Positions 1 through 64,000 of a stretch of DNA of 64,000 bases are shown here, in pieces; positions within the stretch are counted from its first letter, which is position 1, and every line of letters begins with the position of its first letter. A program made the translations under genes and the position numbers. Source of the stretch: Candidatus Hadarchaeum sp. (GTDB taxonomy: Archaea > Hadarchaeota > Hadarchaeia > Hadarchaeales > Hadarchaeaceae); the NCBI RefSeq assembly GCF_038871235.1, contig NZ_JAVZIN010000002.1:43043-107042 (forward strand). Direction: 5' to 3'. The notes beneath the pieces are model-generated. The model was not told the DNA's origin. It worked only from the letters and a program-made list of their open reading frames with translations, and searched no databases.

Positions 1-373
1 TTCCCACCAAGGCGCCTTTACGTTCGGCAGACTGGCTACTTCCCACACGCTGCAGACACAGCGTGGCTAGGACTTGGGCCTGATAGGGTGTTGTCGCGGC
101 CCCCACACTCATGCTTACGGTTACCGGAAATTTGTTATTGATCACTTTCTGAATCTCCCGATGCTCTTCCATAGAGATGCCATTAGTCACGGCGAAGAGA
201 TTATCGAACCTGGTCGGGAAAACTAATCCGCCACGCGAGCCGAACTGACGCTCCAGCTCGGCAAAGAGCTCCGCCTGCAACACTTGAAGCTCAAATTCCC
301 TTCTGGGCTCAGGCGTGACTGTCCATGGACCATAATTGTCTATCTGGATCAGGGTGAGCTGTATTTTCCTCAT
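1..373 (-). CDS. gch3: GTP cyclohydrolase III (IIa), N-terminal part; runs off the window start
   Basis: Manual translation from ATG at 373: [38 protein letters not shown]...[12 protein letters not shown]...PVTVSMSVG...TPYQAQ, the typical GCH III signature; absent from the ORF track because truncated. Confidence 0.9.
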
Positions 374-477
374 AACATCCTCTAATTTTATTGCCTGAAG
401 TGTGTAAATAATGTTTCGAAAATATGTCAAATTCTTTCCGAAAAAAGGGACGAATAAAGAGCAAGGAAGGGAATAAC

Positions 478-1806
478 ATGAAGATTCCCTGTGTCCTAAC
501 TATAGCTGGCTCTGATTCCGGAGGCGGCGCCGGGATTCAAGCCGATATAAAGACAATGGCGGCGCTCGGCGTTCATGGGCTGTGTGCCATTACTGCCGTA
601 ACCGCTCAAAACACGCGCGGTGTTGCTGCCGTTATCGAGTTGCCACCGGAGTTCGTCGCCAAACAAATCGATGTTGTCATGGACGATTTTGATGTGAAAT
701 TTGCCAAGACTGGAATGCTAAGCAGCGGGGAGATTATCAGGGCTGTTTCAGACCGTGTTAAAAAATATCAACTAAGGGTAGTTGTTGATCCGATAATTAT
801 TTCCGCGAGCGGTTCGCCCCTCATGAGAGAGGGGGCCTTATCGGCAATTGGTGAATTACTCTCCTGCGCTGAACTAGTAACGCCAAACATTCACGAGGCT
901 GAAAAGTTATCTGGATTAAGAATTAAATCGATTGGCGACATGAAACGCGCTGCCAAAAAAATTGCCGATCTCGGTCCACGAGCAGTCCTGATTAAAGGCG
1001 GGCATCTGGGGAGGGAAACTGTAACTGACGTTCTGTACCAAAATGGAGATTTCGAGGAGTTCAGCGGGCCTAGAATAACTAGAGAGACCACCCATGGCAC
1101 AGGTTGCTCCTTATCCTCAGCAATTGCTGCCGAACTCGCCAAAGGCGCAACGCTGAGCGCCGCGGTCGGAAAGGCCCGGGAATTCATAACTCAGGCAATC
1201 AAAGGTCGGTTAAAGCTGGGCCATGGTGTCGTGCCGATCAACCAGATGGCGGGAATTCTGAGGGAGATTGAAACAGCGCGAGCTGTCACTGAAGTCTGGA
1301 AAGCCGCCCAGCTACTGGTGAAAAATCCGAAATTTGTAAAGTTGATCCCTGAAGTGGGGACAAACATTGTGATGGCATTACCTGGAGCAAAATCCAGATC
1401 TGATGTAGTCGGGCTTTCGGGGCGGATAGTGAGAACCAGTAGCGGGGCCGTGTTAACCGGATTTCCTGAGCTTGGAGGCTCAGAACATATGGCCAACGCT
1501 GTTCTGATTGCACACAGATTTGACTCCAGGATTCGCTCGGTGATGAACATCCGATTCTCTCCCGAGAACCTGCAAGCCTGCAGATCACTGGGACTAAGCA
1601 TCTCTTCCTTCGACCGCGCCAGGGAACCAAAGGGAGTGAAAACCATGGAGTGGGGCACGGAACAGGCCATAAAAAAGATAGGCCGAGTTCCGCAAGTCAT
1701 TTTTGACAAGGGCGGTCCGGGCAAAGAAGCCATGATCAGACTTCTAGGCGATGCTCCAGGCGAGATTGCTTCTCTGGCGTTGAAAATAGCAGAAAAAATT
1801 AACTAA
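478..1806 (+). CDS. thiDN: Bifunctional HMP/HMP-P kinase - thiamine-phosphate synthase ThiN fusion
   Basis: [22 protein letters not shown] motifs; C-terminal [23 protein letters not shown] (ThiN); start at ATG 478 preferred. Confidence 0.93.
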
Positions 1807-1854
1807 GAGGAAAGCTTTTTTACCTATCCGCCAAAACGAGCGGGAGGGACAAAG

Positions 1855-2064
1855 ATGGGAAGCGTGAGGTCGCTGTACATAAAACGAGCGGCGAGAGAAA
1901 TCCTTGAAAAATATCCCAACAAGTTCACCAAGGATTTCAGTGAAAACGCCAGAATCCTCGATGAGTTAATAAAAACGGACAGTAAGACAACCCGCAATAG
2001 AGTGGCAGGATATATAACTAAAATTATGAAACGGGAAAACGGAACAGCGGCTGAGAATATCTAA
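1855..2064 (+). CDS. rps17e: 30S ribosomal protein S17e
   Basis: MGSVRSLYIKR...FTKDFSEN...SKTTRNRVAGYIT. Confidence 0.95.
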   Translation: MGSVRSLYIKRAAREILEKYPNKFTKDFSENARILDELIKTDSKTTRNRVAGYITKIMKRENGTAAENI

Positions 2065-2183
2065 AAACAAACTTGTTCTAAAAAATTAATTTTCATTACC
2101 ACCTCCTAAGCCAATTTGCCCCATTTTTAATCCATTTTCCTCCGCATTTTTTAATAGAAAGAGCGTTAATCAATTAGATTCCT

Positions 2184-3425
2184 ATGTACATTCCACTAAT
2201 CATCTTAGTTGTAGTTTTCTTACTGATCGCGATAAGAAGAGTTGGTAGAATAAGTCTGCAGATGTGGCAGATCATGCTGTTCGGTGCCATCGCGGTTTTA
2301 GTGACAGGACAAATTTCACCGATGGATGCTTTGAAATCAATAAACTTGGATGTGATGCTGTTTCTCTTCGGGATGTTCACCGTTGGACAAGCCATGGATG
2401 AAAGCGGTTACTTATCACACCTATCCTACAAGATTTTCAACCGTTCCCGCTCAATCGACTCCTTGATACTATCAATTCTTTTCGTTATGGGCTTGACCTC
2501 GGCATTCTTGATGAACGACACCATTGCCATCATCGGAACTCCAGTCATGCTGTTCCTAGCCAAAAGACATGCCATCTCCCCCAAGCTGTTGCTGCTTACC
2601 TTAGCCTTCGCAGTTACGATAGGAAGTGCGATGAGCCCCATCGGCAACCCGCAGAACGTCCTAATTGCCATAAACGGGGGCTTCGCCAACCCATTTATCA
2701 CCTTTTTCAGGTTTCTCTTCCTGCCCACGATTATCAATCTTTTCGTGGCCTATCTTATACTGAAGTTCTTCCATCGGGAACAATTTCACTCAAAACCGTT
2801 GCTGCATTCCCAAGAGCCAATAAAGGACCACTTCCTCGCCTTACTTTCCAAACTTTCCTTGCTCATAATAGTGGTCCTAGTAATGATTAAAATCGGGTTG
2901 TGCTATCTGGCCCCCCAGTTCGATTTCAGGTTGACCTATGTTGCGCTAATTGCTGCCGCACCTATTTTAATTTTCAGCCCGCGGAGATTAAGAATACTAA
3001 AAAATATTGACTGGCATTCCCTCATTTTTTTCGCGGCAATGTTTGTGCTCATGGAAAGCGTCTGGCAGACGGGGTTTTTCCAGTCCATGATAACCAGCTT
3101 GAAAGTGAATATCGTGTCAATAACTATGATCTTAGTAATCAGCACCATTCTGAGTCAGTTCATTTCAAATGTGCCTCTAGTAGCTCTATATTTGCCCATG
3201 CTGACCCAAGCCGGAGCCTCATCCAAAGAGACGATCGCCTTGGCGGCTGGAAGCACCATCGCTGGAAATTTGTTCATCTTAGGAGCAGCGAGCAACGTGA
3301 TAATCATTCAAAACGCGGAAAAGAAATCCGGGGACACCTTGACCTTCTTTGAATTCGCCAAAGTTGGAGCTCCGCTGACCGTCGCAAATATTATAATCTA
3401 CTGGATCTTCTTGTCTTGGCTCTAA
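2184..3425 (+). CDS. ArsB/NhaD (IT superfamily) anion permease
   Basis: Multi-TM protein with FLMNDT, SPIGNPQN, ISNVP, STIAGN..ILGAASNVII motifs. Confidence 0.85.
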   Translation: MYIPLIILVVVFLLIAIRRVGRISLQMWQIMLFGAIAVLVTGQISPMDALKSINLDVMLFLFGMFTVGQAMDESGYLSHLSYKIFNRSRSIDSLILSILFVMGLTSAFLMNDTIAIIGTPVMLFLAKRHAISPKLLLLTLAFAVTIGSAMSPIGNPQNVLIAINGGFANPFITFFRFLFLPTIINLFVAYLILKFFHREQFHSKPLLHSQEPIKDHFLALLSKLSLLIIVVLVMIKIGLCYLAPQFDFRLTYVALIAAAPILIFSPRRLRILKNIDWHSLIFFAAMFVLMESVWQTGFFQSMITSLKVNIVSITMILVISTILSQFISNVPLVALYLPMLTQAGASSKETIALAAGSTIAGNLFILGAASNVIIIQNAEKKSGDTLTFFEFAKVGAPLTVANIIIYWIFLSWL

Positions 3426-3538
3426 TTTGGCCAGCTGTTCTTTGACAATAATTCAGTCTACAATTAAAAAGCGATCAACGGAAAAATTTAAATAAACACA
3501 GGGTTTCCTTTTTTTATCCTTGAAGAAGGAGGAATAGC

Positions 3539-3715
3539 ATGCCACCAGTCGTTGACCTTAAAAAGTGCACTGGGGCTGGAGTCTGCGCAGAGGTCTGCCC
3601 GGCCAACGTCATTGAAATCCAAAATGGAAAGGCCGTAGTTGTTCGTCCGGATGACTGTATTGAGTGCCGAGCCTGCGAGGCCTCGTGCCCAAACGGTGCC
3701 ATTAAGCTCCCATGA
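3539..3715 (+). CDS. Small dicluster ferredoxin (58 aa)
   Basis: Manual translation MPPVVDLKKCTGAGVCAEVCPANV...DDCIECRACEASCPNGAIKLP; GGAGG RBS upstream; below the ORF-track cutoff. Confidence 0.92.
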   Translation: MPPVVDLKKCTGAGVCAEVCPANVIEIQNGKAVVVRPDDCIECRACEASCPNGAIKLP

Positions 3716-3868
3716 ATGTGACTAAATATCCCGCATCAAAATTGAACCTAATCAAGCGGGGACTATTTTTCACCCTCGTTATAATGACTTGATTATTGTT
3801 GCCTAATCTTAATCGAAGTGTTTACAAAATTTTCGAAAATGCAAAATTTAGATCTCGTGATTATGAAA

Positions 3869-3884
3869 GCCATGCATAGGTCGC
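3869..3884 (-). repeat. 3' arm of 23S processing stem (inverted repeat with 6973-6988)
   Basis: gccatgcataggtcgc at 3869-3884 is the perfect reverse complement of gcgacctatgcatggc at 6973-6988; pairing extends about 13 bp further with G-U pairs. Confidence 0.85.
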
Positions 3885-3905
3885 AACTGCACTAACCTGT
3901 TACTG

Positions 3906-6948
<3,043 letters not shown>

Positions 6949-7055
6949 TCTGTAAACCCAGCTAGCACAGCTGCGACCTATGCATGGCAATCATCTTGCG
7001 TTTTCCGCAATATGCCCTTAGCACGAGAGTTTCCTCGCGTGCCGCATTTATAATG

Positions 7056-7127
7056 TGGACCCGGCGGGAATCGAACCCGCGACCTTCGGCTTGCAAAGCC
7101 GACGCTCTGCCTCTGAGCTACAGGCCC
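7056..7127 (-). tRNA. tRNA-Ala(UGC) in the 16S-23S spacer
   Basis: Cloverleaf GGGCCUG...CGGGUCCA, G3-U70 pair, anticodon loop UUUGCAA; CCA not encoded. Confidence 0.96.
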
Positions 7128-7155
7128 CACGAGGGTTCGGTACTCAAAACTTCAA

Positions 7156-8633
<1,478 letters not shown>

Positions 8634-8660
8634 TATTGTCGCAAAGCCAATGAAATTGGC

Positions 8661-8690
8661 TTGAGTACCGAACCTATCTCGGACCCGAGC
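8661..8690 (-). other. 5' arm of 16S processing stem with bulge-helix-bulge (pairs with 7121-7147)
   Basis: 14-bp perfect helix 8661-8674/7134-7147, AUA bulge, CGAG/CUCG 4-bp helix, UGG bulge, outer helix CGGGUC/GGCCUG. Confidence 0.85.
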
Positions 8691-8836
8691 CCTTCCAGTA
8701 GCCTGGTTTGTTCGGATCCACATTTTGAGTCCACACCAAGAGTACGATTTCTCATCGTGGGACATTCACGGTCCCAAACTCCAAATCGACGCCGTTCACA
8801 CTGCAGTGTGGACGGTATAATCTCTGAAACTTACCA

Positions 8837-8844
8837 TACTTAAA
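8837..8844 (-). promoter_or_regulatory. Putative TATA box of the rRNA operon
   Basis: TTTAAGTA on the minus strand about 200 nt upstream of 16S, ahead of a hairpin-rich leader. Confidence 0.5.
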
Positions 8845-9075
8845 GCTAACGCAGCGCCCCACCATTTTGCTCGATATTCGAAAATTCTGTTTTCCCAACC
8901 TTTCTAAAATCTTAAACGGTCACGAACATGAAAACAGCTTTTTCCATCTGTTCAACTACTATAAAAACATGTTTTGAAACTCGGCGAAATTAAATCTCGC
9001 AAACGTTGCCATTCCCATAAACAACCAACGAAAGTACTAAAAAGCCGCCGTATAAGTAATTGGCGAGGTGACCTG

Positions 9076-9303
9076 ATGAAAAGGTTGTCTGAGTTGAACG
9101 GCCTCAAGGTCTACAGCGATCGCGCGCGCTACGTGGGAACTGTAGAAGATGCTGTAATCGATGATAAAGAGGGAGCGGTAGTTGGCCTTGTTTTTGGGCG
9201 AAAGGGAGATAAGGCCCTATCAATTCCCTACACGAGCATCATGGCAATTGGAGATATCATTTTAATTCAGAGCAAAAAGGAAGAGGCAGTTGCGCCAACA
9301 TGA
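9076..9303 (+). CDS. PRC-barrel domain protein
   Basis: MKRLSELNGLKVYSDRARYVGTVEDAVID...IPYTSIMAIGDIILI; GAGGTGA RBS before ATG 9076. Confidence 0.85.
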   Translation: MKRLSELNGLKVYSDRARYVGTVEDAVIDDKEGAVVGLVFGRKGDKALSIPYTSIMAIGDIILIQSKKEEAVAPT

Positions 9304-9887
9304 TTGAGGCTTTTCGGGGTAAAAAGCCCCGCATCCATAAGACGGCATTCGTTCATCCGTCCGCCACAATTATAGGTGATGTTGTTATCGGCAAGCGCGC
9401 AAGCGTTTGGCCTGGGGCGGTCATCAGGGCGGACTTCGCCAGCGTAAAGATTGGTAACTACTCCAACGTTCAGGACAATGCGGTAATTCACTCCGGAGAT
9501 GTGTACCGGAACGGGAAGCCTGAATATTTTCCCACCAAAATTGGCAACTATGTAATCATCGGCCACCGCGCGCTAGTTCATGGCGCTACTATCGAAAACC
9601 AATGCATCATCGGTGCGGGCTCGGTTGTCTTTAACCGCGCGAGAGTCAGGAAAGGCGCAATGGTCGGGATTGGAGCAGTTGTTCTTAGAGATGTTGAAGT
9701 GCCACCGCGCACGGTTGTCGTAGGCATACCAGCTAGGCCCCTGCGGACGATAACAGACGAAGAATTCAGGCAGATTAAAACCCAAGCCATTAACTACTCA
9801 AAACTAGCTGAAGAATATCTTAAAGCGGAATCAATGTCGTCTCAAGTCCATCGTAAGTGGGGTAGGCCTCGACTAAAGCGAAAGTGA
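9300..9887 (+). CDS. Gamma-carbonic anhydrase family protein (hexapeptide repeat)
   Basis: IIGDVVIG, IRAD, SNVQDN, three Zn-ligand His (VIHS, IGHRALVHG). Confidence 0.88.
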   Translation: MIEAFRGKKPRIHKTAFVHPSATIIGDVVIGKRASVWPGAVIRADFASVKIGNYSNVQDNAVIHSGDVYRNGKPEYFPTKIGNYVIIGHRALVHGATIENQCIIGAGSVVFNRARVRKGAMVGIGAVVLRDVEVPPRTVVVGIPARPLRTITDEEFRQIKTQAINYSKLAEEYLKAESMSSQVHRKWGRPRLKRK

Positions 9888-10905
9888 GGTTTTTTTCCAT
9901 TTTAGCTAACTTTTCAGCCACGTACCAAGGCATTTCAATCCTTTTCTTGTGGTGGTCAATCACTATTAATTCTGCAGGAATCCTGTAGTCTCGCATTAAC
10001 CTTGACCGTACCGAAACCAATCTATCATCAGGCAAATTCAATATTACTCCCTTCACCAATAGACCATCAGGCGTAACGACCTCATGTGGTCTAGCGATAT
10101 TTTTTGCCTTGCGTTTGAGTCTGTTGCGCAACTGAACTGAATCCTTTAAAGCGCTGGGACAATAGTGAATGTTTAATTTGGTATTCTTGGCGGCCCACTT
10201 AAGTACCCTGATTGCCACCTCTTCACTCCCTTTAGCTGCCATGGAGGTACTGGACTTTAGTGTGAACCCTTTCTTTTTAAGTTGATCTAAGTTAGTATCG
10301 GAAAACTCCAACTCATTCAAGTTCACAAATTTGCACTTTATCTTATCCAGCTCAGCTAAAAGCGATGTAATCTTTCGATATTCACCCGGGATGGCGGGTA
10401 TTTCAACACCGGCACAAAGACATACGTCCAGCGCTAACTTAACCGGCTTTACCGACCAAGTATGGAACCTAATCTCATCCAAACCTTCGCGTTTAAGCTG
10501 GAGCAACTGCGACCTCGATAGCTCCCCGCAGCAGTACATATGCACATGGTGATTACGACCGAATTTTTCTTTCATAAGTCGCAAGTAGAATAAAACGCGC
10601 TTAAATCTAAGAGAAGGGTCACCTCCGGTGATCCCGGTGCCCAAGGCCTCCATTGATCTCGCCTCATCCAAAATATCTTTAGTCGATTTAATCGGCCTTT
10701 CATTCGCATAAGCTAAATCCTTGCCCGCCCTTTTCTCAGACAACGGACAATAAAAGCAACGGCGGCGGCAGAGCCCGGTTACAAAGAGCACCAACTTTGC
10801 TCCCTTTATGCAGAGTCTGCAGCCTTGAGGCATCTTTCCCAGAACTAAAGAATTTGCTGAAGTACGAATTATCCTGCGGTCGGCTCTATCTGTGGCCAAT
10901 CTCAT
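9820..10905 (-). CDS. Uncharacterised archaeal radical SAM protein (COG2108-like)
   Basis: GCRLC..GAKLVLFVTGLCRRRCFYCPLS (CxxxCxxC), GITGGDP, LDEIRFH, NLNELEFSDTN. Confidence 0.85.
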   Translation of the reverse strand: MRLATDRADRRIIRTSANSLVLGKMPQGCRLCIKGAKLVLFVTGLCRRRCFYCPLSEKRAGKDLAYANERPIKSTKDILDEARSMEALGTGITGGDPSLRFKRVLFYLRLMKEKFGRNHHVHMYCCGELSRSQLLQLKREGLDEIRFHTWSVKPVKLALDVCLCAGVEIPAIPGEYRKITSLLAELDKIKCKFVNLNELEFSDTNLDQLKKKGFTLKSSTSMAAKGSEEVAIRVLKWAAKNTKLNIHYCPSALKDSVQLRNRLKRKAKNIARPHEVVTPDGLLVKGVILNLPDDRLVSVRSRLMRDYRIPAELIVIDHHKKRIEMPWYVAEKLAKMEKNLTFALVEAYPTYDGLETTLIPL

Positions 10906-11320
10906 GACCCCAACGTCTTTTCTTGTCGGTGACTTCCTCTTTCCAAATGGGAACTTCCTTCTTTACCCTGTCCATTATCTTGGGAAGTGCGCTAAACACC
11001 TCGGCCCTTCTAACGCCAGCCACTAATACATATATTGCGTCATCACCTGGCGAGAGTTCATCGACAACATGGTGGATCATCACCCTCTTGATTCCGGGCC
11101 TTCTCTCAAAATCAGACGCTATTTCACCGAGCTTATCCACCGCGTCTTCTGCGCTTTCATAATGCAAATATTTAACAGATCCCCCTTCTAACGACACTCT
11201 CCGAATTACGCCCACAAAACATCCAATAGCTCCAACCTCCTTGTCTAAGCTGGCCTTCATCCGTTCAAGAAGGTCGTGGAAATTAACCTCTCCCTTTCGA
11301 TGCACACCTACATCAGGCAA
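10886..11320 (-). CDS. moaE: Molybdopterin synthase catalytic subunit
   Basis: GAIGCFVGVIR, LHYE, MDRVKKEVPIWKEE. Confidence 0.85.
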   Translation of the reverse strand: MPDVGVHRKGEVNFHDLLERMKASLDKEVGAIGCFVGVIRRVSLEGGSVKYLHYESAEDAVDKLGEIASDFERRPGIKRVMIHHVVDELSPGDDAIYVLVAGVRRAEVFSALPKIMDRVKKEVPIWKEEVTDKKRRWGHEIGHR

Positions 11321-11338
11321 AAGATATCACCGCTGAAT

Positions 11339-11623
11339 CTAACCACCCGAGACTGGAGGGAAGATTGCCACAACGTCTCCGTCTTTCAATTTAGTGTGCA
11401 AGCCTTGTAATAGGTTCACGCTCCTTCCATTCACGATGATGTTTACCGTCTCGCGCAATTTTTCGCCATCAAAGAGTTGCCTACCCAATTTCTCACCAAA
11501 CTTGGCTACGAGCGCCTTCAGCAGGGAGGAAACATCAGCGGTGCCCTCTATCACCGTTTTATCCGCACCTGCTGCCTCCCTGAAATTGGCAAAAAATTTT
11601 ACCGTTACTGCCACAACGCTCAC
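11339..11623 (-). CDS. moaD: MoaD/ThiS/SAMP ubiquitin-like sulfur carrier
   Basis: VKFFANFREAAG...LKDGDVVAIFPPVSGG C-terminus. Confidence 0.92.
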   Translation of the reverse strand: MSVVAVTVKFFANFREAAGADKTVIEGTADVSSLLKALVAKFGEKLGRQLFDGEKLRETVNIIVNGRSVNLLQGLHTKLKDGDVVAIFPPVSGG

Positions 11624-11708
11624 CGAAATCCTTCCAACTACCTAAAAAGATTAATTACTCAACCTTTTTAAGCATGCGTAAGAGAGTAGTCAAGGAAGGG
11701 TTGATTTC

Positions 11709-12248
11709 GTGGCGGAGGTCAAAACCCAATTACAGAATATCGTGCTTTCCGTAACTTACGAAGGCGTTGAATTTGACTTGGAGAAGTTGGCCAGATCACT
11801 TGAGGGGGCAAGATACGATCCGGAGGTATTTCCTGGAATCGCTTATAAGTCGGAGGACCCACAGGCTTCCTTCTTAATTTTCGCCTCAGGAAAAATGAAC
11901 TGTGTCGGCGCCAGAAGCATGGCAGATGCCAAGCTGGCCATAAAAAGGCTCACCAAGAAGCTTCAAAAGGCCGGAGTCAAGGTTAAAAGCGAGCCCAAAG
12001 TAAAAGTTCAGAACATCGTGGCCTCATTCGATTTCGGGCGCGAGTTCGACTTGGAGAAAATAGCCAGAACTTTTGAAAACACCGAATATGAACCTGAAGT
12101 TTTCCCTGGGCTGGTTTTCCGGTTAGACGAGCCAAAGGTAGTGGTTCTTCTCTTCGTCTCTGGAAAAGGGGTCTGCGCTGGTGCCAAAAGCATGGCGGAT
12201 ATCAAGGCGGCTGGGACAAAGATATTAAAACTTCTGAAACAGCACTAA
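11709..12248 (+). CDS. tbp: TATA-box binding protein (divergent)
   Basis: Two TBP repeats: QNIV..YDPEVFPG..LIFASGK and QNIVAS..YEPEVFPGLVFR..LLFVSGK. Confidence 0.93.
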   Translation: MAEVKTQLQNIVLSVTYEGVEFDLEKLARSLEGARYDPEVFPGIAYKSEDPQASFLIFASGKMNCVGARSMADAKLAIKRLTKKLQKAGVKVKSEPKVKVQNIVASFDFGREFDLEKIARTFENTEYEPEVFPGLVFRLDEPKVVVLLFVSGKGVCAGAKSMADIKAAGTKILKLLKQH

Positions 12249-12283
12249 TGATGTAACCAACTCGCTGTTTTGCCTACATAATG

Positions 12284-12760
12284 CTACTTGGCCAACTTTG
12301 CCACAATATTTGCCACTCTGTATCCCAAATCTCGGCAGTTTTCAATACTTTCTTGGCTTGGGCTTCCGACAGCAACTGATCCGTAATGCATAAGATTTGA
12401 TCTCCCCACTACAACCATGCCGTGAATAAGCATGGCATGGATTATGGACAACAGCGTGGTTTCGGACCCACCTGACCCTCCAAAGCTGGTAAAAGCAGCA
12501 CCGACCTTTCCATCGAGCTTGCCGTAGTATTTAACCGACTCGTCAACGAAGGTTTTCATCTTGGCCGACATCTGTCCGAAATGGCAGGGCGAACCGATAA
12601 TTACTCCGTCAGCTTCTAAAAGCTCATCAACCTTGGCCTGATCGACCTTCCTAAGCACCACCGCTACACCAGCGACCTTTTTAGCTCCCTCTGCCACTGC
12701 GTGAGCCATCTTTTCCGTGTTTCCAGATGCTGAGTCGTAAACGATTAAAACTTTGGGCAT
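12284..12760 (-). CDS. Flavodoxin/WrbA-like FMN-binding protein
   Basis: IVYDSASGNTEKMA, IIGSP, GKVGAAFTS. Confidence 0.88.
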   Translation of the reverse strand: MPKVLIVYDSASGNTEKMAHAVAEGAKKVAGVAVVLRKVDQAKVDELLEADGVIIGSPCHFGQMSAKMKTFVDESVKYYGKLDGKVGAAFTSFGGSGGSETTLLSIIHAMLIHGMVVVGRSNLMHYGSVAVGSPSQESIENCRDLGYRVANIVAKLAK

Positions 12761-12891
12761 TGAATATCCTCATTCATTATTTGTCTTTTCATTTCAATTT
12801 AAATTATCTGTACTGGACTAATCCATTTCCAAGATAAATCCCTCAACGAGCCTAATTTTTAACTTGGGCGAAGATAGAGCTTTTCGATACT

Positions 12892-14025
12892 ATGACTTCC
12901 ACTGTCATCGTCAGGTATGGAGAATTGGCCCTCAAAAGCGAGCCTGTAAGAAAAAGATTTGAGAGGTGCCTAATAAACTCGATAAAACGATCGCTGCGAA
13001 ATGTGACTTACACCATTAGAACCGAACGCGGTAGGATTTTCATTGATACTACCGCCACGGCAAAAACGGTGAAAATTCTGTCTCAGCTTCCTGGCATAAC
13101 CTCAATCAGCCCAGCTGTGAAGACGAAGGCAGACCTTGATGCCATTAAAGTCAAAGTAACTACCTTAGCCAAAAAAATACTAAAGCCCGGTATGTCTTTC
13201 GCAGTCAGAACTACTAGAATCGGAGAACATGCCTTTTCCAGCAGAGATATAAATATTGCTATAGGATCATATGTCCTTTCCCTCCTGAATAATCTAAAAG
13301 TCGATCTCTCCCATCCTGACGTTGAAATATCGATTGAGATCCGAGATAACGATGCCTACGTCTTTTCCAAAACGGTGCGGGGTGTTGGTGGATTGCCTGT
13401 TGGAACTCAAGGGAAAGTCGTGGCAATTTTGTCCGGGGATAAAAAAGACGCCATCGCGGCATTTATGATGCTAAAGAGAGGATGTATGGTAACACCACTA
13501 ATTTTGGACGCATACGACGGGATAGGCAATCACCGGACAGGGCTTACGATTGCACAAGCGGAAAGATTGTCACTTTTTGGCGCTGCCACCTCCCTCTGGT
13601 TATTCCCATTTAAGGATCTACTAAATCAAGTACAGAAAAAAACGGACAGCAAATTTTCCTTTATTATTCGCAGGCGTTGTGAACTGAGGGCCGCTGAGCT
13701 GGTCGCAAGAAGAATCGCCGCCGAAGCCGTTGTAACGGGTGACGACGCTCAATCTATTGCGGGGATAATGCTGCCAAACCTACATACCATTGACGCGGCC
13801 TGTCAGCTGCCCGTGTTGAGACCACTTTCCGGTCTGGAGGTAAACGAAATCAAAAAAATTGGCGTAAAAATAGGGCTAAAACTAGCTAAGGGTTCAAAAT
13901 TGTCTCACCCCTTAAAAGGCGCCGTTATTAGCGCCGAAGAAATTCTTGAACAGGAAGGGATAATAAACGTTAGGAAAATTATTGAGGATGCCTCTGAAAA
14001 AATAAGAAAAATAGAGGTCCGGTGA
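12892..14025 (+). CDS. ThiI-like protein (NFLD+THUMP intact, PP-loop domain degenerate)
   Basis: IVRYGELALKS, THUMP region, GVGGLPVGTQGK, VLRPL; SGGIDS replaced by SGDKKD. Confidence 0.8.
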   Translation: MTSTVIVRYGELALKSEPVRKRFERCLINSIKRSLRNVTYTIRTERGRIFIDTTATAKTVKILSQLPGITSISPAVKTKADLDAIKVKVTTLAKKILKPGMSFAVRTTRIGEHAFSSRDINIAIGSYVLSLLNNLKVDLSHPDVEISIEIRDNDAYVFSKTVRGVGGLPVGTQGKVVAILSGDKKDAIAAFMMLKRGCMVTPLILDAYDGIGNHRTGLTIAQAERLSLFGAATSLWLFPFKDLLNQVQKKTDSKFSFIIRRRCELRAAELVARRIAAEAVVTGDDAQSIAGIMLPNLHTIDAACQLPVLRPLSGLEVNEIKKIGVKIGLKLAKGSKLSHPLKGAVISAEEILEQEGIINVRKIIEDASEKIRKIEVR

Positions 14026-14029
14026 AAAC

Positions 14030-15304
14030 ATGGATTTGGTGATTAACCCGGCCACTTCGATCACTGGTGAGATCGAGGCCCTACCATCAAAATTTCATAC
14101 GCAATTTTCCACCGCACTCGCGATCCTAACCGGAGGAAAGTGCACCATTGAATCCCCTTTAAGGGTTCGCGATACCCAAGTTATGCTAAAAGCAGCTGAA
14201 TCCTTAGGGGCTGTTGTAAAGCGGTCCCAGGAAAAATGGACCATCTGGGGGGTAGACGGCAAAATCAAATCAGATAAAAACACCCTAGACGCGAAGAACT
14301 CCGGCACCTCGATCTGCCTGCTTACAGGGATCTCCACCATCTCGCCATCGACCATGGTCCTCCATGGTGACAGCCAATTGCGCTCAAGGCCCATGCCAAC
14401 ATTTCTTAAGGCGCTACGTTGCCTAGGCGCCGATGTCTATTCGACGAAACCAGATGAAAGTCCTCCTTTCATAGCTTTCGGCGGCGGGCTCAAGGGTGGC
14501 AAGGTTAAGCTTGATTTTCTTGAACCCAGATATCTGCCGCCCGTTCTAATCGCGGCACCTTATGCCAAAAAAAAGGTAGAGTTAAAGGTCAAATCACCAA
14601 CACTTGATCGGATCTCTGAACTAATGAAAATCGGACATGTCAAAGTGATCGAAAAAAAGAACACCGTCATTATCCCCAACCAAACCTACCGCGCCTTTAC
14701 TTATCGAGTGCCGCATGAGATCTCTGGAACTGCGCCTTTTCTGGTCGCTGCCTGCCTAACCGGTTCAAGCATTAAAATAAACCCTCTAGGACAAATGACC
14801 TATCGCGACAAGGAATTTCTCCAATGCTTAAAATCATTCGGAATCAATCCACAAATTTCAAAAAAATGCCTCAGTCTAGATGGAAAACACCGACTTAAAG
14901 CCACAAGGCTGAACCTCCGTTCTACTCCCGAATTGCTGCCCTTAGTCGCAGTAATTGCCTGTATGGCAAGAGGGAAAACTTTGATTTACGATGCCGCGGG
15001 CGCTAGGACCATGAAGTCAGACCGGATTTCAGCGATCGCCAACGAACTGAGACGAATGAAAGCCAAGGTGCTCGAGAGAAATGATGGATTGATCCTCCAA
15101 GGACCAGTGACATTGCGCGGCTGCGAAGTTGATGGTCACAACGACTATGCCATCACCGCGGCTCTCGTGGTGGCAGCGCTTGTATCAAATGGAATTACGA
15201 CAATCAAAAACGGTGCCGACTCGCTTATCTCGAGTTATTCAAGATTCATATCCACCTTCCAAGCGATGGGCGCCGAGATAAGCTACCGGCACCCAACAGT
15301 TTGA
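14030..15304 (+). CDS. EPSP synthase (AroA)-like protein with degenerate active site
   Basis: PSK, NSGTS, LRSRPM, SDRI motifs give the AroA fold; SSQ, KE and DHR motifs absent. Confidence 0.78.
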   Translation: MDLVINPATSITGEIEALPSKFHTQFSTALAILTGGKCTIESPLRVRDTQVMLKAAESLGAVVKRSQEKWTIWGVDGKIKSDKNTLDAKNSGTSICLLTGISTISPSTMVLHGDSQLRSRPMPTFLKALRCLGADVYSTKPDESPPFIAFGGGLKGGKVKLDFLEPRYLPPVLIAAPYAKKKVELKVKSPTLDRISELMKIGHVKVIEKKNTVIIPNQTYRAFTYRVPHEISGTAPFLVAACLTGSSIKINPLGQMTYRDKEFLQCLKSFGINPQISKKCLSLDGKHRLKATRLNLRSTPELLPLVAVIACMARGKTLIYDAAGARTMKSDRISAIANELRRMKAKVLERNDGLILQGPVTLRGCEVDGHNDYAITAALVVAALVSNGITTIKNGADSLISSYSRFISTFQAMGAEISYRHPTV

Positions 15305-15374
15305 TTAAGAAAGTTAATATTTCTGAAACATCATGGTTAATTGACCTATTTAGTTTATCCCGAATTGTGGTCAC

Positions 15375-15983
15375 TTGAGGGGGCAGCTGAGTATAGAGTT
15401 CTTGGCGGTCATGGCCGGTTTCTTGATCATGGTAGCTACTGTTACTCTGCCGACGTATCTTCAGGCAAACTTCGACGCGGAAAAATTGAGCAAAATCTCT
15501 GAAGCAAAAGTGGCTGCCAACGAGCTGGCAGCTGGACTGAACCATCTGTATGCAGTGGGGCCAGGTTCACGTCTGACCGTCGAATACTCGCTTCCGGCCG
15601 GGATCTTGACCATATACTTGGGAGGCTACGATAATCTTGATGTCGATGGGAGACTTACAGCGGATGAAACAGTTCCGATAAATGGCCGTGCAGACATCCA
15701 AATTCTGATGGACTTTAACGGCGATGGGTTGTGGGACAACATGCGCGATTCCATAATCACAGTGGATACGGTACTGCCCAGTCGGTGGAATGAAGACGGT
15801 ACCGACCGGGGAGAAGACTGGGTTAAGGAGAATTGTCTACACGTGGAAGAAAATGGCTTGAAAGTCGGTCCTGAGTACGGGACTCTTTCTAACAGAACTT
15901 TTCACCGAACCACGCTAATTTACTGCTACGATCCGAGCAGCCGATACCCGCGAAGGATCGTGGTCTTAGATGAAATCAGATAG
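15375..15983 (+). CDS. Class III signal peptide pilin-like protein
   Basis: MRG/QLSIEFL + hydrophobic stretch. Confidence 0.82.
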   Translation: MRGQLSIEFLAVMAGFLIMVATVTLPTYLQANFDAEKLSKISEAKVAANELAAGLNHLYAVGPGSRLTVEYSLPAGILTIYLGGYDNLDVDGRLTADETVPINGRADIQILMDFNGDGLWDNMRDSIITVDTVLPSRWNEDGTDRGEDWVKENCLHVEENGLKVGPEYGTLSNRTFHRTTLIYCYDPSSRYPRRIVVLDEIR

Positions 15984-16467
15984 ACATTATTCAAAAGGCC
16001 AATCGGCGGTTGAATATCTGACCATACTCTCCGCGGCGCTGGCCCTACTGACCTCAGTAACTCTCACCCAATCCATCAATCCATCCAAAAATGCTGCGGA
16101 TCATTCGGCATATCTAATGCAGGCAAAAGCGACAGCCAGTTCCATCGCTGGTGCCATAGATGCTGTTTATGCGAACGGGGCCGGTGCATCCAAAAGTTTA
16201 ATCGTGAAACTGGGCTGCCCCTGGACGGCCCAAATGGACAACTCGAAAAATGTCTTTAGGGTAATCTTCTGGACCATGTCGGGCGCAGAAAATTCGGAAG
16301 TCAATCTTCAGTACAAAATAAAGAAACAACACTTGCTTACAACAATCCCTCCGGGAACCTACACGGTCATCGTGACTTGGTCTGAAAACAAAAATTTTCC
16401 AGAAACTATGCAGCTGGATGTGGTCGGCGGCGGGAAAATTTACATCTATCTTAACCCACAGGGGTGA
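15970..16467 (+). CDS. Class III signal peptide pilin-like protein
   Basis: SKG/QSAVEYL + hydrophobic stretch; IDAVYANGAG. Confidence 0.82.
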   Translation: MKSDRHYSKGQSAVEYLTILSAALALLTSVTLTQSINPSKNAADHSAYLMQAKATASSIAGAIDAVYANGAGASKSLIVKLGCPWTAQMDNSKNVFRVIFWTMSGAENSEVNLQYKIKKQHLLTTIPPGTYTVIVTWSENKNFPETMQLDVVGGGKIYIYLNPQG

Positions 16468-16898
16468 TTAATCTGGCCATTGCAGAAAAAAGAGGATTCT
16501 TCTCAATAGACGCGCTTTTGGCGCTAAGTCTGTTGGTGATAGTCGCTACCTCGCTCATAACCTTATCTGAAGGAAGAAGAAAATCCGCAGAAGCGATTGA
16601 GATCCACCTAGAAGCAAAGATGATCGGCGACAGACTTGCCGCAGCGATGAACTCTGTATATGTGAATGGGCCCAACATCAGTCTAAGTCTCAAGTTGCCG
16701 GAGAACATTGGACCCTATCCATACAGAGTATTCTCAGACAACTCAGTTGGCTTGTTAACTGTTGAAAGCAGTGTTGAAGTAGTAGAGATAAATACGGTCT
16801 GCAAAAACTTCAAAAATTTTGTGCTTGAACGGGAAAATCTGACCAAAAAAATTCAGATATTCTGGGAGGGTTCCCAGCTATGTATTGCGGGGAGATAG
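16464..16898 (+). CDS. Minor pilin-like protein
   Basis: KRG/FFSIDALLAL; MNSVYVNGP. Confidence 0.78.
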   Translation: MINLAIAEKRGFFSIDALLALSLLVIVATSLITLSEGRRKSAEAIEIHLEAKMIGDRLAAAMNSVYVNGPNISLSLKLPENIGPYPYRVFSDNSVGLLTVESSVEVVEINTVCKNFKNFVLERENLTKKIQIFWEGSQLCIAGR

Positions 16899-17311
16899 CA
16901 GGCCAATCCAGCACAGAATTTTTAATCCTGGTCGCAGGCATAATTTTAACCGCAACATCATTTTTTTGTTGGAGTTTACAAAATACCGAACTCACTACAA
17001 TAATTCAAGCGGCTCATGATGGAGCTGAAAATGCGCTTGCAACCATTGAAATCAACTATGGGTGTTCTGCATATGTCGAATGCTTTGGACTCAACGATAA
17101 TCGAATAGAGATATCCATCGTTATCCTAGCTGCTCCGCCGGAAAATATCAACCAATTTGATTTCACGGAAAAAGTTGTTAAAAAAATGGTCAAAGAAAGC
17201 GTCTTTAATTATATCCAAAGGGCTCTGAGCAGTCTTTCGACAAACAATCCGATTGAAACAGCATTTTGCCCCTATGATGTCTCCATCCGCATAAGAAAGG
17301 GAATCGAATGA
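16880..17311 (+). CDS. Class III signal peptide pilin-like protein
   Basis: AG/QSSTEFLILVAGIIL. Confidence 0.72.
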   Translation: MYCGEIAGQSSTEFLILVAGIILTATSFFCWSLQNTELTTIIQAAHDGAENALATIEINYGCSAYVECFGLNDNRIEISIVILAAPPENINQFDFTEKVVKKMVKESVFNYIQRALSSLSTNNPIETAFCPYDVSIRIRKGIE

Positions 17312-18276
17312 ACGAGCATGGACAGATTTTTACCTTAGATATGTTCTTCGCCCTCGTCTTAACCGCGCTAATAATTAGTAGTTCCGGCCTAGCATTGGAA
17401 CAGGTGAGGAAACAAACTAATGATTATTTTTTAAGATATTCTCTCGAACAAACGGCAAATGATGCTGCTGACGTGCTTGTTAAAACTGGCGGGACCCCGG
17501 ATGATTGGCCAAAGCAGCCCAATTCCATAGAAGCTGTTGGCTTATGCCAAACTGATCAACACGGTTTTCCAATACCGAACAGCCTTTCGATACAAAAGCT
17601 AGAGAACCTAAGGCAACTTTGTAAAAATGAAATCTGGGAAAGCTATCCCGCTGCCTCTCAGGCAATAAAGGCCCTTTTTAATCGCTCTGAAAAATTTGAA
17701 CTCATTTTGATCGACGAAACTACTAACGAAAATCTATGGCCCCCAGTTTACCCTCGATGGAATATCAAACAATCGTCGGGAGTTCAAGACTCATCAGAGG
17801 TTGTCGTGGTAAAGCGCCTAGTTGCTACAAATGTGATAACCGAAAACTTACTTGAAAATCTTATCCACATCAGCAAACCACCACGTTACCAAATCTACTT
17901 TAACGTTGACCCTGGAGAACTAAACACTCGTGACTGGTACATCGTTTTAACAAGGTCGCTGCCACCGCCACCAATACAACCGGAAGTGAGGATTTGGGTG
18001 AACCGAAACCCGAGTGACGGTGATGGAGATCGGGACTTCAAATCCCCACCGCATGATTCGCCCTTCCGAATAAGATGCGATGGAGTGGATTACCCAGATG
18101 GTTCTGACTACGCCTTTCCAGTGCCGCTGCACGAAGGGCAGAACTTCATCTGGATTAGAATTTCAGGTAAAAATGCCCCGGTTAACGTTTCAATAGTTTC
18201 GCTACCGAGGGGTTCGCCATCAAAGTTAGTTGAACTTCCCCCAGTGGCAACCTTGGTTGTAAAACTATGGAGGTAG
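17308..18276 (+). CDS. Minor pilin/adhesin-like protein
   Basis: HG/QIFTLDMFFAL; ADVLVKTGGTPDDW; C-terminal LVVKLWR. Confidence 0.78.
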   Translation: MNEHGQIFTLDMFFALVLTALIISSSGLALEQVRKQTNDYFLRYSLEQTANDAADVLVKTGGTPDDWPKQPNSIEAVGLCQTDQHGFPIPNSLSIQKLENLRQLCKNEIWESYPAASQAIKALFNRSEKFELILIDETTNENLWPPVYPRWNIKQSSGVQDSSEVVVVKRLVATNVITENLLENLIHISKPPRYQIYFNVDPGELNTRDWYIVLTRSLPPPPIQPEVRIWVNRNPSDGDGDRDFKSPPHDSPFRIRCDGVDYPDGSDYAFPVPLHEGQNFIWIRISGKNAPVNVSIVSLPRGSPSKLVELPPVATLVVKLWR

Positions 18277-18279
18277 AAG

Positions 18280-19485
18280 ATGTCCTCACTTTATGATGAA
18301 AAAGGTTTTATATTCAGCCTAGATGCAATTCTGGCCATCGCGGTTCTGATCACGGCTTTGCTTGGCGTGGCGAGTTTCATCGGACCCCAACCAATTCATG
18401 ATCAACAGGGGTATCTTAGACTTGAAAGATACGCTAACGATGCTCTTGAAGTTTTACAGCTAACGGGAACAATGGACGAAATAATAAACTATGTTAGGCA
18501 AGGATACCCAGAAAATGCCGAATACTTGGCCGAAACGCAGCTTAGAAAAATTTTGCCTGCCGAAATTCAGTTCAGGCTGATAATCGGCGACGAAAACAAT
18601 CCGCGTCTGGATAACGTTTTTTCAACGCACGGAAAGAATGAAGAATGGTTGGTCGCTTTTCAAAATGTAAATGAGATGGCCAAGGCTATAGGAATAACCA
18701 CGCTACCTAGGAAAAGGATCAAGGTGCTCGCTTGGGTTGACAATAATGACGAAGAATTTATTTTCCAACTGCTTGTAAACGCTGGCATCGACCTCAAAAA
18801 AGTCAACACCATTACAGAATTCTGGAACGAAGTTGATACCGCCATCGCTAAATGGCAGCCGGGTCATCCCTATTATGACGCAATTTTCATTCCAGATGCT
18901 GAAATTGATCTCGCTCCAAACGGATTGACTTCAAAAATCATTGATCTAGTGATTTATCAAAAGTGCGAGGGTAGGATCGTTGTCGGTGGAAGTACCCTCT
19001 ATCACAACTGTCAAGTTGAAGAAACTGATGGTTATCTCTGGGAATCGCTCGGGATTCTTTGGAACGATTCACCTCAAGAAATATCTGGACCGCCGCTGGA
19101 CAACATGCGTATACTCAACTCTACCAGTTTCGTGACCCAAGCCTACAAAAATGGAGATAATATTGAATACAATTCGAATTATGCCCAATATGTTTACGCG
19201 CCTATCGATGCTTCGTGGGTAGTCGCGCGATGGGAAGATGTTCCAAACATCATCGCTAACCCTATAAGTGGAATAATTATCCGTCCTAGTGGCTTCACCC
19301 ATACCCGTATGGGCCTATTGCCCCAGCCGGCGGTGCTGTTTAACATGCGCTTTGCCCAAAGTGCTACGGACAATGAGAACCCGATGGGTACTGCTGACTG
19401 GATAACTCTAGTAAAACTTGCACTTGGTTACGAAGAAGTTCCAGAGCTAATCAGCCTCTATGTTTGGAGGGGCCCGCCTGTGTGA
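18280..19485 (+). CDS. Minor pilin/adhesin-like protein
   Basis: KG/FIFSLDAILAI; ANDALEVL; C-terminal SLYVWR. Confidence 0.78.
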   Translation: MSSLYDEKGFIFSLDAILAIAVLITALLGVASFIGPQPIHDQQGYLRLERYANDALEVLQLTGTMDEIINYVRQGYPENAEYLAETQLRKILPAEIQFRLIIGDENNPRLDNVFSTHGKNEEWLVAFQNVNEMAKAIGITTLPRKRIKVLAWVDNNDEEFIFQLLVNAGIDLKKVNTITEFWNEVDTAIAKWQPGHPYYDAIFIPDAEIDLAPNGLTSKIIDLVIYQKCEGRIVVGGSTLYHNCQVEETDGYLWESLGILWNDSPQEISGPPLDNMRILNSTSFVTQAYKNGDNIEYNSNYAQYVYAPIDASWVVARWEDVPNIIANPISGIIIRPSGFTHTRMGLLPQPAVLFNMRFAQSATDNENPMGTADWITLVKLALGYEEVPELISLYVWRGPPV

Positions 19486-20192
19486 TGACGATGAAAACGG
19501 ATTATGGACAAAAGGGGGTCGCTCTGAGCAGTTTGGCGCTGCTGCTGATGCTGCCGGCTCTGCTGTTAGCCGCTTCCAGCTTGAAAATAATTGAAATTGG
19601 TGGGGAAACCAACTCCATCCAGATCTTGGCTGATAAAGTGTACTATACTGGAAAAGAAATCTCAGAAACAATAAAACTAATGCAGAAGAATAGAGTTCCA
19701 ATTAATGACATCAGCTTACAGGTGCTCGCTGAAAAATATCGTGCGGCGACTGGGTTAATTATATGTATTACCTCCAATCAAGTTTATCCTCTCTGGATCC
19801 ACGTACAACCCACCGGCGTTAATCATTATGCTGGAAGCAAATACTGTGTTGTTGAAAAAATCTCCGCCAATAGATGGAAATATTCGTTTGAAGACTCAGA
19901 TGCAAATGCCGGCGAAACTGTCGATTTTGACTATAACGAGCCAGAATTGCTCATCGAAAAGATCGATGAAAATTTGAAAATAACCGTGTTGGCCTACAAC
20001 AGCCCTCATTTCTCGGACGTTTATTATTCAAAAGAACTATTGTGGTCTGAAGTTGGAGGCATCGGTGAAAGACATGTGGGAGAATCTACGGAAATAGAAG
20101 AAAATTGTTTTGGGTCATTTATTTTGATCTCCATTGAAATTAGAGACCCTAATGATTTGGTGAGATGCTTCGAAAATGTCCTGCTTACGTGA
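19464..20192 (+). CDS. Pilus-associated pilin-like protein
   Basis: QKG/VALSSLALLLMLPALLLA; IEIRDP near C-terminus; operonic overlap. Confidence 0.7.
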   Translation: MEGPACVMTMKTDYGQKGVALSSLALLLMLPALLLAASSLKIIEIGGETNSIQILADKVYYTGKEISETIKLMQKNRVPINDISLQVLAEKYRAATGLIICITSNQVYPLWIHVQPTGVNHYAGSKYCVVEKISANRWKYSFEDSDANAGETVDFDYNEPELLIEKIDENLKITVLAYNSPHFSDVYYSKELLWSEVGGIGERHVGESTEIEENCFGSFILISIEIRDPNDLVRCFENVLLT

Positions 20193-20209
20193 GAAATGGA
20201 TGTGAAAAG

Positions 20210-20977
20210 ATGACGGAAAGTTCTATTGTCCGTTTATTTTGGGAAGTTGGCAATATCATACTGGGTGCAGATAGGCGTGCTTCTGCCTGTAGAGCACAAG
20301 AAAACAGGATTAAACCAACGCGGGATAAAAACAGGCAAATAATTCCTGAAAAAATTAGGATATTTTTTGAAAAACACTACGCTGGCTGGCCAGAATATGT
20401 TATGTTGAAGGCACAAATTGCAATATTGCTGCTCTTTCTTACCACCGTGGTTTACTTAGTCCTATTGCCAAACGAGAATTTGATTTTCCTCACTCTGCTC
20501 TCAATCTGTAGCGGTTACTTGATTTACCAAACAAAAACCCAACTTAGGCTTGCCTTTAAACGAGAATATCCCGCCTATCGGTGTTTCGTGGTAATTTGTA
20601 TAACAATCAACTGGTCTCTATTATTGCTGCTCAGATTGCTTCCCACAGTTTTTTCTATGGAATCTGACCTGAACATCATCATGCCGACATTTCTCGCTTT
20701 TGTCATAATTATCAGCGCCTTTGCGGCTTTCAGGATAAAGTATGGGCGCAATTTCACCTACGGTTTGGTTGAAGAATCCCGCGGCGGTTTCGCTTTGGTT
20801 CGGGTCGGTTACGATATCAGAAGTAATGTCAAGTCTGGAGTCTATCCAGTGGAAAGTTCTATCAAAGTAAGAAAAGGAGATACAGTAAAACTTAGGGTGG
20901 CTAGGCCGTTGCTGGGCTTAGGAGGAGCCAAAGTTAAGGCGATTACAGAAGTAGTTGGCCAATCTACATCTGCCTGA
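20210..20977 (+). CDS. DUF2101-like membrane protein of archaeal pilus loci
   Basis: EYVMLKAQ, 4 TM, KYGRNFTYGLV, YDIRSNVKSG. Confidence 0.72.
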   Translation: MTESSIVRLFWEVGNIILGADRRASACRAQENRIKPTRDKNRQIIPEKIRIFFEKHYAGWPEYVMLKAQIAILLLFLTTVVYLVLLPNENLIFLTLLSICSGYLIYQTKTQLRLAFKREYPAYRCFVVICITINWSLLLLLRLLPTVFSMESDLNIIMPTFLAFVIIISAFAAFRIKYGRNFTYGLVEESRGGFALVRVGYDIRSNVKSGVYPVESSIKVRKGDTVKLRVARPLLGLGGAKVKAITEVVGQSTSA

Positions 20978-21869
20978 GTACCCTAATCCGCTCGGAAAGA
21001 GGTGGGTGTGTGGCAAAAAGATCGTCTAGAGGGCTTCTCTTCGGATCGGTAAAGAAGAGATGCGAAATCGCCTCGGTTACCTCCATCTTGCCGGCGTTCT
21101 TTTTCATAATCTTTTCAAGAGCGGAAGCAAGTCCTTCTGGATAACGGGTGAGTTCCACTGCGCTGGCATCGGCCAAAAATTCCCTCCGCCTTGATATCAT
21201 CGCCTGCACGAGCCTCGTAGCTATGGGAGCAACTACGGCCAGAATTAACCCCGCCAGTATCAAAATTGCCGCTAAACCACCACCGCGCTCACCTTGTCTT
21301 CTCGAACCTCCGGCAAAAAAGGCCCCCCTCAATAGCAGATAGCTCAAAATGGCGGCGAATCCAACAAAAACCGCTATCATCGTCATGAAGCGTACATCGT
21401 AATTTCTTATGTGCGAGATTTCGTGGGCGACAACCCCTTCCAGCTCGATACGATTGAGACTCTCCAGTGCTCCGGTAGTTACCCCAACTGCGGCATGCTG
21501 CGGGTCGCGGCCAACCGCGAAAGCGTTTATCTCCTCGTTTTCAATGATGTAAACTTTTGGCGCAGGTATGCCCGCGGCCAAGCTGAGGCCCTCCACGGTG
21601 TTTATCAGGTAGATGTGTTTCACGGGATCAGCGGGTTTGGCCCTCATGACGCTGAGCACCGCCTGATCTCCGTATCGGTAAGAAACAATTGCTTGTACAG
21701 CCATCCAGATGATTCCAAAAATAAGAATTAAAACCACAAAATCGGGAGCAAAAATATATCCTATAGCAAAAAGCAGGCAAAGAACTATCGCAGTGATGGG
21801 GAAGATCAGCAACATCGAGTTTCTTTTATTTCTATTGATCTGGTCGTAAAAGCTAATTCGCGGCATCAA
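20964..21869 (-). CDS. htpX: Zn-dependent membrane protease HtpX (M48)
   Basis: NAFAVG, AHEISHI, SRRREFLADA, FATHPP. Confidence 0.92.
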   Translation of the reverse strand: MMPRISFYDQINRNKRNSMLLIFPITAIVLCLLFAIGYIFAPDFVVLILIFGIIWMAVQAIVSYRYGDQAVLSVMRAKPADPVKHIYLINTVEGLSLAAGIPAPKVYIIENEEINAFAVGRDPQHAAVGVTTGALESLNRIELEGVVAHEISHIRNYDVRFMTMIAVFVGFAAILSYLLLRGAFFAGGSRRQGERGGGLAAILILAGLILAVVAPIATRLVQAMISRRREFLADASAVELTRYPEGLASALEKIMKKNAGKMEVTEAISHLFFTDPKRSPLDDLFATHPPLSERIRVLRQM

Positions 21870-22429
21870 AAGGTCACTTTAGGAACCGCTCGCTCTTTCT
21901 CCGTAATCTCAAAATAGGGCTTCTGCTCGGTCCTGCCCATCCTCTGAGCAAACCATCGCCCGGGGAAAGTCGTAATTGCGTTGTTATAAGCAAGCACTGA
22001 GTCGTTATAGAATTGTCTGGCGTAGGCAATTTTGCTCTCGATACCGTCGAGCTGCTCTTGGAGTAATTTAAAGTTCTCGCTGGCCTTGAGGTTTGGGTAG
22101 TTCTCAGCCAAGGCAAAAATAGTCTTCATCGCTGCCGCTAACTCAACTCCTGCATCCATCTTATCCTTAACCGTCTGGGCCCCCATCATCCTTTCCCGAG
22201 CCTTGGTCACCATTTCAATGGCTTTTTTCTCGTGCGCCATGTAACCCTTAACAGTTTCCACAAGGTTGGGTACCAAATCAGCTCTTTTCTTGAGTTGTAC
22301 GTCTATCTGTGCCCACGCATTATCAATTCTGTTTGACAGGGAGATTATCCGATTGTAATAGTTGAAAAACAGGGCGACTATCACCAGCAAAACTATTACA
22401 ACAATAATGATTAGAATCCATTCCCACAC
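21866..22429 (-). CDS. lemA: LemA family protein
   Basis: AWAQIDVQLKKRADLVPNLV, ENYPNLKAS, ARQFYND. Confidence 0.94.
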   Translation of the reverse strand: MWEWILIIIVVIVLLVIVALFFNYYNRIISLSNRIDNAWAQIDVQLKKRADLVPNLVETVKGYMAHEKKAIEMVTKARERMMGAQTVKDKMDAGVELAAAMKTIFALAENYPNLKASENFKLLQEQLDGIESKIAYARQFYNDSVLAYNNAITTFPGRWFAQRMGRTEQKPYFEITEKERAVPKVTF

Positions 22430-22463
22430 TTTCTCGCCTACTGCTTTTTATGGCTCCTGACAT

Positions 22464-23225
22464 TTAAACATATCCAAACAACCTAATCATAAACTGCCAA
22501 TAAATATCGCCGAAAAATACCGTTACGAAAACACCTGCGGCTAGTGCTGGCGCAAACGGCATTCCCTTTTTGATCCTTAATTCATCCTTAATTCTGCCCT
22601 CTCTGACCAGCCTCTTGAGAACTCCAACTTGATAACGGGTTAATCCTGCCGCCCTACGGGGGTTCGTGTATGTTTTATCCCAATCGCTTTTCAGGTAAAA
22701 CCAAGAAGAAGTCCGATATATTTTGCCTCCTTTTTCATAAATTAGTTCAGCCGGAATCATGCCCTCTTTCAGCTCGGTGATCTTAACTGTCGCATAAAAA
22801 GCGCTCCCCCCTCGTGCACGTAAAAAAACGAAGTAAACCAGCATAAAAGGCAGAATGATCAAAATGCTGTTAAAAAGGATGGTCAGGGGTACGGGGTAAA
22901 TCGGGTTTTCTGTGGGCATTTTATATCCGTAGAGCAAGGCCCCAAGCGCGGTGAACAGTTTAACGTCTCCACCTGCCCACCCCCCCGTCCGCCAGAGAAG
23001 ATAACCAATGGCGAAAGAGATTGCAGCACCGAGAACTCCGGATATCATGACGAAAAAATCAAGCGAAAAAATTCCAAGAAGAATATAGTAAATTATGCCG
23101 AAGAAAATCATGGTAAAATTCAGTTCGTTAGGTATTATGCGTTTGCGCAGATCAGTATATACTGCAATGATTGAACCAACCACTGCAATAACAGTGGGTA
23201 TAAAATCAAAACCCATCAAGCTCAT
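22464..23225 (-). CDS. Prepilin peptidase (A24 family)
   Basis: YTDLRKRIIPN, WAGGDVKL aspartates; C-terminal PFAP..G..GD. Confidence 0.88.
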   Translation of the reverse strand: MSLMGFDFIPTVIAVVGSIIAVYTDLRKRIIPNELNFTMIFFGIIYYILLGIFSLDFFVMISGVLGAAISFAIGYLLWRTGGWAGGDVKLFTALGALLYGYKMPTENPIYPVPLTILFNSILIILPFMLVYFVFLRARGGSAFYATVKITELKEGMIPAELIYEKGGKIYRTSSWFYLKSDWDKTYTNPRRAAGLTRYQVGVLKRLVREGRIKDELRIKKGMPFAPALAAGVFVTVFFGDIYWQFMIRLFGYV

Positions 23226-23388
23226 ACACTCAGTTTTATTATAATTTGGAAATGGTTTTAGCTATTGTGTTCTTAAATTTTTATTTCACAAACTTCATCT
23301 AACTCAAGCCTTCTCTAACCAAAAACCAACAAATAAAAAAGATTAAAAAATTTGCTGATTTTAATTAGTTAGTAGCAAAACTATTTCT

Positions 23389-23763
23389 CTAGCTCACGGT
23401 AGCCGCATCATATACGTTGCCCTTATATCGTATCTTCAGCAAATCTCCGGTTTGACAACCCGAAGCGGACAGAGCTACTGGGATTCCTCTCTCTAAATCG
23501 AACGAAACAGTTTGCCAGCTTGATATAGCTGTAGCACCCCGATACACAGCATATTCCCATTCTCCTGCGTTTATCTTGGATGGAACCATTGTACTCGATG
23601 GTGTAAAATTAATGTTGTCACCGTTCTTTACGGCAGTTCCTGTTATAATCGCCGATGGCCCTGTGCTTGTAACGTAGTATACGGCTATGGCAACTATGAC
23701 CAAAACTGCTGCCAACATGAGTAAGTATTCAGTTGCTCCTTGACCCCTCTTATCAAACCTCAT
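23389..23763 (-). CDS. Probable major pilin (class III signal peptide)
   Basis: MRFDKRG/QGATEYLLMLAAVLVIVAIA; has its own upstream region. Confidence 0.85.
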   Translation of the reverse strand: MRFDKRGQGATEYLLMLAAVLVIVAIAVYYVTSTGPSAIITGTAVKNGDNINFTPSSTMVPSKINAGEWEYAVYRGATAISSWQTVSFDLERGIPVALSASGCQTGDLLKIRYKGNVYDAATVS

Positions 23764-23880
23764 TTTATCCCTCCGGTTCTAACTCCGCGAAAAATTTGAT
23801 TTAAGAACTTCTTTACGAAGTTCGAAAGTTTAAGTTTCTAAATCTGAAACTTGCCGCGACAAAATTACCGGCCCAAGCGC

Positions 23881-24807
23881 TCAAATTGATTTAGGCACCA
23901 AAAAATTTATCACATATCCTGCCAAAACAAAAACCACGGTTGCTACTATCATAAACGGAATGGTGTATGTGAGTCCTTTTGATATCTTTCCATATCTTAG
24001 GAGACCGACGACTAGGCTGCAAATAAAGGCCTGTAGTGCGTTATAAACCATCGCAATGATGGCCATCTCTGAAGATATACCAATATTGGTTCCACCTACC
24101 CTGATGCCGCTGACACCAACCGTCAGCCCCACTATAAACGGGGCCGCAAATAAGGTCACCGCATACAGAAACATTATCTGTTGCGTGGTCGCGGCTTTCC
24201 GTTCCCGCTGTATGGCCTGAATTTCACGAATATCGCTTGCAACTGAATCCAAAACATTGGCCAAAGCTGCACCGCGCTCAATTCCTTCTGCAATCAGTTG
24301 AAATGCTCTCTGAAACAAGGATGAACAAGATCTTCGGGACAGGGCCAAAAGCGCATTAATGAGCGGCCTTCCTTTATTGACCTCAGTTATCACTCTCTCA
24401 AACTCTAACGAAAGTTCTCCGTAATTAGATCTAGCAATATCCTCCAGCGCTGAATCTATACCCACTCCCGCCCTAAGTGTGCTCGCCATCTGATGAAGTG
24501 CATCCGGCAACGCCCGTTCAAGTTCAGCCGCTCTTCGCTGGGCCAGTAACGCCAACAATCCTTGCGATATACTCACAAAGGAAACAATGGCAGCCAAAGG
24601 AGCCAGAAAAATTAACAACCATCCAAAGAAAAATGATATCGTCACTATTGCTAATGTCACCCCGACTGAAAATACCACAGATATCCCCAAAAACTGCTCC
24701 GCGGATAGCCTCAGCTTAGTTGACTCCAACTTTCGGCCAATTTTATATCTAAATTTTTCTGAAAAAACCCGCCTCGCCAAGTCCGTTAACCACCGCGAGA
24801 ACACCAT
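23881..24807 (-). CDS. Type IV pilus platform protein (TadC/T2SSF)
   Basis: LERALPDALHQMASTLRAG, YGELS.EF, ERGAAL. Confidence 0.88.
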   Translation of the reverse strand: MVFSRWLTDLARRVFSEKFRYKIGRKLESTKLRLSAEQFLGISVVFSVGVTLAIVTISFFFGWLLIFLAPLAAIVSFVSISQGLLALLAQRRAAELERALPDALHQMASTLRAGVGIDSALEDIARSNYGELSLEFERVITEVNKGRPLINALLALSRRSCSSLFQRAFQLIAEGIERGAALANVLDSVASDIREIQAIQRERKAATTQQIMFLYAVTLFAAPFIVGLTVGVSGIRVGGTNIGISSEMAIIAMVYNALQAFICSLVVGLLRYGKISKGLTYTIPFMIVATVVFVLAGYVINFLVPKSI

Positions 24808-24808
24808 C

Positions 24809-25852
24809 TCATAACCTCGGTTCTAGTTTCTTTATCATAATTACGAAATAAAACAACAGAAAGGGGAGCAAAATTAGATAGATAACACCAGCGGCCTGAG
24901 TTGATATCCCCGCCCGCCCCATTCCTGAGGAAATGTTTACCGTTATCATCAGCATTGCCGGTATTACCGCGGAAACAAACATGTAGATCATTGTAATCAT
25001 ATTCAGAGACTGAGTGTAATCGCGCAACTTCATGCGCATCTCAAAGGCGGCCTCATCCGCCAACACGCTCAAAACCTTGGCTAGGTCCCCACCGGTTCTC
25101 AAGGCCCTTCTTATCTGGCGTGTGGTCTTTCGAAGGGGCTCCGAAGGCACCCGACCATCTAGGCGTGCTAATGCTTCCTCAAAACTAACACCTTTATTCA
25201 TGTCCGAGATAACCCTGCTGAATTCCTCGGAGAGTGCCCCGTAATCGGCTCGACTTATTGAGGTAATCGTCTCCGGTAGGCCTATTCCTGACGAAAGTTG
25301 GGTACTCATGTGTCGCAGAGCATACGGGAGAACTCTATTCACCTCCGCAACTCTTGAGTTTAACTTGCGCTTGGGATATGTCCTAACAAAATACACTGTA
25401 AATAAAAAAGATAATGCCCCGCCAATACCTAGGAACAAAAATGGAACGACAAAATAGAACAACAAGACTGATGTAAAGGCCGCCATAAGAAAGCCGCTGA
25501 CAATTGTTTTCACCGCGCGTCTCTTAGAAGGAGTCTCTGTACTGAGTTGAAAGGAGTCGGTGCTTACTCTCTTGAAGAACTTAGCAAGTGAAAATTTTTC
25601 TGATTCTTTATCAAATGAATCTAGACTTGTCGCACCACCCCATAGCTGACTGTTTGAATTTTCCTCAAAATCCGAAACTGGCTCCTCGACTCGAAATACG
25701 CTGGAACTCTTAATTTGTTTTTTAGCTACTGATGTTGACTGGCGCATTGAACCCCGAATCTTTTGGACCGACTCACCCACGCTAAAGACCTTATTTCCAA
25801 CCGCCAAAAAGATCTTTACCAAACCTTTCTTTCCGGCCCTTCTTTTTGACAT
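24809..25852 (-). CDS. Type IV pilus platform protein (TadB/TadC, T2SSF)
   Basis: LPYALRHMSTQLSSGIGL, YGALSEEF, TGGDLA. Confidence 0.88.
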   Translation of the reverse strand: MSKRRAGKKGLVKIFLAVGNKVFSVGESVQKIRGSMRQSTSVAKKQIKSSSVFRVEEPVSDFEENSNSQLWGGATSLDSFDKESEKFSLAKFFKRVSTDSFQLSTETPSKRRAVKTIVSGFLMAAFTSVLLFYFVVPFLFLGIGGALSFLFTVYFVRTYPKRKLNSRVAEVNRVLPYALRHMSTQLSSGIGLPETITSISRADYGALSEEFSRVISDMNKGVSFEEALARLDGRVPSEPLRKTTRQIRRALRTGGDLAKVLSVLADEAAFEMRMKLRDYTQSLNMITMIYMFVSAVIPAMLMITVNISSGMGRAGISTQAAGVIYLILLPFLLFYFVIMIKKLEPRL

Positions 25853-25868
25853 GGCACCACGGTCGGCC

Positions 25869-27557
25869 TCAAGATTTTTTTAATCCAGCTTTATTCAACA
25901 CCGCAGCAGGGTTTCGATAATATTCTTGGACCAATTTACCCACCTCAAAGATATTCCGAAGGCCCTCGCGCTTCATCCAACTGAGAAGCTTTTCTCTTCT
26001 CCTCAACTCAACTTCTATCTCATCCCCGCTGACACCGCTGAACTCAGCAATCATCCTTTTTATTTTTATTGGCACTCCTGTGGGCTCAACTGTGTCGGTT
26101 TTAGGATTCCATCTGAAGATCCGGCTTAGCTGTGGCTTTCCTCCCTCAAATCCAGTAATTTCGGCCACCTCAGTAACTCGGCGAATCTGCCCCATCTGCC
26201 TATGATAAATGCGCTGTTGCATGATGACAACATCCAGAGCGGTGATCATCATATGGGGGACACTCATTGGTGGCTCCGTCAATCTGGTGATGGTCTCCAT
26301 TGCACTGTTAGCATGCACGGTACCCATACACCCATCGTGTCCAGTATTCATGGCGGTGAACATAGTCCTCGCTTCAGGCCCCCTCACCTCACCGACGATC
26401 ATCCTGTCCGGCCTCATCCTCAGTGCATTCTTGACCAAATCATCCATCGTTATCTCTCCGCGCCCCTCAACGTTCGGTGGTCTGGTCTCCAGTCTTATCC
26501 AGTGTTTATGCGGGAGCTGAAGCTCGGCCGTGTCCTCGATGGAGATTATCCTCTCCCTCTCCGGGATAAAAGTTGTAGCACAGTTTAACGTCGTGGTTTT
26601 TCCTGAGCCAGTCCCTCCTGCTATCAAAATATTGGCCGGCTTTACTCCCAACCCGTCCACGATCAACCAGAGAAAGGCGGCAAAATTTAACGACATGGTA
26701 CCATAATCGAGGATATCCAAAATAGTCAACGGGTCCCTTCTAAATTTCCTTACCGATATGGTTGGGCCATCAATAGAAACTGGTGGTATCGTCGCATTGA
26801 CCCTGCTACCGTCCGGCAGTCTCGCGTCTAGCAAGGGAGATTGCTGGTCTATGCGCCTACCTACAACCCGGGCCATTTTGTCTATTAAATACTTTATAGA
26901 CCTCACATCTCGGAAAACTATGTTTGTAAAACACATCCCATATTTGCGGTGATAAACGTAAACGGGCTTGTTAACGCCAATGACCATGATGTCCTCAAGT
27001 CTGTCATCCGCTATGAGCGGGTCAAGCATTCCATACCCTAGCATGTCCCTAACGGCAAGTTCTCCAAGCTGGTGAAAGCGGTCTGCAGGAATTTTAACTC
27101 CTCTGCTCTCCCGCGCTATTATCTTTAAAACTTCTTGGGTGAACGTACGCTGCCGTTTCGCTGGGTCTGATATCCCTTCTGGGTTTATTTTTATCTCTTC
27201 GGCGGCGATGTCCTTAACTATTTCAAGAAGTCGTTGTTCTTCCTCCGTGATCTCGGGCATTTTCACCCTGTAAAAAATTAAGGGTTGCCCTTCTTCCGAT
27301 ATTATTTCTACCTGTCCGTAACTTTCAAGTATTTTTTCTCGAACACGAGTTTCTTTGACCTGAAAAACAGAGGAACTAGCCGACTTTTTTTTACCTTTTA
27401 TGTCTGTCCTAGGCTTAGTTAATTTGTCTGGAGGAGGGGACTCTTTTGCATCTGAGAAGAGGTAACTGGACGAAGCTACTTTTACAGAATGATTCATCAT
27501 TTTTTTCGAAATAGCCCGGCTAATACCCCGAATCAAATTTTTGGGCGCTTTTGACAC
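25869..27557 (-). CDS. Type IV pilus assembly ATPase (CpaF/TadA)
   Basis: GGTGSGKTT, SIEDTAEL, LRMRPDRMIVGEVRG, AMNTGHDG. Confidence 0.94.
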   Translation of the reverse strand: MSKAPKNLIRGISRAISKKMMNHSVKVASSSYLFSDAKESPPPDKLTKPRTDIKGKKKSASSSVFQVKETRVREKILESYGQVEIISEEGQPLIFYRVKMPEITEEEQRLLEIVKDIAAEEIKINPEGISDPAKRQRTFTQEVLKIIARESRGVKIPADRFHQLGELAVRDMLGYGMLDPLIADDRLEDIMVIGVNKPVYVYHRKYGMCFTNIVFRDVRSIKYLIDKMARVVGRRIDQQSPLLDARLPDGSRVNATIPPVSIDGPTISVRKFRRDPLTILDILDYGTMSLNFAAFLWLIVDGLGVKPANILIAGGTGSGKTTTLNCATTFIPERERIISIEDTAELQLPHKHWIRLETRPPNVEGRGEITMDDLVKNALRMRPDRMIVGEVRGPEARTMFTAMNTGHDGCMGTVHANSAMETITRLTEPPMSVPHMMITALDVVIMQQRIYHRQMGQIRRVTEVAEITGFEGGKPQLSRIFRWNPKTDTVEPTGVPIKIKRMIAEFSGVSGDEIEVELRRREKLLSWMKREGLRNIFEVGKLVQEYYRNPAAVLNKAGLKKS

Positions 27558-27665
27558 GGGCAGACCATCTTACGTAAGTTATAAATGCGTTAAAAGGATT
27601 ATTTATCAAATACTGAAAGTAAAGTTTAAATCTGAAAACAATGGTAAAAATAGGAGGGCGATATT

Positions 27666-29309
27666 ATGAGTGCGCTAGGAGGTAGGCCGGTACTCGTGCT
27701 GCCAGAAGGTACCCGAAGACTGATCGGGCGTGATGCCCAAAGAATGAATATTCTTGCGGCCCGGGTTATCGGCGAAGCCGTTAGAACTACCCTGGGTCCG
27801 CGTGGTATGGACAAAATGTTAGTTGACAGCTTGGGCGACGTCGTAATAACTAACGACGGCGTCACCATATTAAAAGAAATGGAAGTGGAGCACCCTGCAG
27901 CGAAGATGATGGTGGAGGTCGCCAAGACGCAAGACGAACAAGTGGGCGATGGAACTACAACCGCCGTCGTCATCGCAGGGGAGCTGCTGCACGAAGCTGA
28001 ACGCCTTTTAGACCAGTCGATTCACCCGACTGTCATCGCTGGCGGATACCGGCTCGCCGCTGAAAAGGCCCAGCAGATTCTGGACAGCATCGCTGAACCG
28101 CTGAAAATCAGTGATGACGAGATACTGAAGAAGATAGCTATGACGGCGATGAGCGGCAAAAAAGCCGAAGGATCAAGAGAAAAATTGGCTGACCTTGTTG
28201 TCAAAGCGGTAAAACAGATAGTTGATAAAACCGATGGGGGCTACATTGCAGACATTGATTACATCGGTGTGGAGAAAAAGCCAGGAGAAAGCACCGATGA
28301 CTCTCAGCTGATCCAAGGTGTAATTTTGGACAAAGAGAGGGTTCACCCAGGAATGCCCAAGAGAGTTAAAAACGCAAAGATAGCCCTACTCGACTGTGCC
28401 TTAGAGATAGAGAAGACCGAAACCGACGCCGAAATCAGGATAACAAGTCCAGACCAGCTCAAGGCTTTCATGAACGAGGAGGAATCCATACTCAAGGGCA
28501 TGGTTGACAAGATCGTTGCCACCGGAGCTAACGTCGTCATCTGCCAGAAAGGTATAGACGACTTGGCCCAGCACTACCTTGCCAAGGCAGGAATTTACGC
28601 AGTGAGGCGGGCGAAAAAGTCCGATATGGAAAAGCTGGCCCGCGCGACCGGAGGAAAAGTGGTCACCAACCTTGATGACCTCACGGCAAATGATTTGGGC
28701 AAGGCCAGCTTGGTGGAAGAAAGAAAAATCGGCGACGACAAGATGACCTTCGTTGAAGGCTGCAAAGACCCCAAGGCTGTTAGCCTGCTCATTAGGGGAG
28801 GAACGGAGCACGTTGTTGATGAGGTAGAAAGAGCCGTTCACGACGCCATCTGTGTTGTTGGTGCCGCAATTGAAGATGGAAAATATGTGGTTGGTGGCGG
28901 TGCACCCGAAGTCGAGTTGGCCAAGCGACTGAGAGAATATTCTGAAACTGTCGGCGGCAGGGAGGCTCTAGCCATCAACGCCTTCGCCAATGCCGTCGAA
29001 TCCATACCTAGAACCTTAGCTGAAAACGCCGGAATCGACAGCATAGATATCTTGGTTGAACTGCGGGCCAAACATGAAAAGCCAGATGGTAAATATTATG
29101 GTATTGACGCCTACAAGGGAAAAGTAGTTGACATGAACAAAGAAGGAATCCTTGAACCACTCAGATCAAAAACGCAGGCGATCAAATCGGCCAGCGAAGC
29201 TGCAATAATGATACTGAGAATTGATGATGTCATCGCTGCCTCCAAGCGTGAGATCTCTCCGCCTAAGGGCCCAAGCAAAGAAGGCGAGGAAGAAATCGGC
29301 GAGGATTAA
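27666..29309 (+). CDS. ths: Thermosome (group II chaperonin) subunit
   Basis: [18 protein letters not shown], acidic C-terminal tail. Confidence 0.97.
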
Positions 29310-29311
29310 GT

Positions 29312-29773
29312 CTATCTGATGAAGACAACGGCGGCTAAGGCGGCACCGTGTTGCTCGACAACGTGACCCGCTGAAACTGAAGTGACCTTGGTGGGTTCAA
29401 GTCCCCTCCTTTCCATCATGTATCTAACCATGTCCTCAGCCGTCCTTGCCGCCATCTTTTGAGTTATGCCGATATCGTGGTACTCAGAGACCATCCCGTG
29501 AGAGGTTTCACTGATTGCTATCCCTACTGCTGCGGCTATCTTCTGCCCTGGTGTTGAACTACATATCTTGGAGATAACGAGGGGTACTATTGTCCCTGGT
29601 TCCATCTTCCTCCATTTGACTATCTTACAACCAATGGGCCAAATGCTGGACACTGGTACTAGATTAAGTTCGGCAATGCCTGCCTTTCTAAGCGCATTGT
29701 CAAAGGCGACTAATTCAAATGGTCCATCGGCGTCGCCTGCTACCAACGCTGCTTCTTTGGGTACTTCCCACAT
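29312..29773 (-). CDS. pdaD: Pyruvoyl-dependent arginine decarboxylase
   Basis: AFDNALRKAGI..LNLVPVSSI (Ser-Ser self-cleavage site), GMVSE. Confidence 0.9.
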   Translation of the reverse strand: MWEVPKEAALVAGDADGPFELVAFDNALRKAGIAELNLVPVSSIWPIGCKIVKWRKMEPGTIVPLVISKICSSTPGQKIAAAVGIAISETSHGMVSEYHDIGITQKMAARTAEDMVRYMMERRGLEPTKVTSVSAGHVVEQHGAALAAVVFIR

Positions 29774-29777
29774 ACTA

Positions 29778-31310
29778 TCACACTATCCTAGGTCGGTGTG
29801 TTATTTTCTCCAGTAACATTCCCTCGATCTTGAGAGGGAACTTACGTCTCGCGACTTCCAGAGCTTCATCGAGTTTTGACTCATGTTCTGCATAAATTTC
29901 AAAAAGCGGCTCTCCCTTATCAACTTTTCCCTCCTTTTTCCGCAACAACACAATGCCAGCGCCTTTGTCCCTCGGAGCACCTGCAGTCCGTGCTATCTCG
30001 TTGACATTCTGGTTGTATATTTGAGTCACGTAGCCGGAATATGGGGCCACTACTACTTCTTTTTTATCGCCGATGGGGATATCCTCTGGTTTGATGTCAG
30101 GATTTCCTCCTTGAGCAGCAATTATCTCACGCATTTTTTGATATGCCTTCCCCGACCTTAAAATTTCAATTGCCATCTCCTTACCTAATCCTGGAGGAGC
30201 CGCACCACCTAACTCAAGCATGATTGCAGCAAGGCTGGTTGATTTCTCAATTAGGCTTCCGGGACCTTTCCCAAGGAGCGCCTCTAGCGCCTCTTTTGCC
30301 TCAAGGGCAGGGCCCACATTATGTCCAATAGGCTGGCCTCCGTATGTTACTGCCACTTCCACTTGAACTTTCAAACGATGCCCAAGCTCGATAAAATCGT
30401 GAGCAAAACTGCGCGCCTCCTCAATGTTCTCAACTTTCGCTCCCGGTCCGGTTGGTATATCGATCAAGATGCTGTCGACTCCTTCAGCTAATTTCTTCGA
30501 CATCACGCTGGCCAGTAGCTGGCATCTCGGATCAATACCCAACTGACGCTCTATGCTAATTATTATATCGTCGGCCGGGGCTAAATTAACAGCCCCTCCC
30601 CAAGCCAAAACGCCACCTACCTTATTAGCGATCTTTTTTATTTCATCTATACTAAGGGTCACATTCGCAAGTACTTCCATAACGTCGGCAGTTCCCGCTG
30701 CGCTAGTAATGGATCTGCTGCTGGTTTTAGGAACTATTATTCCTGTTGCCGCTACTATGGGCACCGTTATCAGAGCATACTTGTTTCCTGGAACACCTCC
30801 TATGCTATGAACATCTAGCACATGTTCCCGATCAAACTCAATTCTATCACCAGTGTCCAACATGTGTTGAGTTAGCGCAACTATCTCATCCAAATCCATA
30901 TCTCTGATGAACTCGGAAACGACAAAAGCCGTCATTTCGGTGGTGCTCAAGTTACCAGCAACGATATCCCGAATAATGGCACCGATCTCATCGTGGGTCA
31001 ACTTCCCGCCGGACATCTTCTTTTTAATCGAAGCAACTGACTGGGGGCGCGGCGCGATCTCAACGCTCACCACATCACCGGATTTCAGGGCTAGGGCCTC
31101 TGTGACCTCGCGAAAAGCACCAAGTTCTCCAGGCTTAACCAGTTTATTGGTCTCATTAGCAATCGCCACGATCGTCTTATTTTCCGTGATCAATTTCACT
31201 CTATCACCGGGAAAATGGCCGATCTCTTGGGAATCTCTCTCATGTATCACAACAATGTTGCGTCCGGTTTCCATGTCAAGCGGCTTAGTTCGGAGAGTAA
31301 GTTTTTTCAT
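29778..31310 (-). CDS. deoA: AMP phosphorylase
   Basis: N-terminal beta-barrel extension, HSIGGVPGNK, PKTSSRSITSAAGTAD, GPALEA. Confidence 0.92.
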   Translation of the reverse strand: MKKLTLRTKPLDMETGRNIVVIHERDSQEIGHFPGDRVKLITENKTIVAIANETNKLVKPGELGAFREVTEALALKSGDVVSVEIAPRPQSVASIKKKMSGGKLTHDEIGAIIRDIVAGNLSTTEMTAFVVSEFIRDMDLDEIVALTQHMLDTGDRIEFDREHVLDVHSIGGVPGNKYALITVPIVAATGIIVPKTSSRSITSAAGTADVMEVLANVTLSIDEIKKIANKVGGVLAWGGAVNLAPADDIIISIERQLGIDPRCQLLASVMSKKLAEGVDSILIDIPTGPGAKVENIEEARSFAHDFIELGHRLKVQVEVAVTYGGQPIGHNVGPALEAKEALEALLGKGPGSLIEKSTSLAAIMLELGGAAPPGLGKEMAIEILRSGKAYQKMREIIAAQGGNPDIKPEDIPIGDKKEVVVAPYSGYVTQIYNQNVNEIARTAGAPRDKGAGIVLLRKKEGKVDKGEPLFEIYAEHESKLDEALEVARRKFPLKIEGMLLEKITHRPRIV

Positions 31311-31366
31311 GATATCAGAATTTTTTATGTCATTAAAAGACTTAAACGTTTTCAAACAAATGATGA

Positions 31367-31666
31367 ATGGATTGGATGATAAAAATCGAAGAGTTAAACG
31401 TGGAAAACAAGAAAATTTGTGGATTAGTAGCTGATCTCCCTAAGGCTCCACTGGTAGCAATAATCGCACCCAAGGGATACATCATGTGCGGTTATTTGAA
31501 CCTAGAAACTGCGGAAAATTTGGGCCAAGCAGCCGCAATCGTGAGAGGCGTTGCTAGTGTTGAGGATATGCTAAATAAAAAAATTTCAGCAGTTACCTCA
31601 CAAGCCAAGATTCTTGGGATTAATGAAGGTACTCCCGTTAAGGAAGCTATTAAAAAATTGATCTGA
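31367..31666 (+). CDS. DUF1805/YunC family protein
   Basis: KGYIMCGYLN...AAIVRGV..VEDML...A..LGI. Confidence 0.85.
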   Translation: MDWMIKIEELNVENKKICGLVADLPKAPLVAIIAPKGYIMCGYLNLETAENLGQAAAIVRGVASVEDMLNKKISAVTSQAKILGINEGTPVKEAIKKLI

Positions 31667-32465
31667 TTTTTGTTGCCGTTTTCAGTTTCCTGCTGATGGA
31701 TCCGATTCTCTGCAACATTATCTTTCTATTTCTTAAATTTTCTTCAATAACTTTAACCAAAGCGCTGCCCACAATCGCGCCATCAGCACCTGCCTCGATA
31801 ATGCTCAGGATATGCCTTGGCTCAGAAACTCCGAATCCAACCACAACTGGGACTTTGCAGTAGCCCTTGGCCTTAAATACGAGGGAGCTAAGCAATGGTG
31901 AAAGATTCTTTCGGACGCCTGTGACTCCTAGCAGACTAACCAAGTAAAGGAAACCGCTTGTTGCGCTTACGATCTTCTTAAATCTTTCCTCAGTAGTAAC
32001 AGGTGTGGCAAGGAAGATCATATCCAAACCGCGTTTCTTGGACTCCTCCATCACCTCCCGCGCCTCCTCAACGGGAAGATCCGGGATTATCAACCCATCA
32101 ACTCCACTAAGGGCACAATCGGTAATGAAACGGGATATGCCGCTCTTGAGAATGGGATTAAAATAGCTCAAGCAAATTAGCGGCACTTCTACTTTCTCTC
32201 TGATTTTTTTCATTAAGGCAAAATAAATATCTGTGTTCATACCAGATTGAAGGGCTCTTGCAGCTGAGGCTTGAATTGTGGAGCCATCAGCAACCGGGTC
32301 GGAAAAAGGGAGGCCCAGTTCTATCATGTCCACACCTGAGTCTTCAAGTATTTCAGCCATCTTCAATGTCAAATGCGGTGTGGGATCTCCTGCCACTAAA
32401 AAAGTCACTAATGCACCTTCTTTCTTGAAACTGAGCTCCTCAAACTTTGCTGCGATTCTGCTCAC
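31650..32465 (-). CDS. trpA: Tryptophan synthase alpha
   Basis: [27 protein letters not shown]. Confidence 0.96.
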
Positions 32466-33654
32466 AATCCAACCCCCTTACCTTTGCAGCTACTTCTGCG
32501 TCTTTGTCACCTCGCCCGGAAAGATTCACTACGATTACTCCGCCTCTAAACTTCTTCGGCATTTTTTTGAGATAGGCAACGGCATGCGCTGATTCGAGCG
32601 CAGGAATTATCCCTTCCGACTGTGAAAGAAGTTTAAATGCCTCCATGGCCTCGCTATCAGTAACGTGATCGTATTTTGCCCGACCCGCTCTCTTTAGAAA
32701 AGCGTGCTCCGGTCCCACTCCGGGATAATCCAGACCTGCGGCGATGCTGTGGGTCTGACTTATTTGTCCAAACTTGTCCTGCAAAACATACGTAAAGCAA
32801 CCATGGATCACCCCCTCGGTACCGGCACATAGTGAGGCGGCATGTTGGCCTGTTTCAATCCCTTTGCCTCCGGCTTCTACTCCATAAAGGGCTACGGGAT
32901 CATCAAGAAATTCGTAGAAAATACCAATGGCGTTGCTACCTCCTCCCACGCAGGCAAGAATCGCATCTGGCAATCTTCCCTCCAGATCAACTATCTGTTT
33001 TCTTGTCTCTTTCCCAATAACACGCTGAAAATCTCGTACTATCATGGGATAAGGATGGGGGCCCACAACCGAGCCAAGTAAATAATGAGTATCTTCTACA
33101 TTAGCCGACCAGTCACGAAGGGCCTCATTTATCGCATCCTTGAGCGTCCCTGACCCACTTTTCACAGGAATCACTTTTGCGCCGAGCATTCGCATTCGAA
33201 AGACGTTAAGCCTCTGGCGCTTGACGTCCAACGAACCCATATAGATTTCACATCGAAGCCCCAGCATGGCCGCGGCCGTGGCCGTGGCAACTCCATGCTG
33301 GCCGGCTCCGGTTTCTGCGATGAGTCTGGTTTTACCCATGTATCTGGCAAGAAGCGCTTGCCCCAGCGTGTTGTTAAGTTTATGCGCTCCAGTACCGAGC
33401 AAATCCTCCCTCTTCAGATAAACGTTAAATCCATATATCTGACTCAGTTTTCTAGCAGGGAAAAGAGGAGTGGGCCGGCCCCCATACTTTTTTAGAAGAT
33501 CGTGAAGTTCTTGCTGAAAATTTTTATTTTTCTTAATCTTCAGGTAGTACCTCTCGAGTTCTTCAAGAGCTGGCATCAGCGTCTCCGGTACAAACCTTCC
33601 CCCATATGGGCCGAAATATCCATGCTTATCAGGATATCTACCAACGAACTTCAT
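32440..33654 (-). CDS. trpB: Tryptophan synthase beta (TrpB1 type)
   Basis: [43 protein letters not shown]. Confidence 0.97.
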
Positions 33655-33710
33655 TCTGATTACCCGCACGTAAGAATAAACTGAAAATTACGTGGTTACC
33701 CAGCGTGTTC

Positions 33711-34367
33711 TCAGCTCCGTTCGGCTTTCCTCACCGCTTCTAAAAACTCCTGCATGAGCTTGGGATCCTTTCGTCTTGGACTCGACTCCACTCCTGTAGC
33801 TACGTCGACCCCATACGGCCTAACTATTTTTATCGCCTGTGCTACGTTGGTGGGGGTAAGACCGCCAGCGAGAAAAACTGGCCTTTTCACAACTTTTCTT
33901 ATGCTGGCGCTCAGGTTCCAGTTGTGAGGGAGGCCAGTTCCCCCTCCAGAGGGCCCTTCAGTATCTATTAATAGAAAATCGGCGCCTTCTGAGAACAACA
34001 AGGCTTTATGGATAATTTCCTCGAAGTTCCCAATCTTTTGAGGAACCGAAACAACCGTCATCACCCGAGCATCAAGTTCTTTCCTTAATTTAAGAAGTTC
34101 TTCTGTTGAGAAAGTAAGTTGGAACTGGAGAATATCCGGTCTTAATTTTTCATAAATATTTTTTACATCATCGGCACATCGAGGCAAAAAAACCGCCACT
34201 CTCGCGACACCTTGATCGACTTTGTCAAAAATCTTGGAGGCTTGGTCAATATTCACGTGACGCGAGGATTGTGGGATGAGAATAACTCCCACCATATCAA
34301 CGCCCAGCCTGCACGCGATTTTTACATCCCCAACTCGAGTGAACCCACAAATTTTAATTTTTGTCAT
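33711..34367 (-). CDS. trpF: Phosphoribosylanthranilate isomerase
   Basis: KIKICG, GGTG, LAGGL, GVDVATGVE. Confidence 0.94.
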   Translation of the reverse strand: MTKIKICGFTRVGDVKIACRLGVDMVGVILIPQSSRHVNIDQASKIFDKVDQGVARVAVFLPRCADDVKNIYEKLRPDILQFQLTFSTEELLKLRKELDARVMTVVSVPQKIGNFEEIIHKALLFSEGADFLLIDTEGPSGGGTGLPHNWNLSASIRKVVKRPVFLAGGLTPTNVAQAIKIVRPYGVDVATGVESSPRRKDPKLMQEFLEAVRKAERS

Positions 34368-34370
34368 GTT

Positions 34371-35141
34371 TTACCTCGCGTTCACCAATGATCTAACCTT
34401 CTGCTCAATATTTCTAGATGTCATCAACGCTGTGCCCACCAGAACCGCATCCGCTCCAGCATCAAGCATACTTCTCACGTCAGCTGCTGTGAATATTCCA
34501 CTCTCGCTCACCAGGGTTACATCTTCAGGTATATCAGGTGCAAGGTCAACTGTACGCTGCAAATTTACCTTTAAAGTTTCTAAGTCTCTATTATTTATCC
34601 CAATTAACTGAGCCCCAGCTAAAACCGCCAACTTGATCTCTCTCTTGTTCGTGACTTCAACCAAACTTTCCATTCCAAGCTCTTCAGCCAAGAGCATAAA
34701 ATCGCGCAGGCGGGGGCCAAGCAACTTGACTATTAGCAGTACTACGTCCGCCCCTAGCCTTGCTGCCTCTAAAATCTGATACTCATCAACGATGAAATTC
34801 TTATAGATTAAGGGGACATCAACTTTATTTCGCAACTCACCAAGAAAGATTGGGTCACCTTTAAAATATTTGGACTCGGTAATAACGGAAAGCGACACAG
34901 CTCCACCACGAACCATTGCATACGCCACCTCGATTACATTTGCTTCCAGTCTGATGTCTCCTACAGATGGCGAGGCACGTTTTATCTCGGCAATTATTGG
35001 TACTCTCTCTGCCTCCTCTATAGCTCCTATCAAGCTTAATCTCTTGACTTTTGGAATTTTTGAACATAGAATTTGATTGACACGAGCCCTACGCTGCACC
35101 TCTTTCCGAACCTCCTGAACTATGTTTGTTAAAAAGTTCAT
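34371..35141 (-). CDS. trpC: Indole-3-glycerol phosphate synthase
   Basis: IAEIKRASPS, GINNRDL, VSESGI, LVGTALM. Confidence 0.95.
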   Translation of the reverse strand: MNFLTNIVQEVRKEVQRRARVNQILCSKIPKVKRLSLIGAIEEAERVPIIAEIKRASPSVGDIRLEANVIEVAYAMVRGGAVSLSVITESKYFKGDPIFLGELRNKVDVPLIYKNFIVDEYQILEAARLGADVVLLIVKLLGPRLRDFMLLAEELGMESLVEVTNKREIKLAVLAGAQLIGINNRDLETLKVNLQRTVDLAPDIPEDVTLVSESGIFTAADVRSMLDAGADAVLVGTALMTSRNIEQKVRSLVNAR

Positions 35142-36193
35142 TAAACAGCCTCCAATCTTTCTAACTTTTGAAGATCGCCTCCAGTTGCTTTTATTAATTG
35201 CAACATCTTTTCATAGGCTCGTCCGGAATCAATGGAGTCTTCGGCGATGGCCACCGCTTCACGTAAGTTATCAGCTTTACCTGCAACCACTATTGCCGCA
35301 GCCGCGTTCAAAAGCACGATTTCTCTCTTTGGCCCTCGTTCTCCTTTTAGAACCTCCAATAAGATACGCGCGTTTTTCTCAACGTCGCCACCAACTATTG
35401 AATCTGGATCTACGCGAGGTATTCCAAATTGTTCTGGATAAACCGTGTAAGTCGCAATTTCGCCATCGATAAGTTCTGATATTTGCGTTCCACCCAATAT
35501 CGATATTTCATCTAAACCATCAAGCCCATGAACAACCATCGCCCGTTTGCATCCAAGCTTTTCGAGTATGCATGCCATTTTTTCCGTTAAAACCGCATCA
35601 AAAGTTCCAACAACTTGTGCTTGAGCGCCAGCGGGATTTGTCAGTGGACCCAAAAGGTTAAAAACAGTCGGGATTTTTATCTCCCTTCTAGGTCTCATCA
35701 CATGCTTCATCGCTCTATGGAAACTTGGAGCAAACATGAAACCTAAGCCTATTCTCTCGATACAGCGCTCAACCTCCTGAGGCGGTAAATCTATTTTCAC
35801 ACCGATCGACTCAATTACATCCGCACTTCCCGATTTGCTTGTCTGTGACCTGTTACCGTGTTTTGCTATAACCACGCCTGCCCCTGCAGCGACAAACATT
35901 GCGACGGTGCTAACATTGAACGTTTTTATCTTATCTCCTCCAGTTCCGCAGATATCGACCAGCAACCCATTGACTCTCGGATTTATCCTTATAGCAAATC
36001 GACGCATCGCGCTCGCAAAAGCGGCAATCTCCTCCGCAGTTTCTCCCTTCATTCTGAGCGCTGTGAGAACGGACCCTATCTGTGCCTCAGTTGCCTCGCC
36101 AAACATTATTTCTTTCATTGCTTCCTCTGCTTCATGCCAAGTAAGATCTCTATATTGAACCAGCTTTTTAATCGCATCTTGAACCGAGTTCAA
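35141..36193 (-). CDS. trpD: Anthranilate phosphoribosyltransferase
   Basis: CGTGGD, FNVST, KHGNRS, GLDE. Confidence 0.96.
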   Translation of the reverse strand: MNSVQDAIKKLVQYRDLTWHEAEEAMKEIMFGEATEAQIGSVLTALRMKGETAEEIAAFASAMRRFAIRINPRVNGLLVDICGTGGDKIKTFNVSTVAMFVAAGAGVVIAKHGNRSQTSKSGSADVIESIGVKIDLPPQEVERCIERIGLGFMFAPSFHRAMKHVMRPRREIKIPTVFNLLGPLTNPAGAQAQVVGTFDAVLTEKMACILEKLGCKRAMVVHGLDGLDEISILGGTQISELIDGEIATYTVYPEQFGIPRVDPDSIVGGDVEKNARILLEVLKGERGPKREIVLLNAAAAIVVAGKADNLREAVAIAEDSIDSGRAYEKMLQLIKATGGDLQKLERLEAV

Positions 36194-36765
36194 AACAGTC
36201 CCTCCGTAAAATTTTTAATCAACGTTTTGCCATGCTTTGTGAGAATAGATTCTGGATGAAATTGAACCCCAAAGATCGGCAATTTCCGGTGCTGAAGCCC
36301 CATTATTTCTTTATCTTGGTCAAGCGTCACCGCGGTCACGCGCAAACAACTTGGCAAACTTGCTTGATTAACTGCAAGTGAGTGATAACGAGTTGCTTCG
36401 AAAGGGCTTGGAATGCCCCGAAAAAGTACGCTTCCATTATGTATGATTTGAGACACTTTACCATGCATAAGCATTTTCGCGTGCACTACTCGCCCACCGA
36501 AAGCACAGGCAATCGCTTGATGCCCTAAGCAGACGCCCAAAATAGGAACTTTTTCCCCAAATCTTTTAATAACCTCAATCGAGATGCCTGCATCCTTTGG
36601 TTTACCCGGCCCAGGGGAGATAATAATTCTCTCCGGATCAACGTCGGCAATTCTCTCAAGTGATACATCGTTCAAGAATACAACTGGCTCTGCACCTAGC
36701 TCACCTATATAATGAACTAAGTTGTAGGTGAAGCTATCATAATTATCAATAACTACAACTTTCAT
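36190..36765 (-). CDS. trpG: Anthranilate synthase glutamine amidotransferase
   Basis: IDNYDSFTYN, SPGPG, GVCLGHQ, QFHPES. Confidence 0.96.
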   Translation of the reverse strand: MKVVVIDNYDSFTYNLVHYIGELGAEPVVFLNDVSLERIADVDPERIIISPGPGKPKDAGISIEVIKRFGEKVPILGVCLGHQAIACAFGGRVVHAKMLMHGKVSQIIHNGSVLFRGIPSPFEATRYHSLAVNQASLPSCLRVTAVTLDQDKEIMGLQHRKLPIFGVQFHPESILTKHGKTLIKNFTEGLF

Positions 36766-36782
36766 CCTAACCTCACCTCGTT

Positions 36783-38264
36783 TTAACCACTTCTCAGCCC
36801 AGCCGCCATAAGCAACGCCCGCGCCTTATTTTCTGTCTCATAATACTCCTTCCACGGTACAGAGTCAGCGACTATCCCTGCGCCGACCTGCACGTAAGCT
36901 TTTGACTTCTCACACACCAATGTCCGTATAGTTATCGCAAAATCTGCATCTCCTATGTAGCTGAAAGTTCCGATTGCTCCTGCGTAAATACCTCTTCTCA
37001 CTGGCTCAAGTTCCTCTATTATCTCCATTGCTCTCAATTTCGGTGCTCCAGTCACCGTGCCCGCAGGAAAAGCCGCCCGGAAAGCATCTAGCGCATCGGC
37101 ATCTTCCCGTAGTTCCCCCTCTATATTTGACACCAGATGCTGAACCTGACTATATTTCTCCACTTTCATGAAACTCGTTACTTTAATTGAACCAAACTTA
37201 GAGACCCGACCCAAATCGTTTCTGCCAAGATCAACCAACATGGTGTGCTCCGCTCGCTCTTTTTCATCAGCGCACAGGTCCTGTTCCATAGCATCATCGT
37301 CTTCTCTATCCGTCCCCCGTCGCCTAGTACCAGCGATGGGGCGGGTTATCACCTTGCGGCCACATACTCTTAACAAGATCTCTGGGCTGGAACCAACGAT
37401 ACAACGCTCGGGAAAATCTAAGAAAAACATATAGGGCGATGGGTTGATTTTTCTTAAATTGAGAAAGAAATGCTCTAAAGGCGGTGGAGAATTAAACTCA
37501 ATTCTTCTTGAAAGAACTACCTGAATTATGTCTCCACTGCGGATATACTCCTTCGCGCGATTAACTTGTCTTTCATATTCTTCCCGAGTGAAATTTGATC
37601 TGATCGAAATGGGGCCAAGATTTTCAATTTTAGGGTCGTTTTCTTTTATTGTAACTAAATCCTCCAACTTTGACTTGGCTCGCGCAAATGCTAACTGCGG
37701 ATCCGATGTATCTGACAACGCCAACAAGGAACAATAGTGGGTTTTATGTGCGAAATGATCGATTATCACCATTCGCTCCGGCAACATGAGTTCAAGTTGA
37801 GGTTGTTTCAAATCATCCGCCGCGTTCATTCCTACGTTAAACATAGTTCTAACATAATCATAGCTAATGTACCCAACTATCCCCAACATATACCGCGAAG
37901 CGCCCTTCGGAAATCTCATTTTTTTCAGCAACATTATCCGCTCAAAAATTTTCAGAGGATCTTCATTCTCACGTATTGGAAAGCGCCTCACCATATCAAC
38001 AAAATCCTGCCGGCCCAAAATCTGACATTTGCCCGTCTTGACCTTTAGATAAAGCAATGGATCGCACCCTAACACGGAATAACGTGATATCTCGCCTTGT
38101 CCTCTTGCCGACTCCAACAAATAGGAAAGTGATGACCTGCGTCTCAGGCCAAAGTAAAGCTTTGCCGGGTCAGGGCATTTATCGGCTGTGTACACTAATG
38201 GAAGCAGACCAGGCCGATCAATTTCTTCCGCCAGTTTCAACCCATTTCGGTAGTTAATCTCCAA
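36783..38264 (-). CDS. trpE: Anthranilate synthase component I
   Basis: YLLES, NPSPYM, PIAGT, EHTMLVDLGRND, GAPK. Confidence 0.95.
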   Translation of the reverse strand: MEINYRNGLKLAEEIDRPGLLPLVYTADKCPDPAKLYFGLRRRSSLSYLLESARGQGEISRYSVLGCDPLLYLKVKTGKCQILGRQDFVDMVRRFPIRENEDPLKIFERIMLLKKMRFPKGASRYMLGIVGYISYDYVRTMFNVGMNAADDLKQPQLELMLPERMVIIDHFAHKTHYCSLLALSDTSDPQLAFARAKSKLEDLVTIKENDPKIENLGPISIRSNFTREEYERQVNRAKEYIRSGDIIQVVLSRRIEFNSPPPLEHFFLNLRKINPSPYMFFLDFPERCIVGSSPEILLRVCGRKVITRPIAGTRRRGTDREDDDAMEQDLCADEKERAEHTMLVDLGRNDLGRVSKFGSIKVTSFMKVEKYSQVQHLVSNIEGELREDADALDAFRAAFPAGTVTGAPKLRAMEIIEELEPVRRGIYAGAIGTFSYIGDADFAITIRTLVCEKSKAYVQVGAGIVADSVPWKEYYETENKARALLMAAGLRSG

Positions 38265-38290
38265 TTTCTCAACCGCGTTTTTTTCTATTT

Positions 38291-38326
38291 TGTACTATTT
38301 AAGACTTTAGTGTACAATTTTGTTCA
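38291..38326. promoter_or_regulatory. trpE promoter (TTAAATA) flanked by TRP-box-like TGTACT/TGTACA/TGTTCA hexamers
   Basis: Hexamers at 38291, 38311 and 38321; minus-strand TATA at about 38296-38302. Confidence 0.65.
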
Positions 38327-38386
38327 AAATACAAAAGAATGATTTTTCTTATATAAAAAGGTTGCCCCCAACAATCAGCTGAAAAC

Positions 38387-38686
38387 TTGGGGGGTGAAAA
38401 TATAGCAAAAAATTTTGGAAAAATGGAACCAACTAAGGAAATTTCAACACTGAGGATCGTGGCCAAGCGTGAAGACAGAGAACCCTATACAGTGAATATT
38501 CCGGTCAAGGGGGACGTTTTCTCCTTAGTATTACCGAGCGGCTATATAAACTGGCCTGAAGGTAAGCCCTATCCTGACTCAATTAAAATAGCTATCGACG
38601 ACGACCGGAGCCTTTGGGTTAACTTCGGCGTTTCCAAGGAATATGGTTTTTACACATCGCTGAGAATTGGAAAAGCCAGCGAGTAA
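38387..38686 (+). CDS. Hypothetical protein (start uncertain)
   Basis: Fills the gap between trpE and leuA; upstream TTATATAAA; no family recognised. Confidence 0.6.
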   Translation: MGGENIAKNFGKMEPTKEISTLRIVAKREDREPYTVNIPVKGDVFSLVLPSGYINWPEGKPYPDSIKIAIDDDRSLWVNFGVSKEYGFYTSLRIGKASE

Positions 38687-38720
38687 AAATACAGACACCA
38701 TTTGATTTCAAGACCAACCG

Positions 38721-40271
38721 CTATTTCCTGCCGGCAAAATATCTGTTGATACCATTGACCATGGCCTCGACACTGGCTAACACAACATCCTCACGAACAC
38801 CCTTTGCTCTGTAGAGATTACCCTGTTCATCTTCAAGCTCAACCGTCACCTCGGCAAGTGCATCGCTTCCGCCGGTTATCGCGTCAAGATGGTACTTCTT
38901 TAACCTGAGCTTTGAAATTTCACCCATCGCTGCCCTAATTGCCGCTATCGCTGCATCGACTGGGCCCACCCCGATCGCAGAACTTACCCTATCCTCACCA
39001 CGAATGCTCAAACGTACCGAAGCTGTTGGGGTGATGGTGCTGCCTGTCGTGACCGTGACCTCCTTTAACTCAACTATTTTCTCTTCCTTTGGCAACGCAC
39101 CGATTACGCTTTCGGCAATTACCCGCAGATCGGCATCAGTAACCTGCTTACCCTTATCTCCCAGTGCCTTGACCTGACGCGTGATCTCAATGAGCTGCCG
39201 TTTGTTGGCCTTTACTCCTATGCTACGCAGTTGCTTTTCAACGGAATGTCTGCCTGTGAGCTTGCCGAGTTCCAAACGGCGGTGGTGACCGACCAGTTCT
39301 GGAGAGAAAGGCTCATAGGTACCCGGGAACTCTATGACTCCGTGAGCGTGAATTCCAGAAACGTGCGCAAAGGCATTATCGCCAACGATGGCCTTATTGG
39401 GCGGCACAGAGATGCCCGTGATACGTTCAACTAAATCTGAGGTCTCTGTGAGCAACTCTGTTTTAATGCGCAATTTTATGCCGTATAGCGTCTTGAGTGC
39501 CATAACGATTTCCTCCAACGAAGCGTTGCCAGCCCGCTCGCCTAAACCATTCACTGTCACCTGAACCTGTTGGGCCCCTGCTTCCACAGCAGCAAGGGAA
39601 TTAGCCACCGCCAATCCAAGATCATCATGGCAGTGTACACTTATTGGCACATTTATGTGCGGCTTGAGTTGTGATATAAGATAATACATGGCGCGAGGAG
39701 TTATCGCGCCGATAGTGTCCGGTACATTAATTCTGTCCGCGCCCGCCTCAATGACGGCTTTATAAGTCTCCCTCAGAAATTCTAGATCCGTCCGAGTAGC
39801 GTCCATCGCCGAAAATTCAACTTTGACTCCATGATCCTTAGCATATTCTACAAACTTCACCGCCTGTCTCACCACTTGTTCGCGCGACATCTTTAGCGCG
39901 TGTTTGAGGTGAAGATCCGATGTGCTGATGAAAATGTGGACGCAGTCAACGCCGCAGTTGATTGCGGCGTCAACGTCCTCCTTGAGCGGCCGCGCCAGCG
40001 CACATATCTCCGCCTTTAGCCCCGCCTTAGCTATTGCAGCAACTGCCTTACGTTCCCCATCTGAAGAAACCGGTGTTCCGGCCTCAATCGTGTCAACGCC
40101 GAGCCGATCCAGCTGACGGGCGATGAGCATTTTTTGATCGGGAGTAAAGGAAACACCCGGGGTCTGATCACCATCCCTAAGTGTGGTATCGAAAATCCTG
40201 ACCTTCTTGGGCAACCTGATCTCGCGATTGACCAGTCTCGCGTAGTCACTTATGAAAACGTTTTTCTGCAT
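38721..40271 (-). CDS. leuA: 2-isopropylmalate synthase
   Basis: DTTLRDG, PRAMYYLI, HCH, C-terminal LeuA regulatory domain; resembles archaeal LeuA. Confidence 0.8.
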   Translation of the reverse strand: MQKNVFISDYARLVNREIRLPKKVRIFDTTLRDGDQTPGVSFTPDQKMLIARQLDRLGVDTIEAGTPVSSDGERKAVAAIAKAGLKAEICALARPLKEDVDAAINCGVDCVHIFISTSDLHLKHALKMSREQVVRQAVKFVEYAKDHGVKVEFSAMDATRTDLEFLRETYKAVIEAGADRINVPDTIGAITPRAMYYLISQLKPHINVPISVHCHDDLGLAVANSLAAVEAGAQQVQVTVNGLGERAGNASLEEIVMALKTLYGIKLRIKTELLTETSDLVERITGISVPPNKAIVGDNAFAHVSGIHAHGVIEFPGTYEPFSPELVGHHRRLELGKLTGRHSVEKQLRSIGVKANKRQLIEITRQVKALGDKGKQVTDADLRVIAESVIGALPKEEKIVELKEVTVTTGSTITPTASVRLSIRGEDRVSSAIGVGPVDAAIAAIRAAMGEISKLRLKKYHLDAITGGSDALAEVTVELEDEQGNLYRAKGVREDVVLASVEAMVNGINRYFAGRK

Positions 40272-40339
40272 TTGAACCACCATCAATTACTTTAGCCATT
40301 AATATAATGTTCACCTATATAGCAAAAGGGGACCCCGAT

Positions 40340-41842
40340 ATGGCGAGGCGCAGGATAAAGGTACTGGATACAACCCTGAGGGACGGAGAACAAACGCCAG
40401 GAGTAGCGCTGACTCCAGAACAAAAATTAGAAATAGCAAGAGCCCTCGATGATCTGGGCGTGGACATCTTGGAAGCTGGAGCTGCAATATCATCAGAAGG
40501 AGAAAGAAAAGCCATAAAGATGATTTCAAGGGCGGGATTAAATGCTGAAATATGCAGCTTCGTCAGGGCCGCCAAGGAAGATATCGACGCTGCGCTTGCC
40601 TGCGACGTCGACAGCGTCCACATGGTTGTCCCAACCTCTGACATTCATCTGAAATACAAGTTAAAGAAAACGAAAAAAGAAGTCAAGGAAATGGCCCTAA
40701 ATGCAGCCCGGTACGCGCTTGACCATGGATTGATAGTTGAATTCTCTTCCGAGGACGCGAGCAGAACTGAACCATCGTTTTTGTTGGATATTCTCTCTGC
40801 GGCGGTTGAGGAGGGGGTCCAGAGGGTCTGCATATGCGACACGGTTGGAGTTTTAACTTATGAAAAATCACGAGAACTTTTTTCGAACCTAACTGCAAAA
40901 CTGAAGGTGCCTGTTTCCGCCCATTGCCACAATGACTTTGGCATGGCCACGGCGAATACCGTGGCCGCTGTAATGGGTGGGGCCAGCGAAGTTCACGTAA
41001 CCATCAATGGCTTGGGCGAAAGAGGTGGAAACGCGGCGTTGGAAGAAGTAGTTCTCGCCCTTTCACAATTCTACGATATCTCTACTGGAATCAAGCTGAA
41101 ACTACTCTACAGTGTTTCCAATTTGGTCGAAAAAATCACCGGTATGCCGGTCTCGCCGACAAAACCGATTGTAGGTGAAAATGCGTTTACCCATGGGGCC
41201 GGAATCCACACCCATGGTGTACTTGCCGAACCATCAACATACGAACCGATACCGCCAGAGCTGGTGGGCCAACATCGCAGGCTGGTCTTCGGAAAGCTAT
41301 CCGGATCTCACGCGATTGAAAGCGAGCTGAAGAAGATGGGTCTTAAGCCCACTAAAAAACAGATCGAAGAGATATTCAACCAAGTGAAACAGCTAGGTGA
41401 TCGTGGCAAAATAGTCACCGACACCGAACTTCGGGCCATTGTAGACTCGGTCCTAGGACGAGGATTCAAGGAAACCCTCAAGCTCGAAGAACTTACTGTG
41501 GTGAGCGGAAACCGCGTCACTCCCACCTCCTCCGTCAGAATAAAGTTTGGCGATAAGGAGTTCGTCGAATCGGGGGTGGGTATTGGACCAGTGGACGCAG
41601 CCATGAACGCCATTAGGAAAGTGGTGGAGGGAACTGCCAATGTGAGGCTGGTGGAGTATCACGTCGATGCCATCTCCGGAGGCACCGACGCCATGGTAAG
41701 TGTAGTGGTAAAGCTAACGGACGGTAAGAGGATGGTCACCGCGAGAGGTACTAGTGGGGACATCATCATGGCTAGCGTTCAAGCTATGCTTAATGGCGTC
41801 AACCGCCTATTATGGGACAAGCAGCTGAGGGTGAAAGAATGA
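40340..41842 (+). CDS. cimA: (R)-citramalate synthase
   Basis: [41 protein letters not shown], as in methanogen CimA. Confidence 0.8.
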
Positions 41843-42135
41843 CGACTCAACCGAACAACGAAGAACTTGAACGAGTGAGAATGCCGAGAACCGGCGAAGT
41901 CCTTGGTGTGGTGGAGCAGATGTATGGATTTGACCGCCTTCGGGTACGTTGCCGGGACGGCTTCACGAGGAACTGCAGAATCCCTGGGAGAATCCGCAAA
42001 CGCCTGTGGGTCCGAGAAGGTGATGTCGTCATCGTCCGCCCGTGGGCCGTCCAAGGGAAAGAAAAAGGTGACATCATTCACCGCTATACTGCCGCTCAGC
42101 TTGACGCCTTGAGAAGAAAAGGTCTTTGGGAATAG
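41839..42135 (+). CDS. eif1a: Translation initiation factor aIF-1A
   Basis: [31 protein letters not shown]. Confidence 0.95.
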
Positions 42136-42144
42136 GCTGGTAAT

Positions 42145-42909
42145 TTGGAAGAGGATTTTGAGTCCATTCTATCCAAACTCGATCGAAAAAAGATTGAGCG
42201 ACTGGAAAAAGACTCAGAAATATACAAGATAATGGCCCGTGTCTTTGACACGTCGACCTTGCTCACCCTTTACCGCCTCATCAATCGTGGAGTCTTCGAT
42301 GTCTTTTATGGGAACATCTCCGCTGGAAAGGAGGCAAACATTTACTGCGCGCTGGATAAAAATGGAAACTACGTAGCCGCCAAGATCTACCGTATTGCAA
42401 CATCGGATTTCAAAAACATGCACCGCTATTTGGTAGGAGACACCCGTTTCAAGCGCGTTCCTGAGGACCGCCGTGGGATAATCTACACTTGGACCTCCCG
42501 GGAGTTCAAAAACTTGCAGCAGGCCTACGCTGCTGGAGTTCCTGTCCCCCGACCAATTGACCATGAAAAAAACGTGCTAGCAATGGAATTTATCGGTGAA
42601 GATGGGGTCCCCTATCCGCTCTTGAAAGACGTGAAACCAAAAAACCCAAAAAAAACTTTCGAGATATTGGTTGATTCGGTGAAAAAACTTTATCAAGAGG
42701 CGGAAATCGTCCACTCTGATCTTAGCGAATACAATGTTATGTTAACGCCCGACCCTGTTCTGATAGATTTTTCCATGGGCACCGATATTAAAAACCCCAT
42801 GGCCGAGCAGCTGCTGATGCGCGACATCCAAAACTTGGTCAGATATTTTAGAAAGCTCGGCATGAAAACTCCCGAGCCATCCGGCATCTTTGCTGAAATT
42901 GTTAAATGA
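42145..42909 (+). CDS. rio1: Rio1 serine kinase
   Basis: SAGKEANIY, EFKNL, VHSDLSEYN, IDF. Confidence 0.93.
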   Translation: MEEDFESILSKLDRKKIERLEKDSEIYKIMARVFDTSTLLTLYRLINRGVFDVFYGNISAGKEANIYCALDKNGNYVAAKIYRIATSDFKNMHRYLVGDTRFKRVPEDRRGIIYTWTSREFKNLQQAYAAGVPVPRPIDHEKNVLAMEFIGEDGVPYPLLKDVKPKNPKKTFEILVDSVKKLYQEAEIVHSDLSEYNVMLTPDPVLIDFSMGTDIKNPMAEQLLMRDIQNLVRYFRKLGMKTPEPSGIFAEIVK

Positions 42910-42921
42910 ATGTGTTTTCGA

Positions 42922-43230
42922 TCAGGTTTTTAGCTCTATAGCTATAGAGACTTCCTCAGGCACCTGAACCCTCATGATCTGACGCAAGGCACGCTCATCA
43001 GCTTGCATGTCAATCAATCGTTTGTGGATCCGGAGTTCCCACCGGTCCCAAGTAATGGTCCCCTCACCGTCCGGTGCTTTTTTGGTTGGAATCACTATTC
43101 TACGTGTGGGTAATGGTACTGGACCTGAGATTTTAACGCCGACCCTCTCAGCTATACCCAATATCTGCTTGCACACTTCCTCCAGCTTCTTAGGATCCAC
43201 GCTGGCCAGCCTTATGCGTGCCTTCTGCAA
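42922..43230 (-). CDS. rpsJ: 30S ribosomal protein S10
   Basis: [21 protein letters not shown]. Confidence 0.96.
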
Positions 43231-43278
43231 ACTGACCCCTCTACCCTAAAAGACGCAGGAGCCTATAAAAGATTTGGT

Positions 43279-44541
43279 CTACTTGGCTTTCACCAGATCC
43301 ACACATACGCCCGCTGCAATTGTCATACCCATGTCACGAATAGCAAAGCGGCTGAGCTGCGGTATTTCGGAAGCCTTCTCCAGCACCATCGGTTTTGTCG
43401 GTACCACCTTAATCGTGGCCATGTCTCCTTTCTTTATGAACTCTGGCTTTTCTTGAACGACCGCGCCTGTCTTGGGATCTATTTTTTGAGTAATCTCAGT
43501 AATGGTGCAGGCAACTTGAGCCGTGTGCGCGTGAAAGACTGGTGTGTAGCCAGCGGCTATCGCTGTTGGGTGTTGCAACACCGCAATTCTCGCGGTGAAC
43601 TCCTTGACCACTGTTGGTGGTGATTTGGTGTGTCCGGCCACATCTCCCCGTTTAATCGCTGTCTTTTCAATACCACGAACGTTAAAACCTATGTTATCTC
43701 CTGGCTCTGCCTGGGGAATTGACTCATGGTGCATCTCAATCGATTTCACTTCACCGCTTACTCCTGCGGGCTCGAAAACGATGGTATCCCCGACCTTCAT
43801 CACTCCGGTCTCCACTCTTCCCACAGGGACCGTGCCCACGCCAGTTATCGAATAAACATCCTGTACAGGGATCCTGAGCGGTTTCTCGATTGGCTTGGGG
43901 GGAACCACGAAGGTGTCAAGCGCTTCATAGAAAACCGGTCCGGTATACCACTTCATATTTTCGCTGCGTTTAACCACATTTTCCCCATGGAAGGATGCTG
44001 TGGGAACGAAGACGAACTTTTCAGGGTTTCTGTAGCCAACCGTTCTCAGCAGCTCTATTATCTCGGCCTTTAACTTGTTGTAAACTTCCTCCTTATAGTT
44101 CACCAAGTCCATTTTGTTTATAACCACTACGAGCTGCCCGACACCAAGAGTAAAAGCAAGTGCCGCATGCTCACGGGTCTGCGGCATAATCCCATCATCA
44201 GCGGCCACAACCAGCACTGCCGCGTCGGCTTGGCTCGCGCCCGTGATCATGTTTTTGACGAAGTCGCGGTGGCCCGGGGCGTCGATTATGGTAAAGTAGT
44301 ATTTGTCCGTCTCAAACTTCTTGTGCGCGAGGTCGATAGTCAACCCTCTCTCACGTTCTTCCTTAAGGGCATCCAACACCCAAGCGAACTTGAACGTCTT
44401 ACCCTTGTCACCCATCGCTTCAAATTTTTTTATGTCCTCTTCCCTAACCAAGCCTTTATCAAAAAACAATCTGCCAAGCGTCGTTGACTTGCCGTGGTCA
44501 ACATGCCCTATTGTTATCAGATTCAAATGCGGTTTCGCCAT
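43279..44541 (-). CDS. tuf: Elongation factor 1-alpha
   Basis: [29 protein letters not shown]. Confidence 0.98.
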
Positions 44542-44595
44542 ATTATAACCTCCTTTAACTATTTCCTTTTAACCTATTTATTTAATAAGCTTTAC

Positions 44596-45201
44596 TCACC
44601 TCGCGCCCTTGGCGATCCTCTCCATCTCCTCCTTTCTGGCCACGGCAAAACTCTTAGTATCATTGTTGGCTGCGAGTATCAACTCCTCAGCCAAACAGTC
44701 GACTATGTTCTTTTTCCCAGTAAAGGCTGCGGCGAAAGCCCCTGCAGCCAAATTTTTCAGGGCAATGTCCAGCCTCCTTTGTGGGGAAGAATCTACCGCA
44801 ATATAATAGGTAATGCCTCCATAGCTGATACGTGTGGTCTCCTCTCGTGGAGCTGCATTCTGAATGGCATCAACCAAGACCTGCACGGGATTCTTATTGG
44901 TCCTCTGCGCAATTATCTTAAAGGCATCTCGAACAATGTTGTAGGCCTTATGTTTTTTGCCTGTCGCCCCAGCTCCCCGTATGGTCCTGCCACCAAGCTT
45001 CCGGGCCCCAGGACCAGATCTCATTATCTTGTTGATCAAACGTTCTACAACTGAAACGTTAGCTTTTCCAAACTGCTTGCTGGCGTGCCTCCCCCCAGTG
45101 TGAAGAACGAAAGGAGCTTCCAAACGTAGATATTGCTTTATTCCCGGATCCTTAACCTCAATATTTTCGATGTCCCATTCTCCGAAATATTTGAAGCCCA
45201 A
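44596..45201 (-). CDS. rpsG: 30S ribosomal protein S7
   Basis: NPVQVLVDAIQNAAPREE, ERIAKGAR. Confidence 0.96.
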   Translation of the reverse strand: MGFKYFGEWDIENIEVKDPGIKQYLRLEAPFVLHTGGRHASKQFGKANVSVVERLINKIMRSGPGARKLGGRTIRGAGATGKKHKAYNIVRDAFKIIAQRTNKNPVQVLVDAIQNAAPREETTRISYGGITYYIAVDSSPQRRLDIALKNLAAGAFAAAFTGKKNIVDCLAEELILAANNDTKSFAVARKEEMERIAKGAR

Positions 45202-45205
45202 AAGA

Positions 45206-45640
45206 TCACCTAGTTGGTTTTTCCTTGCGTCCTTTAACTAGCTCTTTGAGAGAAATTCCATTTACCTTAACGACCTTATAACGAACCCCCGGAATATCAC
45301 CGTAGGCTCCCCCCTTAGCCCCACCTATCCCTTCGACAATGACCTCATCATGCTCATCGATAAAACCAATAGCGCCGTCTCCGGGTGCAAAGGCGGTTAT
45401 CTGTCTGCCATTTTTAATCAGCTGGACCCTAACACATTTCCTGATGGCTGAGTTGGGCTGTTTGGCCTCAATTCCAACTTTCTCCAAGACGATGCCCCTG
45501 GCTTGGGGAGCTCCCTCTAACGGGTCGGCTTTTTCATCTAACTTCAGCACGCGACGTTTATACTGAGCACTCTTCCACCTAAAATGCTGCCTAGTGTCAC
45601 GCAGCTTCCTTGCCGCAAACTCCCCTCTGGGCGCTTTCAT
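45206..45640 (-). CDS. rpsL: 30S ribosomal protein S12
   Basis: [22 protein letters not shown]. Confidence 0.97.
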
Positions 45641-45683
45641 ATTTCATCACTTATATCAGTAGTTAGTGTTGAGGTTTTATAAA

Positions 45684-46108
45684 TCATATAAGTATTACGT
45701 CGCTGATGCCGTGATGTCTTTCAGCAAGTTTTTTCGCTATTTGAATTTTTTTGCCACCGCGTCCTACGGCTAACCCTTTATCCTGCAACTCCACACTGAC
45801 CAAAGCTACTTTCTTTTCCCCTTTCTCTACTATCTTAACGCTCTGTACTCTCGCCGGCAATAACGCGTTTTTCAAGAACTCCACCGGATCTTCCGAGTAC
45901 TCGATCACTTCAATGCCCCTCCCAATCAAACGTCTTGCCCTTTTAACTTTGTCTCCGCCTCGCCCAACTGCCATTCCAAAATCTCCTTTATTAACGACAA
46001 ACGTCACGTTTCCGCCGAAATCGTTTATGATGCAATCGCGCACCCGTGCCCCGGTCAAGCCTTCAAAACTTGCTATGTAGCGCATCTCCTCCGCTGTGAA
46101 TTTTATGG

Positions 46109-46112
<4 letters not shown>
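45684..46112 (-). CDS. nusA: Archaeal NusA
   Basis: Two KH domains, GMAVGRGG / GLAVGRGG. Confidence 0.93.
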
Positions 46113-50220
<4,108 letters not shown>

Positions 50221-53200
50221 CTAGGCTCTGTCCCTCAGCCTTATTCTCGGCGACATACAGAGGGATTTCAGTTCGTCCATCATGAGCTTGAATGCATACG
50301 ATATCTGAACTCCGTAAATCTCCGAATCCTCGTCACAGAGGGGGCAATAGGCCCTGTCGCTGCGACGATCGTATACGGCGAATGATCCACATTTTCCGCA
50401 GATTAATCCCGTATACCTGTCAGATGCATCGAGAAGACGTTCATTAAGTAACATCGCTGCTCCGTGGCCGATCAAACAATCCCGCTCCATCTCACCAAAG
50501 CGCAACCCACCTTCCCTCGCCCTGCCCTCAGTGGGTTGATGGGTTAACACCTGAACTGGACCTCGCGAACGCGCGTGAATCTTATCTGCGACCATGTGGT
50601 GGAGCTTCTGATAGTAACAGACCCCAACAAAAATATCGACCGGTATCATCTCACCAGTGATTCCATTGTACAGGACTTCCTTGCCTGTGTGTTTGAAGCC
50701 AAAGGACTTCATCGCTTCCCGGATTTCTTTTTCAGACATCCCGGAAAAGGCCGTTCCATCTATTCTTCGCCCCATACATGCTCCGACCTTGCCAGCAATC
50801 ATTTCAAGAAGCTGCCCCACCGACATACGAGAAGGAATAGCATGTGGATTAATTATGATATCGGGAGTTATTCCATCCTCGGTGAAGGGCATATCGGCTC
50901 CAGCCATGGTAATCCCGATGACTCCCTTCTGACCGTGCCTTGACGCTAGCTTGTCACCAATTTCTGGTATCCTGAGATCCCTGACTCGGACTCTGACAAA
51001 CTTATTGCCCTCTGAGGTCATGCTCACCAGCACCAGATCAACAATTCCCTCTTCGCTGGGTCTTACTCTGATGGAGCTTTCTCGACGGCCGTGTTCAACC
51101 GCCAGCCCGAACTCATCTATTTCCTCCAAAAATCTAGGCGGACTGGTGCGCCCGATCAAAACATCCTCGCCTCTGACTACTGACTCAACCTCAGTTATAC
51201 CGTCTTCACCCAAATTTCGGTAGAGGCTCGCGTCCGCATAGCCCCTAATCTCCTCGCTTGGTATCTCAAATTTGTCCTCCTGACCACCCGGATATCGCGC
51301 CTCCTCAGCCTCATATATCCGATAAAAGGTTGTCCGCCCCATCCCGCGATCAATGGAAGCGCTATTAACTATTAGCGCGTCCTCCATGTTGTAGCCGCCG
51401 TAAGTGGCTATGGCAACAACAAGATTCTGCCCTGCCGGCCTCCGGTCAAAACCGACGGCATCCATGACTCTGGTCTTAACCAAGGGGACCTGCGGGTAGT
51501 GCAAGAAATGACCGCGTGTGTCCACCCGTTTATGTATGGAGGTCGTTGTCAGTCCCAGCGCCTGTTTGGCCATGTTAGCACCATAGGTATTCCGCGGCGA
51601 TTGGTTGTGTTCTGCGTAGGGAACCAGCGCCGCACTTATGCCAAGTATCGCCAACGGATGCAATTCAAGATGGGTGTGCTCAGGCGTCAACTGATTCTCA
51701 TAGACCGCGATGTAAACGTTTTCTTCTTCCTCGGCATCAAGGTACTCTACAATGCCTGCTTGGACCAGATCCCGCCAAGTCATTTTACCTTCTTTAACCA
51801 TCTCTATGACTTCCGGTGTTAGCTTGGATTTCCCTCCTTCCACTACAACAACGGGCCGACGCACCCTCCCCGCGTCGGTATTAATCCTGACCTCATTAGT
51901 ATCCTCCCTGAAAGCCACATTAACCTGTTCATCCAAGTTCCCTTGCCGGCGATGTCGCTTCAGCTCATCAACGAGAGTTTTACCGTTTTCAGTTGTGCCG
52001 ACCAATCTGCCGTTTATATAAACAGCCGCCTTTCCCTTCCTCTCGCTACCTTTAGTTATTCTATTTACACCCAACTTGAAGACCAGACGCTCCACCTTAC
52101 TTTCATCGGTGCCCGTTGAAATCTCTGCCATTAGCGCGAGGTTTTTAACCAATCCGCAGTTTGGCCCTTCTGGCGTTTCACAGGGGCAGATCCTCCCCCA
52201 ATGGGTTGGATGCAGATCACGGGCCTCAAAGTGAGGCTGGCTCCTGCTCAGAGGAGAAACCACGCGCCTGAGGTGGGATATCGCCGCAATGTAGTTAGTT
52301 CTATCCAGAAGCTGACTGACCCCGGTTCTCCCCCCCGGCCAGTTGCCAGTGGCCAAAGCATGTCTTATTCTCTCAGTCAGAACATCCGCACGGGCGGCAG
52401 TTCTGAGGTTCATCTCACGGCCCCTGGCGTAGGCCCGCTCCAATTGATACTTTATATCCCTGGTCAGGTTGAGAAACGCCAGTCTGAAGACATTTTCTAA
52501 CAGGTCGCCGGCAAGCTTCAACCTTTTATTTCCATAGTGGTCCTTATCATCCACGTCCCTTCGACCCAGCGCCAGTTCGATAACCTGCTCGGCCATGCTG
52601 CCCAAGTAGTAGCCCTTAGCTATTCGATCCTCGGGCCTCGAGCCTATGTGCGGCAACAGGTACTTGTCAAGAACTTCCTGAGCCCGTTGCAATCGATACT
52701 CCCGGGTTTGTCCAATAGCAACCCTTTTGCCAATGATGTCCAGAGCATCCTCTTTAGTCTTTACATCAATCGCTTCCTGTAGGTTTTCAAAAAGTTCCCT
52801 GATAATCTCGGGATCCTCGGAAACAGCGCTGACAATTTCCTTGTCGCTCTCAATCCCGAGGGCGCGCATGATTACTACTAGCGGGACTTGACCAGGTACT
52901 GCGGGAAATGCCACGCGCAGGAGGCCGTCACGCTTTCTCTCGACCACCACCAAAGACCGGAAGCCACGGTGTGTGGAAAAAACCTTGGCGACTTCTGTGC
53001 CCATATGCTCGTCACGTTCAACTAAAATTGCATTTGAAGCTAGATCTTCCTGAGTGACGATAACGCGCTCTGAGCCATTAATGATGAAATAACCACCGGG
53101 ATCCAAGGGATCCTCGCCGACGCTTATGAGCTGCTGCTCATCCAGTCCGTAAAGCCTGCAAATTTTTGACTTCAGCATCACAGGCAGCTCACCGATATAG

Positions 53201-53523
53201 ACCTCCTCCGGAGCTTGCTCCCTTCCATTTTTAACCAGCTTCATCTCAAGTTTGATGGGGGCAGTATAGCTCAGATTTCTCAGTCTTGCCTCGCTAGGGA
53301 ACATGGGGGGGCGGGAACCGTCAGTTTCCTTTGTGGACGGCGGATCGAGATGTATTTTACCAAACTTTACCTTCACTCCCTCGATGTCAAGATCTATGCC
53401 GCCTATCTCATCAATAACCTGTTGCAATCCACGATCAATAAAATCGTTATAGGAATCTAGATGTTGTCTGACCAATCCTTTTTCTTTGAAAAATGCTTCA
53501 ACAAGCGGCCAAGTGTCCTGCAA
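50221..53523 (-). CDS. rpoB: RNA polymerase subunit B (unsplit)
   Basis: [32 protein letters not shown]; 1100 aa single ORF. Confidence 0.98.
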
Positions 53524-53531
53524 CCAATCAC

Positions 53532-53774
53532 CTATCCCTCGACCACATACCTATACGCAACCGCCTTTCCAGCAGTTGGGCTATTTCTAATAATCTTGAT
53601 CACATCCCCTGGCTTACCACCTATCTCCCTTACCGCCGGGTCTGAACTTTTTATTAGAGGTAGTTGATGAAGGGTTATCTTGTAACGATCGAGTAACTCT
53701 TCTACTTTATCCTTGGGCAGAATTTCATGCTTTGGCACCAGCACGTGCCTTCCAACTTGGAACTCTTCCGGCAT
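53532..53774 (-). CDS. rpoH: RNA polymerase subunit H
   Basis: [27 protein letters not shown]. Confidence 0.95.
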
Positions 53775-53798
53775 TTTTTCACCAACCGCATTCACAGG

Positions 53799-53873
53799 CG
53801 GGCCCGGAGGGATTCGAACCCTCGACTGCCGGCTTAAAAGGCCGGTACGCTAACCAGACTGCGCTACGGGCCC
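53799..53873 (-). tRNA. tRNA-Lys(UUU)
   Basis: GGGCCCG...CGGGCCCG cloverleaf; anticodon arm CCGGC-CUUUUAA-GCCGG. Confidence 0.95.
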
Positions 53874-53917
53874 CAGAAAGCGGTTAGAATCCTATTTATC
53901 CATTTCGCCATTAAAGT

Positions 53918-54640
53918 TCATCTCATTTCCTTTTTAAGGTTTTCGAGTCTCGGTTCGGATCCCAACCTTTCACTCCCAACTGCTTTTTTGACACTCCTTC
54001 TGAGAAGCCTGATGTTTCTAGCTATTTCACCTTTACCGTAAACCGAATACCCCGCTACCAAGATGTTCGCCCCAGCCTCAACAACCAGAGGAACGTTCTC
54101 CTCATTCAGACCACCATCAACCTCTATTTCAGTACCCAAGCCGTGGCTCTCCACCATCTCCTTGGCTTTTCTTATCTTGGGCAGTATGGAAGGAAGAAAC
54201 CTCTGGCCCCCGAACCCTGGATTGACCGACATGATCAATATAAAATCGAGTTCATCCAAGACAAACTCAACCATGTTTAAAGGTGTGGCAGGATTAAGTG
54301 CCACCCCGGCCTTAGCACCCAAGTCCTTAACATGATGAATGGTGCGCTGTAGATGAACGCATGTCTCAGCGTGCACCGATAGCATGTTCGCCCCGGCCTC
54401 AACGAAGGCCTCCAAAAAATTATCTGGTTTTTCAATCATGAGATGAACATCGAAGGGTAACTTGGTCATTTCTCTCAGCTTTTTGACCACCGGCGGCCCG
54501 AAAGTAATGTTCGGCACGAAATGTCCGTCCATTATATCCCAGTGGATGAGATCTGCTCCTGCCTTCTCCGTCTTTTTTATCTCCGAACCCAGCTGGCTGA
54601 AGTCAGCTGAGAGCAAGGAGGGGGCAATTTTTATCTTCAT
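53918..54640 (-). CDS. rpe: Ribulose-phosphate 3-epimerase
   Basis: IAPSLLSADF, HWDIMDGHFVPN, MSVNPGFGGQ, VDGG. Confidence 0.96.
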   Translation of the reverse strand: MKIKIAPSLLSADFSQLGSEIKKTEKAGADLIHWDIMDGHFVPNITFGPPVVKKLREMTKLPFDVHLMIEKPDNFLEAFVEAGANMLSVHAETCVHLQRTIHHVKDLGAKAGVALNPATPLNMVEFVLDELDFILIMSVNPGFGGQRFLPSILPKIRKAKEMVESHGLGTEIEVDGGLNEENVPLVVEAGANILVAGYSVYGKGEIARNIRLLRRSVKKAVGSERLGSEPRLENLKKEMR

Positions 54641-55605
54641 CTGCCTTTCCTCTCCAAGACTTTTTCTGCAGCTTTAACTATATCAGAACTTGTCAGCCCA
54701 TATTTGGCAAAAAGTTCTCTCCATGATCCCGACTCAGCATAGGTGTCATTTATGCCCACCCTGACCATAGGCACGGGATTCTCCTCAACAAGAACCTCAG
54801 CTACAGCACCGCCTAACCCGCCGAGGACATTGTGCTCCTCCGCTGTTACGATGGCAGCGGTACTCGATGCTGCACGCAAGATCGCCTCTTTATCAAGTGG
54901 TTTAATAGTGTGAAAGTTTATGACCTCGGCTTGGATGCCCCTTTTCGCCAATTCCTGCGCCGCCAGCAAAGACTCAGCAACCATAACTCCAGTGGCGATG
55001 ATAGTGACGTCTTTTCCCTCCCTCAGCGTGATGCTCTTGCCTATTTCAAACTTCAGCTCCTCGCCTTGGAATCTGTAACCCTCCGCATAAATCAAGGGGG
55101 TTTTGGGACGGCTCAATCTCATGTAAACAGGGCCAAATTTCTCAGCTATGGCTCTGGTAGCAGCTCTTGTCTCGGCCGCGTCCGCGGGAATAATAACCGT
55201 TACATTAGGCAAAGCCCGCATAACGGCTATGTCTTCTATACAGAAGTGAGATGATCCATCCTCGCCCACACTTATGCCGCCATGCGTAGTTACTAGCTTA
55301 ACGTTCAAGTTTGGATATGCCACCGATTGCTTGAACTGATTCAGTCCTTTCTCCACACCGAAGACAGAAAAAGTGCTAGCAAAGGCAATCTTGCCCGCTG
55401 AGGCCAATCCTGCCGCCATGGAAATTAAGTTCGCCTCAGCCACGCCCACATCAAAAAATCTCTCCGGAAATTCTTGGGCAAATAGGATCGTCCTTGTGGA
55501 AGGTGAGAGATCTGCGTCCAAAACCACTATATTTTTGTTCACTCGGCCTAGCTCAACAAGAGTTTCACCGTACGCATCTCGAGTTCCTGCCAACTTTTCA
55601 AACAT
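54637..55605 (-). CDS. Transketolase C-terminal subunit
   Basis: LDADL, GVAEAN, GEDGSSH, AEEH..GGLG. Confidence 0.93.
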   Translation of the reverse strand: MFEKLAGTRDAYGETLVELGRVNKNIVVLDADLSPSTRTILFAQEFPERFFDVGVAEANLISMAAGLASAGKIAFASTFSVFGVEKGLNQFKQSVAYPNLNVKLVTTHGGISVGEDGSSHFCIEDIAVMRALPNVTVIIPADAAETRAATRAIAEKFGPVYMRLSRPKTPLIYAEGYRFQGEELKFEIGKSITLREGKDVTIIATGVMVAESLLAAQELAKRGIQAEVINFHTIKPLDKEAILRAASSTAAIVTAEEHNVLGGLGGAVAEVLVEENPVPMVRVGINDTYAESGSWRELFAKYGLTSSDIVKAAEKVLERKGR

Positions 55606-56464
55606 ACAATTCCTCCAGCGCCTTGGTCAGCTCCGCCTCGCTCAGCGGAGTGCCATGATACTTACAATCACCAGCAAGGAATGATTTTTCCAACATTGGG
55701 ACCCCCTTGCCCTTTACCGTGTAGGCTATGATAACGGTTGGCTTTCCTCTTACCAGCTCCGCCTCATCCAAGGCATCCAAAATCTGCTTTATGTCGTGGC
55801 CATTAATCTTGATGACGTGCCAACCAAAAGCAACCCACTTCTCAGCAATCGGTTCAAGGCTCATTATTCTCTCGGTACATCCGCTGAGTTGCTGACGATT
55901 ATAATCAACTATTGCGGTCAGATTATCTATTTTGTAGTGTGAGGCCGACATCGCTGCCTCCCAGACCTGTCCTTCATCCAGTTCCCCATCGCCCAACAAA
56001 ACGAAGACCCGGCTCGATTTTTTATCCAACCTGAAAGCCAAGGCCATTCCGATACCTATCGACAGACCCTGCCCCAGTGTCCCGGTAGAAGCGTCCACGC
56101 CAGGGGTCTTTCTCATGTCCGGATGCCCTTGCAGGATGCTGCCAATCTTTCTCAGCTTCCAAAGCTCCTCAACAGGAAAAAAACCTGCCATGGCTAAGGC
56201 TGCATAAAGGGCTGGAGCCGCATGTCCCTTGGATAGAATGAATCTGTCTCGTTCCTCCCAATCTGGCCTTTGGGGATCATACCGCAACTGATGAAAATAG
56301 ATGGCGGAAAGGATGTCAGCGCAAGAGAGAGAGCCTCCGGGGTGCCCCGAACCAGACTTTGTGGTCATTATCAGAGAATGTCTCCTGATTATCAGCGCTA
56401 TTTCGGAAAGCCTCTTTATCAGTTCTGAGTCATGTGGAGCCATCTTTTTGTTAAACGGTGCCAT
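55598..56464 (-). CDS. Transketolase N-terminal (TPP-binding) subunit
   Basis: GHPGGSLS, SKGH, LQGHP, GDGELDEGQ. Confidence 0.94.
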   Translation of the reverse strand: MAPFNKKMAPHDSELIKRLSEIALIIRRHSLIMTTKSGSGHPGGSLSCADILSAIYFHQLRYDPQRPDWEERDRFILSKGHAAPALYAALAMAGFFPVEELWKLRKIGSILQGHPDMRKTPGVDASTGTLGQGLSIGIGMALAFRLDKKSSRVFVLLGDGELDEGQVWEAAMSASHYKIDNLTAIVDYNRQQLSGCTERIMSLEPIAEKWVAFGWHVIKINGHDIKQILDALDEAELVRGKPTVIIAYTVKGKGVPMLEKSFLAGDCKYHGTPLSEAELTKALEELYV

Positions 56465-56696
56465 TTTATAGCCACGCCCATCTCTGATTGTTCAAGACTA
56501 ATTTCGCCTTTAATTTAACATTTTTGGTGTAAAACAACAATTTTGACGATATGATCTAACTACTGTCGCCTGTTGCTTTTCCTTAAAATATCATCTGGAC
56601 AAAGCGAATAATTTGGCGTTCTCAAAAATTTAGGCTCATCCAAAAACAACACAAAAGTCATTTTAATTCGTTAATTGATTAGTAGATGGATTCGGT

Positions 56697-57614
56697 ATGA
56701 AGATATTTATTGATACTGCGAAACTATGCGAAATTAAAGAAGCCATCTCGTGGGGAATAATCGATGGTGTCACGACTAATCCCAGCTTGATCTGGGAAGC
56801 TGTGGAGGAAGAAAAGGAAAAAGGAAGGGATATCGATCTTACCAGCTACATTGAAGAAATCTGCCGCACTGCTGGAGAAGAAAGGCCCGTTAGTCTTGAG
56901 GTGATAAGCCAAGAGGCCGACAGGATGGTGAAAGAAGCCAAGTTCCTATATCAGAAATTTAATCCCATTGCTAACAATGTCGTTGTGAAAATTCCAATCA
57001 CCACCTACACTGAAGAAAAGGGCGCCGACTACGAGGGGCTAATCGCCATCAACAAGTTGGAAAAAGAAGGCATCCCCACCAATGTCACTTTAGTCATGAC
57101 GCCTGAACAAGCACTTTTGGCGGCGAAGGCGGGAGCCACCTATGTTAGTCCCTTCGCTGGAAGAATCGATGACCATATCAGAAAAAATCTAGGTATCAAA
57201 TTTAACAAGAATGACTACTTTGACTCTGAGCTGATACAAGAGATCTTTAGGTGTAGATTGGGTGAACAATTGAAAATGACCACCGAAGAAAAAATTTCCG
57301 ACCTTTACCATGACAGCAGGATAAAACATCTGCGGGGCAATGGAAATGATCACGGAATAACGAGTGGTGTTGAATGCGTTAGAAAAATTGTGCACATGTT
57401 TAAAAAATATAACATGCCTACAAAGATTATCGCCGCCAGCGTCAGAAACGCAAGACAGGTGCGAGAACTGGCCGAAACTGGGTGTGACATTTGCACGGCA
57501 CCGATTTCGGTCATCAGGGAGATGCTAAGACATCCAAAAACTGAAGAAGGCGTTAAGCGGTTTTATTCCGACGCCGTTAACGCGGGATATGCCGAGCTGT
57601 TCAAATCGCTATGA
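56697..57614 (+). CDS. tal: Transaldolase family protein with internal insertion
   Basis: FIDTA, GVTTNPSL, VVKIP, NVTL, SPFAGRIDD, IAASVR. Confidence 0.88.
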   Translation: MKIFIDTAKLCEIKEAISWGIIDGVTTNPSLIWEAVEEEKEKGRDIDLTSYIEEICRTAGEERPVSLEVISQEADRMVKEAKFLYQKFNPIANNVVVKIPITTYTEEKGADYEGLIAINKLEKEGIPTNVTLVMTPEQALLAAKAGATYVSPFAGRIDDHIRKNLGIKFNKNDYFDSELIQEIFRCRLGEQLKMTTEEKISDLYHDSRIKHLRGNGNDHGITSGVECVRKIVHMFKKYNMPTKIIAASVRNARQVRELAETGCDICTAPISVIREMLRHPKTEEGVKRFYSDAVNAGYAELFKSL

Positions 57615-57670
57615 AAACTTCTGGTATTTTTGGTACTGGCTAGCAACTCGTTAACCGTATTGAACCCAGT

Positions 57671-58060
57671 TTACACGCGCCGTCCGCGGCGTCCTCCTTT
57701 CTTACGACAGCCATCATGGGGGACCGGTGTGGCATCCTCTATGCGGCCTATCTTGAGTCCGGCTCTGGCGAGGGCCCTGATCGCTGCCTGCGCCCCTGGT
57801 CCTGGGCTTTTTGGACCGCTGCCCCCAGGCGCTCGAACCTTAATGTGAACTCCAACGAACCCTTTCTCCATAGCTTCCTCTGCTGCACGAGTCGCCGCTT
57901 GCATGGCGGCATAAGGTGAAGATTCTTCCCTATCAGCCTTCACTATCATGCCACCAGAGTACCTAGCAACCGTTTCAGCTCCAGTCAAATCAGTTATGTG
58001 AATTATTGTGTTGTTAAAAGAGGAGTAGATGTGGGCTATGCCCCATTTTCCTTCCGTCAA
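57671..58060 (-). CDS. rpsK: 30S ribosomal protein S11
   Basis: [25 protein letters not shown]. Confidence 0.97.
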
Positions 58061-58644
58061 TTTTCTCCCTCCCCGGTCGGTTCGTTTGCCCCATTTCTCT
58101 CTGGTGCTGCTCCTGTCTCTTCAGGCGCCTTCACAGGCTCGGATGGCTCTGGACTTCCCACCTTGCTCCCGGCAAAGGTCTTACCAGATACATAACCAAT
58201 TAGAGGTTCTTCCTTAACTGGAACAAGATAACTGGGAACGTTAACACATCTGCCAGCTATGGCTATATGACCATGGACAATCAACTGCCTAGCTTGCAAC
58301 ATAGACTGCGCCAGCCCCTTTCTATGAACTATTGACTGAAGGCGTCTCTCCAGAATCTTGTCAACGGTCAGGCCCAAGACATCGTCCAGGGTGGCATTTT
58401 CACCAACTAGACCCAAACACTGTAATCTGCTGATAAGTTGTCTTGTCTCCCTCTCGGCTTGGGGCCCCGAAGCTGCTAAAAGATTTCTGGCCTGACTGCG
58501 GAAATTTCTCAATAAAGTCTGTGCCCGCCATATCTCTTCCTTTCTCCGCAATCCAAACTTTGACAGCATTGCGTCTTCGGCATCCATGCGACTCTTTTCC
58601 CAGGGATGTGAGGGCCTGAGATACTTCTTTCTCTGGCGTTTCAT
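58057..58644 (-). CDS. rpsD: 30S ribosomal protein S4
   Basis: [23 protein letters not shown]. Confidence 0.95.
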
Positions 58645-58659
58645 TTTGCATCACCGAGC

Positions 58660-59196
58660 TTAGGCTTTCTTAGCTCCTGCTTTTTCCGCTGGCGCGGCTT
58701 CGGCCTTTTCCTTCTTCGCTTTGGCTGGCTTGGCAGCTTCCTCCCGCATCCTAGCTTCCTTTCTCTTTACTCCTACTGTCAGACCTTTCCTACCGGTGGT
58801 TCTCGTACGCTGGCCCCGGACAGGTAAACCGAGCTCATGCCTTATTCCGCGCCGGCTACGGATGCGACGCTCCCTACCTATATCTGAACGAACGGCCATG
58901 TCAAAATCCGGACCGATCAGGTGGATATCCTTGCCTGTATCATAATCCTTTCTTCTGTTTAGCATCCAACTGGGAAAACCGTACTGGGTGGGGTTCTTGA
59001 TGATACTCTCCAGCTGCTCCACTTGGTCTTTGGTAAGATCACCAAGCTTCATCGACGGGTCAATGCCTGCCACTAGCGCTGCTGCTCTAGCATAGGCAAA
59101 GCTGACGCCCTTGATGTCGGTCAGCGCCAGCTGGACCTTTTTTTCGCCAGACAGGTCCTTCCCTGCCATCCGCACTATGTGCTTGAACTCAGGCAT
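58660..59196 (-). CDS. rpsM: 30S ribosomal protein S13
   Basis: WMLNRRKD, GLPVRGQRTRT; Lys/Ala-rich tail. Confidence 0.95.
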   Translation of the reverse strand: MPEFKHIVRMAGKDLSGEKKVQLALTDIKGVSFAYARAAALVAGIDPSMKLGDLTKDQVEQLESIIKNPTQYGFPSWMLNRRKDYDTGKDIHLIGPDFDMAVRSDIGRERRIRSRRGIRHELGLPVRGQRTRTTGRKGLTVGVKRKEARMREEAAKPAKAKKEKAEAAPAEKAGAKKA

Positions 59197-59317
59197 TTTT
59201 CCCACGCCTTTTGCCATAGACCTTTCGCACAACTGCCTATTTAATTATTGATAACAGCAGTTTTTAGCTGTTCAGTTACTATAGTCAACTTTTGGTTAAA
59301 AGCCTTAGGTTTGGGTT

Positions 59318-59418
59318 TGGCGCCGGGGAGGGGATTTGAACCCCTGCGGCCCGTGAGGACCACGAGCTATCCATCATCGGCTCCAGGCTCGCGCGTTACC
59401 TGGCTACGCTACCCCGGC
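59318..59418 (-). tRNA. tRNA-Ser(GGA) with 12-nt intron (59369-59380), CCA encoded
   Basis: GCCGGGG/CCCCGGC-G-CCA, long variable arm, anticodon stem CGAGC/GCUCG enclosing CUGGAG+12 nt+A. Confidence 0.88.
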
Positions 59419-59493
59419 ACCCAATGAAAATGTGTTTTTGGCTTTAAATGTCATTCAACCACGTCTTCAATAATGGCAACAGATGGGGAGAAC

Positions 59494-60486
59494 TCATTTC
59501 CACTTTTTAGGATAGGTCCCGGGACTCATCACTATTCTTTCAGGTTTAGCCACAATTCCGTGATCGGTCTCGTAAATTTCCTTTGACCCCATCGTCGCGT
59601 GCGCCAGACCTATTAGTTCTCCTTTTAAGGTCAAAATAGCGACCAGATCTCCAGCCGATATTCCTGTCTCCACTGAAATTACTCCTGGCGCTGCTAAACT
59701 GGCCCCATGACATATGGCGTCGACAGCTCCGTCCCGCACCACTATCTTCGGCAAATGCTGCACTGAAATTTCCACGGGCAATATCGCACTGCGTAAGGGC
59801 TCCTCCCGGCCCTCCTCCTGCCAGAACGCGTAGGCATCAGAAAGATCATGTAACTTAATTGAATCCTTCTCCATGAAAGGACCTGTCCTAGTTCGTCTCA
59901 GCTCACTCATGTGTGCTCCGCATCCCAAAGCCTCCCCTATGTCTGACATCAGCTTACGCATATATGTCCCAGCTTCGCAGCCCACTCGCATAAGAACCTC
60001 CCTACCATCTCGCTCAAGAAGCTCAATATAATAGACATTTCTGACGCGAAGTTGCCGCTTAACCGCTGCTCGCATGGGTGGACGTTGATATATCTCTCCC
60101 TGAAAATCCAACAAAACCTGCTCTAGCCGGTGTTGCGGCACTTCATCATGAAGGTGCATTACTCCCACGTATTCTTTCCCTGAAAGCAACAGCGTCCGAG
60201 TCACCTTAGTGGCATCCTCTAAAGCCACCGGTAGGACCCCGCTAACTCCTGGATCTAGAGTTCCACCGTGGCCTGCTCTCTGCAGATGGAGCAAGAGCTT
60301 GACCCAAGCCACGACCTCGTGGGAGGTAGGTCCCCTTGGCTTATCTAGATTAATCATGCCCAACCTGATGTGCTCCTGAATCGGCCTCTTGAACGGGTCA
60401 CAACCGTACTCCGGATCGGTAGTGTCATGAGCCTTGACGAGTGTCTCACGTTTGATATCTCCAAGCAACTTTCCCAAGTGGAACAC
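59494..60486 (-). CDS. cbf5: H/ACA pseudouridine synthase Cbf5
   Basis: DKPRGPTSHEV, GHGGTLDP, PUA domain. Confidence 0.95.
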   Translation of the reverse strand: MFHLGKLLGDIKRETLVKAHDTTDPEYGCDPFKRPIQEHIRLGMINLDKPRGPTSHEVVAWVKLLLHLQRAGHGGTLDPGVSGVLPVALEDATKVTRTLLLSGKEYVGVMHLHDEVPQHRLEQVLLDFQGEIYQRPPMRAAVKRQLRVRNVYYIELLERDGREVLMRVGCEAGTYMRKLMSDIGEALGCGAHMSELRRTRTGPFMEKDSIKLHDLSDAYAFWQEEGREEPLRSAILPVEISVQHLPKIVVRDGAVDAICHGASLAAPGVISVETGISAGDLVAILTLKGELIGLAHATMGSKEIYETDHGIVAKPERIVMSPGTYPKKWK

Positions 60487-60720
60487 CTAAGATAACCCTG
60501 CCGCCTCCAAGGCCCGCTTTACCTCTTCGTCGGAGGCACCCTTTTGAATCTCAAGCTTTTTATCGGTGGGTTCAAGATGAGCAAGGTTACAACGCCTGCG
60601 CTTGACTCCCGCACCAGTCACCACGACAAAGGTATCGTCCAGCTTCTCCACGATCACGCAAAGCCTTCCAGCTTCGTGACCTGCAATCTTTACACAGACC
60701 CGTCCTACTTCCATCACCAC
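60487..60720 (-). CDS. rpl14e: 50S ribosomal protein L14e
   Basis: EVGRVCVKIAGHEAG, KRRRCNLAHLEPT. Confidence 0.94.
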   Translation of the reverse strand: MVMEVGRVCVKIAGHEAGRLCVIVEKLDDTFVVVTGAGVKRRRCNLAHLEPTDKKLEIQKGASDEEVKRALEAAGLS

Positions 60721-60722
60721 TT

Positions 60723-61262
60723 CTAACGCCTCCTCTTCATGACCGCCTCAATTGCCGCGGCAAGTATCTTGGTCGTCTCCGCGATCGACAACCTCTCCGT
60801 GTTCACCACGATGTCAAAAATTGAATAATCGTTAATATCAATGTTGTACAGTTTTTTAAATCTTTTTGCCTCACTTTTTTCCCTTTTGACCGTCTCATCG
60901 TAAACATCGCGATATCTTCGTCCTTCTCTTTGAGCAATCCTTTTCACCCTCACTTTTATCGGGGCTGTGAGGAATATTTTGAGGTCCGCTTTTTTAGCCA
61001 TCCACCCGGCCAACCTTGCATCTATCAGAACCTTGCCACCTCTTGCAGCATCGGCAATCTTCCTGTCGATCATTTGGTCAATAGAAGGGTGACGCTCAGC
61101 ATACCTCTGACCTTCTTTCAAGGTCATGCCCTTTTCCTTGATCAGCTCTCTGAAGATATCTCCGGCGCAGAGATATCGCAGGCTTCGAAACCTCTTTGCC
61201 AGAGCTTTAGCCGTTGTTGATTTCCCGGCACCGTGTAGGCCGCTGATGGCAACGGCTACCAT
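60723..61262 (-). CDS. cmk: Cytidylate kinase
   Basis: ISGLHGAGKST, AGDIFR, RLAGW, RIAQRE. Confidence 0.92.
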   Translation of the reverse strand: MVAVAISGLHGAGKSTTAKALAKRFRSLRYLCAGDIFRELIKEKGMTLKEGQRYAERHPSIDQMIDRKIADAARGGKVLIDARLAGWMAKKADLKIFLTAPIKVRVKRIAQREGRRYRDVYDETVKREKSEAKRFKKLYNIDINDYSIFDIVVNTERLSIAETTKILAAAIEAVMKRRR

Positions 61263-61266
61263 ACTC

Positions 61267-61533
61267 TCAGGTCCTAGCTTTTTCTATCAGTGCTCTTCGG
61301 GAACAGGCAACACATAGATAACCGCCGAAGGCCCGGTTCGGCATCCTCAGACTGCGAGGAAGACTCCTCAGTATGCCCCCCTGTATCCTAGGTACGCCAC
61401 TAAGTGGTCGGCCACAGGAAGCGCATTTTGCGGCGGCTTTTCTCTTCTCCCGGTAGTGTTTCGACACTCTTCCTCCTGGTGTGCGAACCTGTCTCTTTTT
61501 GTAGGTATTAGATCTGTGTCTCCGCGCGGGCAA
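61267..61533 (-). CDS. rpl34e: 50S ribosomal protein L34e
   Basis: VRTPGG, CASCG..L.GVP, PNRAFGGYLC. Confidence 0.94.
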   Translation of the reverse strand: MPARRHRSNTYKKRQVRTPGGRVSKHYREKRKAAAKCASCGRPLSGVPRIQGGILRSLPRSLRMPNRAFGGYLCVACSRRALIEKART

Positions 61534-62352
61534 CTAATCACCTATCATAATTTTTCTAAATATCTGGGAAAATCCGAGGTAGGTAATGAAATACCACCAA
61601 CCCACCCCGAAAACGACCAGCGGGCCAATAAAGGGAAGGTCTATTCTGATAAACGGCAACCAAGCCACCACCCATCCTTTAAAGTAACCGCTCAGCGTGA
61701 TCCACAGGATAAAAAGCGGGATCATATAGATGATGGACGGCTTCAAGGTTTGCGACGTGTTCTGCATCATCAGCTTGTTTATCTCGGGCTGCTGCAATTG
61801 AAGTTTGTGCACCAGTTTCATGTCCCTCTTCTTCATCGCCTCACGGTATTCCTTCTGGAAAGCAGCTATTTTCTCTTTGTTCTGCTTCACCAACTCCCAG
61901 TTCACCATTTTCTTAGTTATTATATTCACAATAAATGATGCCACAACACTGATGCCCAGAATTATAAAGAGAGAATATTCAAAAATTGGCGACAGATGAA
62001 CCCCCACCAGCGAAGCCGCTCTGGAGATATCTGATCGCAAAGAGAGGATATCGGTTTCAGTTGGTGTCTGAGAAACTGCTGCGAACTTGACCTTAATTTG
62101 CTCGTCAAGGGAGGAATCTGCTCCCGCCACGCTGGAGCTGAAACTAAACAGATAGCCCTCATAGGCCTGCGCAAGATGGCTTTTGGCCGAGTCGCTGTCG
62201 CCCCGGCGCAAGGATGCCGCTGAGGTGTCTAAGTTATTAATGATGCTGAAAAGATCGTCGCTATTTCCTTGCCCTTGGGCCCGAGCTAATCCTGAAAGAA
62301 TTATAGCAGATGTCAGCACCAGAGCCAGCAGAATCGGCATCTTTCTTGGCAT
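61534..62352 (-). CDS. DUF106/EMC3-TMCO1 (Oxa1 superfamily) protein with extra N-terminal secreted domain
   Basis: TM1-coiled coil-TM2-TM3 (KP...MIP, GWWYFI, FRK); canonical position between secY and rpl34e. Confidence 0.85.
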   Translation of the reverse strand: MPRKMPILLALVLTSAIILSGLARAQGQGNSDDLFSIINNLDTSAASLRRGDSDSAKSHLAQAYEGYLFSFSSSVAGADSSLDEQIKVKFAAVSQTPTETDILSLRSDISRAASLVGVHLSPIFEYSLFIILGISVVASFIVNIITKKMVNWELVKQNKEKIAAFQKEYREAMKKRDMKLVHKLQLQQPEINKLMMQNTSQTLKPSIIYMIPLFILWITLSGYFKGWVVAWLPFIRIDLPFIGPLVVFGVGWWYFITYLGFSQIFRKIMIGD

Positions 62353-62558
62353 AAATTCACCTTAGCGCTGAGACTATATTATCCACTGCTTTTTAAACCC
62401 TTTATCAATATTCTGAAAACAAACCGAAGCCCTGAAACTGGTGGACAGAAAATCCCAACATCGCAATCCGGCTGCTGGCGTTTCGATAGCCCAACTAGCT
62501 TGCTCAAACTATGCATAGTTGCCTCACTGACCAGTCTTTCTGCAACTCGATCGTGTTC

Positions 62559-64000
62559 TCACTCGCCAAAGAGTTTCCTAACGGCTGGGAACATTTCCGC
62601 CACTTGTTCTTTGGCTATCTCCTGATACAAGCTGTACATGATACCAACAGTCAACAGGATGCCTGTCCCGCTACCTAGTGCGCCCAAAAAGTCCGCCCCG
62701 GCCGAGAGGAACCCTACAAAGGCACCACCGAGTAGAGCCGCGGTTATGATGTAACGACTCAGTACCCACTCCATGACTCTCACATCACGCCTAAATCCTG
62801 GAATCAACATGCCGGACTCATCCAGTTGTCTCGCCACATCTCCTGGGCCCATCCCAGTCATGTGCACCCAGAGGTAAGCGAAGCCCATGCTGGCGAGAAC
62901 TAATATCGCCATATAGATGACGGCCCGAATTGGATCGGCGGCTACTTGGGCCAGTCCATTTGGGGCATCTGTGAAGTAGGAAAGCCACGGCGCATGAAGA
63001 AGGGCGGCAAATATCTTCAGATTGGCAAAAACCGTCATGGCCAAGATGACCGGAATATTTGAAGTGTAGAGGAACCTTATCGGGTAGCGTCCCCTGACCC
63101 CGCCAAACCGACCGTATGCCAGCGGAATCTCTATTCTCATGCTTTCGGCATAAACTACTATGAAAAATATAAGAATTGTCGCTATCAGTCCCATCATATT
63201 AGGCAAATGGGGTCTGAAGAACTCACTGATGACATCACCGCTGCTGAGTACCGTGCCTATCAAATTAGGGATGACGCCGGTGGCTGGGTTTAGGGCCTCC
63301 CAGACCACCGTCATGGCAACACCGCCAGCTATAAACAAACTGACCCCGCTACCGAAGCCGTATTTTGAGACCACTTCATCCAGATAGATCACCACGATGG
63401 CCCCTAGGGTTAGTTGCAGAACAAGCAGAATTCCCGCTGGGCTCAACAACCCCACACTCTTGCCATAGTTACCTGCCAGTACCAGCATCGCGCCCTCAAA
63501 AACAGCCATAATGATTGCTAAAAATTTCTGAATCCCGGTGAAGAGGGCACGGTCTTCACTCTCCGACAAATTTAAACCTATTATCTTGCTGCCCACCAAG
63601 AGCTGCATTACTATTCCCGCCGTAACAATTGGGCCAATACCTAACTCCATCAAACTGCCGGCATGACTTGCCAGAACGTATCTAAGCTGACCGAAGAAAT
63701 TTTGGGCCCCGGCATCCCAGACGCCGTTATGATTCAAATCAGTATAAGGTTCTAAAGCGGTTTCACCAGGGTCCATCACCCCGTTACCATTGGCATCAAT
63801 AAAGTCAAAGACTCCGTTACCGTTAGTGTCCACGAACGGCTCCCGCTGGGCTATGCCGTAGAGCGGAATCTGAGACATCAAGAAGAAAACAATCAGGGCC
63901 ACTCCAGTCCAGATGAACCTCTCCTTAAAAGGAACCCTTCTTTTGGGAACTGCAACTTCGGGCAAACGACGAACAATTGAATCTAATGCATAAAGCTTCG
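62559..64000 (-). CDS. secY: Preprotein translocase SecY (start just outside window) with repeat insertion
   Basis: GSLMELGIGPIVTAG, GFGSGVSLFI, YTSNIPVIL, GTGILL; frame stays open to the window end (..KLYALDSIVRRLPEV..). Confidence 0.96.
   Translation of the reverse strand, partial: KLYALDSIVRRLPEVAVPKRRVPFKERFIWTGVALIVFFLMSQIPLYGIAQREPFVDTNGNGVFDFIDANGNGVMDPGETALEPYTDLNHNGVWDAGAQNFFGQLRYVLASHAGSLMELGIGPIVTAGIVMQLLVGSKIIGLNLSESEDRALFTGIQKFLAIIMAVFEGAMLVLAGNYGKSVGLLSPAGILLVLQLTLGAIVVIYLDEVVSKYGFGSGVSLFIAGGVAMTVVWEALNPATGVIPNLIGTVLSSGDVISEFFRPHLPNMMGLIATILIFFIVVYAESMRIEIPLAYGRFGGVRGRYPIRFLYTSNIPVILAMTVFANLKIFAALLHAPWLSYFTDAPNGLAQVAADPIRAVIYMAILVLASMGFAYLWVHMTGMGPGDVARQLDESGMLIPGFRRDVRVMEWVLSRYIITAALLGGAFVGFLSAGADFLGALGSGTGILLTVGIMYSLYQEIAKEQVAEMFPAVRKLFGE

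Follow-up and report, generated by a model that had tools for sequence, protein, structure and literature searches.

The window analysed here, a stretch of 64,000 nucleotides from a Candidatus Hadarchaeum genome, closes on a secY gene (Table 1) whose open reading frame overruns the window end: its first 13 codons lie outside, and the full protein counts 492 amino acids. Membership in the SecY family is indicated by Pfam PF00344 (E 1e-69, profile positions 1-306 of 306) and by a phmmer search of the PDB with the window SecY, in which 24 SecY/Sec61 sequences match at E<=0.001 and the closest solved relative is the SecY of P. furiosus (3mp7_A, E 2.7e-115). The AlphaFold2 (AF2) model of the full protein reaches a mean pLDDT of 85.7, and Foldseek relates it to 1rhz_A with an E of 6.6e-27 and a target-normalised TM-score of 0.82, among 67 matches at E<=0.001. 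The protein has in common with archaeal SecY and Sec61-alpha (M. jannaschii 1RHZ, P. furiosus 3MP7) the full fold, the plug segment and the same place in the ribosomal-protein operon, S5-L30-L15-SecY. Directly downstream of secY lies the gene of an EMC3/YidC-like insertase, and the sequencing runs containing the secY DNA are labelled hot springs metagenomes; no RNA run was among those listed.

Table 1. Features of the secY locus, in positions of the window
Feature	Position	Strand	Basis or remark
EMC3/TMCO1-like (DUF106, archaeal YidC-like) membrane protein, 272 aa	61534..62352	minus	Pfam PF01956 E 4.5e-17
secY CDS, stop included	62559..63998	minus	Pfam, PDB phmmer, AF2/Foldseek
Plug segment FFGQLRYVLAS	63666..63698	minus	aligned to 1rhz/3mp7 plug region; DSSP
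Inserted module, residues R52-A98 of window frame (REPFVD...VWDAGA)	63705..63845	minus	PDB alignment gap
Unit 3, DLNHNGVWDAGA	63705..63740	minus	non-acidic position 12
Unit 2, DANGNGVMDPGE, Glu at position 12	63762..63797	minus	3-unit forms only
Unit 1, DTNGNGVFDFID, 12-residue EF-hand-type loop	63795..63830	minus	its D12 = D1 of unit 2
TM1 (helix 37-56, full-length numbering)	63870..63929	minus	DSSP on AF2 model; alignment to 3mp7/1rhz TM1

What sets this SecY apart from its solved relatives, which are essentially devoid of a loop between TM1 and the plug, is a stretch of 46 extra residues at this very site. The initial annotation had announced about 46 extra residues there, at 63708-63845, which correspond to R52-G97 of the window frame with the quoted peptide exact, and the alignment to 3mp7_A indeed breaks at this place: residues 8-52 of the query align with 10-54 of the chain, and residues 99-478 with 56-467, so that one single chain residue faces 46 residues of the query (53-98). 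According to the PDB alignments, these 46 residues have no counterpart in the solved SecY structures. Of the 35 positions of the Pfam plug model PF10559, just positions 1-16 find a match (residues 36-51), since the module splits the plug model and parts TM1 from the plug, whose short helix (118-121 of the AF2 model, by DSSP) begins three residues past the module. In module-less relatives of the phylum, the same site counts 6-9 residues.

The three D-x-N-x-N-G-V-x-D units described at first are present in the window SecY, where the module consists of three D-x-N-G-N-G-x-x-D units. An EF-hand contains a 12-residue loop with oxygen ligands at positions 1, 3, 5, 9 and 12 and a glycine at position 6; units 1 and 2 fit this pattern, and unit 3 does so without an acid at position 12. 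The units follow one another at spacings of 11 and 19 residues in the three-unit form of the window and with a period of 15 residues in the two-unit forms of SecY. Inspection of the module by eye found no N-glycosylation sequon. When the 1.2-Mb genome is scanned in all six frames, SecY is the sole open reading frame with at least two matches to D.[DN].[DN]G..[DNE], one other open reading frame having a single strict match; a chance origin of the units is excluded on this ground.

Where does such a module come from? Using a 79-residue piece as phmmer query, we recovered 720 proteins at E<=1e-3, the lowest E (9.7e-37) going to multi-unit proteins, and every one of the best 150 of these 720 matches is a multi-unit repeat protein. 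Across the 2026 units of those best 150 proteins, D1 and G6 occur in 100%, N3 and D9 in 89%, N5 in 80% and E12 in 73%. In a BLASTP comparison with one tandem-repeat protein (P0139), 30 of 51 residues are identical (59%) over the whole module, with an E of 3e-13. Judged from these sequence comparisons, the module is a member of a tandem repeat, EPFxDxNGNGxxDxGE, that is extracellular, widely distributed and found mostly in bacteria, and that carries no family name. The likeness to proteins such as P0139, P0255 and P0228 extends to non-ligand positions, i.e., the E-P-F before D1, the aromatic residue at position 8, G11 and E12, and to a 15-residue period as in the two-unit SecY forms; in these repeats, unit pairs of period 11 were counted 38 times, of period 19 32 times, of period 15 149 times and of period 22 311 times. 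The repeat proteins are soluble or surface proteins of 292-6275 amino acids with 3 to ~50 motif matches, whereas SecY has two or three units set in a loop of a polytopic channel; outside SecY and the insertase, the repeat is found in extracellular, surface-associated proteins. Eight of the 12 repeat proteins scanned lack any Pfam family, and neither the module nor any of five repeat proteins passes an NCBIfam threshold. A sequence search of the PDB with P0139 returned 0 matches at E<=1. The ESM Atlas offers no usable match to the module; for P0139 its matches are limited to clusters named "hypothetical protein" and to surface proteins of the Big_1/invasin type, without exception from Bacteria. 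The clusters of ten repeat proteins bear "hypothetical protein" names only, and their sources are a Gammaproteobacteria MAG, a Chloroflexota MAG, a "bacterium" MAG and an ocean sample. As a query for a source gene in five module-bearing genomes, which are incomplete MAGs, P0139 matched the SecY module only, so that no other gene of these genomes was found as its origin with this query.

The initial annotation had described Dx[DN]x[DN]G loops as EF-hand-like Ca2+ ligands, a view that gains from the homology of these loops to those of SdrD B domains as well as to this family of extracellular repeats. BLASTP aligns the module on the loops of an SdrD_B protein (P0123) at E 2e-8, and this protein matches the solved SdrD of S. 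aureus. The start of an SdrD B domain carries the same 12-residue pattern as the module, D-x-N-x-N-G-x-x-D-x-x-E; the domain itself (PF17210) is a CnaB-like beta-sandwich of ~110 residues with loops, which is absent from the 46-residue module, and its profile reaches only positions 6-23 of 112 on the module (E 0.19, 12.4 bits versus a cut-off of 29.7). Each Sdr B motif is described as having a Ca2+ loop of EF-hand consensus, which in SdrD is reported to be functional (PMC3775735).

Pfam profiles of GEVED, DUF7151, EF-hand_6/5/1 and SdrD_B all stay below their cut-offs on the module, those of EF-hand_6/5/1 falling at unit 2 with E-values of 0.018-0.07 and 13-15 bits against cut-offs of ~25. Thrombospondin type 3 repeats and dockerins were considered as well and are neither of them among the six Pfam families obtained for the module at E<=10. 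Searched alone against the PDB by sequence, the module gives weak matches (E>=0.015), of which 17 of 19 rows are EF-hand loops. The canonical EF-hands of calmodulin and obelin have loop positions 1, 3, 5, 6, 9 and 12 like those of the module; in contrast, they are cytosolic and possess entering and exiting helices, whereas the module is extracellular, shows no such helix in either AF2 model and has consecutive loops sharing an Asp (D12 = D1). In the AF2 model of the full protein, the module adopts a defined, helix-free conformation with a pLDDT of 74-85, and its core folded alone reaches 89-94, only two of five models being confident. Foldseek with the isolated module model returned one PDB row at E 7, and VIA-align found nothing at Z>=2 among 48,161 chains; these empty fold searches say nothing on novelty, since a short, loop-only model makes a poor query. 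The sub-threshold Pfam scores, the weak PDB matches, the want of a structural neighbour for the isolated model and the confidence of only two of its five models weigh against the Ca2+-stabilised knob that we propose below.

The initial annotation had called for a survey of relatives, and in this phylum, represented by 66 genomes, a match across the module was obtained in 12; the same 12 SecYs are recovered with the unrelated repeat protein P0139 as query. All eight genomes of the genus and two further genera possess the module, and among 120 metagenome SecY homologues, 20 carry it in two- or three-unit forms and 99 do not. Over 28 pairs of the eight genomes of the genus, the module has a pooled pS of 0.844 and a pooled pN of 0.096 (ratio 0.114), and the rest of SecY a pS of 0.715 and a pN of 0.083 (ratio 0.116); in one genome pair the module differs by 25 synonymous and 0 non-synonymous changes, its synonymous sites being near saturation. 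The module is thus under purifying selection like the rest of SecY and is selected as protein. Among 25 distinct modules, the first and the last unit vary hardly or not at all at the ligand-type positions 1, 3, 5 and 9: D1, N3, N5 and D9 of unit 1 occur in 25/25, G6 in 24/25 and an acid at position 12 in 23/25, while unit 3 retains D1 and N3 in 25/25, N5, W8, D9 and G11 in 24/25 and G6 in 23/25. Position 12 of unit 3 is V, A, T or L in 25/25 and an acid in 0/25, which also counts against a Ca2+-holding knob. Unit 2 is intact in 11 of 16 distinct three-unit modules and degenerate in five (P0009-P0013).

These data bear directly on the possibility of an artefact, be it a faulty assembly, an insertion that is never translated, or an intein or intron later removed; nothing was found in its favour, and we attach a vanishingly small probability to it. 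The insertion is in frame and recurs in many independent assemblies; a 203-nt contig of another study spans 63646-63848 with 27 substitutions and no gap, which does not support the misassembly feared at the outset. No joint was seen in contigs of four sequencing runs; those of runs X2 and X3 leave the module partly uncovered, to which no weight can be given. With 46 amino acids, the module is devoid of splicing motifs and homologous to a protein repeat, and since purifying selection acts at the amino-acid level, it must be translated. Taken together, purifying selection, the gapless contig and the phylum survey rule out misassembly, intein and intron.

On the SecY tree, the distribution of the module is patchy and therefore implies gains, losses or recombination. 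The module-less P0015/17/20 nest inside the three-unit clade of the genus (100*) and the module-less P0034 within a two-unit clade (98*); P0018 and P0031 differ in the module, yet agree in 96-97% of their residues outside this loop, and P0019 shares its first 50 residues without a difference with another genus and is ~72% identical over the remainder. No other SecY column was found to co-vary with the module (at least 85% in module-bearing and at most 20% in module-less sequences). As losses, gains or exchanges of it occurred among close relatives, the module is not essential.

Given these observations, the reading that we hold, by a small balance, to be probable is that of an accessory outer knob at the plug hinge, rigidified by Ca2+, lineage-specific and selectively maintained. 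A repeat piece of two or three consecutive 12-residue loops, D1-x-N3-G-N5-G6-x-hydrophobic8-D9-x-G-E12, would have been spliced in frame between TM1 and the plug helix. That the module binds Ca2+ is likely from the conservation and the homology of its loops; every unit would hold one Ca2+ drawn from the medium, at sites permanently occupied, and the metal would fold an otherwise helix-free and strand-free peptide into a rigid knob. Going by topology, this knob would sit where the plug hinges at its N-terminus, on the rim of the outer vestibule. More tentatively, it may stiffen or weight the hinge and bias the plug to its closed, sealed position; the title of PDB entry 2yxq credits the plug with stabilising the closed state and keeping the channel sealed. 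An influence of the module on channel gating is conjecture. It would be an accessory tuning part and not a Ca2+ switch: a structural role of the loops is more likely than a switch, because outer sites would probably stay permanently occupied.

A fragment of an extracellular Ca2+-loop repeat may also have landed in a permissive outer loop and take no part in translocation, selection merely ensuring that it folds and does no harm, since damage would arise from a misfolded peptide beside the plug. We regard this as unlikely, although the nesting of module-less forms in module-bearing clades, the P0018/P0031 pair, the want of a co-varying column elsewhere in SecY and the decayed middle unit of P0009-P0013 all speak for it; the same dispensability, missing covariation and decay of the middle unit in one subgroup count against the Ca2+-rigidified knob. 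SecY structures with a deleted plug exist (2yxq, 2yxr), which suggests that the plug region tolerates change and likewise suits an idle insertion. Such an insertion is harder to reconcile with a pN/pS as low as that of the rest of SecY while synonymous sites approach saturation, or with retention in 8/8 genomes of the genus and in two further genera. The P0139 query matches 13 of the 66 phylum genomes, 12 in SecY and one in an EMC3/YidC-like protein; that 13/13 matches fall in SecY or in this insertase would be odd for a random landing.

DxDxDG-type loop-only modules, which lack a hydrophobic core, typically depend on metal to fold. This dependence, together with the position of the loops three residues from the plug helix, would also suit a Ca2+-dependent gate, in which external Ca2+ alters loop occupancy and thereby switches plug mobility, translocation or sealing. 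Gating of the eukaryotic Sec61 offers a parallel, being modulated in trans and at other sites by Ca2+-calmodulin and BiP (PMC8147068). We nonetheless find a gate very unlikely: the sites face the medium, external Ca2+ would hardly vary as a signal in a hot spring, sites of EF-hand type should already be full at the Ca2+ level of the surroundings, and near-identical relatives manage without the module.

The insertase match leads to another view. The window copy of the EMC3/YidC-like protein has no module, whereas its 302-residue orthologue in genome G052 (P0288) carries a two-unit module where the window insertase aligns as a gap, in the exoplasmic N-terminal domain, and the SecY of G052 is without one. 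The initial annotation had proposed a docking site for an outer partner, an idea that gains a little from this finding of the same module in one relative's insertase. A Ca2+-loaded knob might bind such a partner at the exit sites of membrane-protein biogenesis machines, the candidates being the lower face of the S-layer, a chaperone or peptidase on the exoplasmic side, or the insertase encoded next to SecY. We consider this quite unlikely: the 12 SecY matches joined by the one in G052 argue for it, as does the extracellular and surface-associated nature of the repeat elsewhere, but the insertase case is one genome, a MAG 56% complete, and 1/120 EMC3/YidC-like homologues, the module DNA was not recently shared (third-codon identity 10/28), and adjacent genes could exchange a segment without functional reason. 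A recent DNA transfer between the SecY and G052 insertase modules was set aside on the same comparison, in which 55/84 bases are identical and 10/28 third positions.

It is tempting to go further and to see in the module a portable exoplasmic part of the membrane-protein biogenesis machines of this phylum, a built-in effector or docking point that would seal, ratchet or organise the exit site with Ca2+ and be swapped by recombination, a view that we rate just as improbable as the docking of a partner. It would make the module the cis counterpart of BiP at loop 7 of Sec61. According to PMC8147068, BiP acts on luminal loop 7 and Ca2+-calmodulin on the N-terminal IQ motif of Sec61. Both would resemble the module as elements outside the pore that shift the balance of open and closed channels; one of them acts on the side that corresponds to the exoplasm, and there is a tie to Ca2+. 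They are, however, separate proteins at other sites of Sec61, whereas the module is part of loop 1 itself, with a conjectural effect on gating.

SecY/Sec61 is among the most conserved membrane machines, the sealing and opening of its plug is a central question, and the modulators known so far act in trans. The initial annotation did not know this architecture from described translocons, and neither a SecY with a calcium-binding plug insertion, nor a Hadarchaeota SecY, nor a lineage-specific insertion in archaeal SecY was found described in the titles and opening lines of abstracts searched. This would be the first case found of a folded, probably metal-binding module within the plug-carrying loop. 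Versions with 0, 2 and 3 units in otherwise near-identical channels form a natural series on the mass and rigidity of the plug hinge, which bears on sealing, stability and signal-sequence gating; any effect on plug gating is directly testable in allele pairs that occur in nature and agree in 96-97% of their residues beyond the loop. In addition, a large extracellular repeat family without a name gains context and a candidate function as a Ca2+-folded rigid spacer, and such a repeat can evidently enter a polytopic membrane protein and stay under selection.

One further trait of this SecY, a shortened later outer loop, had been noted together with the insertion. The loop is short in comparison with P. 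furiosus and M. jannaschii, but its shortness is a trait of the lineage as a whole and does not hold as one linked to the module: over the stretch chosen for measurement it counts 31 residues in 31/65 module-less and in 20/20 three-unit SecYs, and since the same length occurs with and without the module, the two are unrelated.

The last 1.4 kb of the window code on the minus strand for a protein identified as SecY by sequence and predicted fold (Pfam SecY, E 1e-69; nearest named relatives, 'Hadesarchaea/Hadarchaeales' SecYs), its first 13 codons lying beyond the window end; the full-length secY of the same contig encodes 492 aa. The gene order is the usual one, S5, L30, L15 and SecY; after secY come genes for an EMC3/TMCO1-like (DUF106, archaeal YidC-like) membrane protein and L34e. 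Alignment to P. furiosus SecY falls into two pieces (query residues 8-52 and 99-478, opposite chain residues 10-54 and 56-467, respectively), and M. jannaschii SecY gives the same pattern, so that the insertion between TM1 and the plug proposed in the initial annotation appears as a gap in both comparisons. The 46 residues concerned (53-98, window frame) follow TM1, precede the plug segment FFGQLRYVLAS and are matched by nothing in the solved chains; only the first 16 of 35 positions of the plug model PF10559 are matched. The annotated coordinates and peptide proved exact, and the three repeat units are present (DTNGNGVFDFID, DANGNGVMDPGE and DLNHNGVWDAGA), units 1 and 2 overlapping by one Asp, which is both D12 of the former and D1 of the latter. 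Because TM1 of SecY runs from inside to outside, the module lies on the outer face.

Coordinates of the features discussed in the text
Feature	Position	Strand	Remark
Module in SecY	63705-63845	-	window
Y85 and H90 of the module	63717-63746	-	window frame
SecY outer loop TM7-TM8	~62920-63010	-	window
EMC3/TMCO1-like membrane protein gene	61534-62352	-	next after secY; Pfam E 4.5e-17
First ORF with pilin-like N-terminus	15375-15983	+	holds DFNGDGLWD
Second ORF with pilin-like N-terminus	15970-16467	+	adjacent to the first
EMC3/TMCO1-like (DUF106, YidC-like) gene of G052	L036:1265-2170 = G052:C6	-	two genes downstream of secY
Split SecY of G022	G022:C31:5218-6595		query 2-246 and 256-479

The module is neither chance nor artefact. 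Misassembly had been named as a concern; at the level of contigs, one from another study spans 63646-63848 with 27 substitutions and no gaps, and a second sample of the first study holds identical contigs across part of the module, with no joints seen. When the 1.2-Mb genome was scanned in all six frames, ORFs with at least two matches to D.[DN].[DN]G..[DNE] were confined to SecY, and one other ORF had a single strict match. Among the eight genomes of the genus (28 pairs), pooled pS and pN are 0.844 and 0.096 in the module (ratio 0.114) and 0.715 and 0.083 in the rest of SecY (ratio 0.116), these ratios being rough since synonymous sites are near saturation; in one genome pair the module shows 25 synonymous differences against 0 non-synonymous ones. 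The module is plainly translated, under constraint equal to that on the channel itself. A harmless passenger that selection keeps folded is a rival reading.

Among 25 distinct modules, the first unit has D1, N3, N5 and D9 in all, G6 in 24 and an acid at position 12 in 23. For the last unit the counts are D1 and N3 in all, N5, W8, D9 and G11 in 24, G6 in 23 and an acid at position 12 in none. Of the 16 distinct 3-unit modules, 11 keep the middle unit intact; in the other five, the metagenome SecYs P0009-P0013, it is degenerate, with loss of ligand-type residues (e.g., Q at position 9). With units 1 and 3 intact in these proteins, the outer two units bear most of the constraint. The window module is unlike all seven congeners at two non-ligand positions, Y85 (F in congeners), which precedes D1 of unit 3 by two residues, and H90 (G or N in congeners), position 4 of unit 3; H at position 4 of the last unit also occurs in the 2-unit SecYs P0016, P0018 and P0019. 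It is worth noting that six Asn-Gly dipeptides, the sequence most prone to spontaneous deamidation, lie within the 46 residues, and that the DNA comes from hot-spring samples, the sequencing runs being labelled 'hot springs metagenome'.

A phmmer search of 1.84 billion representatives with a 79-residue piece (TM1 end, module and plug) found 720 proteins at E<=1e-3, 107 of them at E<=1e-10. The best 150 of the 720 (292-6275 aa, matched in 3-28 stretches) all have at least three motif matches, the commonest unit spacings being 22, 15, 12 and 11 residues. The consensus of their 2026 units (D1 100%, N3 89%, G4 45%, N5 80%, G6 100%, D9 89%, G11 54%, E12 73%, P13 32%, an aromatic directly ahead of D1) is a 12-residue EF-hand-type loop. 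The module is 59% identical (E 3e-13) to P0139, a repeat protein with a plain EPFTDxNGNGxWDxG array, and in the SdrD_B protein P0123 it aligns with the loop region (E 2e-8). Pfam gave 12 such repeat proteins no family in eight cases, SdrD_B in two, PD40 repeats in one and a weak sub-threshold match only in one. P0123 matches the solved S. aureus SdrD, in which the repeats have the sequence ...EDTNKNGIQDQDE...; PMC3775735 describes a consensus EF-hand loop for Ca2+ binding in each Sdr B motif, a loop reported as functional in SdrD, and stabilisation of SdrE by Ca2+. The Ca2+ loop is thus common to the module, SdrD B domains and EF-hands, whereas the module stands outside both domain families: GEVED, DUF7151, EF-hand_6/5/1 and SdrD_B all stay below cut-off for the isolated module, no curated family threshold is reached, and PDB sequence matches are weak EF-hand loops. 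The module is an EF-hand-like loop array rather than an EF-hand domain or an SdrD B domain, and Pfam likewise rejected thrombospondin type 3 repeats and dockerin. It belongs to a repeat family that has no name. Elsewhere in the window, two adjacent ORFs without a Pfam family have N-termini that resemble, by eye, class III (type IV pilin-like) signal peptides of archaea; the genome's one other strict DxNGDGxxD match is in the first of them.

The full-length SecY model (96-row alignment) has the SecY fold with a mean pLDDT of 85.7; the module, at 74-85, has no helices or strands, only isolated beta-bridges where an aromatic residue stands two positions ahead of each D1. Folded alone (10 sequences), its core reached 89-94 in the best model, two of five models being confident, and two fold searches with the isolated model gave no structural neighbour. 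With the position, conservation, homology and modularity of the module documented here, this SecY is a real and interesting variant of a known machine, the function of the module being putative. Each unit would bind Ca2+, and the bound metal would give the loop-only peptide the fold of a rigid knob on the outer vestibule, at the plug's N-terminal hinge, a placement on SecY inferred from topology. A true Ca2+ gate is a rival; since the sites are turned to the medium and probably filled at all times, a structural role is favoured over a switch. It is tempting to conjecture that this structural knob biases the plug toward closure, an effect that might be relevant when temperatures are high. A search of one literature collection returned no SecY or Sec61 with an insert at the plug that is folded or binds metal, in line with the initial annotation, which knew of no such architecture among described translocons.

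The module recurs across assemblies that are independent of each other. SecY matches run through it in 11 of 41 relatives, and among 120 metagenome homologues 12 have three units, 8 two (~30 residues), 99 none, and one is a fragment lacking the region. The suggested survey of related genomes found module-spanning matches in 12 of all 66 available genomes of the phylum (8/8 in the window's genus, 1/1 in a second and 3/6 in a third); with the short query, 30 of the others match the plug-side flank only and 24 give no match. The same 12 were recovered using an unrelated repeat protein as query, and in a word-limited protein search all hits with the module were SecYs of the window's lineage (9 of 17 hits). 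One MAG, G022, has its SecY split over different open frames (293 and 238 aa), a split that may reflect a frameshift or assembly error; the module sits in the first piece.

A quick IQ-TREE tree (LG+G4, with SH-aLRT as the only support measure) was computed for 95 SecYs after the module columns had been taken out. Module state (none, 2 or 3 units) must change at least nine times on it, and constraining the 30 module-bearing rows, a group chosen after the tree was seen, to stay together lowers the log-likelihood by 459 units (p-AU 0.00015). Nested in the 3-unit genus clade (support 100) are three SecYs that lack the module and have loops of 6 residues, which looks like loss by deletion, and P0034 (none) falls within a 2-unit clade (98). 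P0030 (2 units) lies within a module-less clade whose loop flanks it retains; outside the loop, identity between P0018 (2 units) and P0031 (none) is 96-97%, and the P0031 loop, IPKGQQVSE, is identical to the loop of P0028; and the N-terminal 50 residues of P0019 are identical to those of another genus whose remaining SecY is only ~72% identical. Taken together, these cases point to repeated loss and to N-terminal segment exchange by recombination, and chimeric metagenome contigs could mimic part of the patchy pattern. No other SecY column tracks module presence, so the module behaves as a self-contained add-on. The 2-unit form consists of two canonical 15-residue units, and the 3-unit form looks to have arisen by gain of an extra unit between them. 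The later outer loop, correctly noted as short in the window SecY, is likewise short in most SecYs of the phylum, with or without module. This TM7-TM8 loop does, however, carry a 13-16-residue extension in 13 of the 95 rows (e.g., L010 and L029), which makes it a second outer loop that varies.

Repeat-protein matches in the 66 genomes fall, in 13 of 13 cases, in SecY or the EMC3/YidC-like insertase. The insertase case is in genome G052, whose SecY lacks the module: a 2-unit copy, GEPFTDSNGNGRYDEGEPFDDLNGNGVWD, stands in the N-terminal region, between a start that resembles a signal peptide and the first TM, and should therefore again be outside the cell. The protein has 302 aa as against ~272 aa in relatives, and the window orthologue is gapped exactly at the module. 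Recent sharing of DNA with SecY modules is ruled out (10 of 28 third positions identical). A docking site common to SecY and insertase is a further rival; only one of 120 homologues carries the insertase copy, which, as a single case from a 56% complete MAG, constitutes a lead. The window EMC3/TMCO1-like protein also has a signal-peptide-like start, with ~125 residues ahead of the Pfam domain. Between secY and this gene the window has no kinase gene, whereas in G052 an ORF that reads, by eye, as P-loop kinase-like lies between the two.
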